From NCBI RefSeq assembly GCF_003991155.1, contig NZ_CP031293.1: a stretch of 64,000 nucleotides of DNA. One strand, written 5' to 3'. The notes below the pieces were generated by a model. The model did not search any database. It was not told where the DNA came from and saw only the letters and a list, made by a program, of their open reading frames with translations. This DNA is from Escherichia coli. Its GTDB lineage: Bacteria > Pseudomonadota > Gammaproteobacteria > Enterobacterales > Enterobacteriaceae. Positions 1 through 64,000 of this stretch are shown piece after piece. A program made the translations under genes and the position numbers. Numbering within the stretch: the stretch's first letter is position 1; every line of letters starts with the position of its first letter.

Positions 1-1230
1 GGCTTTGGTGGTGAAGTACGGGGTGAAGATGGCTTCAAGCTGATCTGCCGCAATTCCCTTACCGCTGTCGGTAACGCTGATTTTCACACCCGTGCCGCTT
101 TCGCTGGCCGTCACGCTAATCACGCCATGCTGACCAATCGCCTGAATAGCATTGAGATAGAGATTCAACAGGACCTGAGTCAGCCTGTCCGGATCGGCCT
201 GAATTTCCGGTAATGTGTCGTTGGCGGTAAAGCGTAACTGGATCTCCCGGCTGTTTGCATCCTGGCTTACCAGCTGTAATGAGTGGTTAATCAGCGTGTT
301 GAGATCCACCGCCTGCAAAGCCAGATGCGTTGGCTTAACCAGTTCCAGCAACTCGCTTACCACGCGGTTTAAACGGTCGGCTTCTTTCGCCATCACCTGC
401 GCCAATTGATGCGCTTCTCCCCCTGCTGGCGCGCGTTCGGCAAAGTATTTCGCCAGTCCTTTAATCGAGGAAAGTGGGTTACGGATTTCGTGGGCAACGC
501 CTGCCGCAAGATGCCCCAGCGCCACCAGCTTCTCTTTGCGCTTCATTTCATCTTGTAGAAGCTGGCGCGAGCGCAGATAGCGGCGATACCAGAAGAATGA
601 CAATACGCTTGCCAGCAAGACCGTCGCCAGGGCGAAGAGGATAATCAGGGTGTTTCTCTGCTCACGATCTTCGGCACTCACAATATTACTGGCGTCGAAA
701 GCGATGAAAATTGCTTGTGGTGTTGCGGCATACTGCTGCATATGGCGCATCCGGTGCATTCCAGCAGCAAACATCGGTTGAAACTGGCGATAAATTTCCA
801 GAACAGGCTCGCCGTCTGCGCTATCGATCCGCCGCCACGCTTCTTCATCTCCAGGATGTAACTGCTGCATTTCCTGCGGGGAATAAAGCTGTTTTCCCAC
901 CATGCCGGAGTTGCTATGCATCACGATTGTTCCTTGTTCATCCGTGACCGCAAACCAACGTACTCCAGGCTGCCCGGCCATTTCTTCCAGTAAGGCCTGC
1001 TGCTGCGCATGATGCATGCGCATCCCCATGCCGACGCGCGAGCCGGATTCAAGAGCGCGAATAAGTACACTGCCTTTTTCCAGCAGCGTTTGTCTGGCGG
1101 CGGCAGTCTCGCGCCCATAATCGCGAATCACCGTCACCGCAAACAACCCTACCAGCCCAACAATGACCACGGGGAGGATCGCGCTTAACCATTTAGCTAA
1201 GGAGTCTTTAGAACGTTGCATAAAACGCAT
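1..1230 (-). CDS. zraS: Sensor histidine kinase ZraS (3' end truncated by window edge)
   Basis: Reverse frame open from ATG at 1230 to the window edge; N-terminus MRFMQRSKDSLAKWLSAILPVVIVGLVG; H-box LGHLAAGVAHEIRNPL near 480-540; divergent from zraP as in E. coli. Confidence 0.9.
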   Translation of the reverse strand, partial: MRFMQRSKDSLAKWLSAILPVVIVGLVGLFAVTVIRDYGRETAAARQTLLEKGSVLIRALESGSRVGMGMRMHHAQQQALLEEMAGQPGVRWFAVTDEQGTIVMHSNSGMVGKQLYSPQEMQQLHPGDEEAWRRIDSADGEPVLEIYRQFQPMFAAGMHRMRHMQQYAATPQAIFIAFDASNIVSAEDREQRNTLIILFALATVLLASVLSFFWYRRYLRSRQLLQDEMKRKEKLVALGHLAAGVAHEIRNPLSSIKGLAKYFAERAPAGGEAHQLAQVMAKEADRLNRVVSELLELVKPTHLALQAVDLNTLINHSLQLVSQDANSREIQLRFTANDTLPEIQADPDRLTQVLLNLYLNAIQAIGQHGVISVTASESGTGVKISVTDSGKGIAADQLEAIFTPYFTTKA

Positions 1231-1257
1231 CTTCTTTGCCTGCTCATCCCTTTCTGA

Positions 1258-1274
1258 CAGCAGAAATCATGCCA
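1258..1274 (-). promoter_or_regulatory. Putative sigma54 (-24/-12) promoter for zraSR
   Basis: Minus strand reads TGGCATgatttCTGCT, a GG-N10-GC arrangement upstream of the zraS start. Confidence 0.45.
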
Positions 1275-1325
1275 TCTTTTATCAGCGCTTACCCTGCGCT
1301 GTAACACAAAGGCTTAAGTTTCAAT

Positions 1326-1371
1326 GAGTAAAAATGACTCGCTACCCGCAGCAGGCGAGTCATTTTTACTC
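1326..1371. promoter_or_regulatory. ZraR enhancer-binding inverted repeat (two 17-bp arms)
   Basis: GAGTAAAAATGACTCGC and its exact reverse complement GCGAGTCATTTTTACTC separated by 12 bp, in the zraS-zraP intergenic region. Confidence 0.7.
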
Positions 1372-1403
1372 GTTTATCATGCCAGATTACCCGTCATATC
1401 AGC

Positions 1404-1419
1404 GTTTCATCGTTGGCAC
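1404..1419 (+). promoter_or_regulatory. sigma54 promoter of zraP
   Basis: TGGCACggaagaTGCA matches the TGGCAC-N5-TTGCA consensus about 45 bp upstream of the zraP ATG. Confidence 0.7.
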
Positions 1420-1464
1420 GGAAGATGCAATACCCGAAGTAAGACAACCACTGGAGGATTAACC

Positions 1465-1890
1465 ATGAAACGGAACACGAAAATTGCCCTGGTAATGATG
1501 GCGCTTTCAGCAATGGCGATGGGATCGACATCTGCATTTGCTCACGGCGGACACGGTATGTGGCAGCAAAATGCCGCGCCTTTGACCAGCGAACAACAGA
1601 CAGCGTGGCAGAAAATCCATAATGACTTTTACGCTCAAAGCAGCGCACTGCAACAGCAACTGGTGACGAAGCGTTATGAATACAATGCCCTGTTAGCCGC
1701 GAACCCACCGGATAGCAGCAAAATTAACGCGGTCGCCAAAGAGATGGAGAATTTGCGTCAGTCGTTAGATGAGTTACGGGTGAAACGAGATATTGCGATG
1801 GCTGAAGCGGGTATTCCGCGCGGTACCGGAATGGGCATGGGTTACGGTGGTTGCGATGGTGGCGGTCATATGGGTATGGGCCACTGGTAA
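1465..1890 (+). CDS. zraP: Zinc resistance-associated periplasmic protein ZraP
   Basis: ORF in frame with the 1324..1890 track entry; start chosen at MKRNTKIALVMMALSAMAMG (signal peptide) after a GGAGG RBS; Gly/Met/His-rich C-terminus; 141 aa. Confidence 0.92.
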   Translation: MKRNTKIALVMMALSAMAMGSTSAFAHGGHGMWQQNAAPLTSEQQTAWQKIHNDFYAQSSALQQQLVTKRYEYNALLAANPPDSSKINAVAKEMENLRQSLDELRVKRDIAMAEAGIPRGTGMGMGYGGCDGGGHMGMGHW

Positions 1891-1891
1891 A

Positions 1892-2593
1892 TCAGAACGT
1901 TTTCTCGTTGGGTTGCCAGCGACAGAAATCAGAGTTTGCCACCAACAGTAATTGCGAACCTTCGGGCGCTTCCAGCCATGCCACGCTGACATCAACAGAA
2001 GAGCGGCTCTGGCGGCGCTCGATATGCGCTATCGCCTGCGAATCTAAATCAGGTTTAATGGTTTGCCCTTCGCAGGTGGTCACGGTCTGTTCCATCGCAT
2101 GCCAGCGCCCCTGGCGCAGCACGACTCTCCCCTGACGTAAGGCATCGCTAATCTGGCGGATCTGATCAGCACGATAACGGTATAAATCGATTTGGTCGTT
2201 AGAAAGCTGCTGCTTTTCCCCATCGGATTCACGTTGCATAAAGCTCAGATCGCCGCGATCGTCAAAACGCGCGCGAATGTTCACCGGCGGTTTGCTGTAA
2301 ACATTGATATTGATGAGCGTGAGGTTATCGCCCTGCCAGCGATACTCTCGCGTGGTGGTATCGCCACTGCGCCACGGGCTAAACACGGCAAGCAGATGCA
2401 CATTATCGCCGCTGTCTTTTCGCCAGATGCGTACCGCGCCCTGGTCTTCAGCAAATCCACTGGCGGTAAAGGGAGGAAGTGAAGAGTTGTGACTACAGGC
2501 AGTGAGAAACAGAACGCCTGCCAGCATCAATGATCGACGCCAGAAAGACAAAAGGGGTGAAACCACCCCTTCGTTAAAACTGTTCACTGCCAC
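1892..2593 (-). CDS. yjaH: DUF1481-type lipoprotein YjaH
   Basis: 233-aa ORF with a lipoprotein-like N-terminus (LAGVLFLTACS); position between zraP and hupA as in K-12; exact start uncertain by a few codons. Confidence 0.85.
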   Translation of the reverse strand: MAVNSFNEGVVSPLLSFWRRSLMLAGVLFLTACSHNSSLPPFTASGFAEDQGAVRIWRKDSGDNVHLLAVFSPWRSGDTTTREYRWQGDNLTLININVYSKPPVNIRARFDDRGDLSFMQRESDGEKQQLSNDQIDLYRYRADQIRQISDALRQGRVVLRQGRWHAMEQTVTTCEGQTIKPDLDSQAIAHIERRQSRSSVDVSVAWLEAPEGSQLLLVANSDFCRWQPNEKTF

Positions 2594-2599
2594 GCAATC

Positions 2600-2872
2600 T
2601 TACTTAACTGCGTCTTTCAGTGCCTTGCCAGAAACAAATGCCGGTACGTTAGCAGCGGCAATTTTGATTTCTTTACCGGTCTGCGGGTTGCGGCCAGTAC
2701 GCTCAGCGCGGTGGTTCACTTTGAAGGTACCGAAACCAACCAGTTGTACAGCATCGCCTTCTTTCAGAGACTCAGTAATTGCAGCCAGAGTGGACTCCAG
2801 AGCAGCTTTAGCCTGGGTTTTGGACAGTTCTGCTTTCTCTGCAATTACATCAATCAGTTGAGTCTTGTTCAT
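2600..2872 (-). CDS. hupA: DNA-binding protein HU-alpha
   Basis: 90-aa [31 protein letters not shown]...; classic HU sequence. Confidence 0.97.
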
Positions 2873-3058
2873 AAGTTATCCTTACAATGTGTTTATCGCT
2901 TGCTAAGCATCGAGTGCGACGGAAATGCCAGAATAGCACTCTCCTGCATACACGCACCGATAGCCACTTTTTTTCGCCCCCCAAATGTAGACCAGACGGG
3001 GGGCGAAAGGGAAGACTCCAGGTACGACAAATCAGGCGTTAAATCACGTTTTCTGGTC

Positions 3059-3649
3059 TTATTGCTGAAAAATTATACCAATATTGCTCTCACCCGCCTC
3101 ACGCAGGTCTGCCCTAAGGCCTTTTATCAGCTCGATATCGCGTTCTTCGCACTCAGCTAAAAGTCGGAATATTTCCCACTGAATGTCCCATTCTTGCTCT
3201 ACAGCTGGGTTTTCTTTGAGCTCTTCATCGCTCATTTCGCGACCAGCCTGAGTCATTTCCAGCATCGCAACGGTCGTGATGGAGGTCTTACTCACTTCCA
3301 CCGCGTGTTCGAGCGTTTCACCACTCAAACGCGAATGGACCAGTTCACTTAACGCCACGCATGCATCGATTGCCGGATAAACGCCGTACAGATCGAAATC
3401 ATCGGCTGAAGGAATCGCTTCTTCAAATTTCTCCAGTTGGCTGTCGAAATTTACTTTTGCGTCTTTGACGGTCAGCGTTTCCCAGATGAGATCGAGAATG
3501 CGGCGGTAAATCTGCCCATCACCAAAACCAGTTTGCTGACAGAATACGGCGTAATTAGGGTACATGCGTTCGCATAAGCAGGCCATAAAAGTGACGTGCT
3601 GCCAGCTTTCCAGGCGCTCCAGACGCAGATGAATTGGGTTTTGTAACAT
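3059..3649 (-). CDS. yjaG: DUF416 protein YjaG
   Basis: 196-aa ORF; conserved synteny between hupA and nfi. Confidence 0.88.
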   Translation of the reverse strand: MLQNPIHLRLERLESWQHVTFMACLCERMYPNYAVFCQQTGFGDGQIYRRILDLIWETLTVKDAKVNFDSQLEKFEEAIPSADDFDLYGVYPAIDACVALSELVHSRLSGETLEHAVEVSKTSITTVAMLEMTQAGREMSDEELKENPAVEQEWDIQWEIFRLLAECEERDIELIKGLRADLREAGESNIGIIFQQ

Positions 3650-3691
3650 GTTGAGTTCTCAAATACGGAAATTATCCGCAGTTTACCTGAA

Positions 3692-4363
3692 TTAGGGCTG
3701 ATTTGCTGTATAGCGCACGAACGCCGGACGTTCCGAGGCCACCGCGTCCGCCCAGCGCGTTGGCTCCGGCAGACGATAGCCTTTCATGCAGCGTTGTACC
3801 CACGCCAGCGCGCTGTCCACGCTAACCCGATGGCCGGTAGCGATAAACAATGGGTTACAGCGCGCTTTGCTGCGCCAGACCCAGGCCAGCTGCTCGCCTT
3901 TATCCATCAGTGGGGCCAGCGCGCCCGGTTCGCTGGAGAGCGGTTCGAATTTACCGCAGAGCCGTTTTTTCGCCACGCCTATCGTTGGCACATCCACCAA
4001 TAAGCCAAAATGGCTGGCGACACCAAGACGGCGAGGATGCGAGATCCCGTGACCATCGACAAACACTAAATCCGGCTTTTGTGACAGCATCTCCCACGCT
4101 GCCAGCAGCGCAGGATATTCGCGGAAGGAGAGAAAACCTGGAATATAAGGCATGGTGGTGGCGATGCGGGCCACTTTATACTCCACCAGCTCAAGCGAGG
4201 GGTATTTCAGCAGCACCATCGCCGCTCGCGTCACTTCTCCGCCCTGCTCAAATCCGACATCGGCTCCGGCGATCAGATCCGGTGGATCTTTATCGAGTCG
4301 ATCCTCGCGGATCACAGAAGAAGCCAGTTCGATTTGTTGAGCGCGTAATGACGCGAGATCCAT
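3692..4363 (-). CDS. nfi: Endonuclease V
   Basis: 223-aa ORF; synteny downstream of hemE; sequence consistent with E. coli Nfi. Confidence 0.93.
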
Positions 4364-4372
4364 AATCGCTCC

Positions 4373-5437
4373 TTAGCGGTGATACTGTTCAGACAAGCGA
4401 TGCACTGCCTCCACAAACACGCCAGCATGTTCTGGCGGCACATCCTGATGAATGCCGTGACCAAGGTTAAAGACATGACCTTCGCCGTGACCGAAACCGG
4501 CAAGTATAGTCGCAACTTCTTCTTCAATGCGGGCAGGCGGTGCGTACAGCATCGACGGATCCATATTACCCTGCAACGCGACTTTATTGCCCACGCGGCG
4601 GCGCGCATCGGCGATGTCCGTTGTCCAGTCGAGGCCCAGCGCATCGCAACCGGTTTCTGCCATCGCTTCCAGCCACTGTCCGCCACCTTTGGTAAACAGC
4701 GTGACCGGTACGCGGCGACCGTCGTTTTCACGCAGTAAACCATCAACAATTTTATGCATGTAATAGAGCGAGAACTGTTGATAATCGCGCCCGGTAAGCA
4801 CGCCGCCCCAGGTGTCGAAAATCATCACTGCCTGAGCACCGGCTTTAATCTGCGCATTCAGATACAAAGTGACGCTTTTCGCCAGTTTATCGAGTAGCGC
4901 GTGCAGCGCCTGCGGATCGGCATACATCATTTTTTTGATCACGGTGAAGGCTTTGCTGCTGCCGCCTTCCACCATGTAGGTCGCCAGCGTCCACGGGCTG
5001 CCAGAAAAACCAATCAGCGGCACTTCGCCTTTCAGTTCGCGACGAATGGTACGCACCGCGTTCATCACGTAACCCAGCTCATCTTCCGGGTCCGGAATTG
5101 GCAGTTTATCGACGTCGGCTTTGCAGGTGACTGGCGAGGTAAAACGCGGACCTTCTCCGGCTTCAAAATAGAGCCCTAACCCCATCGCGTCCGGCACGGT
5201 GAGGATATCGGAAAAGAGGATCGCCGCATCCAGCGGGTAGCGACGCAGCGGTTGCAAAGTCACTTCGCACGCCAGCTCGGCGTTTTTGCACAGCGACATA
5301 AAATCGCCCGCCTGGGCGCGCGTGGCTTTATATTCCGGTAGATAGCGACCCGCCTGGCGCATCATCCATACTGGAGTGACATCAACGGGCTGGCGCAGCA
5401 GCGCCCGCAGATAACGATCGTTTTTAAGTTCGGTCAT
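4373..5437 (-). CDS. hemE: Uroporphyrinogen decarboxylase
   Basis: 354-aa [39 protein letters not shown] (URO-D signature). Confidence 0.96.
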
Positions 5438-5476
5438 TTTGGCTGTTCCTTAGTGCGTCAGGCGGTCAGTGTATCA

Positions 5477-6250
5477 TCACTCATACTCTGCCCGACACAT
5501 CGCCACTGTATCTTCTATCAGACGGCGCGCTACGGTGCCGGGCGGCGGGAGTAACGGCAAATCGTCATAGCGATACCAGTTCGCCTCAAGCAATTCTTTC
5601 GGGTCGATCACGATCTCGCCGCTGTCATATTCCGCCATAAACGCGGTCATTAAAGACTGAGGAAACGGCCACGGCTGGGAAGTCACGTAACGCAAGTTTT
5701 TAACTTTAATTCCGCTCTCTTCCATCACTTCCCGCGCGACAGCCTGCTCGAGGGTTTCGCCCACTTCGACGAATCCGGCAAGTACCGTATGGACACCGTT
5801 ACGATGGCTGGTATGCTGGGCGAGGAGGATCGAATCATCGCGACGGATGGCAACAATAATGCAGGGGGCGATTTGCGGGTAGTAACGCTCACGGCAATGG
5901 CTGCACAGCATCGCCCATTCGGTTTTACTTGGATACATTTCATGCCCGCAGTAACCACAGTATTTATGCGATCGGTAAAACTCTGCCAGTTGTACGCCTC
6001 GTCCGGCCAGTTGAAACAGCCCAACATCGAGATCAATGACCTGACGTACCGACCCCATATCGTGACGCCGCTGCTGTTGTACTAACCAAACAGGTTCCCC
6101 CTGCCATTCGCCGATTTGTAGTGCGCGCTGACCCACAAGATCGAAATTTGCCGCTTCGCCATATGGCAATTCTCCCTTCGGCAACCATAATTTTTGTTCA
6201 TGGCTGACGACCCACCAGCCGTGATCTAATTTTTCAATTATACGATCCAT
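5477..6250 (-). CDS. nudC: NADH pyrophosphatase (Nudix)
   Basis: 257-aa ORF with zinc-ribbon CGYCGHEM...CSHC and a Nudix box. Confidence 0.94.
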
Positions 6251-6344
6251 AGCTCTTGCACTACCTTTGCATCACTGGCATGTTTAACATGGTTTTTACA
6301 TTTCTCACTGAGCAGTTTTTGAATACAAACTTGCGGAGTCAATC

Positions 6345-6821
6345 ATGCTTAACCAGCTCGATAACCTGACGGAGCGCGTCAGAGGAAGTAACAAACTGGT
6401 TGATCGCTGGCTACATGTACGTAAGCATCTGCTCGTGGCTTACTACAATCTGGTTGGCATTAAGCCTGGCAAAGAATCGTACATGAGGCTAAACGAAAAA
6501 GCCCTTGATGATTTTTGTCAGAGCCTGGTCGATTACTTGTCTGCCGGACATTTCAGTATTTATGAGCGCATTCTTCATAAACTGGAAGGCAATGGGCAAC
6601 TCGCACGCGCCGCGAAGATTTGGCCACAACTCGAAGCCAATACCCAACAGATTATGGATTACTACGATTCCAGCCTGGAAACCGCTATCGATCATGATAA
6701 TTACCTTGAGTTTCAACAGGTTTTATCTGACATCGGCGAGGCGCTGGAAGCGCGCTTTGTGCTGGAAGATAAGCTGATTCTGCTGGTGCTTGACGCCGCC
6801 CGCGTCAAACATCCTGCTTGA
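6345..6821 (+). CDS. rsd: Regulator of sigma D (anti-sigma70)
   Basis: 158-aa ORF MLNQLDNLTERVRGSNKLVDRWLHVRKHLLVAYYNL. Confidence 0.95.
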   Translation: MLNQLDNLTERVRGSNKLVDRWLHVRKHLLVAYYNLVGIKPGKESYMRLNEKALDDFCQSLVDYLSAGHFSIYERILHKLEGNGQLARAAKIWPQLEANTQQIMDYYDSSLETAIDHDNYLEFQQVLSDIGEALEARFVLEDKLILLVLDAARVKHPA

Positions 6822-6854
6822 GTTCTGCGCTGTTAACGCGTAATTTACATTCAA

Positions 6855-6965
6855 CGCCCCGTTTGTGGGGCTAATTTCTTGTCGGAGTGCCTTAACTGGC
6901 TGAGACCGTTTATTCGGGATCCGCGGAACCTGATCAGGCTAATACCTGCGAAGGGAACAAGAGTT
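6855..6965 (+). promoter_or_regulatory. TPP riboswitch (thi-box) in the thiC leader
   Basis: Conserved thi-box elements GGGGCUA...CUGAGA...ACCUGAUC.GGCUAAUACC.GCGAAGGGAACAAG immediately upstream of thiC. Confidence 0.85.
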
Positions 6966-7050
6966 AATCTGCTATCGCATCGCCTTTGCGGCGATCGTCT
7001 CTTGCTTCATCCGTCGTCTGACAAGCCACGTCCTTAACTTTTTGGAATGA

Positions 7051-9576
<2,526 letters not shown>

Positions 9577-9584
<8 letters not shown>

Positions 9585-10332
9585 CCGTGACTTTATGCGT
9601 TATAGCCGCCAAATCCTGCTCGACGATATCGCTCTGGACGGGCAGCAAAAACTGCTCGACAGCCAGGTGCTGATTATTGGTCTTGGCGGGCTGGGTACAC
9701 CTGCTGCGCTATACCTGGCGGGGGCTGGCGTCGGGACGCTGGTACTGGCAGATGACGACGATGTGCATTTAAGCAATCTGCAACGACAAATCCTCTTTAC
9801 CACTGAAGATATCGATCGCCCGAAATCACAGGTCAGCCAACAGCGACTGACACAGTTGAATCCCGACATTCAACTGATGGCATTACAACAACGATTAACG
9901 GGTGAGACGTTAAAAGATGCGGTTGCACAAGCCGATGTGGTGCTCGACTGTACTGACAATATGGCGACTCGCCAGGAGATTAATGCCACCTGCGTGGCAC
10001 TCAACACGCCGCTTATCACCGCCAGCGCGGTCGGATTTGGCGGTCAGTTGATGGTACTGACGCCGCCCTGGGAGCAGGGGTGTTACCGCTGCCTGTGGCC
10101 AGATAACCAGGAGCCAGAACGCAACTGCCGCACGGCGGGCGTGGTTGGCCCGGTGGTCGGGGTTATGGGCACTTTACAGGCACTGGAAGCGATTAAGTTA
10201 TTAAGCGGTATAGAGACGCCTGCGGGAGAACTCCGACTGTTCGACGGTAAATCGAGCCAGTGGCGCAGCCTGGCTTTGCGCCGCGCCAGCGGTTGCCCGG
10301 TATGTGGAGGATGCAATGCAGATCCTGTTTAA
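9577..10332 (+). CDS. thiF: ThiS adenylyltransferase ThiF
   Basis: Start set at [15 protein letters not shown] inside the longer track ORF (9484..); E1-like GLGGLG nucleotide motif and C-terminal CPVCG; 251 aa. Confidence 0.93.
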
Positions 10333-10516
10333 CGATCAACCGATGCAGTGTGTCGCCGGACTAACTGTTCACGAACTGCTGGAGCAACTCGATCAACAAC
10401 AAGCAGGTGCGGCACTGGCGATTAATCAGCAAATCGTCCCGCGGGAACAATGGGCGCAACATATCGTGCAGGATGGCGACCAGATCCTGCTTTTTCAGGT
10501 TATTGCAGGGGGTTGA
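10316..10516 (+). CDS. thiS: Sulfur-carrier protein ThiS
   Basis: 66-aa MQILFNDQ...QVIAGG with C-terminal Gly-Gly; start trimmed from the track ORF. Confidence 0.92.
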
Positions 10517-10517
10517 G

Positions 10518-11288
10518 ATGTTACGTATTGCGGACAAAACGTTTGATTCACATCTGTTTACCGGCACAGGGAAATTCGCCTCTTCACAACTGATGATGGA
10601 GGCGATCCGCGCTTCCGGCAGCCAGCTGGTGACACTGGCGATGAAACGCGTCAACTTGCGCCAGCACAACGACGCTATCCTCGAACCGCTTATCGCGGCG
10701 GGTGTGACCCTGCTGCCAAATACATCCGGGGCGAAAACAGCGGAAGAAGCCATTTTCGCTGCCCATCTGGCTCGTGAAGCGTTAGGCACAAACTGGCTAA
10801 AATTAGAGATTCACCCTGACGCCCGCTGGCTGTTGCCCGATCCCATCGAAACCCTGAAAGCTGCCGAAACGCTGGTACAACAGGGATTTGTCGTGCTGCC
10901 TTACTGCGGGGCCGATCCGGTATTGTGTAAACGTATGGAAGAAGTCGGCTGTGCAGCGGTGATGCCGCTCGGCGCGCCGATTGGCTCGAATCAGGGACTG
11001 GAAACCCGTGCCATGCTGGAGATTATTATCCAGCAAGCCACGGTTCCGGTGGTTGTCGATGCTGGCATCGGCGTTCCCAGCCATGCCGCGCAGGCGCTGG
11101 AAATGGGGGCCGACGCGGTGTTAGTGAATACGGCGATTGCCGTCGCGGACGATCCCGTCAACATGGCGAAGGCATTTCGTCTGGCAGTAGAAGCAGGCCT
11201 GCTGGCACGTCAGTCCGGACCGGGCAGCCGCAGTCATTTTGCTCATGCCACCAGCCCGCTGACCGGATTTCTGGAGGCATCTGCATGA
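10518..11288 (+). CDS. thiG: Thiazole synthase ThiG
   Basis: 256-aa protein starting [20 protein letters not shown]; ATG 1 nt after the thiS stop. Confidence 0.95.
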
Positions 11289-12418
11289 AAACCTTCAGCG
11301 ATCGCTGGCGACAACTGGACTGGGACGACATCCGCCTGCGTATCAACGGCAAAACGGCTGCTGACGTAGAGCGGGCGCTAAATGCCTCGCAACTCACCCG
11401 CGACGACATGATGGCATTGCTATCACCCGCCGCCAGTGGCTATCTGGAACCACTGGCCCAGCGAGCGCAGCGTCTGACCCGTCAGCGATTTGGCAACACA
11501 GTTAGTTTCTACGTCCCGCTTTATCTTTCCAATCTTTGCGCTAACGACTGCACGTACTGCGGATTTTCCATGAGCAATCGCATCAAGCGCAAAACACTGG
11601 ATGAAGCGGATATTGCCAGGGAAAGCGCCGCTATACGGGAGATGGGCTTTGAACATCTGCTTTTAGTCACTGGTGAACATCAGGCGAAAGTGGGGATGGA
11701 TTACTTTCGTCGTCATCTCCCTGCCCTGCGTGAACAGTTCTCTTCACTACAGATGGAAGTGCAACCGCTGGCGGAGGCGGAATATGCCGAGCTAAAACAG
11801 CTGGGTCTCGATGGCGTGATGGTTTATCAGGAGACATATCACGAGGCGACTTATGCCCGCCATCATCTGAAAGGCAAAAAACAGGACTTCTTCTGGCGGC
11901 TGGAAACGCCGGATCGGCTGGGCCGTGCGGGGATTGATAAGATAGGCCTCGGCGCGCTAATTGGCCTTTCCGACAGCTGGCGCGTTGACTGCTATATGGT
12001 TGCAGAACATTTGCTATGGCTGCAACAGCATTACTGGCAAAGCCGCTACTCTGTCTCCTTCCCACGCCTGCGTCCATGTACTGGCGGCATTGAGCCTGCG
12101 TCGATTATGGATGAACGCCAGTTAGTGCAAACCATCTGCGCCTTCCGGCTGCTTGCACCGGAGATTGAACTGTCACTCTCCACGCGGGAATCACCGTGGT
12201 TTCGCGATCGCGTGATTCCGCTGGCAATTAATAACGTCAGCGCTTTTTCGAAAACGCAGCCAGGTGGCTATGCCGACAATCACCCCGAGCTGGAACAGTT
12301 CTCACCACACGACGATCGCAGGCCGGAAGCGGTTGCTGCCGCGTTAACCGCTCAGGGTTTGCAGCCGGTATGGAAAGACTGGGACAGCTATCTGGGACGC
12401 GCCTCGCAAAGGCCATGA
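11285..12418 (+). CDS. thiH: 2-iminoacetate synthase ThiH (radical SAM tyrosine lyase)
   Basis: 377-aa ORF with the radical-SAM motif [10 protein letters not shown]; overlaps the thiG stop (ATGA). Confidence 0.96.
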
Positions 12419-12530
12419 GACAGAATGTAAGAACGTAAATTTATTCCGAGCCGCTACGGAAGATGAAAAACGCAAGGTTGTTGAAAGCGTTGTGTTTTTT
12501 TATGGTAGTGCCGTCAGCAGGAATGTTGTC

Positions 12531-12563
12531 CAGGGCGAAAAGCTTCTTCCTCGTTTCGCCCTG
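12531..12563 (+). terminator. Stem-loop (10-bp stem) downstream of thiH; candidate terminator or island-boundary structure
   Basis: CAGGGCGAAA-13 nt-TTTCGCCCTG perfect inverted repeat followed by CCTTTCTT. Confidence 0.35.
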
Positions 12564-12735
12564 CCTTTCTTAAAATAACGTCTCAGTACGCTATTTCATG
12601 ATTGCCCGCAAAAATATTCATTAATATTTCTATTGTTTTAACAAAGAAGGCACAAGGCTTTAATTGCAAAGCAAGATCGCCGTCAAAACAAGAGTGTGCA
12701 ATAACCGGTTATAATAATTCCACCCTCACCAAAAT

Positions 12736-13386
12736 ATGGTCCAGAACATCATGTCAGCTTACCTAAAAAAAGCGTTATCGATTCATAGTGATGAATTTCG
12801 CCCATACGGAAACGTAATTTCTGCAATAAATGTAGATTCATTGCTTAAATACCTTAAAGAGGAAATTTCTGTACCTGAGGATCAGGTGGCATATGTCAGA
12901 AGCGATGAGCGCTTAAAGCAATACCCCGCCGTGAGCGACATTCAGCGCCAAATCTACGGTGGAATGCCCGTTCAGGCTGGGTACGTTTGTGGGGTAAATA
13001 CCACCCAGGATGGCTTTGAATATCACCAGGGAAGTGAAGTCATTATCGCCGCCAGCGATTTTTTCCTGTTTTTAGGTAAACGAGAGTTGATGCAGGGTGA
13101 CACGTTTAATGGTGAACGTGCAGAGCCGTTTTTCATTCCGGCAAAATCGGTGATTGAACTTTATAGCACAACGCTACATTACTGCCCTATGAGTATCAAT
13201 GCACAACCTTTTAGTGCAGCGATTATTCTTCTTGATGGAACTAATGAAGATATTGATGGCAAGAATAAACCAACAATATTAAGCAAGCGAAATACCTGGT
13301 TTATCGCCCATGAAAGTTTCACTGAGCATCCTTGCCCATTATTAAAAGGGCCGCATCTTTGCGTGAATGATATTATTCATGGGTGA
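12736..13386 (+). CDS. Cupin-like protein of unknown function (ureidoglycolate-lyase-like N-terminal motif; possibly DUF4867-type)
   Basis: 216-aa ORF with no K-12 counterpart at this locus; AT-rich codon usage; motif EFRPYGNVI resembles the AllA-family N-terminus; alternative start at MSAYLKK (12751). Confidence 0.6.
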   Translation: MVQNIMSAYLKKALSIHSDEFRPYGNVISAINVDSLLKYLKEEISVPEDQVAYVRSDERLKQYPAVSDIQRQIYGGMPVQAGYVCGVNTTQDGFEYHQGSEVIIAASDFFLFLGKRELMQGDTFNGERAEPFFIPAKSVIELYSTTLHYCPMSINAQPFSAAIILLDGTNEDIDGKNKPTILSKRNTWFIAHESFTEHPCPLLKGPHLCVNDIIHG

Positions 13387-13390
13387 AAAT

Positions 13391-13410
13391 GGCGAAGATT
13401 TCTCTTCGCC
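13391..13410. terminator. Shared hairpin between convergent island genes
   Basis: GGCGAAGA-TTTC-TCTTCGCC perfect stem-loop in the 30-bp gap between the cupin-like gene stop (13386) and the hydrolase-like gene stop (13417). Confidence 0.5.
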
Positions 13411-13416
13411 TGTTCT

Positions 13417-16071
13417 TTACCCGGCAATTACCGCCACGCTGTCTTTTGTTCGCACGCGTGGTGGCATGGTCAGACCGCAGCGATCCCACTCATTCCCCTG
13501 CCATGCACTCGCAAAATAATAATGATTCGCTGCCGATGGGTAGACCACGACCGCCAGTTCATTACGCTTTTTTAGTAAAGACTGTGGCAAGGTGAAACGA
13601 TATTCCGGCCAGCCCTTTTCGGCAATTAACGTATCGTTAAGCCAGATAGCAACGCTTCCCTGCACTTGCGGTAAATAAAGCTCAATATCGTCGGTAATCG
13701 TCTCCAGCGCAAAGCGTAACTGATAATGTCCCGGACCACACCACGTCTCCATCCCCTGCTGCTCCCACCCTTTTGTTACCTCAACGGGTCGGGAAACGTT
13801 ATCAACCAGCAGTTGCCAGTGCTTATCCAGCACCACCTCGTGGCGACTTTCCACTACCTGCAATGAAAAGCAACGGGCCTGCCAGGGCTCGATTTGTAGC
13901 GGATAACTTCCCGTGAGATGCTCTTCCAGCACTGAAACCTCTCCCGTTGCAAGATGCCACTCCGACAACTGCCCACTGAGGCCCGGAAAATGTAGCCAGC
14001 CGTAGAGCGGGGTATCTCCGTCGTTAAATACGCTGACGTAACGCGATGTTTCATCCTGGGTAATTCGCGTCCAGACGGCAGTTTTCCGGGAGGGATAGTC
14101 AACAAAGGGGTGATCGTTTTTCAGCGTGTCGGCTAACGTGCTGCACTGCGGTTGCGCCTCAATCAGTTTTTGCAGCCTTTCGGTGAGAGAACGATCTTCA
14201 CCTTTTTCCTCGCTATATGCCGCAAGCTCGCCGGCGATCAGAAGCTGGCCACCAGCGGCGACAAAGTGCTCCAGTTGGCTCAGCGTGGCGGCTGATTTCA
14301 CCACCTTAACGTCCGCTAACAGAAGCGCAGGGAAATTCATGCCGTTAATGCGCGTTCCATCAGCCTGGAGCAAATTCTCTTCATCAATAAAGAAATATTC
14401 AAATCCCTGAGCGCTGAGTTGTTTTGCCCAATATTCGCCTGACTGCCCTTCGTTGCCATCCACGCCACAGTGCCAGAAAGTCCGTTTGGGATAGAGTACG
14501 CCAACATCAACGTACGGCTCTCCCTGCTCAAGAAATTCGGCAAGGCGACCAGATTCCTGAGCAAACCCAGCGTGGAAGGCGTACCAGGGCTGGAAGTTAA
14601 CGCCCGGCGCAAAATCAAAACGCGGGTTACTTAATACGTCGTCATTTGCCTCGCCATCCGTCAGCCAGAACGCGTGCATCAAAAATTGCCGCGCACCGAG
14701 GAGGTGATGGCGCAATGCCTGCAACCGGATGTCATGCAGTGAAATTTCCCACTGCCCGGCAGCAAAATGTGTGCATGGCTTCACCCGCGCATAATATTGC
14801 TCAACAATGCACCCTTTACGCCCATGAGCGCGCGCCACAGAGTCGCCAACCTTCGCCGCCATCTGCGGCTCGCTATTTCGCGAATCGACAGCCGTAATAT
14901 CCCGCCAGCCATCGAGAGCAAAGTAATCCATAGCAAAATTACACCGGTTATCTTCGGTGATGATTTTACTGGCGAAATTCCAGCTACTAACGTGACCTAA
15001 TACTTCATGACCACTTAGCTGTATTCCCCGCTGGTGCGCCCATTCTGACAACGTACCAAAAAAGGCCTGCATCGCCTGGCTGGAATAACAGGAAAGCAGC
15101 TCACAGCGCCGACGTGCGGTACGACTGCCAATGTCCATAACTAACGACATCAGGTTTTCTGCCAGGCAGTAAGGTGCCTGTTGCAATGCATCAACAAACC
15201 TTTTTTCATACATTAAGGAGGATTTGACCGCGCCAGTATGTTCATTCCATTGCCAGAAACAGGCGTGTGGCTGGTCGAAAAAGAGATACGCCACCGTCTT
15301 ACCAAAATGATCGCCAAAAGCGCGGGCGTAAGGTTCATAGCCGACACGAATAAAATTTTCTGCCGCTTCGGGCATCAGGTAATTAATCATCCGTGAGGTC
15401 AAGCAACGCGCCGCGGCAAAGAGCGTCACTACCGTTTCCGCACCCCAGGGCAGGTCGCTTCCCGTAAAGGTGACCTCAAATTCCTCTGTGGTTGCTTTGG
15501 TGATGCGGGCCAATGAAGAAACATCAACAATTTCATCTGCATTGCACTCCCCTGATGAAGAGGTGGCATACGCTGCGACAATTTCCCATTCATCCCACGC
15601 CGGTTTACCGCCAGCAAAAATCCACTCCATTCCACACTGCTGTAGCGCCTGCGCATCCGCAGAGCGGATCCCGGAAAGGTGACATGTCAGTACATCTGCA
15701 GACCGGCTGGACTGGCTCCAGAAAAGATGGCGCTCACGCAGCTCATCTCTCCCTTCAACGGTCCTTCCCCCGGCGTGCCCGGAAAGCCAGTTGTAATCAT
15801 CGTAGATGCCCATCATCAGCCCAATATTGGCAGCTTTATCAGCCGTGTAGCGACAGGCTGCCAGCCACTCCTCACTGAGATAACTCTCCAGCGGAAGACT
15901 CAGACGTGCGGCTATCTGAAATGAACCATACCCTCCCGCCTGCAGTTGCCTCAGTTGGCTGTCGATCTGCTTTTTGTCCGGAATGGTATGCCAGAACCAG
16001 TAGGTTGCAGGCAGGTGCCATACATCAGGATTTTTAAAGTTTTGGCGTGCCTGTGCTAACGAATCATTCAT
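13417..16071 (-). CDS. Large cytoplasmic hydrolase-like protein (putative glycoside hydrolase, family unassigned)
   Basis: Track ORF 13417..16104; start chosen at MNDSLAQARQ (ATG at 16071) because of the AGGGGGAAAGCC RBS 6 nt upstream; 884 aa; no signal peptide; C-terminal region looks beta-sandwich/carbohydrate-binding-like; no K-12 homolog recalled. Confidence 0.75.
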   Translation of the reverse strand: MNDSLAQARQNFKNPDVWHLPATYWFWHTIPDKKQIDSQLRQLQAGGYGSFQIAARLSLPLESYLSEEWLAACRYTADKAANIGLMMGIYDDYNWLSGHAGGRTVEGRDELRERHLFWSQSSRSADVLTCHLSGIRSADAQALQQCGMEWIFAGGKPAWDEWEIVAAYATSSSGECNADEIVDVSSLARITKATTEEFEVTFTGSDLPWGAETVVTLFAAARCLTSRMINYLMPEAAENFIRVGYEPYARAFGDHFGKTVAYLFFDQPHACFWQWNEHTGAVKSSLMYEKRFVDALQQAPYCLAENLMSLVMDIGSRTARRRCELLSCYSSQAMQAFFGTLSEWAHQRGIQLSGHEVLGHVSSWNFASKIITEDNRCNFAMDYFALDGWRDITAVDSRNSEPQMAAKVGDSVARAHGRKGCIVEQYYARVKPCTHFAAGQWEISLHDIRLQALRHHLLGARQFLMHAFWLTDGEANDDVLSNPRFDFAPGVNFQPWYAFHAGFAQESGRLAEFLEQGEPYVDVGVLYPKRTFWHCGVDGNEGQSGEYWAKQLSAQGFEYFFIDEENLLQADGTRINGMNFPALLLADVKVVKSAATLSQLEHFVAAGGQLLIAGELAAYSEEKGEDRSLTERLQKLIEAQPQCSTLADTLKNDHPFVDYPSRKTAVWTRITQDETSRYVSVFNDGDTPLYGWLHFPGLSGQLSEWHLATGEVSVLEEHLTGSYPLQIEPWQARCFSLQVVESRHEVVLDKHWQLLVDNVSRPVEVTKGWEQQGMETWCGPGHYQLRFALETITDDIELYLPQVQGSVAIWLNDTLIAEKGWPEYRFTLPQSLLKKRNELAVVVYPSAANHYYFASAWQGNEWDRCGLTMPPRVRTKDSVAVIAG

Positions 16072-17563
16072 GGCTTTCCCCCTTCTTAATCGGCGGAACA
16101 TCACAATGACAAATGTATGTCAAAATGGCATACAGCGCCGCGCCCACCAGCATCGCCACCACTACGCCAATATTTGCTGTCGCAAACACGCTGGTTTTGG
16201 TTTCTGCCGTCAGTAAGAAGCCGACCAGGTGAGCAATCCACGGATCGCCTGAGGTGATGGTTCCCATGCCGATAACCGATGCAACAAACAGCGATAATAA
16301 TGCCGTCCAGCGACCGTTACGCCCGCCAAGCCCCGCGGGCTGCGCCATATCAGTGTTCCAGTGCAAGCGTTTTTGCCGGGCAAAGTCGACAAGCTGGATT
16401 GCGCCCATCGATCCCAATACGACGGATACCGTTGCCAGAAAAGACTGAAAGGTTGCGAGGAACGAGTCAGAAACAAACAATAAGTAGAAGGCACCGAATG
16501 CGATAATGACCGCATTGATAGCAGTGGTGGTTGAACGACTGGCTGGAACGCCCATTGCCAGCAATGCGAGGCCTGAGCTGTAAACACCTGTAATGGCTGC
16601 CGCCAGCAGGGAGATGATGATCACGATTGAAAACGGCACATAGAACCAAAACGGCAGGAACGAGGTTAAGGCCGCAATCGGTTCGGACGCTGCTGCTCCG
16701 CTCAGTTCCGGGTTACTGTCGGCCAGCAGGGCACCTAAAATCAGCAGGATGGAAACCGGAAGCGAAATCCCAAGCGACGTCCAGAAAATCACTTTCCCGG
16801 CAGCGGTTTTGCGCGGCAGGTAACGGGCGAAATCACCGCCATAGTTGAGAAAGCCCAGCCCAACCATCGTCATTGCCATCACCATGCCGCCGATAAACGT
16901 TAAAAATCCGGCATCGGGAGCAGCACCCGCCTGCGACCAGTGAATATGTGGCAGGATCAGGATAATAAAGATGATGCTCATTCCGCCCGTTAACCATGCA
17001 ATATACTTTTCTACCTTCATGATGAGCTGGTGGCCGTAGATGGCAACGGACATAGTCAATACTAAGGTCACCACGAACCAGCCCAACAGGCACCCTAAGG
17101 TAGGGTGACCGTTTTCTGCTGCAAATACGGTTGGCCATAACCGGGCAAAGAGGGCGGCGCCAGTGGTCGAGGACAACGTAATAATGGTGATTTTCCAGCC
17201 CATATTGGAAATATAGGCAAATAAAGTGGGGATCTTATTCCCATGATAACCAAAGGCAAATCGGGTCTGCGTTAAGGTAGGCAGCCCGGTGCGTGGCCCA
17301 CCAACGGCCAGAACCCCCACCAGCGTGCTGGATAAAAAATAGCCCACGACACCGGCAACAATCGCCTGCCAGAGGCTTAACCCCAGTGAGTAAACATAAA
17401 TCCCATAGGTAATACCGAGGATGGATACATTCCATGAAAACCAGATCGGGAAAAGTCCGGCAGGCGAACCATAACGTTCGTTATCACTAACCGGGTTTAC
17501 CCCATTGGTTTCCACCTTCATCGTACCTGAAACATCAGATGGGTTCTGGGCTTGGCTCGTCAT
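16064..17563 (-). CDS. NCS1-family (nucleobase/nucleoside/vitamin:cation symporter) permease
   Basis: Start set at MTSQAQNPSD after a GAGAGGAAAT RBS within the longer track ORF; about 499 aa, highly hydrophobic with multiple predicted TM helices; resembles purine-cytosine/allantoin/hydantoin permeases. Confidence 0.8.
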   Translation of the reverse strand: MTSQAQNPSDVSGTMKVETNGVNPVSDNERYGSPAGLFPIWFSWNVSILGITYGIYVYSLGLSLWQAIVAGVVGYFLSSTLVGVLAVGGPRTGLPTLTQTRFAFGYHGNKIPTLFAYISNMGWKITIITLSSTTGAALFARLWPTVFAAENGHPTLGCLLGWFVVTLVLTMSVAIYGHQLIMKVEKYIAWLTGGMSIIFIILILPHIHWSQAGAAPDAGFLTFIGGMVMAMTMVGLGFLNYGGDFARYLPRKTAAGKVIFWTSLGISLPVSILLILGALLADSNPELSGAAASEPIAALTSFLPFWFYVPFSIVIIISLLAAAITGVYSSGLALLAMGVPASRSTTTAINAVIIAFGAFYLLFVSDSFLATFQSFLATVSVVLGSMGAIQLVDFARQKRLHWNTDMAQPAGLGGRNGRWTALLSLFVASVIGMGTITSGDPWIAHLVGFLLTAETKTSVFATANIGVVVAMLVGAALYAILTYICHCDVPPIKKGESHE

Positions 17564-17564
17564 T

Positions 17565-18782
17565 TTATTTCCTCTCATATTGAGCAAGACGTGATAGTAC
17601 GGCTTCATACTCAGGCATGTTCGATGCGCCTTCCCGCTCGACCGCCAGAGAAGCAAACGCAGAGGCAAATTTTGCTGCACTGAGCAACGGCTGGCCCTGC
17701 GCAATCGCCGCAGCAAACGCACCGTTAAACGCATCCCCCGCACCGGTGGTGTCAATACTTACTGCTTTTAACGCTGGAATATGGGTAAATTGTTCACCGT
17801 CATAAATCAGCGCCCCTTGAGAACCCATCGTAATAATGATGTTTTTTGCCCCCAGGGATTTTATGGTTTGCGCCGCTTCTTTCGCACTCTCGATATCATT
17901 AATCTCGACACCGGACATCAGCGACGCTTCTGTTTCATTCGGTGTCAGATAATCAACATATTGCAGGCATTCTTTTGCCTGGTCAGAATAAGGGGCTGGG
18001 TTAAGGATAGTTTTCACGCCCGACCGATGTGCCATATTTAGTGCCAGCGTGGTTGCTTCAAAGTTATTTTCCAACTGTGTCAAAAATATTTTGGCGTCCG
18101 TCAACTCACCCGCAATACTGGCAACTTCCGCTTCAGTGATATATTGATTGGCGCCAGAATAAATCGCGATCTTGTTTTCACCAGCAGGCTCCGAAACATA
18201 TATTATGGCGCTTCCTGTTTTATGCTCTTCGTCCTGGTAGAGGGTAAAGCTGCGGATATCGGATGAAGAGAGATGATCATGCGCCATCTGGCCGAAATGG
18301 TCGTTGCCAACTTTGCCGACGAAGTGTACCTGGACGGGACATTTGCTGGCTGCCATCGCCTGGTTTGCGCCCTTGCCGCCAGGTCCAATGATGGTATTGC
18401 TGGCAAGAATTGATTCGCCGCTTTTAGGGAAGCGATCAACTTTGGCAATAATATCGACATTAAAAGATCCTAATATACAAACTTTGCTTATCATTATTTT
18501 CCCTTTTTTGTTTGTCATCGAGTTTTTTCGCCAGTTGACCTGATTGAGGAACTTTTCAATAGAGGTACCAACGTTATTAACGGGCTGAGAATGGAAAATC
18601 CGACGCAATATTATTGCTCCGCCGTGACAACGCTCAACACCCCCTTGCTCCGCTAATAAATTTAAATCATTACGGATCGTTTCTTTACTGACAGAGAATA
18701 AGATGGCGAGTTGATTAACCGTAGCCCGCTCATGTTTATTCAAATATGCCAATATTTGACGTTGTCTTTCTTTCCCAAACAT
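17565..18782 (-). CDS. DeoR-type HTH domain fused to a ribokinase/PfkB-family carbohydrate kinase domain
   Basis: 405-aa ORF; N-terminal about 60 aa ERQRQILAYLNKHERATVNQLAILFSVSKETIRNDLNLLAEQGGVERCHGGAI is a DeoR-family HTH; C-terminal about 305 aa carries PfkB motifs GPGGKGANQA and DTTGAGDAFNGAF; GAGGTG RBS; stop 1 nt before the permease ATG. Confidence 0.8.
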   Translation of the reverse strand: MFGKERQRQILAYLNKHERATVNQLAILFSVSKETIRNDLNLLAEQGGVERCHGGAIILRRIFHSQPVNNVGTSIEKFLNQVNWRKNSMTNKKGKIMISKVCILGSFNVDIIAKVDRFPKSGESILASNTIIGPGGKGANQAMAASKCPVQVHFVGKVGNDHFGQMAHDHLSSSDIRSFTLYQDEEHKTGSAIIYVSEPAGENKIAIYSGANQYITEAEVASIAGELTDAKIFLTQLENNFEATTLALNMAHRSGVKTILNPAPYSDQAKECLQYVDYLTPNETEASLMSGVEINDIESAKEAAQTIKSLGAKNIIITMGSQGALIYDGEQFTHIPALKAVSIDTTGAGDAFNGAFAAAIAQGQPLLSAAKFASAFASLAVEREGASNMPEYEAVLSRLAQYERK

Positions 18783-18987
18783 GATTTCACCTCACGTAAC
18801 ATTTATATCTTTTGTAATTTTCTGATTCCATGAATCCTTTCACACTACCATCACGAAAACAAAAACAAACGGGAATTTTTGGAGGAAAGGTTTTTTTATT
18901 CAATGGGATAGTGAGAGGGGAATGTTGTTTTGAAAAAACACTCCCGAAAAATGCGTGGGAAAGCGCTTTCAATCGTAAACGGAATGC

Positions 18988-19019
18988 AAAAAAAAGCCAG
19001 TCAGTGTGACCTGACTGGC
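18988..19019 (-). terminator. rpoC rho-independent terminator
   Basis: GCCAGTCAG-GTCACA-CTGACTGGC hairpin followed by a T8 run on the minus strand, 20 nt downstream of the rpoC stop. Confidence 0.85.
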
Positions 19020-19039
19020 TTATTTCTTAAGAAGAGCGA

Positions 19040-22000
19040 TTACTCGTTATCAGAACCGCCCAGACCTGCGTTCAGCAGTTCTGCCAGGCTGGCAGATGCG
19101 TCTTCTGCAGTCACCTGCGGTGCAGCCGGAGCTTCACCCGCAGCACGGCGACGCATACGATCCTGGTGGTACGCGTAACCGGTACCTGCCGGGATCAGAC
19201 GACCCACGATAACGTTCTCTTTCAGGCCGCGCAGTTCGTCGCGTTTGCCCGCAACGGCTGCTTCGGTCAGCACGCGAGTGGTCTCCTGGAACGATGCCGC
19301 GGAGATGAAGGACTCGGTTGCCAGAGACGCTTTGGTGATACCCAGCAGATCGCGGGAGTAAGTTGCACCCACTTTGCCGTTCGCTTCCAGTTCGCGGTTT
19401 GCGATCTTGACGCGAGAGTATTCAACCTGTTCACCTTCCAGGAAGTCGGAGCTGCCCGCGTTAACGATGGTAGCTTTACGCAGCATCTGACGAACGATAA
19501 CTTCGATGTGTTTATCGTTAATCTTAACGCCCTGCAGACGGTATACGTCCTGTACTTCGTTAACGATGTAACGAGTCACAGCATGAACACCACGCAGACG
19601 CAGAATGTCGTGCGGCGCTTCCGGACCGTCGGAAATTACGTCACCACGTTCTACACGTTCACCTTCGAACACGTTGAGTTGACGCCATTTCGGAATCATC
19701 TCTTCGTACGGATCGCTACCGTCTACCGGGGTGATAACCAGACGACGTTTACCTTTGGTTTCTTTACCGAAGGAAACGATACCGCTGATTTCAGCCAGGA
19801 TTGCCGGCTCTTTCGGACGACGTGCTTCGAACAGGTCCGCAACGCGCGGCAGACCACCGGTGATGTCCTTGGTACCGCCGGATTCCTGCGGAATACGCGC
19901 CAGGGTGTCACCAGAGCTGATCTGTACGCCATCTTCCAGCTGAACAATCGCTTTACCCGGCAGGAAGTACTGCGCAGGCATATCGGTACCCGGGATCAGA
20001 ACATCGTTACCCTGAGCATCAACGATTTTCAGCGCCGGACGCAGATCTTTACCACCTGCGGTACGTTCTGCGGAATCCAGAACCACCAGCGAAGACAGAC
20101 CGGTCAATTCGTCGGTCTGACGAGTAATGGTCTGGCCGTCGATCATGTCAGTAAAGCGTACAAAACCGCTTACTTCGGTGATAACCGGCATGGTGTGCGG
20201 GTCCCAGTTTGCAACGGTTTCGCCGCCAGCAACCTGTTCGCCATCGCCTTTCGCCAGTACCGCACCGTAAGGTACTTTGTAGCTTTCTTTGGTACGACCG
20301 AATTCGTCGATCAGTTTCAGTTCGGTGTTACGGGAAGTGATAACCAGTTTACCGCTGGAGTTCACAACCGACTTCACGTTGCTGAGCTTGATGCTACCTT
20401 TGTTTTTCACCTGGATGCTGGATTCAGCAGCCGCACGAGATGCCGCACCACCGATGTGGAACGTACGCATGGTCAGCTGTGTACCCGGTTCACCGATGGA
20501 CTGTGCCGCGATAACACCGATTGCTTCACCTTTGTTGATGAGGTGGCCACGCGCCAGGTCACGACCGTAGCAGTGCGCACATACACCAAAGTCGGTGTCA
20601 CAAGATACAACAGAACGTACTTTAACCGCGTCGACAGAGTTCTCTTCCAGCAGGTCACACCACTGTTCGTGCAGCAGCGTGTTGCGCGGAACGAGGATAT
20701 CAGCAGTACCCGGCTTCAGAACGTCTTCAGCAGTTACACGACCCAATACGCGATCGCGCAGCGGCTCTTTAACGTCACCACCCTCGATAACCGGAGTCAT
20801 CATGATACCTTCATGGGTACCACAATCGTCTTCGGTAACCACCAGGTCCTGCGCCACGTCAACCAGACGACGAGTCAGGTAACCGGAGTTCGCAGTTTTC
20901 AGTGCGGTATCCGCCAGACCTTTACGAGCACCGTGGGTGGAGATGAAGTACTGGAGTACGTTCAGACCTTCACGGAAGTTCGCGGTGATTGGCGTTTCGA
21001 TGATGGAGCCATCCGGCTTCGCCATCAGACCACGCATACCAGCAAGCTGACGAATCTGTGCCGCAGAACCACGCGCACCGGAGTCGGCCATCATGTAGAT
21101 GCTGTTGAAGGAAACCTGCTTCTCTTCCTGACCGTCACGGTTAATAACGGTTTCAGTTTGCAGGTTATCCATCATCGCTTTGGATACACGATCGTTCGCC
21201 GCAGCCCAGATATCGATAACTTTGTTGTAGCGTTCGCCCGCAGTTACCAGACCAGACTGGAACTGCTCCTGAATTTCAGCAACTTCTGCTTCTGCCTCGG
21301 AGATGATTTCGTGTTTCTTCTCCGGGATGACCATGTCATCGATACCAACAGATGCACCAGAACGCGCTGCATAGGCGAAGCCGGTGTACATGATCTGGTC
21401 CGCAAAAATAACGGTCGGTTTCAGACCGAGAATGCGGTAGCAGGTGTTCAGCATTTTGGAGATTGCTTTCTTACCCAGCGCCTGGTTGACGATGGAGTAA
21501 GGCAGACCTTTCGGTACAATCATCCACAGAATGGCACGGCCAACGGTCGTATCTTTCAGGCTGGTTTTCGCTACTAATTCACCGTTAGCATCTTTTTCAT
21601 ACTCGGTGATACGCACTTTAACGCGCGCATGCAGAGAAGCCAGACCAGAGCGATACAGACGTTCTGCTTCTTTCGGGCCAGTCAGCACCATGCCTTCGCC
21701 TTTGGCGTTAACACAGTCGCGGGTCATGTAGTACAGACCCAGTACAACGTCCTGAGACGGAACGATGATTGGTTCGCCGTTCGCCGGGGACAGGATGTTG
21801 TTGGTAGACATCATCAGCGCACGCGCTTCCAGCTGGGCTTCCAGCGTCAGCGGTACGTGAACAGCCATCTGGTCACCATCGAAGTCGGCGTTATATGCCG
21901 CACAAACCAGCGGGTGCAGCTGGATAGCTTTACCTTCGATCAGTACCGGTTCAAATGCCTGGATACCCAGACGGTGCAGAGTCGGTGCACGGTTCAGCAG

Positions 22001-23263
22001 TACCGGGTGTTCGCGGATAACTTCGTCCAGGATATCCCAAACGACAGCTTCTTCGCGCTCAACCATTTTCTTCGCAGCTTTAATGGTGGTAGCAAGACCA
22101 CGCAGTTCCAGCTTGCCGTAGATGAACGGTTTGAACAGTTCCAGTGCCATTTTCTTCGGCAGACCGCACTGATGCAGACGCAGGTATGGACCTACGGTGA
22201 TTACAGAACGACCGGAGTAGTCAACACGCTTACCGAGCAGGTTCTGACGGAAACGACCCTGTTTACCTTTGATCATGTCGGCCAAAGATTTCAGAGGACG
22301 CTTGTTAGAACCAGTGATCGCACGACCGCGACGACCGTTATCCAGCAGGGCGTCTACCGCTTCCTGCAGCATACGTTTTTCGTTACGTACGATGATATCT
22401 GGCGCAGCCAGATCCAGCAGACGTTTCAGACGGTTGTTACGGTTAATGACGCGACGATACAGATCGTTCAGGTCAGAAGTCGCGAAACGACCACCATCCA
22501 GCGGAACCAGCGGACGCAGATCTGGCGGCAGTACCGGCAGAACGGTCAGGATCATCCACTCTGGTTTGTTACCAGACTGAACGAACGCTTCCAGCAGTTT
22601 GATACGCTTGGTCAGCTTTTTACGCTTGGTTTCGGAGTTGGTTTCGTTCAGCTCTTCACGCAGCTGTTCGCACTCTTGCTCCAGATCCATGCTCTTCAGC
22701 AGGGCCTGGATTGCTTCCGCACCCATCTTCGCGTCGAATTCGTCACCGAACTCTTCCAGCGCGTCCAGATACTGCTCTTCAGTCAGGATCTGCTGACGCT
22801 CCAGGTTGGTCATACCGCCTTCGATAACCACATAGGATTCGAAGTACAGTACGCGTTCGATATCGCGCAGCGGCATATCGAGCAGCAGGCCGATACGGGA
22901 CGGCAGCGATTTCAGGAACCAGATGTGCGCAGTCGGGGAAGCCAGTTCGATGTGGCCCATACGCTCACGGCGTACTTTAGTCTGGGTCACTTCAACACCG
23001 CACTTCTCACAGATGACGCCACGGTGTTTCAGGCGCTTGTACTTACCGCACAGGCACTCGTAATCTTTTACCGGCCCAAAGATACGGGCGCAGAAAAGGC
23101 CGTCACGTTCTGGTTTGAACGTACGGTAGTTGATGGTTTCCGGCTTTTTAACTTCACCGAAAGACCATGAACGGATCATGTCTGGCGAAGCCAGAGCAAT
23201 TTTGATCGCATCAAACTCTTCGGTTTTAGTCTGCGCTTTCAGAAACTTTAATAAATCTTTCAC
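19040..23263 (-). CDS. rpoC: RNA polymerase beta' subunit
   Basis: 1407-aa [36 protein letters not shown]...; NADFDGD catalytic motif. Confidence 0.99.
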
Positions 23264-23339
23264 GGATTTGCTCCCGTCGGAGTTAGCACAATCCGCTGCC
23301 GGGTTTTACCCCGACAGCAGTGACCTGTTTGAGCGAGAA

Positions 23340-26300
23340 TTACTCGTCTTCCAGTTCGATGTTGATACCCAGCGAACGAATCTCTTTCAACAATACGTTG
23401 AAGGATTCTGGCATGCCCGGCTCCATCTGATGGTTGCCGTCCACGATGTTTTTATACATCTTAGTACGACCGTTCACGTCATCAGACTTAACGGTGAGCA
23501 TTTCCTGCAGGGTGTATGCTGCGCCGTATGCTTCCAGCGCCCACACTTCCATCTCCCCGAAACGCTGACCACCGAACTGTGCCTTACCACCCAGCGGCTG
23601 CTGAGTAACCAGGCTGTAAGAACCGGTGGAACGCGCGTGCATCTTGTCGTCGACCAGGTGGTTCAGTTTCAGCATGTACATGTAACCAACGGTTACCGGA
23701 CGCTCGAACTGTTCACCAGTGCGGCCGTCGTACAGGCGGATCTGACCAGAAGTCGGCAGGTCGCCAAGTTTCAGCAGCTCTTTAATTTCTGCTTCTTTCG
23801 CACCGTCGAAGACCGGCGTTGCGATTGGCATACCTTTGCGCAGGTTTTCAGCCAGACGCATAACTTCTTCATCGCTGAAGGTACTCAGGTCAACTTTCTG
23901 ACGAACGTCAGCGCCCAGATCGTACGCACGCTGGATGAATTCGCGCAGTTTCGCGACTTCTTGCTGCTGTTTCAGCATGGCGTTGATCTTGTCGCCGATA
24001 CCTTTCGCAGCCATACCCAGGTGGGTTTCGAGGATCTGACCAATGTTCATACGAGACGGTACGCCCAGCGGGTTCAGTACGATGTCTACCGGCGTACCGT
24101 TTTCATCGTAAGGCATATCTTCGATCGGGTTGATCTTAGAAATTACACCCTTGTTACCATGACGACCTGCCATCTTGTCACCAGGCTGGATACGGCGTTT
24201 AACCGCCAGATATACCTTAACAATCTTCAGCACGCCCGGTGCCAGATCGTCGCCCTGGGTGATTTTGCGGCGTTTCGCTTCGAGTTTCTTCTCGAACTCG
24301 TGTTTCAGTTCGTCATACTGCTCAGCCAGCTGTTCCAGCTGATTTTGTTTCTCTTCGTCGGTCAGGCCCAGCTCCAGCCAGCGATCGCGCGGCAGTTTGT
24401 CGAGCTTCTCAGCTTCAACGCCACCGGCTACCAGCACAGCACGGATACGGCTGAACAGACCCGCTTCGAGGATTTGCAGTTCTTCAGACAGGTCTTTCTT
24501 CGCCTGTTTGAGCTGCATTTCTTCGATTTCCAGCGCACGTTTGTCTTTTTCTACGCCATCGCGAGTAAAGACCTGAACGTCGATAACCGTACCGGATACA
24601 CCGTTTGGTACGCGCAGAGAAGAGTCTTTAACGTCAGACGCTTTCTCACCGAAGATCGCACGCAGCAGTTTTTCTTCTGGGGTCAGCTGAGTTTCACCTT
24701 TCGGCGTTACCTTACCAACCAGAATGTCGCCACCGGTCACTTCCGCACCAATGTAAACGATACCGGATTCATCCAGTTTGGAGAGAGCAGCTTCACCCAC
24801 GTTCGGGATGTCAGCGGTGATCTCTTCCGGCCCCAGCTTGGTATCACGGGACACACACGCCAGTTCCTGAATATGGATGGTGGTGAAACGGTCTTCCTGA
24901 ACAACACGCTCGGATACGAGGATGGAGTCTTCGAAGTTGTAACCATTCCACGGCATGAACGCTACGCGCATGTTCTGACCAAGCGCCAGTTCACCGAGGT
25001 CGGTGGACGGACCGTCTGCCAGCACGTCGCCACGTTCTACCGGTTCACCCAGAGACACACACGGCATCTGGTTGATACAGGTGTTCTGGTTAGAACGGGT
25101 GTACTTGGTCAGGTTGTAGATGTCGATACCTGCTTCACCCGGATACATCTCGTCTTCGTTAACTTTGATAACGATACGGGAAGCATCCACGTACTGAACG
25201 ACACCACCACGTTTAGCAACCGCAGTTACACCGGAGTCAACGGCAACAGCACGTTCCATACCCGTACCAACCAGCGGCTTATCAGCACGCAGAGTCGGAA
25301 CGGCCTGACGTTGCATGTTCGCCCCCATCAATGCACGGTTGGCGTCATCGTGTTCCAGGAACGGGATCAGGGACGCACCGACGGATACCACCTGCTGGGT
25401 GGATACGTCCATGTAGTCAACCTGGTCACGGCTGAACAAGCTGGATTCGCCTTTGCTACGGCAAGTTACCAGGTCTTCTACGAAGTGGCCTTCTTCATCC
25501 AGGTTGGAGTTCGCCTGGGCGATAACGTAGTTGCCTTCTTCGATAGCAGACAGGTAGTGAATTTCGTCAGTTACAACACCGTCGGTCACTTTACGATACG
25601 GAGTCTCAAGGAAGCCGTATTCGTTAGTCTGCGCGTATACAGACAGGGAGTTGATCAGACCGATGTTCGGACCTTCAGGGGTTTCGATTGGACATACGCG
25701 ACCGTAGTGAGTCGGGTGTACGTCTCGAACTTCGAAGCCTGCACGTTCACGGGTCAGACCACCCGGGCCGAGTGCGGAGATACGACGTTTGTGCGTAATC
25801 TCAGACAGCGGGTTGTTCTGGTCCATAAACTGAGACAGCTGGCTGGAACCGAAGAACTCTTTCACTGCTGCGGAAATCGGCTTGGCGTTGATCATATCCT
25901 GAGGCATCAGGGTATCCAGATCGCCCAGAGACAAACGCTCTTTCACCGCACGCTCTACACGTACCAGGCCAACGCGGAACTGGTTTTCCGCCATTTCGCC
26001 AACGGAACGGATACGACGGTTGCCGAGGTGGTCGATATCATCGACTTCGCCTTTACCGTTACGGATATCGATGAGCTTTTTCATAACATCAATGATGTCG
26101 TCTTTGCTCAGGATACCGGAACCTTCGATTTCTTCGCGCAGCAGAGAACGGTTGAACTTCATACGACCAACCGCAGACAGGTCATAGCGGTCTTCGGAGA
26201 AGAACAGGTTCTCGAACAGGCTTTCAGCTGCTTCACGAGTCGGCGGCTCGCCAGGGCGCATCATGCGGTAGATTTCTACCAGTGCGCTCAGACGGTCGTT

Positions 26301-27368
26301 AGTTGGGTCGACACGTAAGGTTTCAGAGATATATGGGCCGTGATCCAGATCGTTGGTGAACAGCGTTTCGATACGCTTGTGACCAGACTGGCTCAGCTTA
26401 GCCAGCAGATCCAGGCTCAGCTCCATGTTCGCAGCACAGATCAGCTCGCCGGTAGACTCATCAATATAGTCTTTAGCAACCACTTTACCTGCGATGTACT
26501 CAACCGGGACTTCGATCAGTTTGACGTCGTCTTTTTCCAGCTGGCGAATGTGGCGCGCAGTGATACGGCGGCCTTTTTCTACGTACACTTTACCGTTAGC
26601 TTCGATGTCAAAAGATGCGGTTTCACCACGCAGGCGTTCCGGCACCAGTTCCATCTGCAGCTTGTTATCACGGATTTCAAAGATAACTTTTTCAAAGAAC
26701 AGGTCGAGGATCTGCTCTGTGGTGTAGTTCAGGGCGCGCAGAATGATGGTCGCAGGCAGTTTACGGCGACGGTCGATACGTACGAACAGGTTGTCCTTCG
26801 GATCGAATTCGAAGTCCAGCCAGGAACCACGGTAAGGGATGATGCGCGCGTTATACAGCACTTTACCCGAAGAGTGGGTTTTACCTTTGTCGGAGTCAAA
26901 GAAGACGCCCGGACTACGGTGCAGCTGGGAAACGATAACACGCTCAGTACCGTTGATAACAAAGGTACCGTTGTCTGTCATGAGCGGAATTTCGCCCATG
27001 TAGACTTCTTGTTCTTTAATGTCTTTTACGGTGCCTTCCGGCGCTTCGCGCTCATAGATCACCAGACGCAGTTTAACGCGCAGCGGTGCGGAATAGGTCA
27101 CGCCACGGATTTGACATTCCTGGACGTCAAACACCGGTTCGCCAAGGCGGTAGCTGACGTATTGCAGCTCGGAATTACCGCTGTAGCTCTGAATCGGGAA
27201 TACGGAACGGAAAGCAGCTTCCAGACCATACTGCCCTTCAGGATCTTGCTCGATAAATTTCTGAAACGAGTCAAGCTGGATAGAAAGGAGATAAGGTACA
27301 TCCAGAACTTGTGGACGTTTACCAAAATCCTTACGAATACGTTTTTTCTCGGTATAGGAGTAAACCAT
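23340..27368 (-). CDS. rpoB: RNA polymerase beta subunit
   Basis: Start set at [28 protein letters not shown] (1342 aa) within the track ORF; rifampicin clusters (D516, H526, S531, P564) are wild type. Confidence 0.99.
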
Positions 27369-27617
27369 AGGGTTCCTCAGCTCGCTGACAAGTCGACCCA
27401 TCTGTCCATTGAGCGGACAGTTTGTGCAACACTATTTTGTTGACCGGAAAATGGAACACTTTCCGCAATGCCTGTTGCTATCACGCTTAAACCATTTCAT
27501 TGCGATTTACACAGAACGGACGTCCTGTCGCAGTATATTAAGTCGTCGATAGAAACAAGCATTGAAAGGCACAGCAGTAGTCAAACAGTGTGAAACGCTA
27601 CTGGCGCCTTACAGCGC

Positions 27618-27648
27618 AAAAAGGCTGGTGACTAAAAAGTCACCAGCC
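27618..27648 (-). terminator. rplL-rpoB intergenic attenuator/terminator
   Basis: GGCTGGTGACT-TTTT-AGTCACCAGCC hairpin followed by a T-run on the minus strand, downstream of rplL. Confidence 0.8.
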
Positions 27649-27687
27649 ATCAGCCTGATTTCTCAGGCTGCAACCGGAAGGGTTGGC

Positions 27688-28053
<366 letters not shown>

Positions 28054-28119
28054 TTAAATTGTTCCTGAATATCAGAATAAGTTTATACGTAAGCGAATGC
28101 GTTAAAAAGATAACTGCGA

Positions 28120-28617
28120 TTAAGCAGCTTCTTTCGCATCGCGTACAGCAGCCAGAGTACGAACCAGTTTGCCAGCCGAAGCTTCTTTCATGGTTGCCAT
28201 CAGGCGTGCAATTGCTTCTTCGTAGGTCGGCAGAGTTGCCAGGCGGTCGATCTGAGACGCCGGGATCAGCTCACCTTCAAAGGCAGCGGCTTTGACCTCA
28301 AATTTTGCATTCGCTTTCGCGAACTCTTTGAACAGACGAGCAGCAGCGCCCGGGTGTTCCATAGAGTATGCAATCAGGGTCGGACCAACAAACGCGTCTT
28401 TCAGGCACTCGAACGGAGTACCTTCAACAGCACGGCGCAGCAGGGTGTTACGAACAACACGCATGTATACGCCAGCTTCGCGACCTGCTTTACGCAGTTC
28501 AGTCATTTTATCTACAGTTACGCCACGGGAATCCGCAACTACTGCAGACAGCGCGCCTTTGGCTACTTCGCTGACTTCAGCAACAATCGCTTGTTTGTCT
28601 TGAAGATTTAAAGCCAT
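28120..28617 (-). CDS. rplJ: 50S ribosomal protein L10
   Basis: 165-aa [38 protein letters not shown]. Confidence 0.99.
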
Positions 28618-28908
28618 TAGCTTTGCTCCTGGATGTTTGCCAGAGAAAATCTCTGGAACTCACTTCACTCCTCCAAACGGAGAGAGCGTCTTAATTACGG
28701 TGAGCAGAAACAAGCCAGAATATAAAAGAATAATCTTAGCGTTCTGTCACCGTCTACGCAGGGGATTAAGTTTCTTGCGAAACTCCTGCGGTCTTCGACG
28801 GAGGCCTGGATAGGCCAGGCTCCAACGAACAAATCTTTTTAGCTGCTAACTTTCGTTAGCATACGTGGGGGTAAGATTGTAGACAAAATCACCGCCCACG
28901 TAAAGGCA
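28618..28908 (-). promoter_or_regulatory. rplJ leader (L10-(L12)4 translational autoregulation site; internal promoter region)
   Basis: Long structured leader between rplA and rplJ; assignment by position and established knowledge of the rplJL operon. Confidence 0.6.
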
Positions 28909-30108
<1,200 letters not shown>

Positions 30109-30203
30109 TTACGGGCAAGGCCCATAAAAACAAAAGGCGCGAAATTGTATTCCAATCTCGCGCCTTGTGCAACGATTAAATCGCCGCTTTTTTGATCGCT
30201 GGG

Positions 30204-30749
30204 TTAGGCTTTTTCAACCTGGCTGAAGTCCAGCTCTACCGGGGTCGCACGACCGAAGATAGAAACAGACACTTTCAGACGAGATTTCTCGTAATCCACT
30301 TCTTCAACAACACCGTTGAAGTCAGCGAACGGACCATCATTAACACGGACCATTTCACCCGGTTCAAACAGCGTTTTCGGACGCGGCTTATCACCAACCT
30401 GCTGCAGGCGGTTCATAATCGCATCGACTTCTTTATCGCTGATTGGTGCAGGACGATCGGAAGTACCGCCGATGAAGCCCATCACACGCGGTACGCTGCG
30501 CACCAGGTGCCAGCTCGCGTCGTTCATCACCATCTGAACGAGGACGTAGCCAGGGAAGAATTTACGTTCGCTTTTGCGACGCTGACCGCCACGGATTTCA
30601 ACCACTTCTTCGGTTGGTACCATGACTTCACCAAACAAATCTTCCATGTTGTGTAATTTGATATGCTCACGCAGCGACGTTGCTACGCGGCCTTCAAAAC
30701 CGGAAAACGCCTGAACGACGTACCAGCGCTTTTTAGGAGCTTCAGACAT
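30204..30749 (-). CDS. nusG: Transcription termination/antitermination factor NusG
   Basis: 181-aa [45 protein letters not shown]. Confidence 0.99.
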
Positions 30750-30750
30750 C

Positions 30751-31134
30751 TCAGAACCTCAGGCCAGTGATAAAGGATACCAGGCGAACCAGAATACCAT
30801 CCAGTCCCCACAGGATCAGTGACATTACTGCGGTAACCGCAGCCACAATCAGCGTGGTGTGCAATGTTTCCTGGCGAGTCGGCCAAATGACCTTACGGAC
30901 TTCGGTACGCGCTTCACGGGCAAAAGCAACGGTAGCTTTACCTTTTGTCGTTAACAGCGCGACACCACCCGCTGCAGCAATCAGAATTACTACGGCCAGC
31001 GCACGCAGCGGCAGCATAATGTCGCGATAAAGATAGTTGCCGACAATCGCCACCAGGAGCAATGCCACCACAACGACCCACTTCATCGCTTCCAGGCCGC
31101 GCCCGCTTCCTTGAGCTTCGGTATTCGCACTCAT
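30751..31134 (-). CDS. secE: Protein translocase subunit SecE
   Basis: 127-aa ORF with three TM segments, immediately upstream of nusG. Confidence 0.97.
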
Positions 31135-31303
31135 AAACCAACCTGTCAGAAGTTTTCTACAAACATTTTCACCCCGCGATCGCGAGGCAAACCAAATCGA
31201 AACGCGTATTAGCTTTTCGGATTATACGCCCTCAACAGAGCCTGTCTCAGCAATGATTATGACAAAGAAAATCACTGATGAGCCAGGTTCTGGTACGAAA
31301 GCG

Positions 31304-31330
31304 TGCAAAAAGGGCATCAAATGATGCCCT
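31304..31330 (-). terminator. tufB terminator
   Basis: AGGGCATCA-AA-TGATGCCCT hairpin followed by a T-run on the minus strand, about 35 nt after the tufB stop. Confidence 0.75.
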
Positions 31331-31363
31331 TTTAGTGCGCATTGCGTCAAATGTTATCGGCAA

Positions 31364-32584
<1,221 letters not shown>

Positions 32585-32662
32585 TCACCACATCAACCAG
32601 GCAACATGCCCGACTTGTTGAATGCAATAAACAGAAGGAAAAAACAGGGAGGAGAAAAGAAG

Positions 32663-32738
32663 TGGTGCTGATAGGCAGATTCGAACTGCCGACCTCACCC
32701 TTACCAAGGGTGCGCTCTACCAACTGAGCTATATCAGC
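32663..32738 (-). tRNA. thrT: tRNA-Thr (GGU)
   Basis: Minus-strand cloverleaf GCUGAUAUAGCUCAGUUGGUAGAGCGCACCCUUGGUAAGGGUGAGGUCGGCAGUUCGAAUCUGCCUAUCAGCACCA. Confidence 0.95.
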
Positions 32739-32744
32739 ACATCT

Positions 32745-32819
<75 letters not shown>

Positions 32820-32935
32820 ATCCTGGAACTCGGCTACCTGATTTTCATTCTGCACTGAATATCGAGAGAAGCTCTCTTTATTCGAGCCGGTAAGCGAACT
32901 TATCGTCTCGGGCTACGCCATCGCGTGGCCGAAAT

Positions 32936-33020
<85 letters not shown>

Positions 33021-33028
33021 GGACTTGA

Positions 33029-33104
<76 letters not shown>

Positions 33105-33118
33105 ATCAAGTAGCGCGC

Positions 33119-33147
33119 ATTCTATGGAGACATGCGAGTTCATGCAA
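33119..33147 (-). promoter_or_regulatory. thrU-tyrU-glyT-thrT-tufB operon promoter
   Basis: Minus strand TTGCAT-17 bp-TAGAAT followed by a GC-rich discriminator (GCGCGC), just upstream of thrU; AT-rich UP-like region further upstream. Confidence 0.75.
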
Positions 33148-33465
33148 CTAAAAAATTGCATAATTTGTTTTATTGGTCACATTTTATGCGACACGATGAA
33201 GAAACAGCCGAATGGAGGGCAGATTAGCACACTTTTTCAACATCATTGTGCTCAACAATGCGCTCCTGCTAAACCATAATTCTTTTTATCAGATGGAATA
33301 TCTGTCACATTGCTTTTCAACGATAGCTTCCTGGGAGAGATTTTTTCTTATTATTCCTCCCCATCTGGTGTTACCCTCCTGCCCATTAACCCATTCAACA
33401 GAACTGTGACGCGCCATGGCAAATATCGCTTTGCCGATAGAGCTATGACCGCCAGAAACATGCTT

Positions 33466-34416
33466 ATGAGTATAAAAGAGCAAACGTTAATGACGCCTTA
33501 CCTACAGTTTGACCGCAACCAGTGGGCAGCTCTGCGTGATTCCGTACCTATGACGTTATCGGAAGATGAGATCGCCCGTCTCAAAGGTATTAATGAAGAT
33601 CTCTCGTTAGAAGAAGTTGCCGAGATCTATTTACCTCTGTCACGTTTGCTGAACTTCTATATAAGCTCGAATCTGCGCCGTCAGGCAGTTCTGGAACAGT
33701 TTCTTGGTACCAACGGGCAACGCATTCCTTACATTATCAGTATTGCTGGTAGTGTCGCGGTGGGGAAAAGTACAACCGCCCGTGTATTGCAGGCGCTATT
33801 AAGCCGTTGGCCGGAACATCGTCGTGTTGAACTGATCACGACTGATGGCTTCCTTCACCCTAATCAGGTACTGAAAGAACGTGGTCTGATGAAGAAGAAA
33901 GGCTTCCCGGAATCGTATGATATGCATCGCCTGGTGAAGTTTGTTTCCGATCTCAAATCCGGCGTGCCAAACGTTACAGCACCTGTTTACTCGCATCTTA
34001 TTTATGATGTGATCCCGGATGGAGATAAAACGGTTGTTCAGCCTGATATTTTAATTCTTGAAGGGTTAAATGTCTTACAGAGCGGAATGGATTATCCACA
34101 CGATCCACATCATGTATTTGTTTCTGATTTTGTCGATTTTTCGATATATGTTGATGCACCGGAAGACTTACTTCAGACGTGGTATATCAACCGTTTTCTG
34201 AAATTCCGGGAAGGGGCTTTTACAGACCCGGATTCCTATTTTCATAACTACGCGAAATTAACTAAAGAAGAAGCGATTAATACTGCCATGACGTTGTGGA
34301 AAGAGATCAACTGGCTGAACTTAAAGCAAAATATTCTACCTACTCGCGAGCGCGCCAGTTTAATCCTGACGAAAAGTGCTAATCATGCGGTAGAAGAGGT
34401 CAGACTACGCAAATAA
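33466..34416 (+). CDS. coaA: Pantothenate kinase
   Basis: Start set at [24 protein letters not shown] (316 aa) within the longer track ORF; P-loop [12 protein letters not shown]. Confidence 0.96.
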
Positions 34417-34444
34417 TTTTCAGGGGAGCTAATGCTCCCCTATC

Positions 34445-35410
34445 TTATTTTTCCGCACTACGCAGGGATATTTCACCGCCCATCCAGGGTTTTATTATTC
34501 CATCCTGCTCAAGCAATAAAGCGCCCTGTTTGTCTATTCCGCGTGAAATGCCAAATATTTCTTTATCACCAATGATAAGTTTCACTGGGCGATTAATAAA
34601 ATTATCCAGCTTTTCCCAGCGCGAAAGATAAGGTGCCAATCCTTCTTGTTCGAAGAGTTCCAGCGCCGCGCGTAATTCACGTATTAGCATGGCCGCCAAC
34701 GTATTACGATCGAGATTGATCCCCGCTTCCTGCAGCGTGATCCACCCCTGATTAACGACACTCTCTTCAACACGACGCATTGCCATGTTGATCCCGGCTC
34801 CAATGACTATTTGCGCCGCATCGCCGGTTTTACCAGTCAGCTCCACAAGAATGCCTGCCAGCTTGCGATCCTGCAGATAGAGGTCATTAGGCCATTTAAC
34901 ACGAACTTTATCTGCACCCAGCTTGCGTAATACTTCCGCCATCACGATACCGATAACCAGACTTAAACCAATCGCCGCCGCCGGGCCTTGTTCCAGACGC
35001 CAGAACATCGACAAATATAAGTTTGCGCCAAAAGGCGAAAACCATTTCCGACCCCGGCGACCACGGCCAGCCTGCTGGTATTCTGCAACACAGGCATCGC
35101 CCGATTTAAGCTCTCCGATACGATCAAGAAGGTACTGATTCGTGGAGTCAATAACGGGTAGCACAGTTACACTACCGCCATCCAGCTGACCCAATATCTG
35201 TTCAGCATTAAGTAACTGGATAGGCTCAGGCAGGCTGTATCCTTTACCCGGAACGGTAAAGACATCAACGCCCCAGTCACGCAGTGTCTGAATGTGTTTA
35301 TTAATAGCCGCCCGGCTCATTCCTAACGTTTCACCCAACTGCTCACCAGAGTGAAATTCGCCATTCGCTAACAGCGCGATTAATTTCAGCGGAACGGTAT
35401 TATCCTTCAT
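34445..35410 (-). CDS. birA: Bifunctional biotin-[acetyl-CoA-carboxylase] ligase / biotin operon repressor
   Basis: 321-aa [53 protein letters not shown]. Confidence 0.97.
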
Positions 35411-36435
35411 GAAATCGTCTCCACTGCGCTAACTTCACCTGATGCACCAATAAAGCGAACTTCAGGCTCAAGCCAGACATTAAATTTTTCACCCACTTTT
35501 TGTCTTACATGATGTGCCAGTTGCACCACATCTTCGCTTTTTGCATTGTCTTCATTAATAAGGACTAACGCCTGTTGACGGTGCACCGCAGCCCCACCCA
35601 TTTGCATCCCTTTTAGCTGGCACTGATCGATAAGCCAACCTGCTGCCAGTTTTACTGAACCATCCGCCTGGGGATAATTTGGTGCTGTTGGAAATTGTGC
35701 CAGTAATGCTTTAGCCGTTTCGGCAGATACAACAGGGTTTTTGAAGAAACTACCGGCATTGCCATTCACTTTTGGATCAGGGAGTTTGGTGGTGCGCATA
35801 TGACACACCGCATTAAATACTTGCTGTGGCGTTACGGTTGTAGGATCCAGACGAGTTAAGTCACCATACGTTAGTACAGGTTGCCACTCTTTTGGCAGAC
35901 GCAGACCTACGGCTACAATGGCGAAGCGGTCCTGGTATTCATGTTTAAAAACACTGTCGCGATAGCCAAAACGGCACTCTTTGGCAGTTAAGCGCACTTG
36001 CTTGCCTGTCGCCAGTTCAACACAGTCAACATAAGCGCAAACTCGCTGTAATTCTACGCCATAAGCACCAATATTCTGGATAGGTGATGAGCCGACACAA
36101 CCAGGAATTAATGCCAGATTTTCCAGACCAGGCATACCTTCCTGCAAAGTGTATTTTACCAGGCGATGCCAGTTTTCTCCGGCTCCTACATGTAAATACC
36201 ACGCATCAGGTTCATCATGAATTTCGATACCTTTGATCCGGTTGATGATCACCGTACCGCGATAGTCTTCCAGAAAAAGTACATTACTTCCTTCACCCAG
36301 AATAAGAACGGATTGTCCTTTTGCGGTTGCATGCTGCCAGGCATTGAGTAGTTGTTGTTCGTCTTCGGCACATACAATGTGCTGAGCATTATGATCAATG
36401 CCAAATGTGTTCCAGGGTTTTAAGGAGTGGTTCAT
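35407..36435 (-). CDS. murB: UDP-N-acetylenolpyruvoylglucosamine reductase
   Basis: 342-aa [37 protein letters not shown]; overlaps the birA start by 4 nt. Confidence 0.97.
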
Positions 36436-36525
36436 AGCTGCTTTCCTGATGCAAAAACGAGGCTAGTTTACCGTATCTGTGGGGGGATGGCTTGTAGTTA
36501 TGACGACAGGGAGTGTTTGTAGAAA

Positions 36526-36556
36526 CGCAAAAAGGCCCAGTCTTCCGACTGGGCCT
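36526..36556 (-). terminator. rrnB operon terminator (single hairpin)
   Basis: AGGCCCAGTC-GGAA-GACTGGGCCT hairpin followed by TTTTTGCGTTT on the minus strand, 14 nt downstream of the 5S 3' end. Confidence 0.8.
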
Positions 36557-36569
36557 TCTGCTTAATTTG

Positions 36570-36689
36570 ATGCCTGGCAGTTCCCTACTCTCGCATGGGG
36601 AGACCCCACACTACCATCGGCGCTACGGCGTTTCACTTCTGAGTTCGGCATGGGGTCAGGTGGGACCACCGCGCTAAGGCCGCCAGGCA
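36570..36689 (-). rRNA. rrfB: 5S ribosomal RNA
   Basis: 120-nt match to E. coli 5S (UGCCUGGCGGCC...AACUGCCAGGCAU) on the minus strand. Confidence 0.97.
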
Positions 36690-36781
36690 AATTCTGTTTA
36701 TCAGACCGCTTCTGCGTTCTGATTTAATCTGTATCAGGCTGAAAATCTTCTCTCAATCCGCCAAAACACCTTCGGCGTTGT

Positions 36782-39687
<2,906 letters not shown>

Positions 39688-39879
39688 TCACAACCCGAAG
39701 ATGTTTCTTTCGATTCGTCATCGTGTTGCGAAAATTTGAGAGACTCACGAACAACTTTCGTTGTTCAGTGTTTCAATTTTCAGCTTGATCCAGATTTTTA
39801 AAGAGCAAATATCTCAAACGTCACCCGAAGATGAGTTTTGAGATATTAAGGCAGGTGACTTTCACTCACAAACCAGCAA

Positions 39880-39955
39880 GTGGCGTCCCCTAGGGGATTC
39901 GAACCCCTGTTACCGCCGTGAAAGGGCGGTGTCCTGGGCCTCTAGACGAAGGGGA
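39880..39955 (-). tRNA. gltT: tRNA-Glu (UUC) in the 16S-23S spacer
   Basis: Minus-strand GUCCCCUUCGUCUAGAGGCCCAGGACACCGCCCUUUCACGGCGGUAACAGGGGUUCGAAUCCCCUAGGGGACGCCA. Confidence 0.96.
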
Positions 39956-40040
39956 CGTGTCAGTCTGCTTCGCAAGACGCCTTGCTTTTCACTTTCTATC
40001 AGACAATCTGTGTGAGCACTGCAAAGTACGCTTCTTTAAG

Positions 40041-41582
<1,542 letters not shown>

Positions 41583-41764
41583 TAAAAGTTTGATGCTCAA
41601 AGAATTAAACTTCGTAATGAATTACGTGTTCACTCTTGAGACTTGGTATTCATTTTTCGTCTTGCGACGTTAAGAATCCGTATCTTCGAGTGCCCACACA
41701 GATTGTCTGATAAATTGTTAAAGAGCAGTGCCGCTTCGCTTTTTCTCAGCGGCGCGGGGTGTGC

Positions 41765-41793
41765 ATAATACACTTTCCCGCCACAGAGTCAAG
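41765..41793 (-). promoter_or_regulatory. rrnB P2 promoter
   Basis: Minus strand TTGACT-17 bp-TATTAT followed by GCACACCCCGCGCC. Confidence 0.8.
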
Positions 41794-41883
41794 CATTTTT
41801 TTTGCTTTTCTCTGTTGAGATTCTCAGGAGAACCCCGCTGACCCGGCGGCGTGTTTGCCGTTGTTCCGTGTCAGTGGTGGCGC

Positions 41884-41935
41884 ATTATAGGGAGTTATTC
41901 CGGCCTGACAAGAGGAAATTTAAAATAATTTTCTG
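41884..41935 (-). promoter_or_regulatory. rrnB P1 promoter with A/T-rich UP element
   Basis: Minus strand TTGTCAGGCCGGAATAACTCCCTATAATGCGCCACC preceded by AGAAAATTATTTTAAATTTCCTC (UP element). Confidence 0.85.
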
Positions 41936-41956
41936 ACCGCGCAACATTCAACCAAA

Positions 41957-42814
41957 TCAGTCTAAAACTGCCAGTTTTTCGAGCGTTTCGAAGCCGTAAC
42001 GCTGTAAAACGGGCAATAATTGTTCAGCTTCTGGCGTCATTGCCATACAAAAGGCAATATTCGCATCGGCAGATTTTGCATCCGGGGCTTCATGCTCTAG
42101 CAACCAGGCCGTTCGGCGAGCAATCGCTGCGCCAGAATCCACCAGCCGGGTTCCCTCTGGCAGCACCTGTAACAGTTCTTCTTGTAGTAGAGGGAAATGG
42201 GTACACCCCAGTACAACGGTATCTGGCGGCTCTTTCATTCTTAACCACGGACGCAAGATACGTTTTAGCGCATCCAGAGAAACATCTTCGCCATGCAGCT
42301 TCGCTTCAGCCAACTCAACCATCTCTGCCGAGCCCAGCATTTCTATCTGGCATTCATTAGCGAAACGCGCGATCAGCTCATGAGTATAAGAACGTTTAAC
42401 TGTTCCGCGGGTTGCCAGTAATCCGACAATGCCATTTGCCGTCAGACGTGCAGCAGGTTTAATCGCCGGCACGACACCAACAACCGGGAAGTCGAACTTT
42501 TCGCGTAATGCAGGAAGTGAAACGGTACTGGCAGTGTTGCAAGCGACCACAGCCAGCGCAAGGGGATAGCGTTCTTGCACCGCGGTGACAATTGCCACCA
42601 CTCGCTCAACAATAAACGCTTCGCTTTTTTCGCCATACGGGAAAGCGACGTTATCGAAAGCATAAATGTAATGGAGATCCGGTAAGAGATGCCGGATCTC
42701 GTCATAGACCGACAACCCACCGACGCCGGAGTCAAACACCAGCACGGTGGGACGTGGTTCAGAAGGTGTAGCTGCCAGACAAGGTGTATTCCCGTCCTGC
42801 AGTTTGGTAGCCAT
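41957..42814 (-). CDS. murI: Glutamate racemase
   Basis: Track ORF of 289 aa; start set at MATKLQDGN (285 aa); [11 protein letters not shown] motif. Confidence 0.95.
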
Positions 42815-44603
42815 AGACTGTCTCATAATCTTTGTCGAACAGGTTGGCTATTTTACCACGAACTGTCAGGTGAGAGGTGACCGGATACGCAACCGCAAGA
42901 TCCCACAAGCTCACACCGCCCATTTTAACGGTTTGATAAGGATAAGATGAGTAATCCTTATCATAGCGAGTGCCTAAATACTGATAAGTAATACCCCAGT
43001 CGAAGTCATACAATTGCCAGTCGAGCTGGTATTTCACCTGCTGTTTAGCACGGCGTAACAACGGCACGTCGGTAATCGCATTACGCGCATCGACATAATC
43101 ATAACTCACAGTATGCGTCAGTGGTCCGGTATCAAAATTGGCGGTCGCCTCGACGCCCTTAATCCGCGCTTTCCCTTCGTTGTAATATTTCAGGGTGTGA
43201 TCATCATAATCGATCAAATCACTGACATCGTTACGATATCCGGAAATACGCCAGTTCACCCCAGCGGTTAAGCCTTCAAACGCGCCTTCCCACTGTTTGC
43301 TTTTCTCAGGATTCAGATTCGGATTTCCGTAGAAACCATACAGTTGTCCAAGATTAGGTGCCTTGTACGACGTGCCATAAGAAGCGATAAAACGATAGCC
43401 TTCGATGAATTCCCAACCGGCACTCGTTTGCCAGGTTCCATGACGACCAAACTGTGAGTTATCGTCGCTGCGGGCTGCGCCTTCAAACGTAAAATCGCCG
43501 ACTTGTTGCAATCCGGTCAGATAGATACCAGTGTTACGTTGATCATACCCATCCTCAACATAACCAGTACCCGGCGTCGTAGTCTGTTTCTGCCAGTCAA
43601 CGCCCGCACCAATATTACCGTGGCCAACGGTAACGTTATTTGCCCACTGGACGGTGTACTGCTTCATCTCATCCAGCGTCGCGGACGAATCATAACGACC
43701 ATAATGGGGATCGTAGTTGTAATCTTTGCTATGGCTATAGCTGGTAATGAGTTGTGATTTAATCAGTTCACCGTTATAGCGCAGCCCGGCGTCCCAACTT
43801 TGGCTATAGAGTTTACGGGTATCGAGCAACGGTGAGCCGGGAGAATAATACGCGTCATAATTGGTACGGTTATCATAGCCATAGCCGCGCACAAAGCCGC
43901 TCCAGGCATCAGTAAAGTTATGCTCCAGCGCGCCATAAAGCGTTTTACTTAAAAAACCATCGTTATCTGTCTGCGCTTGCGTTCCGGTATTCCCATAGGC
44001 AACAACATCATAACCATGAGTATGGGCATAATCGCCCAACAGCGTTACCCGTGTCTTATCCCCCAGTTGTTGCTGCGTGGAGACATCATAGTTCTGATAA
44101 CTATTGCTTCCCCACCCTGCTGAAATTTCCGTTCCGGGTTCATCGCGCGTCGTGATGATATTCACCACCCCGCCTATTGCATCGGAACCATAAACAGCGG
44201 AGCGCGGTCCACGGATATATTCAATACGCTGGACAAGCGCAATAGGGAACTGGCTAAGGTCGGCAGAACCACTCACTCCCGCCAGATTCAGGCGGACGCC
44301 ATCAATTAACACCAACACATGACTGGCATTTGTACCGCGAATAAAAATAGATGAGAGCTGACCTGAACCGCCGTTTTGGGTGATATCGACGCCCGGAAGA
44401 CGGCGCAGCACATCATTGACCGAGGTCGACTGCCAGCGGTCGATATCCTGACGCGTCACAACGGTGGTTGGTGCAAGCACAGTGCTGCGCGGCTGTTCAA
44501 AACGGTTAGCGGTAACGACGAGAGTATCCGGGCTGGTATCCTGTGCCCAAGCAGAAAAGGCTGTGACAGAACACGCCGTCAGCAGCGAAGCTTTTTTAAT
44601 CAT
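42759..44603 (-). CDS. btuB: TonB-dependent vitamin B12 outer-membrane transporter
   Basis: Start set at [35 protein letters not shown] (614 aa) within the track ORF; TonB box DTLVVTA; C-terminal ...TLSGSYTF; 3' end overlaps the murI start. Confidence 0.97.
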
Positions 44604-44845
44604 TGTAAAGCATCCACAATAGAAGAAGGATGCCGCAGGTTTCATCAATATTACGCGATGATGAGAACCAGATGCGACGTTAGCCGGCAGGTCTTCGGGC
44701 TTGGAGGGGTATCTAAGATACTAAGAGATGATGACTTCCCACCGGATGGCAGTGTCCGCATAACGCAATCATCGCACCTTTCCTTACCGCTGCGCGTCAG
44801 CTCCAGATTCGCACTGGATTCCCTATTAACTCACAGGACCGGCAA
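44604..44845 (-). promoter_or_regulatory. Cobalamin (AdoCbl) riboswitch in the btuB leader
   Basis: About 240-nt leader upstream of the btuB ATG containing the conserved B12-box-like core (GCCACUG region) on the minus strand. Confidence 0.8.
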
Positions 44846-44971
44846 GTGGATGCTACAGGTTGTAACAAGTTACTGTCCAGACGTAGCTCACAAATAGGAA
44901 TTCATCAAGATCTGGACATCTGATGAGCAATCCCTACAATCGCCGCGTACTTTAATTTTTCAGGATACATC

Positions 44972-46072
44972 ATGACCCCCGAACACCTTCCAACAGAACA
45001 GTATGAAGCGCAGTTAGCCGAAAAAGTGGTACGTTTGCAAAGTATGATGGCACCGTTTTCTGACCTGGTTCCGGAAGTGTTTCGCTCGCCGGTCAGTCAT
45101 TACCGGATGCGTGCGGAGTTCCGCATCTGGCACGATGGCGATGACCTGTATCACATCATTTTCGATCAACAAACCAAAAGCCGCATCCGCGTGGATAGCT
45201 TCCCCGCCGCCAGTGAACTTATCAACCAGTTGATGACGGCGATGATTGCGGGTGTGCGTAATAATCCCGTTCTGCGCCACAAGTTGTTCCAGATTGATTA
45301 CCTCACCACGCTGAGTAATCAGGCGGTGGTTTCCCTGCTGTACCATAAGAAGCTGGATGATGAGTGGCGTCAGGAAGCGGAAGCCCTGCGCGATGCACTG
45401 CGAGCGCAGAATCTGAATGTGCATCTGATTGGTCGGGCAACGAAAACCAAAATCGAGCTGGATCAAGATTACATCGATGAACGTCTGCCGGTCGCAGGGA
45501 AAGAGATGATCTACCGTCAGGTAGAAAACAGCTTTACCCAGCCGAACGCGGCGATGAATATTCAGATGCTGGAATGGGCGCTGGACGTAACCAAAGGCTC
45601 AAAAGGCGATTTACTGGAGCTGTACTGCGGCAACGGTAACTTTTCATTAGCACTGGCGCGCAATTTTGATCGGGTATTAGCCACCGAAATCGCTAAGCCG
45701 TCGGTCGCTGCCGCGCAATACAACATTGCCGCTAACCATATTGATAACGTACAAATTATTCGTATGGCGGCAGAAGAATTTACTCAGGCGATGAATGGCG
45801 TACGCGAGTTTAACCGCCTGCAAGGGATCGATTTAAAGAGTTATCAGTGCGAAACCATTTTTGTCGACCCACCACGCAGCGGTCTGGACGGTGAAACCGA
45901 GAAAATGGTGCAGGCGTATCCACGTATTCTGTATATCTCCTGCAATCCGGAAACGTTATGCAAGAATCTGGAAACATTAAGTCAGACGCACAAGGTCGAA
46001 CGTCTGGCTCTGTTTGATCAGTTCCCCTACACGCACCATATGGAGTGCGGCGTATTACTGACCGCGAAGTAA
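44972..46072 (+). CDS. trmA: tRNA (uracil54-C5)-methyltransferase
   Basis: 366-aa [32 protein letters not shown]. Confidence 0.96.
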
Positions 46073-46111
46073 AACCCATGCCGGATGCATCAGCATCCGG
46101 CATGATACCGA

Positions 46112-46471
46112 TTACTCAGCAACTTCCTGCTTACGGTTACGCATCTTCGCGCCAATCCAGAACACCATAATGACGGACAGTACTGCCGGGAAGAAGTTAG
46201 AGCCGATATCCGGATATTCCGCACGAACTACCGTGCTGTACAGCAGTACGCCGAGAATAAAACAGGCAGCTGCCAGACCCGGCAAGCCTACCGGCATAGT
46301 GCGATTAAGATAACGTTGATGCAGGCAGTAAACCGTCAGCACCAGGGAAATAATCGGGAATACAGAAAATGGCACAATGGAGCTAAACAGCGCTGCGAAA
46401 GTACCATTAATCGATAAGCCAGCAACTAACGCCAGCAGCAGCGTACCTCTATCTTGATTTGCTTGTTTCAT
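46112..46471 (-). CDS. yijD: DUF1422 inner-membrane protein YijD
   Basis: 119-aa hydrophobic ORF directly downstream of fabR. Confidence 0.9.
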
Positions 46472-47118
46472 TACTCGTCCTTCACATTTCCCGGAATAAT
46501 TGCGGTTTTCTCTTGTTCACGGCGATACCAGTAATAAGCCCCTTTCGAAATCATTCGCAGTTGCAGTACCAGTCGCTCTTCTAATTGCCGACGTTGTTCG
46601 ACGCCGACGTCCAACGCCTCAGCACCCGCACTGAAGACAATTGTCACCATTGCTTCGGCTTGCGCTTCAGTAAACGCACGCGGCATATGGTTTTCGAGTT
46701 CCAGATAGTCCGCAAGTTCCGCAATGAAGTGCTGAATTTCACGCGCAACGGCGGCACGAAACGCAGCGGAGGTACCGGAGCGTTCCCGCAATAATAACCG
46801 GAAGGCGTTAGGATTATTACCGATGAACTCCATAAATGTGGAGACCGAGGTGCGGATCACACTCCCGCCTTTGGCGATACGCTGACGCGCCTGGCGCATG
46901 AGTTGGCGTAGCATTAAACCGCTCTCATCAACCATGGTCAGACCCAGTTCGTCTACGTCGCGGAAATGCCGATAAAAAGAGGTGGGAGCAATGCCCGCTT
47001 CACGCGCCACTTCACGCAAACTCAGGCTGGCGAAGCTGCGTTCAGCACTTAATTGGCTAAATGCGGCTTCCACCAGCGAACGGCGGGTTTTTTCTTTTTG
47101 TTGCGCTCTTACGCCCAT
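46471..47118 (-). CDS. fabR: TetR-family repressor of unsaturated fatty acid biosynthesis FabR
   Basis: Track ORF of 247 aa; start set at [20 protein letters not shown] (215 aa); start could be further upstream at MFILWYS. Confidence 0.9.
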
Positions 47119-47452
47119 CACGATGTCTGAATCCTTGCCAAAAGTACTGCTGGCACTATACCAGAGAATGAACATACTGGATTGCTCCAGTGTTGTGAAT
47201 GAACGGTAACGCAATAAAACATATTTACTGCAATTCTTTGGCCGGTTCTTTTACGTACAACGGAAACCTGCCGCTTAAACGGAGAGTATCGTCGATAAAA
47301 ATCCAATAAAACGTTCAGGTCAAAAGTAAGAAACAGACAAAGCAAAGGCCGCTCACGCTATAGCCAGATAAATGACGGGGATCAATTGGCTTACCCGCGA
47401 TAAAATGTTACCATTCTGTTGCTTTTATGTATAAGAACAGGTAAGCCCTACC

Positions 47453-48853
47453 ATGCCACATTCCTACGATTACGATGCCATAGTAATAGGTTCCGGCCCC
47501 GGCGGCGAAGGCGCTGCAATGGGCCTGGTTAAGCAAGGTGCGCGCGTCGCAGTTATCGAGCGTTATCAAAATGTTGGCGGCGGTTGCACCCACTGGGGCA
47601 CCATCCCGTCGAAAGCTCTCCGTCACGCCGTCAGCCGCATTATAGAATTTAATCAAAACCCACTATACAGCGACCATTCCCGACTGCTCCGCTCTTCTTT
47701 TGCCGATATCCTTAACCATGCCGATAACGTGATTAACCAACAAACGCGCATGCGTCAGGGATTTTACGAACGTAATCACTGTGAAATATTGCAGGGGAAC
47801 GCTCGCTTTGTTGACGAGCATACGTTGGCGCTGGATTGCCCGGACGGCAGCGTTGAAACACTAACCGCTGAAAAATTTGTTATTGCCTGCGGCTCTCGTC
47901 CATATCATCCAACAGATGTTGATTTCACCCATCCACGCATTTACGACAGCGACTCAATTCTTAGCATGCACCACGAACCGCGCCATGTACTTATCTATGG
48001 TGCTGGAGTGATCGGCTGTGAATATGCGTCGATCTTCCGCGGTATGGATGTAAAAGTGGATCTGATCAACACCCGCGATCGGCTGTTGGCGTTTCTCGAT
48101 CAAGAGATGTCAGATTCTCTCTCCTATCACTTCTGGAACAGTGGCGTAGTGATTCGTCACAACGAAGAGTACGAGAAGATCGAAGGCTGTGACGACGGTG
48201 TGATCATGCATCTGAAGTCGGGTAAAAAACTGAAAGCTGACTGCCTGCTCTATGCCAACGGTCGCACCGGTAATACTGATTCGCTGGCGTTACAGAACAT
48301 TGGGCTGGAAACTGACAGTCGCGGACAGCTGAAGGTCAACAGCATGTATCAGACCGCACAGCCGCACGTTTACGCGGTGGGCGACGTGATTGGTTATCCG
48401 AGCCTGGCGTCGGCAGCCTATGACCAGGGGCGCATTGCCGCGCAGGCGCTGGTGAAAGGTGAAGCCAACGCACATCTGATTGAAGATATCCCTACCGGCA
48501 TTTACACCATCCCGGAAATCAGCTCTGTGGGCAAAACCGAACAGCAGCTAACCGCGATGAAAGTGCCATATGAAGTGGGCCGCGCCCAGTTTAAACATCT
48601 GGCACGTGCACAAATCGTCGGCATGAACGTGGGCACGCTGAAAATTTTGTTCCATCGGGAAACAAAAGAGATTCTGGGTATTCACTGCTTTGGCGAGCGC
48701 GCTGCCGAAATTATTCATATCGGTCAGGCGATTATGGAACAGAAAGGTGGCGGCAATACTATTGAGTACTTCGTCAACACCACCTTTAACTACCCGACGA
48801 TGGCGGAAGCCTATCGGGTAGCTGCGCTAAATGGCTTAAACCGCCTGTTTTAA
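47453..48853 (+). CDS. sthA: Soluble pyridine nucleotide transhydrogenase
   Basis: 466-aa [32 protein letters not shown] with an FAD/NAD Rossmann motif. Confidence 0.97.
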
Positions 48854-49753
48854 CACTTTATCGAAATGGCCATCCATTCTTGCGCGGATGGCCTCTGCCA
48901 GCTGCTCATAGCGGCTGCGCAGCGGTGAGCCAGGACGATAAACCAGGCCAATAGTGCGGCGAGGTTCCGGCTTAATACACGGCAAATAAACAACCCCATC
49001 GCGTTTGCGCTCCGGCGGCACAGCCAGCGCAGGCAGTAAAGTGATTCCGCTACCTGCCGCCACCATGTTGCGCAGCGTCTCCAGGCTGGTCGCGCGGAAG
49101 TGTGTATCTTCATCCGCCCCGGCTTCAAAACAGAACCCCATTGCCTGATCGCGCAAACAGTGACCATCTTCCAGCATCAGCAGTTTTTCTCCTGCCAGAT
49201 CGGCCATCGGTACGCATTCGCGGTTCGCCCACGGGTGATCTTCATAGATAGCCAGCAACATTGGCTCATCAAACAACGGCACTTCAATGAATGCTTCGCT
49301 CTCTTTCACCAGCGCGAGGATCACGCAATCGAGCTTGCCGCTGTCCAGTTGCGCCAGTAACTGGTGGGTCTGTGCTTCATGCAGATACATTTCCAGCTTT
49401 GGAAAGGTCTGGTGCAGCATCGGGATAATATGCGGTAGCAGGTACGGTCCAACCGTGGGAATCAAACCAATATGCAGCGGTCCGGACATCGTCTCGCCCT
49501 GCTGGCTTGCCATCTCTTTAAGGACTTTCACCTCACGCAGCACGGTACGCGCCTGATCCACCAGCAGCATTCCCGCCTGGGTGAATAACACTTTACGGCT
49601 GGTCCGCTCCAGCAACATCACGCCCAGCTCATCTTCCAGCTTACGAATTTGCCCGCTAAGCGTCGGCTGGCTAACGTGGCAGGAGTCTGCCGCACGCCGA
49701 AAATGGCGGTGTTCAGCCAATGCCACCAGGTACTCAAGATCACGAATATTCAT
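48836..49753 (-). CDS. oxyR: LysR-family oxidative-stress regulator OxyR
   Basis: Start set at [44 protein letters not shown] (305 aa); convergent 18-bp overlap with sthA. Confidence 0.97.
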
Positions 49754-49848
49754 TATCCATCCTCCATTGCCACGATAGTTCGCGGCGATAGGTAGCATAG
49801 CAACGAACGATTATCCCTATCAAGCATTCTGACTGATAATTGCTCACA

Positions 49849-49958
49849 GAAACGGAGCGGCACCTCTTTTAACCCTTGAAGTCACTGCCCGTTTCGAGAG
49901 TTTCTCAACTCGAATAACTAAAGCCAACGTGAACTTTTGCGGATCTCCAGGATCCGCT
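49849..49958 (+). ncRNA. oxyS: OxyS small regulatory RNA
   Basis: GAAACGGAGCGGCACCUCUUUUAACCCUUGAAGUCACUGCCCGUUUCGAGAGUUUCUCAACUCGAAUAACUAAAGCCAACGUGAACUUUUGCGGAUCUCCAGGAUCCGC plus a U-run; divergent from oxyR. Confidence 0.93.
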
Positions 49959-50004
49959 TTTTTTTATTCTACAGGCCCACAGCAAGAGAGCCTGATAGTA
50001 ACAG

Positions 50005-51288
50005 TTACTCAATCCGATCTTTGACAATAAAGAAGTAACACAGCGCCCCGGTGAACGTCACACAGGCCGCGATAACCAGCGCCAGATTAAACGAGTGCGT
50101 GGTATCCACTACCCAACCGGTTACGATCGGAGCAAAGGAAGCAAAAACAAAACTGCCAAAGTTTTGAATCCCGGCGATGGAAGCCACTTTTGTTTCTGAC
50201 ACCATCACCTGCACCAGTCCCCATGCAGATGTTCCCGCGAAATGCACGCAGAACAGCGCCATTGAGATAAACGCTACAGCCTGGGCTGGCGAGGAGGATT
50301 GCACGACCAGCAACGTGCCTAATGCCGACATCATCAAACCGCAGACAATAGCCGTTTTACGCGTCTTCGCCAGGTCGTAGCCTTTTTTCGCCAGCCGATC
50401 GACAACAATACCGTTAACCCACATCCCGACCGCCGCCGCGAGGAAAGGAATCGCCGCCACCCAACCGGTTTTCGCCAGACTGAAGCCTTGCTCGGCTTGT
50501 AAATAACCGGGTAACCACGCGATGTAGAGCCAACCGGTATAATTGACGCCAGAGAAACCTAAAATCATCCCCCAGGTTGTCCGATGCTTAAACAGCGCCA
50601 GCCACTCGCTAAATTGTAATTGTGGACGCGGTTTAACCGGCGCGGAGAGATAGGTCCGTTCTTCGTCGGTCAGGACAAACTGCGCCCGGTTGCGATACCA
50701 CGCGTACCAACAGATCCCAACCAGAATCCCCGCCACGCCGATGATGACGAACATTGCCCGCCAGCCCCATGCCAGCTGCATCAATACAAGAGCAGGAGGC
50801 GCAATAGCCTGACCGATAACGGTAGATGAGTTAAAAATCCCCAGCGCCGTGCCGCGTTCTTTTTGCGCATACCAGTCGGTGATCGACTTTACTCCCGCAG
50901 GCATAAATGGCGCTTCGCCAATACCCAGACCGATACGCATTAAAATAAAGTGGCTAAAAGAATTAACCATTCCTGTTAATGCCTGCATTAATGACCAGAA
51001 TATTAAGCCTGCGCCTAAAACTATTCGTGGGCCAAAGCGGTCTAGCAAAATACCGGAAGGGAGTTGTGAAAAACCATAAGACAGAGAAAATGCAGAAAGC
51101 AAAACGCCAAATTCTGTCGCCGATAATCCTAACTCGCCACGAATCGCTTCGCCTGCCACGCTCAATGACGAACGGTCGAGGAAATTAACGATCCCCGCCA
51201 TAAATAATAAAACCAGCGTTACTGTCTGAATACGACGAATCCGTTGCGGTTTATTACCCGCAACACTGGTTGACACATCAACGTCCAT
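50005..51288 (-). CDS. MFS transporter, anion:cation symporter type (sugar-acid permease-like)
   Basis: 427-aa hydrophobic ORF; N-terminal LFMAGIVNFLDRSSLSVAGEAI and 12-TM organisation typical of hexuronate/glucarate/galactonate permeases; no K-12 gene at this position. Confidence 0.8.
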   Translation of the reverse strand: MDVDVSTSVAGNKPQRIRRIQTVTLVLLFMAGIVNFLDRSSLSVAGEAIRGELGLSATEFGVLLSAFSLSYGFSQLPSGILLDRFGPRIVLGAGLIFWSLMQALTGMVNSFSHFILMRIGLGIGEAPFMPAGVKSITDWYAQKERGTALGIFNSSTVIGQAIAPPALVLMQLAWGWRAMFVIIGVAGILVGICWYAWYRNRAQFVLTDEERTYLSAPVKPRPQLQFSEWLALFKHRTTWGMILGFSGVNYTGWLYIAWLPGYLQAEQGFSLAKTGWVAAIPFLAAAVGMWVNGIVVDRLAKKGYDLAKTRKTAIVCGLMMSALGTLLVVQSSSPAQAVAFISMALFCVHFAGTSAWGLVQVMVSETKVASIAGIQNFGSFVFASFAPIVTGWVVDTTHSFNLALVIAACVTFTGALCYFFIVKDRIE

Positions 51289-51354
51289 TTTTAGCTCCTT
51301 GAGCGGAATTAATCGATTTGATGACTATTCAGAAAATAATTAAGCGAACTGTTA

Positions 51355-52569
51355 TTACCAGTTCCACAATGTGCCATCTTCCAGTCGTGCGACGGGGAGA
51401 TACGCCGGGTCATACGGATATTTCGCCGCCAGTTTCTCATCGAAAGAAATACCCAGCCCCGGTTCATCGCCTGGGTGCATATAACCTTCATCGAAGCGCC
51501 AGCTATGCGGGAAGACTTCAAGCATTTGTTCGGAATAGCCCATGTACTCCTGAACGCCAAAGTTTGGCACCCAGAGGTCAAAATGCAGCGCCGCCGCATG
51601 ACAAACAGGCGATAAATCTGAAGGACCATGCGAACCGGTACGTACCTGATAAAGCGATGCAAAATCGGCAATCCGTCGCATCCCGGTAATGCCGCCTGCA
51701 TGGGTAATCGTCGTGCGAATATAGTCAATCAGCTGCTCTTCGATTAACTGCTTGCAGTCCCAGATACTGTTAAACACTTCACCGACCGCAATCGGCGTCA
51801 CAGTATGCTGGCGAATCAGACGAAAACATTCCTGGTTCTCAGCAGGCGTCGGATCTTCCATCCAGAACAGGCGGTAATCCTCAATGCTCTTCCCAAAGCG
51901 CGCCGCTTCGATAGGAGTCAGGCGATGGTGCATGTCATGCAACAGATGTTCGTTAAAACCGAACTTATTACGCACCGCTTCAAATAACTTCGGTGTAAAA
52001 TCGAGATACTTTTCTGAAGACCACAACTGCTCTTCCGGCCACAGGCCTTTGGTTGCCGGTTCATACGCCAGTCCTTTGCCCTTCGCCAGGCCATAAGTGG
52101 TTTGCATACCCGGTACACCGCACTGCACACGAATCGCCTTAAAGCCCATCTGCTGGTGCTTTGCATAGTCTTCAAGGACTTCATCAATCGTGCGCCCGGT
52201 GGTGTGGCAATAAACCATCACGCCTTCACGAGAAGCACCACCAAGCAGTTGATACAATGGCATATTTGCCGCTTTGGCTTTGATATCCCACAACGCCATA
52301 TCAATGGCAGAAATGGCCGACATCGTGACGGGGCCACGTCGCCAGTAAGCACCTTTATAAAAGAATTGCCAGATATCTTCGATACGGCTGGCATCGCGGC
52401 CAATTAATTGTGGACAAAGATGATCTTTCAGATAAGAAGCGACCGACAATTCGCGACCATTTAATGTGGCATCTCCCAATCCACAAAGTCCGCTTGCAGT
52501 GGTTATTTTAAGCGTAACGAAATTACGTCCTGGGCAAGTAACAAAAACATCTGCAGCAATAATTTTCAT
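51355..52569 (-). CDS. Enolase-superfamily dehydratase, RspA/D-mannonate dehydratase (ManD) subgroup-like
   Basis: Start set at [24 protein letters not shown] (404 aa) after an AGGAGATTGCAATA RBS within the 424-aa track ORF; strongly RspA-like along its length. Confidence 0.85.
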
Positions 52570-53054
52570 TATTGCAATCTCCTGTGTTGTAAATAGACGC
52601 TTCAAACTTAATTTTACGCCTACTACCATACAAGAGAGAAAGAGCGATTATTCAACCGTGATCACATTAAAAATAAAAATTTCCGCCGAGGAGAAAAAAC
52701 ACCCTCAAAAACCACCTGAATAATTAACCATCATCTTTAAAACAACACGTTAAATAATCACATAACAAACTCCATTAATCATTAAAAATGAGCACAGCAA
52801 TAGAAATTAATTATATTCAATTAATTAAAATATGTATTGATTGATGTATTGAAAATATGATTTTCATGGGGAGAGTGAAGGTAAAGAAGATGCAAGAATA
52901 AAAAGGAATATGACAAATAATAGTTCTGGTTGGGCGTTAAATTTAAGGTCACCAGAATGCTGACAAATTTCTGCCTGAGGCAGTCCGCCTACGTAGTGTC
53001 GCTACTTTATAGGCGTGGTAAGCTCCCCATTTTCAGGGGAGCAATATAAACCAA

Positions 53055-54428
53055 TTACTCTAACCGAGCCTGCGCAAAAGCAATCGCCTGCGCCACCTGC
53101 TGCGGTGAGACGCCGCCTTTTGCCGCACGCTTGTCGAGGCACGATTGTAGCGACAGAATCGGATAGACATCTTCGCCAATCACCTGGCTGAATTTCTGCA
53201 ACTCACTGAGCGGCAGATCTTCCAGCGGTTTGCCCTGACGAATGGCTTCCACCACCGCTTCACCCACAATATGGTGCGCCTCGCGGAACGGTACGCCTTT
53301 CGCCACCAGGTAATCCGCCAGTTCAGTGGCGTTGGCGTAACCCTGCTGAGCCGCTTCCTGGCAACGCGGACGTTTCACCTGAATGCCATCCAGCACCAGC
53401 GCCGCCATATGCAGGCAGTCCAGCCAGGTATCGAGCGCGTCGAACAGACCTTCTTTGTCTTCCTGCATATCTTTGTTGTAAGCCAGCGGCAAACCTTTCA
53501 GCGTCATCATCATGCCGGTTAACGCACCCTGCACCCGGCCGCATTTACCGCGAATCAGCTCCAGCGCATCCGGGTTTTTCTTCTGCGGCATTAATGATGA
53601 ACCGGAAGTCACACGGTCAGAAAGCTCCACAAACCCCGCTTCGCCGGTGTTAAAGAAAATCAGATCTTCAGCAAAACGCGACAGATGCACCATGCCGATA
53701 GCGGCAGCAGAAAGCAGTTCCAGCACGTGGTCACGGTCAGAAACGCTGTCGAGACTGTTACGGGTCGCTGAAGCAAAGCCCAGCCAGCCAGCTAACTGTT
53801 CACGGTCGATTTCATAAGCCGTTCCCGCCAGCGCGCCACAGCCTAACGGACTGACATCCAGACGCTTAAGCGCATCCTGCAAGCGGCTTTCATCACGCGC
53901 CAGCATCTCCACGTAAGCCAGGCACCAGTGCGCGAACGTCACCGGTTGAGCACGTTGCAGGTGGGTGTAACCTGGCATTACCGCGTCCTGATTGTTCTGC
54001 GCGGTCTCGACCAGAGCGGATTGTAACTGCCGGTTAGCCGTCAGCAACTCGCTAACGGTATCTTTGCACCACAGTTTCAGGTCAGTCGCTACCTGATCAT
54101 TACGGCTACGCCCGGTATGCAGCTTTTTGCCTAACTGACCCACTTTGTCGATCAGTTTGCTTTCCACCCAGCTATGGATATCTTCGGCGTCGCTTTCAAG
54201 GATTTGTTGTGGCCTGGCGCGAACATCTTCCAGCAGCACGTTCAGCGCCTCTTCCAGTTGCGCCTGCTCTTCTGCGGTTAACACGCCGACCGTTACCAGG
54301 GCTTTGGACCAGGCCACAGAGCCAACAATATCCTGCTCCGCCAGACGGTAATCAAAGCGCAGTGAGTCGTTGAATTGTTTGAACCGTTGATCTGCTGCCT
54401 GGGTAAAACGCCCGCCCCAAAGTGCCAT
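53055..54428 (-). CDS. argH: Argininosuccinate lyase
   Basis: 457-aa [40 protein letters not shown]. Confidence 0.98.
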
Positions 54429-54488
54429 AACTCTGTTTCCTTATTTTGAAATTCAATGCCGGAAAGCTGCGCCTCCGGCTAACAAAAC

Positions 54489-55265
54489 TTAAGCTAAAAT
54501 CCGCGTACCCATCGGCATACCGTTAAACAGTGCCGGAAGCTGTTCCGCATGACGCCAGGAGGCGATATCTACCGGACGGCCCAGCGTGCGCGCAGCATCC
54601 AGCGCCGCGTTCACTTTCACTATCATGCCGTCAGTAATAATGCCCTGCTCAATCAGTTGTTCTGCTTTCGCGGCGGTCATTTCGGCAATGCGTTGCCCTT
54701 TGCCGTCGAGAATGCCACTGACGTCGGAGAGCAAAATCAGATCCGCGCCCAGCGTTGCCGCCAGCGCCGTTGCCGCCTGATCGGCATTGACGTTCATCAG
54801 TTGCCCTTCGTCTGTTACGCCAATGGAGCTGACCACCGGCAGATAACCGTTCTCCAGCAAGGAGTTGATAAGCTTAGGCGAACCTGGCTGCGCCAGTCCA
54901 ACATGGCCTAACTCTTCATCAAGCTGGGTCACTTTGACGCTGTCGCCGTCACCGAGAAACAAACCTACGGCCGCAATCTGATGTTTCTTCGCCCATGCCA
55001 GCAGGGTTTTATTTGCCGTTCCCGCCAGTGCTCCGGTGATAATGTTTATCTGATCCGCTGGCGTCACCCGCAGGCCGTTTTTCTTTTTCACCGGCAGATT
55101 CAGCCCTTTCATCAGCTCATCCACCACGCAACCGCCGCCGTGCACAATCACCAGCGGACGCTGATGTGACACACGATAATTCACCAGTGCACTAAACAGA
55201 CGTTCCAGCGCCTCTTCACTATCCAGCAGTACGCCGCCCAGTTTGATAATTAATGGATTCATCAT
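54489..55265 (-). CDS. argB: Acetylglutamate kinase
   Basis: Start set at [26 protein letters not shown] (258 aa) within the track ORF. Confidence 0.97.
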
Positions 55266-55272
55266 TGCACCC

Positions 55273-56277
55273 TTAAATAAGAGACTGCGTTTCCGCATAG
55301 CCGAAACGAATATTGGCGCACTGTACCGCTTGTGCCGCCGCGCCTTTCAGTAAGTTGTCTTCGGTCGCCACAATAATCAGATGCTCGCCCTGAACGGCAA
55401 ACCCGATATCGCAAAATGGCAGCCCAACGACATTTTTCAGCGCCGGAACGCCTTTGTCATACAGCCGCACCAGCGGTTTATGGGCATACGCCTGCTGTAA
55501 CACTTGCGCGACTTGCGCCTGGGTCACACCCGATTTCAGGCGGCAGGTAATAGTTTCGAGAATGCCGCGCGGGAAATTGCCCAGATGTGGGGTGAAGATA
55601 ACGTCAGCACCGAGGTGTGTGGCGATCTCTGGTTGATGGCGATGGGTAAAGACGCCATACGGTTGCAGGCTAACTTCACAAAAACTATTTGAAATCGCTG
55701 CCTTACGTCCTGCACCGCTCACGCCGCTGGTAGCGTTGATTACCGGCCACTGATTGAGGTCAAGAATATCGGCATCAATCAACGGTTTCAGCGCCAGCTG
55801 TGCCGCCGTCGGATAACAGCCTGGCACGGCAATCAAGTTCGCTTCTTTTAATTTATTACCGCACCACTCCGCCAGACCGTAGGCTGCCTGTTCCAGCAGT
55901 TCCGGATACTGATGGGTAAAGCCGTAATATTTTTCATAGAAGGTGGCGTCGTTAACACGAAACGCGCCGGAAAGGTCGAACACCACGCAGCCGGCTTCAA
56001 GAAATTGCGGCGCTAAATCGTGGCTAACTTCATGGGCGGTGGCGAGAAACACCACGTCCACCCCTGGGCTAAACTCGCTGATATCCGACATCGGCTGCAA
56101 CGGCAGATCAACGATGCCTTTTAGCTGCGGATGCAAATCGGAGATTAACTTTCCCGCATCATTGCTTTGCGCTGAAACAGTCAAAGCGGTTATGTTCATA
56201 TGCGGATGGCGATTTACATAGGTCACTAGCTCTGCGCCAGCGTAGCCGCTGGCACCCACAATCAGCGTATTCAACAT
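55273..56277 (-). CDS. argC: N-acetyl-gamma-glutamyl-phosphate reductase
   Basis: 334-aa [41 protein letters not shown]. Confidence 0.98.
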
Positions 56278-56369
56278 CGGGGCTATTCACCTTCTTATGT
56301 CTGGTTGCCAGGTTAAACGTAAAACATTCACCTTACGGCTGGTGGGTTTTATTACGCTCAACGTTAGTG

Positions 56370-56410
56370 TATTTTTATTCATAAATACTGCATGAATATT
56401 GATACTATCA
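56370..56410. promoter_or_regulatory. ArgR operator (ARG boxes) in the divergent argCBH / argE control region
   Basis: TTATTCATAAATACTGCATGAATATTGATA contains tandem TGAAT/ATTCA half-sites between the divergent arg genes. Confidence 0.55.
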
Positions 56411-56430
56411 TGACCAGAGGTGTGTCAACA

Positions 56431-57582
56431 ATGAAAAACAAATTACCGCCATTTATCGAGATTTACCGTGCTCTGATTGCCACACCTTCAATAAGCGCCA
56501 CGGAAGAGGCACTCGATCAAAGCAATGCAGATTTAATCACTCTGCTGGCGGACTGGTTTAAAGATTTAGGCTTCAATGTGGAAGTGCAGCCTGTGCCAGG
56601 AACTCGCAACAAATTTAATATGCTGGCAAGTACCGGACAGGGGGCTGGCGGTTTGTTGCTGGCGGGGCATACCGATACGGTGCCATTTGATGACGGACGC
56701 TGGACGCGCGATCCGTTTACACTGACGGAGCATGACGGCAAGCTTTACGGCTTAGGCACCGCCGACATGAAAGGCTTTTTTGCGTTTATCCTTGATGCGC
56801 TACGCGATGTCGACGTCACGAAGCTTGCAAAACCGCTCTACATTCTGGCGACTGCCGATGAAGAAACCAGTATGGCCGGAGCGCGTTATTTTGCCGAAAC
56901 TACCGCCCTGCGCCCGGATTGCGCCATCATTGGCGAACCGACGTCACTACAACCGGTACGCGCACATAAAGGTCATATCTCTAACGCCATCCGTATTCAG
57001 GGCCAGTCGGGCCACTCCAGCGATCCGGCACGCGGAGTTAACGCTATCGAACTGATGCACGACGCCATCGGGCATATTTTGCAATTGCGCGATAAGCTGA
57101 AAGAACGTTATCACTACGAAGCGTTTACCGTGCCATACCCCACGCTCAACCTCGGGCATATTCACGGTGGCGACGCTTCTAACCGTATTTGTGCTTGCTG
57201 TGAGTTGCATATGGATATTCGTCCGCTGCCGGGCATGACACTCAATGAACTTAATGGCCTACTCAACGATGCGCTGGCTCCGGTGAGCGAACGCTGGCCG
57301 GGTCGTCTGACGGTCGACGAGCTGCATCCGCCGATCCCTGGCTATGAATGCCCGCCAAATCATCAACTGGTTGAAGTAGTTGAGAAATTGCTCGGAGCAA
57401 AGACCGAAGTGGTGAATTACTGTACCGAAGCGCCGTTTATTCAAACGTTATGCCCGACGCTGGTTCTGGGGCCTGGCTCAATTAATCAGGCTCATCAACC
57501 TGATGAATATCTGGAAACACGGTTTATCAAGCCCACCCGCGAACTGATAACCCAGGTAATTCACCATTTTTGCTGGCATTAA
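56431..57582 (+). CDS. argE: Acetylornithine deacetylase
   Basis: Start set at [23 protein letters not shown] (383 aa) within the track ORF. Confidence 0.97.
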
Positions 57583-57617
57583 AAAAGCAAATCAGGCTGA
57601 TGACAAAGCCATGCAAG

Positions 57618-57690
57618 CGCACGGACAGTCCCCTCGCCCCTTCGGGGAGAGGGTTAGGGTGAGGGGAAAACCGTGCCCATACTGACCCGT
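57618..57690. repeat. GC-rich imperfect palindromic intergenic repeat (Box C / REP-like)
   Basis: GCACGGACAGTCCCCTCGCCCCTTCGGGGAGAGGGTTAGGGTGAGGGGAAAACCGTGCC: nested inverted repeats (CACGG...CCGTG; CCCCTTCGGGG) just after the argE stop. Confidence 0.4.
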
Positions 57691-57993
57691 AAGCGAGTTT
57701 GTCAGCAATCTCAAATGATGCCCAAATGGTAACTACAACTCATAACTCTTTGGTGTTACTTGAGGCGATTTTTTAACATTTCCATAAGTTACGCTTATTT
57801 AAAGCGTCGTGAATTTAATGGCGTAAATTCCTGCTATTTATTCGTTTGCTGAAGCGATTTCGCAGCATTTGACGTCATCGCTTTTACGTGGCTTTATAAA
57901 AGACGACGAAAAGCAAAGCCCGAGCATATTCGCGCCAATGCGACGTGAAGGATACAGGGCTATCAAACGATAAGATGGGGTGTCTGGGGTAAT

Positions 57994-60645
57994 ATGAACG
58001 AACAATATTCCGCATTGCGTAGTAATGTCAGTATGCTCGGCAAAGTGCTGGGAGAAACCATCAAGGATGCGTTGGGAGAACACATTCTTGAACGCGTAGA
58101 AACTATCCGTAAGTTGTCCAAATCTTCACGCGCTGGCAATGATGCTAACCGCCAGGAGTTGCTCACCACCTTACAAAATTTGTCGAACGACGAGCTGCTG
58201 CCCGTTGCGCGTGCGTTTAGTCAATTCCTGAACCTGGCCAACACCGCCGAGCAATACCACAGCATTTCGCCGAAAGGCGAAGCTGCCAGCAACCCGGAAG
58301 TGATCGCCCGCACCCTGCGTAAACTGAAAAACCAGCCGGAACTGAGCGAAGACACCATCAAAAAAGCAGTGGAATCGCTGTCGCTGGAACTGGTCCTCAC
58401 GGCTCACCCAACCGAAATTACCCGTCGTACACTGATCCACAAAATGGTGGAAGTGAACGCCTGTTTAAAACAGCTCGATAACAAAGATATCGCTGACTAC
58501 GAACACAACCAGCTGATGCGTCGCCTGCGCCAGTTGATCGCCCAGTCATGGCATACAGATGAAATCCGTAAGCTGCGTCCAAGCCCGGTAGATGAAGCCA
58601 AATGGGGCTTTGCCGTAGTAGAAAACAGCCTGTGGCAAGGCGTACCGAATTACTTGCGCGAACTGAACGAACAACTGGAAGAGAATCTCGGCTACAAACT
58701 GCCCGTCGAATTTGTTCCGGTCCGTTTTACCTCGTGGATGGGCGGTGACCGCGACGGCAACCCGAACGTCACTGCCGATATCACCCGCCACGTCCTGCTG
58801 CTCAGTCGCTGGAAAGCCACCGATCTGTTCCTGAAAGATATTCAGGTGCTGGTTTCTGAACTGTCGATGGTTGAAGCGACCCCTGAACTGCTGGCGCTGG
58901 TTGGTGAAGAGGGTGCCGCAGAACCGTATCGCTATCTGATGAAAAACCTGCGTTCTCGCCTGATGGCGACACAGGCATGGCTGGAAGCGCGCCTGAAAGG
59001 CGAAGAACTGCCAAAACCAGAAGGTCTGCTGACACAAAACGAAGAACTGTGGGAACCGCTCTACGCTTGCTACCAGTCCCTTCAGGCGTGTGGCATGGGT
59101 ATTATCGCCAATGGCGATCTGCTCGACACCCTGCGCCGCGTGAAATGTTTCGGTGTACCGCTGGTCCGTATTGATATCCGTCAGGAGAGCACCCGTCATA
59201 CCGAAGCGCTGGGCGAACTGACCCGCTACCTCGGTATCGGCGACTATGAAAGCTGGTCAGAGGCCGACAAACAGGCGTTCCTGATCCGCGAACTGAACTC
59301 CAAACGCCCTCTTCTGCCGCGTAACTGGCAACCGAGCGCCGAAACGCGCGAAGTGCTCGATACCTGCCAGGTAATTGCTGAAGCACCGCAAGGTTCCATT
59401 GCCGCCTACGTAATCTCGATGGCAAAAACGCCGTCCGACGTACTGGCTGTACACCTGCTGCTGAAAGAAGCGGGTATTGGATTTGCGATGCCGGTTGCAC
59501 CGCTGTTTGAAACCCTCGATGACCTGAACAACGCCAACGATGTCATGACCCAGCTGCTCAATATCGACTGGTATCGCGGCCTGATTCAGGGCAAACAGAT
59601 GGTGATGATTGGCTATTCCGACTCAGCAAAAGATGCGGGCGTGATGGCAGCTTCCTGGGCGCAATATCAGGCACAGGATGCATTAATCAAAACCTGCGAA
59701 AAAGCGGGTATTGAGCTGACGTTGTTCCACGGTCGCGGCGGTTCCATTGGTCGCGGCGGCGCACCTGCTCATGCGGCGCTGCTGTCACAACCGCCAGGAA
59801 GCCTGAAAGGTGGCCTGCGCGTGACTGAACAGGGCGAGATGATCCGCTTTAAATATGGTCTGCCAGAAATCACCGTCAGCAGCCTGTCGCTGTACACCGG
59901 GGCGATTCTGGAAGCCAACCTGCTGCCACCGCCTGAGCCGAAAGAGAGCTGGCGTCGCATTATGGATGAACTGTCAGTCATCTCCTGCGATCTCTACCGT
60001 GGCTACGTACGTGAAAACAAAGATTTTGTGCCTTACTTCCGCTCCGCTACGCCGGAACAGGAACTGGGCAAACTGCCGTTGGGTTCACGTCCGGCGAAAC
60101 GTCGCCCAACCGGCGGCGTCGAGTCACTGCGCGCCATTCCGTGGATTTTTGCCTGGACACAAAACCGCCTGATGCTCCCCGCCTGGCTGGGTGCAGGTAC
60201 GGCGCTGCAAAAAGTGGTCGAAGATGGCAAACAGAGCGAGCTGGAAGCCATGTGCCGCGATTGGCCATTCTTCTCGACGCGTCTCGGCATGCTGGAGATG
60301 GTCTTCGCCAAAGCAGACCTGTGGCTGGCGGAATACTATGACCAACGCCTGGTCGACAAAGCACTGTGGCCGTTAGGTAAAGAGTTACGCAATCTGCAAG
60401 AAGAAGACATCAAAGTAGTGCTGGCGATTGCCAACGATTCTCACCTGATGGCCGATCTGCCGTGGATTGCAGAGTCTATTCAGCTACGGAATATTTACAC
60501 CGACCCGCTGAACGTATTGCAGGCCGAGTTGCTGCACCGCTCCCGCCAGGCAGAAAAAGAAGGCCAGGAACCGGATCCTCGCGTCGAGCAGGCGTTAATG
60601 GTCACTATTGCCGGGATTGCGGCAGGTATGCGTAATACCGGCTAA
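57994..60645 (+). CDS. ppc: Phosphoenolpyruvate carboxylase
   Basis: 883-aa [46 protein letters not shown]...; C-terminal ...MRNTG. Confidence 0.99.
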
Positions 60646-60662
60646 TCTTCCTCTCCTGCAAA

Positions 60663-60692
60663 CCCTCGTGCTTTTGCGCGAGGGTTTTCTGA
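60663..60692 (+). terminator. ppc rho-independent terminator
   Basis: CCCTCGTGC-TTTT-GCGCGAGGG hairpin followed by TTTTCT, 18 nt after the ppc stop. Confidence 0.75.
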
Positions 60693-60827
60693 AATACTTC
60701 TGTTCTAACACCCTCGTTTTCAATATATTTCTGTCTGCATTTTATTCAAATTCTGGATATCCCTTCAGATATCCTTAAGGAATTGTCGGTACATTCGGCG
60801 ATATTTTTTTCAAGACAGGTTCTTACT

Positions 60828-62561
60828 ATGCATTCCACAGAAGTCCAGGCTAAACCCCTTTTTAGCTGGAAAGCCCTGGGTTGGGCACTGCTCTACTTTT
60901 GGTTTTTCTCTACTCTGCTACAGGCCATTATTTACATCAGTGGTTATAGTGGCACTAACGGCATTCGCGACTCGCTGTTATTCAGTTCGCTGTGGTTGAT
61001 CCCGGTATTCCTCTTTCCGAAGCGGATCAAAATTATTGCCGCAGTGATCGGCGTGGTGCTATGGGCGGCCTCTCTGGCGGCGCTGTGCTACTACGTCATC
61101 TACGGTCAGGAGTTCTCGCAGAGCGTTCTGTTTGTGATGTTTGAAACCAACACCAACGAAGCCAGCGAGTATTTAAGCCAGTATTTCAGCCTGAAAATTG
61201 TGCTTATCGCGCTGGCCTATACGGCGGTGGCAGTTCTGCTGTGGACACGCCTGCGCCCGGTCTATATTCCAAAGCCGTGGCGTTATGTTGTCTCTTTTGC
61301 CCTGCTTTATGGCTTGATTCTGCATCCGATCGCCATGAATACGTTTATCAAAAACAAGCCGTTTGAGAAAACGTTGGATAACCTGGCATCGCGTATGGAG
61401 CCTGCCGCACCGTGGCAATTCCTGACCGGCTATTATCAGTATCGTCAGCAACTAAACTCGCTAACAAAGCTACTGAATGAAAATAATGCATTGCCGCCAC
61501 TGGCTAATTTCAAAGATGAATCGGGTAACGAACCGCGCACCTTAGTGCTGGTGATTGGCGAGTCGACCCAGCGTGGACGCATGAGTCTGTACGGTTATCC
61601 GCGTGAAACCACGCCGGAGCTGGATGCGCTGCATAAAACCGATCCGAATCTGACCGTGTTTAATAACGTGGTGACGTCTCGTCCATACACCATTGAAATC
61701 CTGCAACAGGCGCTGACCTTTGCCAATGAAAAGAACCCGGATCTGTATCTGACGCAACCGTCGCTAATGAACATGATGAAACAGGCGGGGTATAAAACCT
61801 TCTGGATCACCAACCAGCAGACGATGACCGCCCGCAATACCATGCTGACGGTATTTTCGCGCCAGACCGACAAGCAGTACTACATGAACCAGCAACGTAC
61901 GCAGAGTGCGCGTGAATACGACACCAACGTGCTGAAGCCGTTCCAGGAAGTGCTGAAGGACCCGGCACCGAAGAAACTGATCATCGTTCATCTGCTGGGT
62001 ACGCATATCAAATACAAATACCGCTACCCGGAAAATCAGGGCAAGTTTGATGGCAATACCGATCATGTTCCGCCTGGATTAAGCGCAGAAGAGCTGGAGT
62101 CATATAATGATTATGACAATGCTAACCTGTATAACGATCATGTGGTTGCCAGCCTGATTAAAGACTTTAAAGCGGCAGACCCGAACGGATTCCTGGTTTA
62201 CTTCTCTGACCACGGTGAAGAGGTTTACGACACGCCGCCGCATAAAACCCAGGGGCGTAATGAGGACAACCCGACGCGTCATATGTACACCATTCCGTTC
62301 CTGCTGTGGACGTCAGAAAAATGGCAAGCGACTCATCCGCGTGATTTCTCGCAGGATGTTGATCGTAAATACAGCCTTGCGGAACTGATCCACACCTGGT
62401 CAGATTTGGCGGGCTTATCTTACGACGGTTACGATCCAACCCGTTCAGTGGTGAATCCGCAGTTCAAAGAAACTACCCGCTGGATTGGTAACCCGTACAA
62501 GAAAAACGCGCTGATCGATTACGACACTCTGCCGTATGGCGATCAGGTGGGTAATCAGTAA
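60828..62561 (+). CDS. eptC: Phosphoethanolamine transferase EptC (YijP)
   Basis: Start set at MHSTEVQAKPLFSW (577 aa); N-terminal TM segments plus a sulfatase-like periplasmic domain. Confidence 0.93.
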   Translation: MHSTEVQAKPLFSWKALGWALLYFWFFSTLLQAIIYISGYSGTNGIRDSLLFSSLWLIPVFLFPKRIKIIAAVIGVVLWAASLAALCYYVIYGQEFSQSVLFVMFETNTNEASEYLSQYFSLKIVLIALAYTAVAVLLWTRLRPVYIPKPWRYVVSFALLYGLILHPIAMNTFIKNKPFEKTLDNLASRMEPAAPWQFLTGYYQYRQQLNSLTKLLNENNALPPLANFKDESGNEPRTLVLVIGESTQRGRMSLYGYPRETTPELDALHKTDPNLTVFNNVVTSRPYTIEILQQALTFANEKNPDLYLTQPSLMNMMKQAGYKTFWITNQQTMTARNTMLTVFSRQTDKQYYMNQQRTQSAREYDTNVLKPFQEVLKDPAPKKLIIVHLLGTHIKYKYRYPENQGKFDGNTDHVPPGLSAEELESYNDYDNANLYNDHVVASLIKDFKAADPNGFLVYFSDHGEEVYDTPPHKTQGRNEDNPTRHMYTIPFLLWTSEKWQATHPRDFSQDVDRKYSLAELIHTWSDLAGLSYDGYDPTRSVVNPQFKETTRWIGNPYKKNALIDYDTLPYGDQVGNQ

Positions 62562-62709
62562 ATGACCTATGTATCGCGTCTGGCGCTATTTGCCGGATGC
62601 GATACTGGCACAATGTTTACATCGAACTCCCCTCAGGCCACACTTTTCAGGTGGCCTTTTTTCATAATGCCAGTTACTGTTTTCCCGTCTACATACCTAA
62701 GGGAATAAC

Positions 62710-63561
62710 ATGTATCACGACGTCAGCTATCTGCTCTCCCGCCTGATCAACGGCCCGCTGTCCCTGCGCCAGATTTACTTTGCCAGCAGTAACGGCCCGG
62801 TGCCCGATCTTGCGTATCAGGTCGATTTTCCACGTCTGGAAATTGTGCTGGAAGGTGAGTTTGTTGATACCGGCGCTGGAGCAACGTTAGTTCCCGGCGA
62901 TGTGCTGTACGTTGCCGCTGGTGGCTGGAATTTCCCACAATGGAAAACACCCGCTACCACCTTTAGCGTGCTGTTTGGCAAACAGCAACTCGGCTTCAGC
63001 GTCGTGCAATGGGATGGCAAACAATATCAAAATCTGGCGAAGCAACACGTCGCCCGACGCGGCCCGCGCATTGGTTCTTTTCTGCTACAAACGCTCAATG
63101 AAATGCAAATGCAGTCGCAGGAGCAGCAAACGGCCAGACTTATCGTCGCCAGCCTGCTTAGCCACTGCCGCGATTTGCTCGGCAGCCAAATACAGACCGC
63201 CTCACGCAGCCAGGCTCTATTCGAAGCTATTCGTGATTATATCGACGAACGCTATGCCTCCGCACTTACCCGCGAATCTGTCGCACAGGCGTTCTATATT
63301 TCGCCAAATTACCTCTCGCACCTGTTTCAAAAAACGGGGGCCATTGGTTTTAACGAATACCTGAATCACACGCGACTGGAGCACGCTAAGACATTATTGA
63401 AAGGTTATGACCTGAAGGTAAAAGAAGTGGCGCACGCCTGCGGCTTTGTCGACAGCAACTACTTCTGCCGTCTGTTTCGTAAAAATACCGAACGCTCACC
63501 GTCGGAATATCGTCGGCAGTACCACAGCCAACTGACAGAAAAACCGACTACTCCAGAATAA
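62710..63561 (+). CDS. yijO: AraC-family transcriptional regulator YijO
   Basis: 283-aa ORF with a C-terminal AraC-type HTH (...YLSHLFQKTGAIGFNEYLNHTRLEHAKTLL...). Confidence 0.9.
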   Translation: MYHDVSYLLSRLINGPLSLRQIYFASSNGPVPDLAYQVDFPRLEIVLEGEFVDTGAGATLVPGDVLYVAAGGWNFPQWKTPATTFSVLFGKQQLGFSVVQWDGKQYQNLAKQHVARRGPRIGSFLLQTLNEMQMQSQEQQTARLIVASLLSHCRDLLGSQIQTASRSQALFEAIRDYIDERYASALTRESVAQAFYISPNYLSHLFQKTGAIGFNEYLNHTRLEHAKTLLKGYDLKVKEVAHACGFVDSNYFCRLFRKNTERSPSEYRRQYHSQLTEKPTTPE

Positions 63562-63889
63562 GATGGGTTTGCTGCGGCGCAGAAAGCACTTTGCGTACCG
63601 CGCTCATCACCCGCTGCGGCTCACGCAGGAAAGCGTAGATGCTGCATTGCACATAGCGGCAATGTTCAAATCGCTCAGCACCGGCAAGCTCGATATCCGT
63701 AATTAACAGCGCAACATCCGCCCGACGGATATCCTCGTCCGCTAAACGATTCTCCGTCCCCAGCGCGCCCTGAGTTTCAATGCTGACTCCCCACTTCTCT
63801 AACTGGCACAACTTTTCCAGCCGTTCCGCCGCCATATAAGTATGCGCCACGCCGCTTACGCAGGCGGTTACTGCCACCAGATATGCCAT
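63548..63889 (-). CDS. frwD: PTS fructose-like EIIB component
   Basis: 113-aa ORF MAYLVAVTACVSGVAHTYMAAERLEKL; convergent 14-bp overlap with yijO. Confidence 0.92.
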   Translation of the reverse strand: MAYLVAVTACVSGVAHTYMAAERLEKLCQLEKWGVSIETQGALGTENRLADEDIRRADVALLITDIELAGAERFEHCRYVQCSIYAFLREPQRVMSAVRKVLSAPQQTHLILE

Positions 63890-63890
63890 T

Positions 63891-64000
63891 TTAACCTCCC
63901 ACGGTAACCTGAAATCCGGCCCGTTCTGCCATTTCGCGCATCGTTGTCACATCGGCTGACGACGGCGCAGACACCTCTTTCATCGACCATGTTTTCCCCA
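63891..64000 (-). CDS. pflC: Pyruvate formate-lyase 2 activating enzyme, C-terminal fragment (5' end beyond window)
   Basis: Minus-strand frame ends ...MREMAERAGFQVTVGG* 1 nt before the frwD ATG; identity from synteny only. Confidence 0.6.
   Translation of the reverse strand, partial: GKTWSMKEVSAPSSADVTTMREMAERAGFQVTVGG

What the first reader, a model, noticed from the sequence alone, without database searches (positions are those of the whole stretch)
57583..57993. GC-rich nested palindromic element in the argE-ppc intergenic region
An approximately 70-bp element with nested inverted repeats sits directly after the argE stop within a 410-bp spacer. It may be a member of a dispersed intergenic repeat family (Box C / REP-like) and could act as an argE terminator or mRNA stabiliser. 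The family assignment is from memory and uncertain.
Basis: inference. Interest (0 to 1): 0.2.

Follow-up and report, generated by a model that had tools for sequence, protein, structure and literature searches.

The report
BoxC repeat element downstream of argE
The GC-rich nested palindrome after argE is a copy of BoxC, a known dispersed E. coli repeat also called the PIT or TMECO "triplex motif"; it is an ordinary strain-variable repeat, present here in about 5% of E. coli genomes where K-12 has REP/BIME repeats.

Summary
The spacer is 57583-57993, between the argE stop and the ppc ATG. At 57631-57666 it holds CCCTCGCCCCTTCGGGGAGAGGGTTAGGGTGAGGGG, an exact match to the published BoxC/PIT/TMECO consensus (type A). 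Conserved BoxC flanks surround it (about 60 nt, 57617-57676), and the RNA hairpin is strong (-37.3 kcal/mol, z -4.4).

It is not REP-like, and it is not an intrinsic terminator: no U-tract follows it, and published tests of PIT elements found no terminator or promoter activity.

New context:
- The first 165 nt of the spacer (57583-57747) is an allele found in only 284 of 5426 complete E. coli genomes. K-12 has a 351-nt BIME array there.
- The window copy is a complete long form of about 122 nt (57592-57713). Its terminal inverted repeats recur at other E. coli BoxC loci and match the termini of the Yersinia YPAL/RU-2 MITE at 14-15 of 17 bases.
- Across Enterobacteriaceae, the slot just 3' of argE always holds a GC-rich hairpin: a terminator, REP or BoxC.

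The most likely reading is a selfish, MITE-like insertion beside the argE terminator, co-transcribed into the argE 3' UTR. Interest is low.

The parts
57580..57582 (+). argE stop codon (TAA). argE CDS is 56431-57582.
   Evidence: RefSeq annotation of the 100% identical strain 2016C-3878; ORF list.
57583..57747 (+). Strain-variable, argE-proximal segment of the spacer (165 nt): the 'BoxC allele'.
   Evidence: Full-length match in only 284 of 5426 E. coli genomes; the rest match only from 57748 onward. K-12 has 351 nt of BIME here. Other alleles are 55, 105 and 474 nt.
57592..57713 (+). Long-form BoxC element (about 122 nt), a nested imperfect palindrome that looks like a MITE.
   Evidence: Homology to the rluF-yjbD copy over 57592-57686 and to the adk-hemH copy over 57617-57713. 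The same termini occur at the gntP-fimH, alx-sstT, yihR-yihS, gcvP-ygfF and pstA-pstB copies.
57592..57608 (+). Left terminal repeat, TCAGGCTGATGACAAAG.
   Evidence: Matches the Yersinia YPAL left end TCAGACTGCTGACAAAC at 14 of 17 bases.
57697..57713 (-). Right terminal repeat; its reverse complement is TGAGATTGCTGACAAAC.
   Evidence: Matches the YPAL left end at 15 of 17 bases, and is inverted relative to 57592-57608.
57617..57676 (+). Canonical BoxC unit (about 60 nt) with outer stem CACGG 57620-57624 / CCGTG 57671-57675.
   Evidence: The flanks GCGCACGGACAGT and GGGGAA(AACCGTG) are shared by copies at four other loci. The published BoxC length is 56 bp. RNA fold -37.3 kcal/mol, z -4.4.
57631..57666 (+). 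TMECO/PIT triplex-motif core: C-block CCCTCGCCC 57631-57639, loop CTTCG, G-block 1 GGGAGAGGG 57645-57653, loop TTA, G-block 2 GGGTGAGGG 57657-57665, then G.
   Evidence: Exact match to the consensus CCCTCNCCCN3-6GGGNGAGGGN3GGGNGAGGG. It differs at one loop base from K-12 TMECO copies 7, 11 and 15.
57710..57726 (+). CTCAAATGATGCCCAAA, a locus-specific motif shared with the linker of the BIME alleles.
   Evidence: 17 of 17 identical in the E. albertii spacer. The K-12 linker is AGTGACTCAAACGATGCCCAAC. The motif occurs only at argE-ppc in 5 of 5 metagenome hits, including a 4.64-Mb genome contig.
57739..57774 (+). Relic of the argE intrinsic terminator: weak hairpin CTCATAAC / GTTA-CT-TGAG, then GCGA and T6 (57769-57774).
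   Evidence: The hairpin folds at -5.4 kcal/mol. The 3' arm plus T-run aligns with intact Citrobacter argE terminators, which fold at -17.5 to -21.4 kcal/mol.
57748..57993 (+). Conserved ppc-proximal part of the spacer (246 nt). The ppc promoter/leader role is inferred, not tested.
   Evidence: 98-99% identical in essentially all E. coli genomes. It corresponds to the minimal spacer of about 232-245 nt seen in other genera.

Best explanation
The feature is a complete, long-form copy of the BoxC repeat (also called the PIT element or TMECO intrastrand-triplex motif), a non-coding repeat dispersed through E. coli and other Enterobacteriaceae.

Anatomy. A 36-nt core has one C-rich block and two G-rich blocks. 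It sits inside the conserved BoxC unit of about 60 nt, which in turn sits inside an imperfect palindrome of about 122 nt bounded by 17-nt terminal inverted repeats.

Likely origin and behaviour. It is most likely selfish or near-neutral DNA that behaves like a miniature inverted-repeat element. It landed 9 nt after the argE stop codon, beside the dyad of the old argE terminator, in a slot that other lineages fill with REP/BIME. Because it lies upstream of the terminator relic, it should be co-transcribed as part of the argE 3' UTR. There it would fold into a very stable hairpin, with the C-block pairing to G-block 2. That hairpin could slow 3'-to-5' decay, but it does not terminate transcription itself.

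Shown: identity, copy number, structure potential, strain polymorphism, and shared termini with other copies and with YPAL.

Inferred: the MITE-like origin, co-transcription, and any effect on mRNA stability.
For: - Exact match to the published consensus, type A.
- Family flanks are conserved at four other loci.
- Median of 18 places per genome in 5408 of 5426 genomes.
- Stable fold: -37.3 kcal/mol, z -4.4.
- Present at this locus in only 284 of 5426 genomes, with BIME alleles elsewhere. This fits the published finding that TMECO loci are unusually rearranged between strains.
- Terminal repeats are shared by six other E. coli copies.
- A related copy shows clean filled and empty alleles between the rluF and yjbD stop codons. 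The insert is 132 nt, 1773 genomes carry the filled allele, and the empty site is a dyad.
- E. coli termini match the YPAL left end at 11-15 of 17 bases.
- YPAL is reported to insert next to dyad symmetry and to be co-transcribed with upstream genes.
- Long copies lie beside terminator-like hairpins at gcvP, adk, gntP, alx and yihR.
- BoxC occupies the same argE 3' slot in Enterobacter, Pseudocitrobacter and an unnamed genus, in both orientations.
Against: - No empty-site allele of this particular locus was found, so insertion here is inferred rather than seen.
- No convincing target-site duplication flanks the window copy.
- No transposase is known for BoxC or for YPAL.
- Many BoxC copies in E. 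coli, and all of those seen in other genera, lack the terminal repeats. The long form could therefore be a subfamily, or a BoxC core captured by another element.
- The YPAL comparison rests on a single published YPAL sequence, and internal homology is not evident.
- No expression data were available, so co-transcription and any stability effect are untested.
Confidence: 0.8

Rival explanations
1. The hairpin is a functional argE 3'-end element. It would act as a terminator, or as a protective stem-loop that stabilises argE mRNA, and would be maintained by selection for that role.
For: - It lies 9-34 nt after the stop codon on the sense strand and folds at -37.3 kcal/mol.
- In 54 Enterobacteriaceae spacers this slot nearly always holds a GC-rich hairpin, and in many it is a canonical terminator.
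- YPAL elements are reported to be co-transcribed and may affect the stability of upstream transcripts. REP hairpins, which fill the slot in K-12, are classic mRNA stabilisers (general knowledge).
Against: - No U-tract follows the hairpin, and no + strand terminator was found.
- PIT elements showed no terminator or promoter activity in reporter tests, as quoted in PMC4666352.
- 95% of E. coli genomes lack the element at this locus.
- The published analysis found no link between TMECO position and gene function or distance.
Confidence: 0.2
2. The element matters at the DNA level. The three blocks would form an intrastrand purine-motif triplex (H-DNA-like) on the G-rich strand, which stalls polymerases and makes the locus recombination-prone. 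That would explain the allele diversity of this spacer.
For: - TMECO oligonucleotides form triplexes in vitro, by CD and NMR.
- TMECO loci are more variable between strains than control loci.
- This locus has at least five length alleles.
Against: - In vivo DMS footprinting did not support stable triplex formation.
- The length variation seen here is mostly in copy number of the BIME unit, in alleles that lack BoxC altogether. The instability therefore does not need the triplex.
- The BoxC allele itself is 98-100% conserved among its 284 carriers.
Confidence: 0.15
3. BoxC here is not an insertion. It would have evolved in place from the simple CCCCTC...GAGGGG terminator hairpin found after argE in related genera, by duplication of the G-rich arm. 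Its similarity to other copies would then come from convergence or gene conversion.
For: In the Enterobacter/Lelliottia/Silvania clade the orthologous position carries a graded series between the same flanks: a simple hairpin, BoxC, a four-block palindrome, then multi-unit arrays.
Against: - The window copy shares not only the blocks but also 13-45 nt of non-palindromic flank and the terminal repeats with unlinked E. coli loci.
- Escherichia outgroups carry REP, not a CCCTC hairpin, at this site.
Confidence: 0.05

Closest known systems
BoxC / PIT element / TMECO intrastrand triplex motif of E. coli (Bergler 1992; Hoyne and Maher 2000-2002; Holder et al. 2015, PMC4666352)
   Same: - Exact consensus match, type A loop TTA, with the usual single mismatched triplet.
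- Conserved flanks, intergenic location, about 18 copies per genome, and strain-variable loci.
   Different: - This locus is not among the 23 K-12 copies.
- The window copy carries about 30 extra nt on each side, ending in terminal inverted repeats. The descriptions I could read (56-bp BoxC, 34-37-nt TMECO) do not mention these.
YPAL / RU-2 miniature insertion sequences of Yersinia (De Gregorio 2006; Delihas 2007, PMC2759123 and PMC2229807)
   Same: - Terminal sequences: the E. coli ends match TCAGACTGCTGACAAAC at 11-15 of 17 bases, and the left/right asymmetry TCAGAC versus TGAGrT is kept.
- Overall long-palindrome design.
- Position just after stop codons, beside dyads or terminators.
- Filled and empty alleles between strains.
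   Different: - Length is 122 nt (or about 190 nt for inverted BoxC pairs) against 168 nt.
- The interior is a BoxC core with no clear homology to the YPAL interior.
- Different host genus.
- The target-site duplication is unclear.
REP / BIME (PU) elements
   Same: Small GC-rich palindromes in 3' UTRs. They occupy the very same slot after argE in K-12, E. albertii and most E. coli.
   Different: Unrelated sequence; no REP consensus occurs in the window allele. REP is mobilised by RAYT transposases and forms tandem BIME arrays, which is not seen for BoxC here.
Rho-independent terminator of argE (as in Citrobacter, Buttiauxella, Kosakonia)
   Same: A GC-rich hairpin immediately after the argE stop codon.
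   Different: No U-tract follows the BoxC hairpin. The true terminator relic (3' arm plus T6) lies at 57755-57774, downstream of the element.

Membership tests
BoxC / PIT / TMECO | Sequence matches the consensus CCCTCNCCC-N3-6-GGGNGAGGG-N3-GGGNGAGGG | tested here: met
   One exact match at 57631-57665, 0.00 expected by chance. Consensus taken from PMC4666352.
BoxC / PIT / TMECO | Dispersed, multi-copy, intergenic | tested here: met
   Median of 18 places per genome in 5408 of 5426 genomes. The copies fetched lie between genes: pstA-pstB, adk-hemH, rluF-yjbD, ypfG-tkt and others.
BoxC / PIT / TMECO | Conserved flanks that give the BoxC unit of about 56 bp | tested here: met
   GCGCACGGACAGT on the left and GGGGAA(AACCGTG) on the right are shared with four other loci. 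Published length is 56 bp.
BoxC / PIT / TMECO | Forms an intrastrand triplex | not testable with these tools
   The block arrangement allows it. In vitro triplex formation is published for near-identical oligonucleotides, but it was not supported in vivo.
YPAL / RU-2 MITE | Characteristic termini (TTCAGACTGCTGACAAAC ... TTTGTCAATAACCTCA) | tested here: met
   Window ends match at 14 of 17 and 15 of 17 bases. Other E. coli long copies match at 11-15 of 17. Only one YPAL reference sequence was available.
YPAL / RU-2 MITE | Length of about 168 bp with homologous interior | tested here: not met
   The element is 122 nt, and its interior is a BoxC core with no clear alignment to the YPAL interior (by eye).
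YPAL / RU-2 MITE | Target-site duplication and filled/empty alleles | tested here: inconclusive
   Filled/empty polymorphism is clear at rluF-yjbD, with a diverged direct repeat of about 9 nt, CGyTGATTr. No empty allele and no clear duplication were found at argE-ppc.
YPAL / RU-2 MITE | Inserts close after stop codons, next to dyad symmetry or terminators | tested here: met
   The window copy starts 9 nt after the argE stop and lies upstream of the terminator relic. Other long copies abut hairpins at gcvP, adk, gntP, alx and yihR. The YPAL property is taken from PMC2229807.
REP / BIME | REP (PU) consensus GCCGGATG...CTTATCCGGCCTAC | tested here: not met
   No match in the window with up to 3 mismatches. 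REP pairs are present only in the alternative alleles.
Intrinsic (Rho-independent) terminator | GC-rich hairpin followed directly by a U-tract | tested here: not met
   The hairpin is present, but AAAACCGUGCCCAUAC follows it. No + strand terminator was found in the scan.
Rfam RNA families | Match to any curated covariance model | tested here: not met
   Only two sub-threshold chance hits (E 0.36 and 0.62) in 57400-58100.

The most novel reading that the evidence does not exclude
BoxC, studied for 30 years as a 'palindromic repeat' or 'triplex motif', may be the core of a MITE that belongs to the same terminal-repeat family as Yersinia YPAL. Both would be mobilised by the same still-unknown machinery and aimed at terminator dyads just after stop codons. 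On this reading the argE-ppc copy in this window is one of the few intact full-length members. It may also be the older state of the locus, overwritten by BIME in about 95% of E. coli, with the BIME linker CAGTGACTCA kept as a remnant of the element's right end.
Probability: 0.4. Interest if true: 0.4.

Novelty: already known. Interest (0 to 1): 0.22.

Why it matters
In itself it matters little: it is one more copy of a catalogued repeat with no demonstrated function.

It is useful in three small ways:
- It settles the annotation of this spacer. It also shows that argE-ppc, a textbook locus, has radically different 3'-UTR content in different E. coli lineages. That is relevant to anyone comparing argE or ppc expression between strains, or designing primers or constructs in this spacer.
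- The BoxC and BIME alleles form a natural experiment on whether such hairpins affect mRNA fate.
- If the terminal-repeat link to YPAL holds, it gives BoxC a mechanism of spread. It would also explain the published 'genomic instability' of TMECO loci as ordinary presence/absence of a mobile element rather than triplex-induced damage.

Tried and rejected
- Rfam, at a permissive E-value: nothing relevant.
- Promoter/terminator scan: no + strand terminator at the element.
- REP consensus in the window: none, so 'REP-like' was rejected.
- A second BoxC copy in the 64-kb window: none.
- The non-core flanks (57583-57630 and 57667-57747) as separate queries. They are essentially unique to the roughly 285 BoxC-allele genomes, apart from weak extended matches at one or two other loci, and no empty-site allele appeared.
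- BLAST of the 165-nt segment against argE loci of 80 species. Only BoxC cores and the 17-nt E. albertii motif matched, so no donor species was identified.
- The idea that the K-12 linker AGTGACTCAAACGATGCCCAAC is a general BIME motif. Rejected, because all five metagenome hits are at argE-ppc.
- Gene names in the supplements of PMC4666352, to see whether this locus is among its 63 TMECO loci: no hit, since the files are coordinate-based.
- De Gregorio 2006, the primary YPAL paper, is not held, so YPAL properties come from Delihas's papers.
- Two extra 3-mismatch hits of the YPAL terminus, at 22564 (inside a long rpoC-like ORF) and 52952, were judged to be chance.
- Not attempted: phylogroup placement of the 284 carrier genomes.

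Full report
**1. The observation**

The window is E. coli: it is 100% identical over the spacer to strain 2016C-3878. That strain's annotation places argE at 56431-57582 and ppc at 57994 onward. The flagged interval is therefore exactly the argE-ppc spacer, 411 nt.

Reading the sequence and running the repeat finder confirm three nested inverted repeats:
- TCCCCTCGCCC / GGGTGAGGGGA at 57629-57639 and 57657-57667.
- CACGG / CCGTG at 57620-57624 and 57671-57675.
- TGATGACAAA / TTTGTCAGCA at 57598-57607 and 57698-57707.

As RNA, the 62-nt unit folds at -37.3 kcal/mol (z -4.42, 0 of 200 shuffles as good). The opposite strand folds at -32.3 kcal/mol, and single-stranded DNA at -16.3 kcal/mol. The feature is real and not a chance one.

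**2. What it is**

That paper equates BoxC (Bergler 1992), the PIT elements of Maher's group, and its own "TMECO" triplex motif. It gives the consensus CCCTCNCCC-N3-6-GGGNGAGGG-N3-GGGNGAGGG.

The window matches this consensus exactly once, at 57631-57665, with 0.00 expected by chance. The second loop is TTA and one triplet is mismatched, so this is the commonest "type A mm" class. It differs by one loop base from K-12 copies 7, 11 and 15 in that paper's Table 1. None of the 23 K-12 copies is near argE-ppc.

A 71-nt query finds a median of 18 places per genome in 5408 of 5426 complete E. coli genomes. Alignment with copies from pstA-pstB, adk-hemH, rluF-yjbD and ypfG-tkt shows that the family's conserved unit extends beyond the core. 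It includes GCGCACGGACAGT on the left and GGGGAA(AACCGTG) on the right. This gives about 60 nt (57617-57676), in line with the published 56-bp BoxC. Rfam has nothing for it. Membership in BoxC/PIT/TMECO is therefore established. The element is not REP-like, since no REP consensus occurs in the window.

**3. The locus is polymorphic**

The suggested comparison with K-12 was the most informative step. Only 284 of 5426 genomes (5.2%) match the whole spacer. All the others, K-12 included, match only from 57748 onward.

In K-12 the 165 nt at 57583-57747 are replaced by 351 nt made of three tandem 123-nt units. Each unit is an inverted REP pair plus a 22-nt linker. Other strains have one unit (105 nt), four units (474 nt), or a single REP (55 nt). 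This fits the published observation that TMECO loci are much more rearranged between strains than control intergenic regions.

The alleles share only three things:
- TAA plus AA at the argE end.
- The motif CTCAAAyGATGCCCAA(A), at window 57710-57726. It is 17 of 17 identical in E. albertii.
- Everything from 57748 onward.

That motif is specific to this locus. All five metagenome contigs that carry the K-12 linker are argE-ppc, and one of them is a 4.64-Mb genome contig in which the motif occurs nowhere else.

**4. The slot after argE across Enterobacteriaceae**

A scan of one genome per species with ArgE returned 80 loci. In 79 of them ppc follows argE. The minimal spacer, about 232-245 nt, corresponds to the conserved ppc-proximal 246 nt of E. 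coli.

The argE-proximal remainder almost always holds a GC-rich hairpin:
- Canonical intrinsic terminators in Buttiauxella, Shimwellia, Kosakonia and several Citrobacter.
- REP-type palindromes in Escherichia, Kluyvera and C. youngae.
- BoxC three-block elements in Pseudocitrobacter, four Enterobacter lineages and an unnamed genus. These occur in both orientations and in one to three units.

The E. coli sequence CTTTGGTGTTACTTGAGGCGATTTTTT (57748-57774) aligns with the loop, 3' arm and T-run of the Citrobacter argE terminator. The Citrobacter hairpins fold at -17.5 to -21.4 kcal/mol. The window keeps only a weak 5' arm (CTCATAAC, 57739-57746; -5.4 kcal/mol), and K-12 has lost that arm to a REP tail. 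The BoxC element therefore lies upstream of the relic of the real terminator. It is not the terminator itself.

**5. A longer element with terminal repeats**

Pairwise alignments showed that the window copy is homologous to the rluF-yjbD copy over 57592-57686 and to the adk-hemH copy over 57617-57713.

I fetched 14 other E. coli BoxC loci. They show a recurring pair of ends. The left end is YCAGRCTGATGACAAAS, about 22 nt before the BoxC unit. The right end is GTTTGTYAGCAATCTCA.
- The left end is seen at the window, rluF-yjbD, gntP-fimH, alx-sstT and yihR-yihS copies.
- The right end is seen at the window, adk-hemH and pstA-pstB copies, and in degenerate form at rluF-yjbD.
- At gcvP-ygfF the ends flank an inverted pair of type A and type B cores, with the left end carrying a small deletion.

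The two ends are inverted repeats of each other. In the window they are TCAGGCTGATGACAAAG (57592-57608) and TGAGATTGCTGACAAAC (reverse complement of 57697-57713). Seven loci have short forms without these ends.

At rluF-yjbD the 132-nt element is present in 1773 genomes. In the others it is absent, and the two convergent stop codons abut within a small dyad, GGCGCTaatcAGCGCC. That is the signature of insertion or excision of a discrete unit. Long copies typically abut terminator-like hairpins, at gcvP, adk, gntP, alx and yihR.

**6. Link to YPAL**

While checking whether BoxC had been described as a MITE, I found the 168-nt Yersinia YPAL/RU-2 sequence printed in Delihas 2007 (PMC2759123). It begins TTCAGACTGCTGACAAAC and ends TTTGTCAATAACCTCA.

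The E. coli ends match the YPAL left end at 11-15 of 17 positions: window 14 and 15, gntP-fimH 15. This is better than the 11 of 17 between YPAL's own two ends. The same left/right asymmetry (TCAGAC versus TGAGrT) is kept.

Used as a pattern, the YPAL end hits both ends of the window element, in inverted orientation. Two further 3-mismatch hits elsewhere in the window look like chance, so the 3-mismatch level alone is weak evidence.

According to Delihas's review (PMC2229807, citing De Gregorio 2006), YPAL has these properties:
- It makes variable target duplications of 3-26 bp.
- It inserts at or next to dyad symmetry.
- It shows filled and empty sites between strains.
- It is co-transcribed with upstream genes, with possible effects on transcript stability.

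My recollection of the abstract of De Gregorio 2006 adds that YPAL sits close after stop codons, overlaps terminator-like targets, and raises transcript levels. I could not retrieve that paper, so this point rests on memory.

The interiors of YPAL and BoxC show no clear homology, and the lengths differ. I therefore do not file the element as a YPAL member. I propose only that the long-form BoxC works like one and shares its ends. I found no paper in the held library that makes this link. PMC2267715 lists BoxC and YPAL as separate families.

**7. Mechanism and function**

Shown:
- The element is a BoxC copy.
- It can form a very stable hairpin on either strand.
- It lies on the argE sense strand between the stop codon and the terminator relic.
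- It lacks a U-tract, and no + strand terminator was found in the scan.

From the literature: PIT elements had no promoter or terminator activity and no in vivo effect on polymerases, and in vivo footprinting did not support a stable triplex. TMECO position shows no relation to gene class or distance.

Inferred: the element is selfish or neutral MITE-like DNA. It is co-transcribed into the argE 3' UTR, where the hairpin may impede 3' exonucleases.

The direction of change at this locus is unresolved. One possibility is that the element inserted just 5' of CTCAAATG in a REP-free ancestor. The other is that the BIME linker CAGTGACTCA is a remnant of the element's right end CAGCAATCTCA, and BIME overwrote it. 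No empty-site allele was found.

**8. Verdict**

The family guess is right. The terminator reading is rejected and the stabiliser reading is untested. The feature is an already known kind of repeat, so interest is low (0.22). The strain polymorphism, the recurrent use of the argE 3' slot, and the YPAL-type termini are modest additions worth a specialist's follow-up.

Noticed in passing
L020 ~490-525, L027 ~490-525, L031 ~505-552, L037 ~585-621, L055 ~520-612, L063 ~565-616: BoxC elements, single or as inverted pairs, lie between argB and argH inside the argCBH operon in Pseudocitrobacter, Kluyvera sichuanensis, Silvania, Enterobacteriaceae bacterium 89 and Pluralibacter gergoviae. The window has no copy there.
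   Followed up: partly
L001 1150-1500 (K-12); L004, L005, L003, L007: The K-12-type argE-ppc spacer is a 123-nt tandem unit (inverted REP pair plus the locus-specific linker AGTGACTCAAACGATGCCCAAC). It is present in 1, 3 or 4 copies in different strains, and there is also a 55-nt single-REP allele.
   Followed up: yes
window 57739-57774: This is a relic of the argE intrinsic terminator. The 3' arm plus T6 is conserved in all E. coli alleles and aligns with intact Citrobacter terminators. The 5' arm is weak in the window and is replaced by a REP tail in K-12.
   Followed up: partly
L048 and L014, ppc-proximal part of the spacer: An ERIC-like core (…CCCAGGGAGCTTACATAAGTAAGTGACCTGGG…) is inserted in the ppc-proximal part of the argE-ppc spacer of Enterobacter sp. 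ENT03, with a similar sequence in Citrobacter sp. R56.
   Followed up: no
L010 370-501 versus L093/L095 ~220: rluF-yjbD shows a clean presence/absence polymorphism of a 132-nt long-form BoxC element between two convergent stop codons. 1773 of 5426 genomes carry it. In the empty allele the stop codons abut within a small dyad.
   Followed up: yes
L043, L046, L047, L051 (first ~120 nt after argE): In Enterobacter species the slot after argE holds a graded series between identical flanks: a two-block palindrome, BoxC, a four-block palindrome, and arrays of two or three units. This suggests local duplication or deletion of BoxC blocks.
   Followed up: no
window 52952-52968 and 22564-22580: Two 3-mismatch matches to the YPAL terminal pattern lie outside the element. 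One is intergenic near a 457-aa ORF that appears to be argH, and one is inside a long rpoC-like ORF. Both were judged to be chance. They also show that the shuffle-based expectation (0.08) understates background at 3 mismatches.
   Followed up: partly
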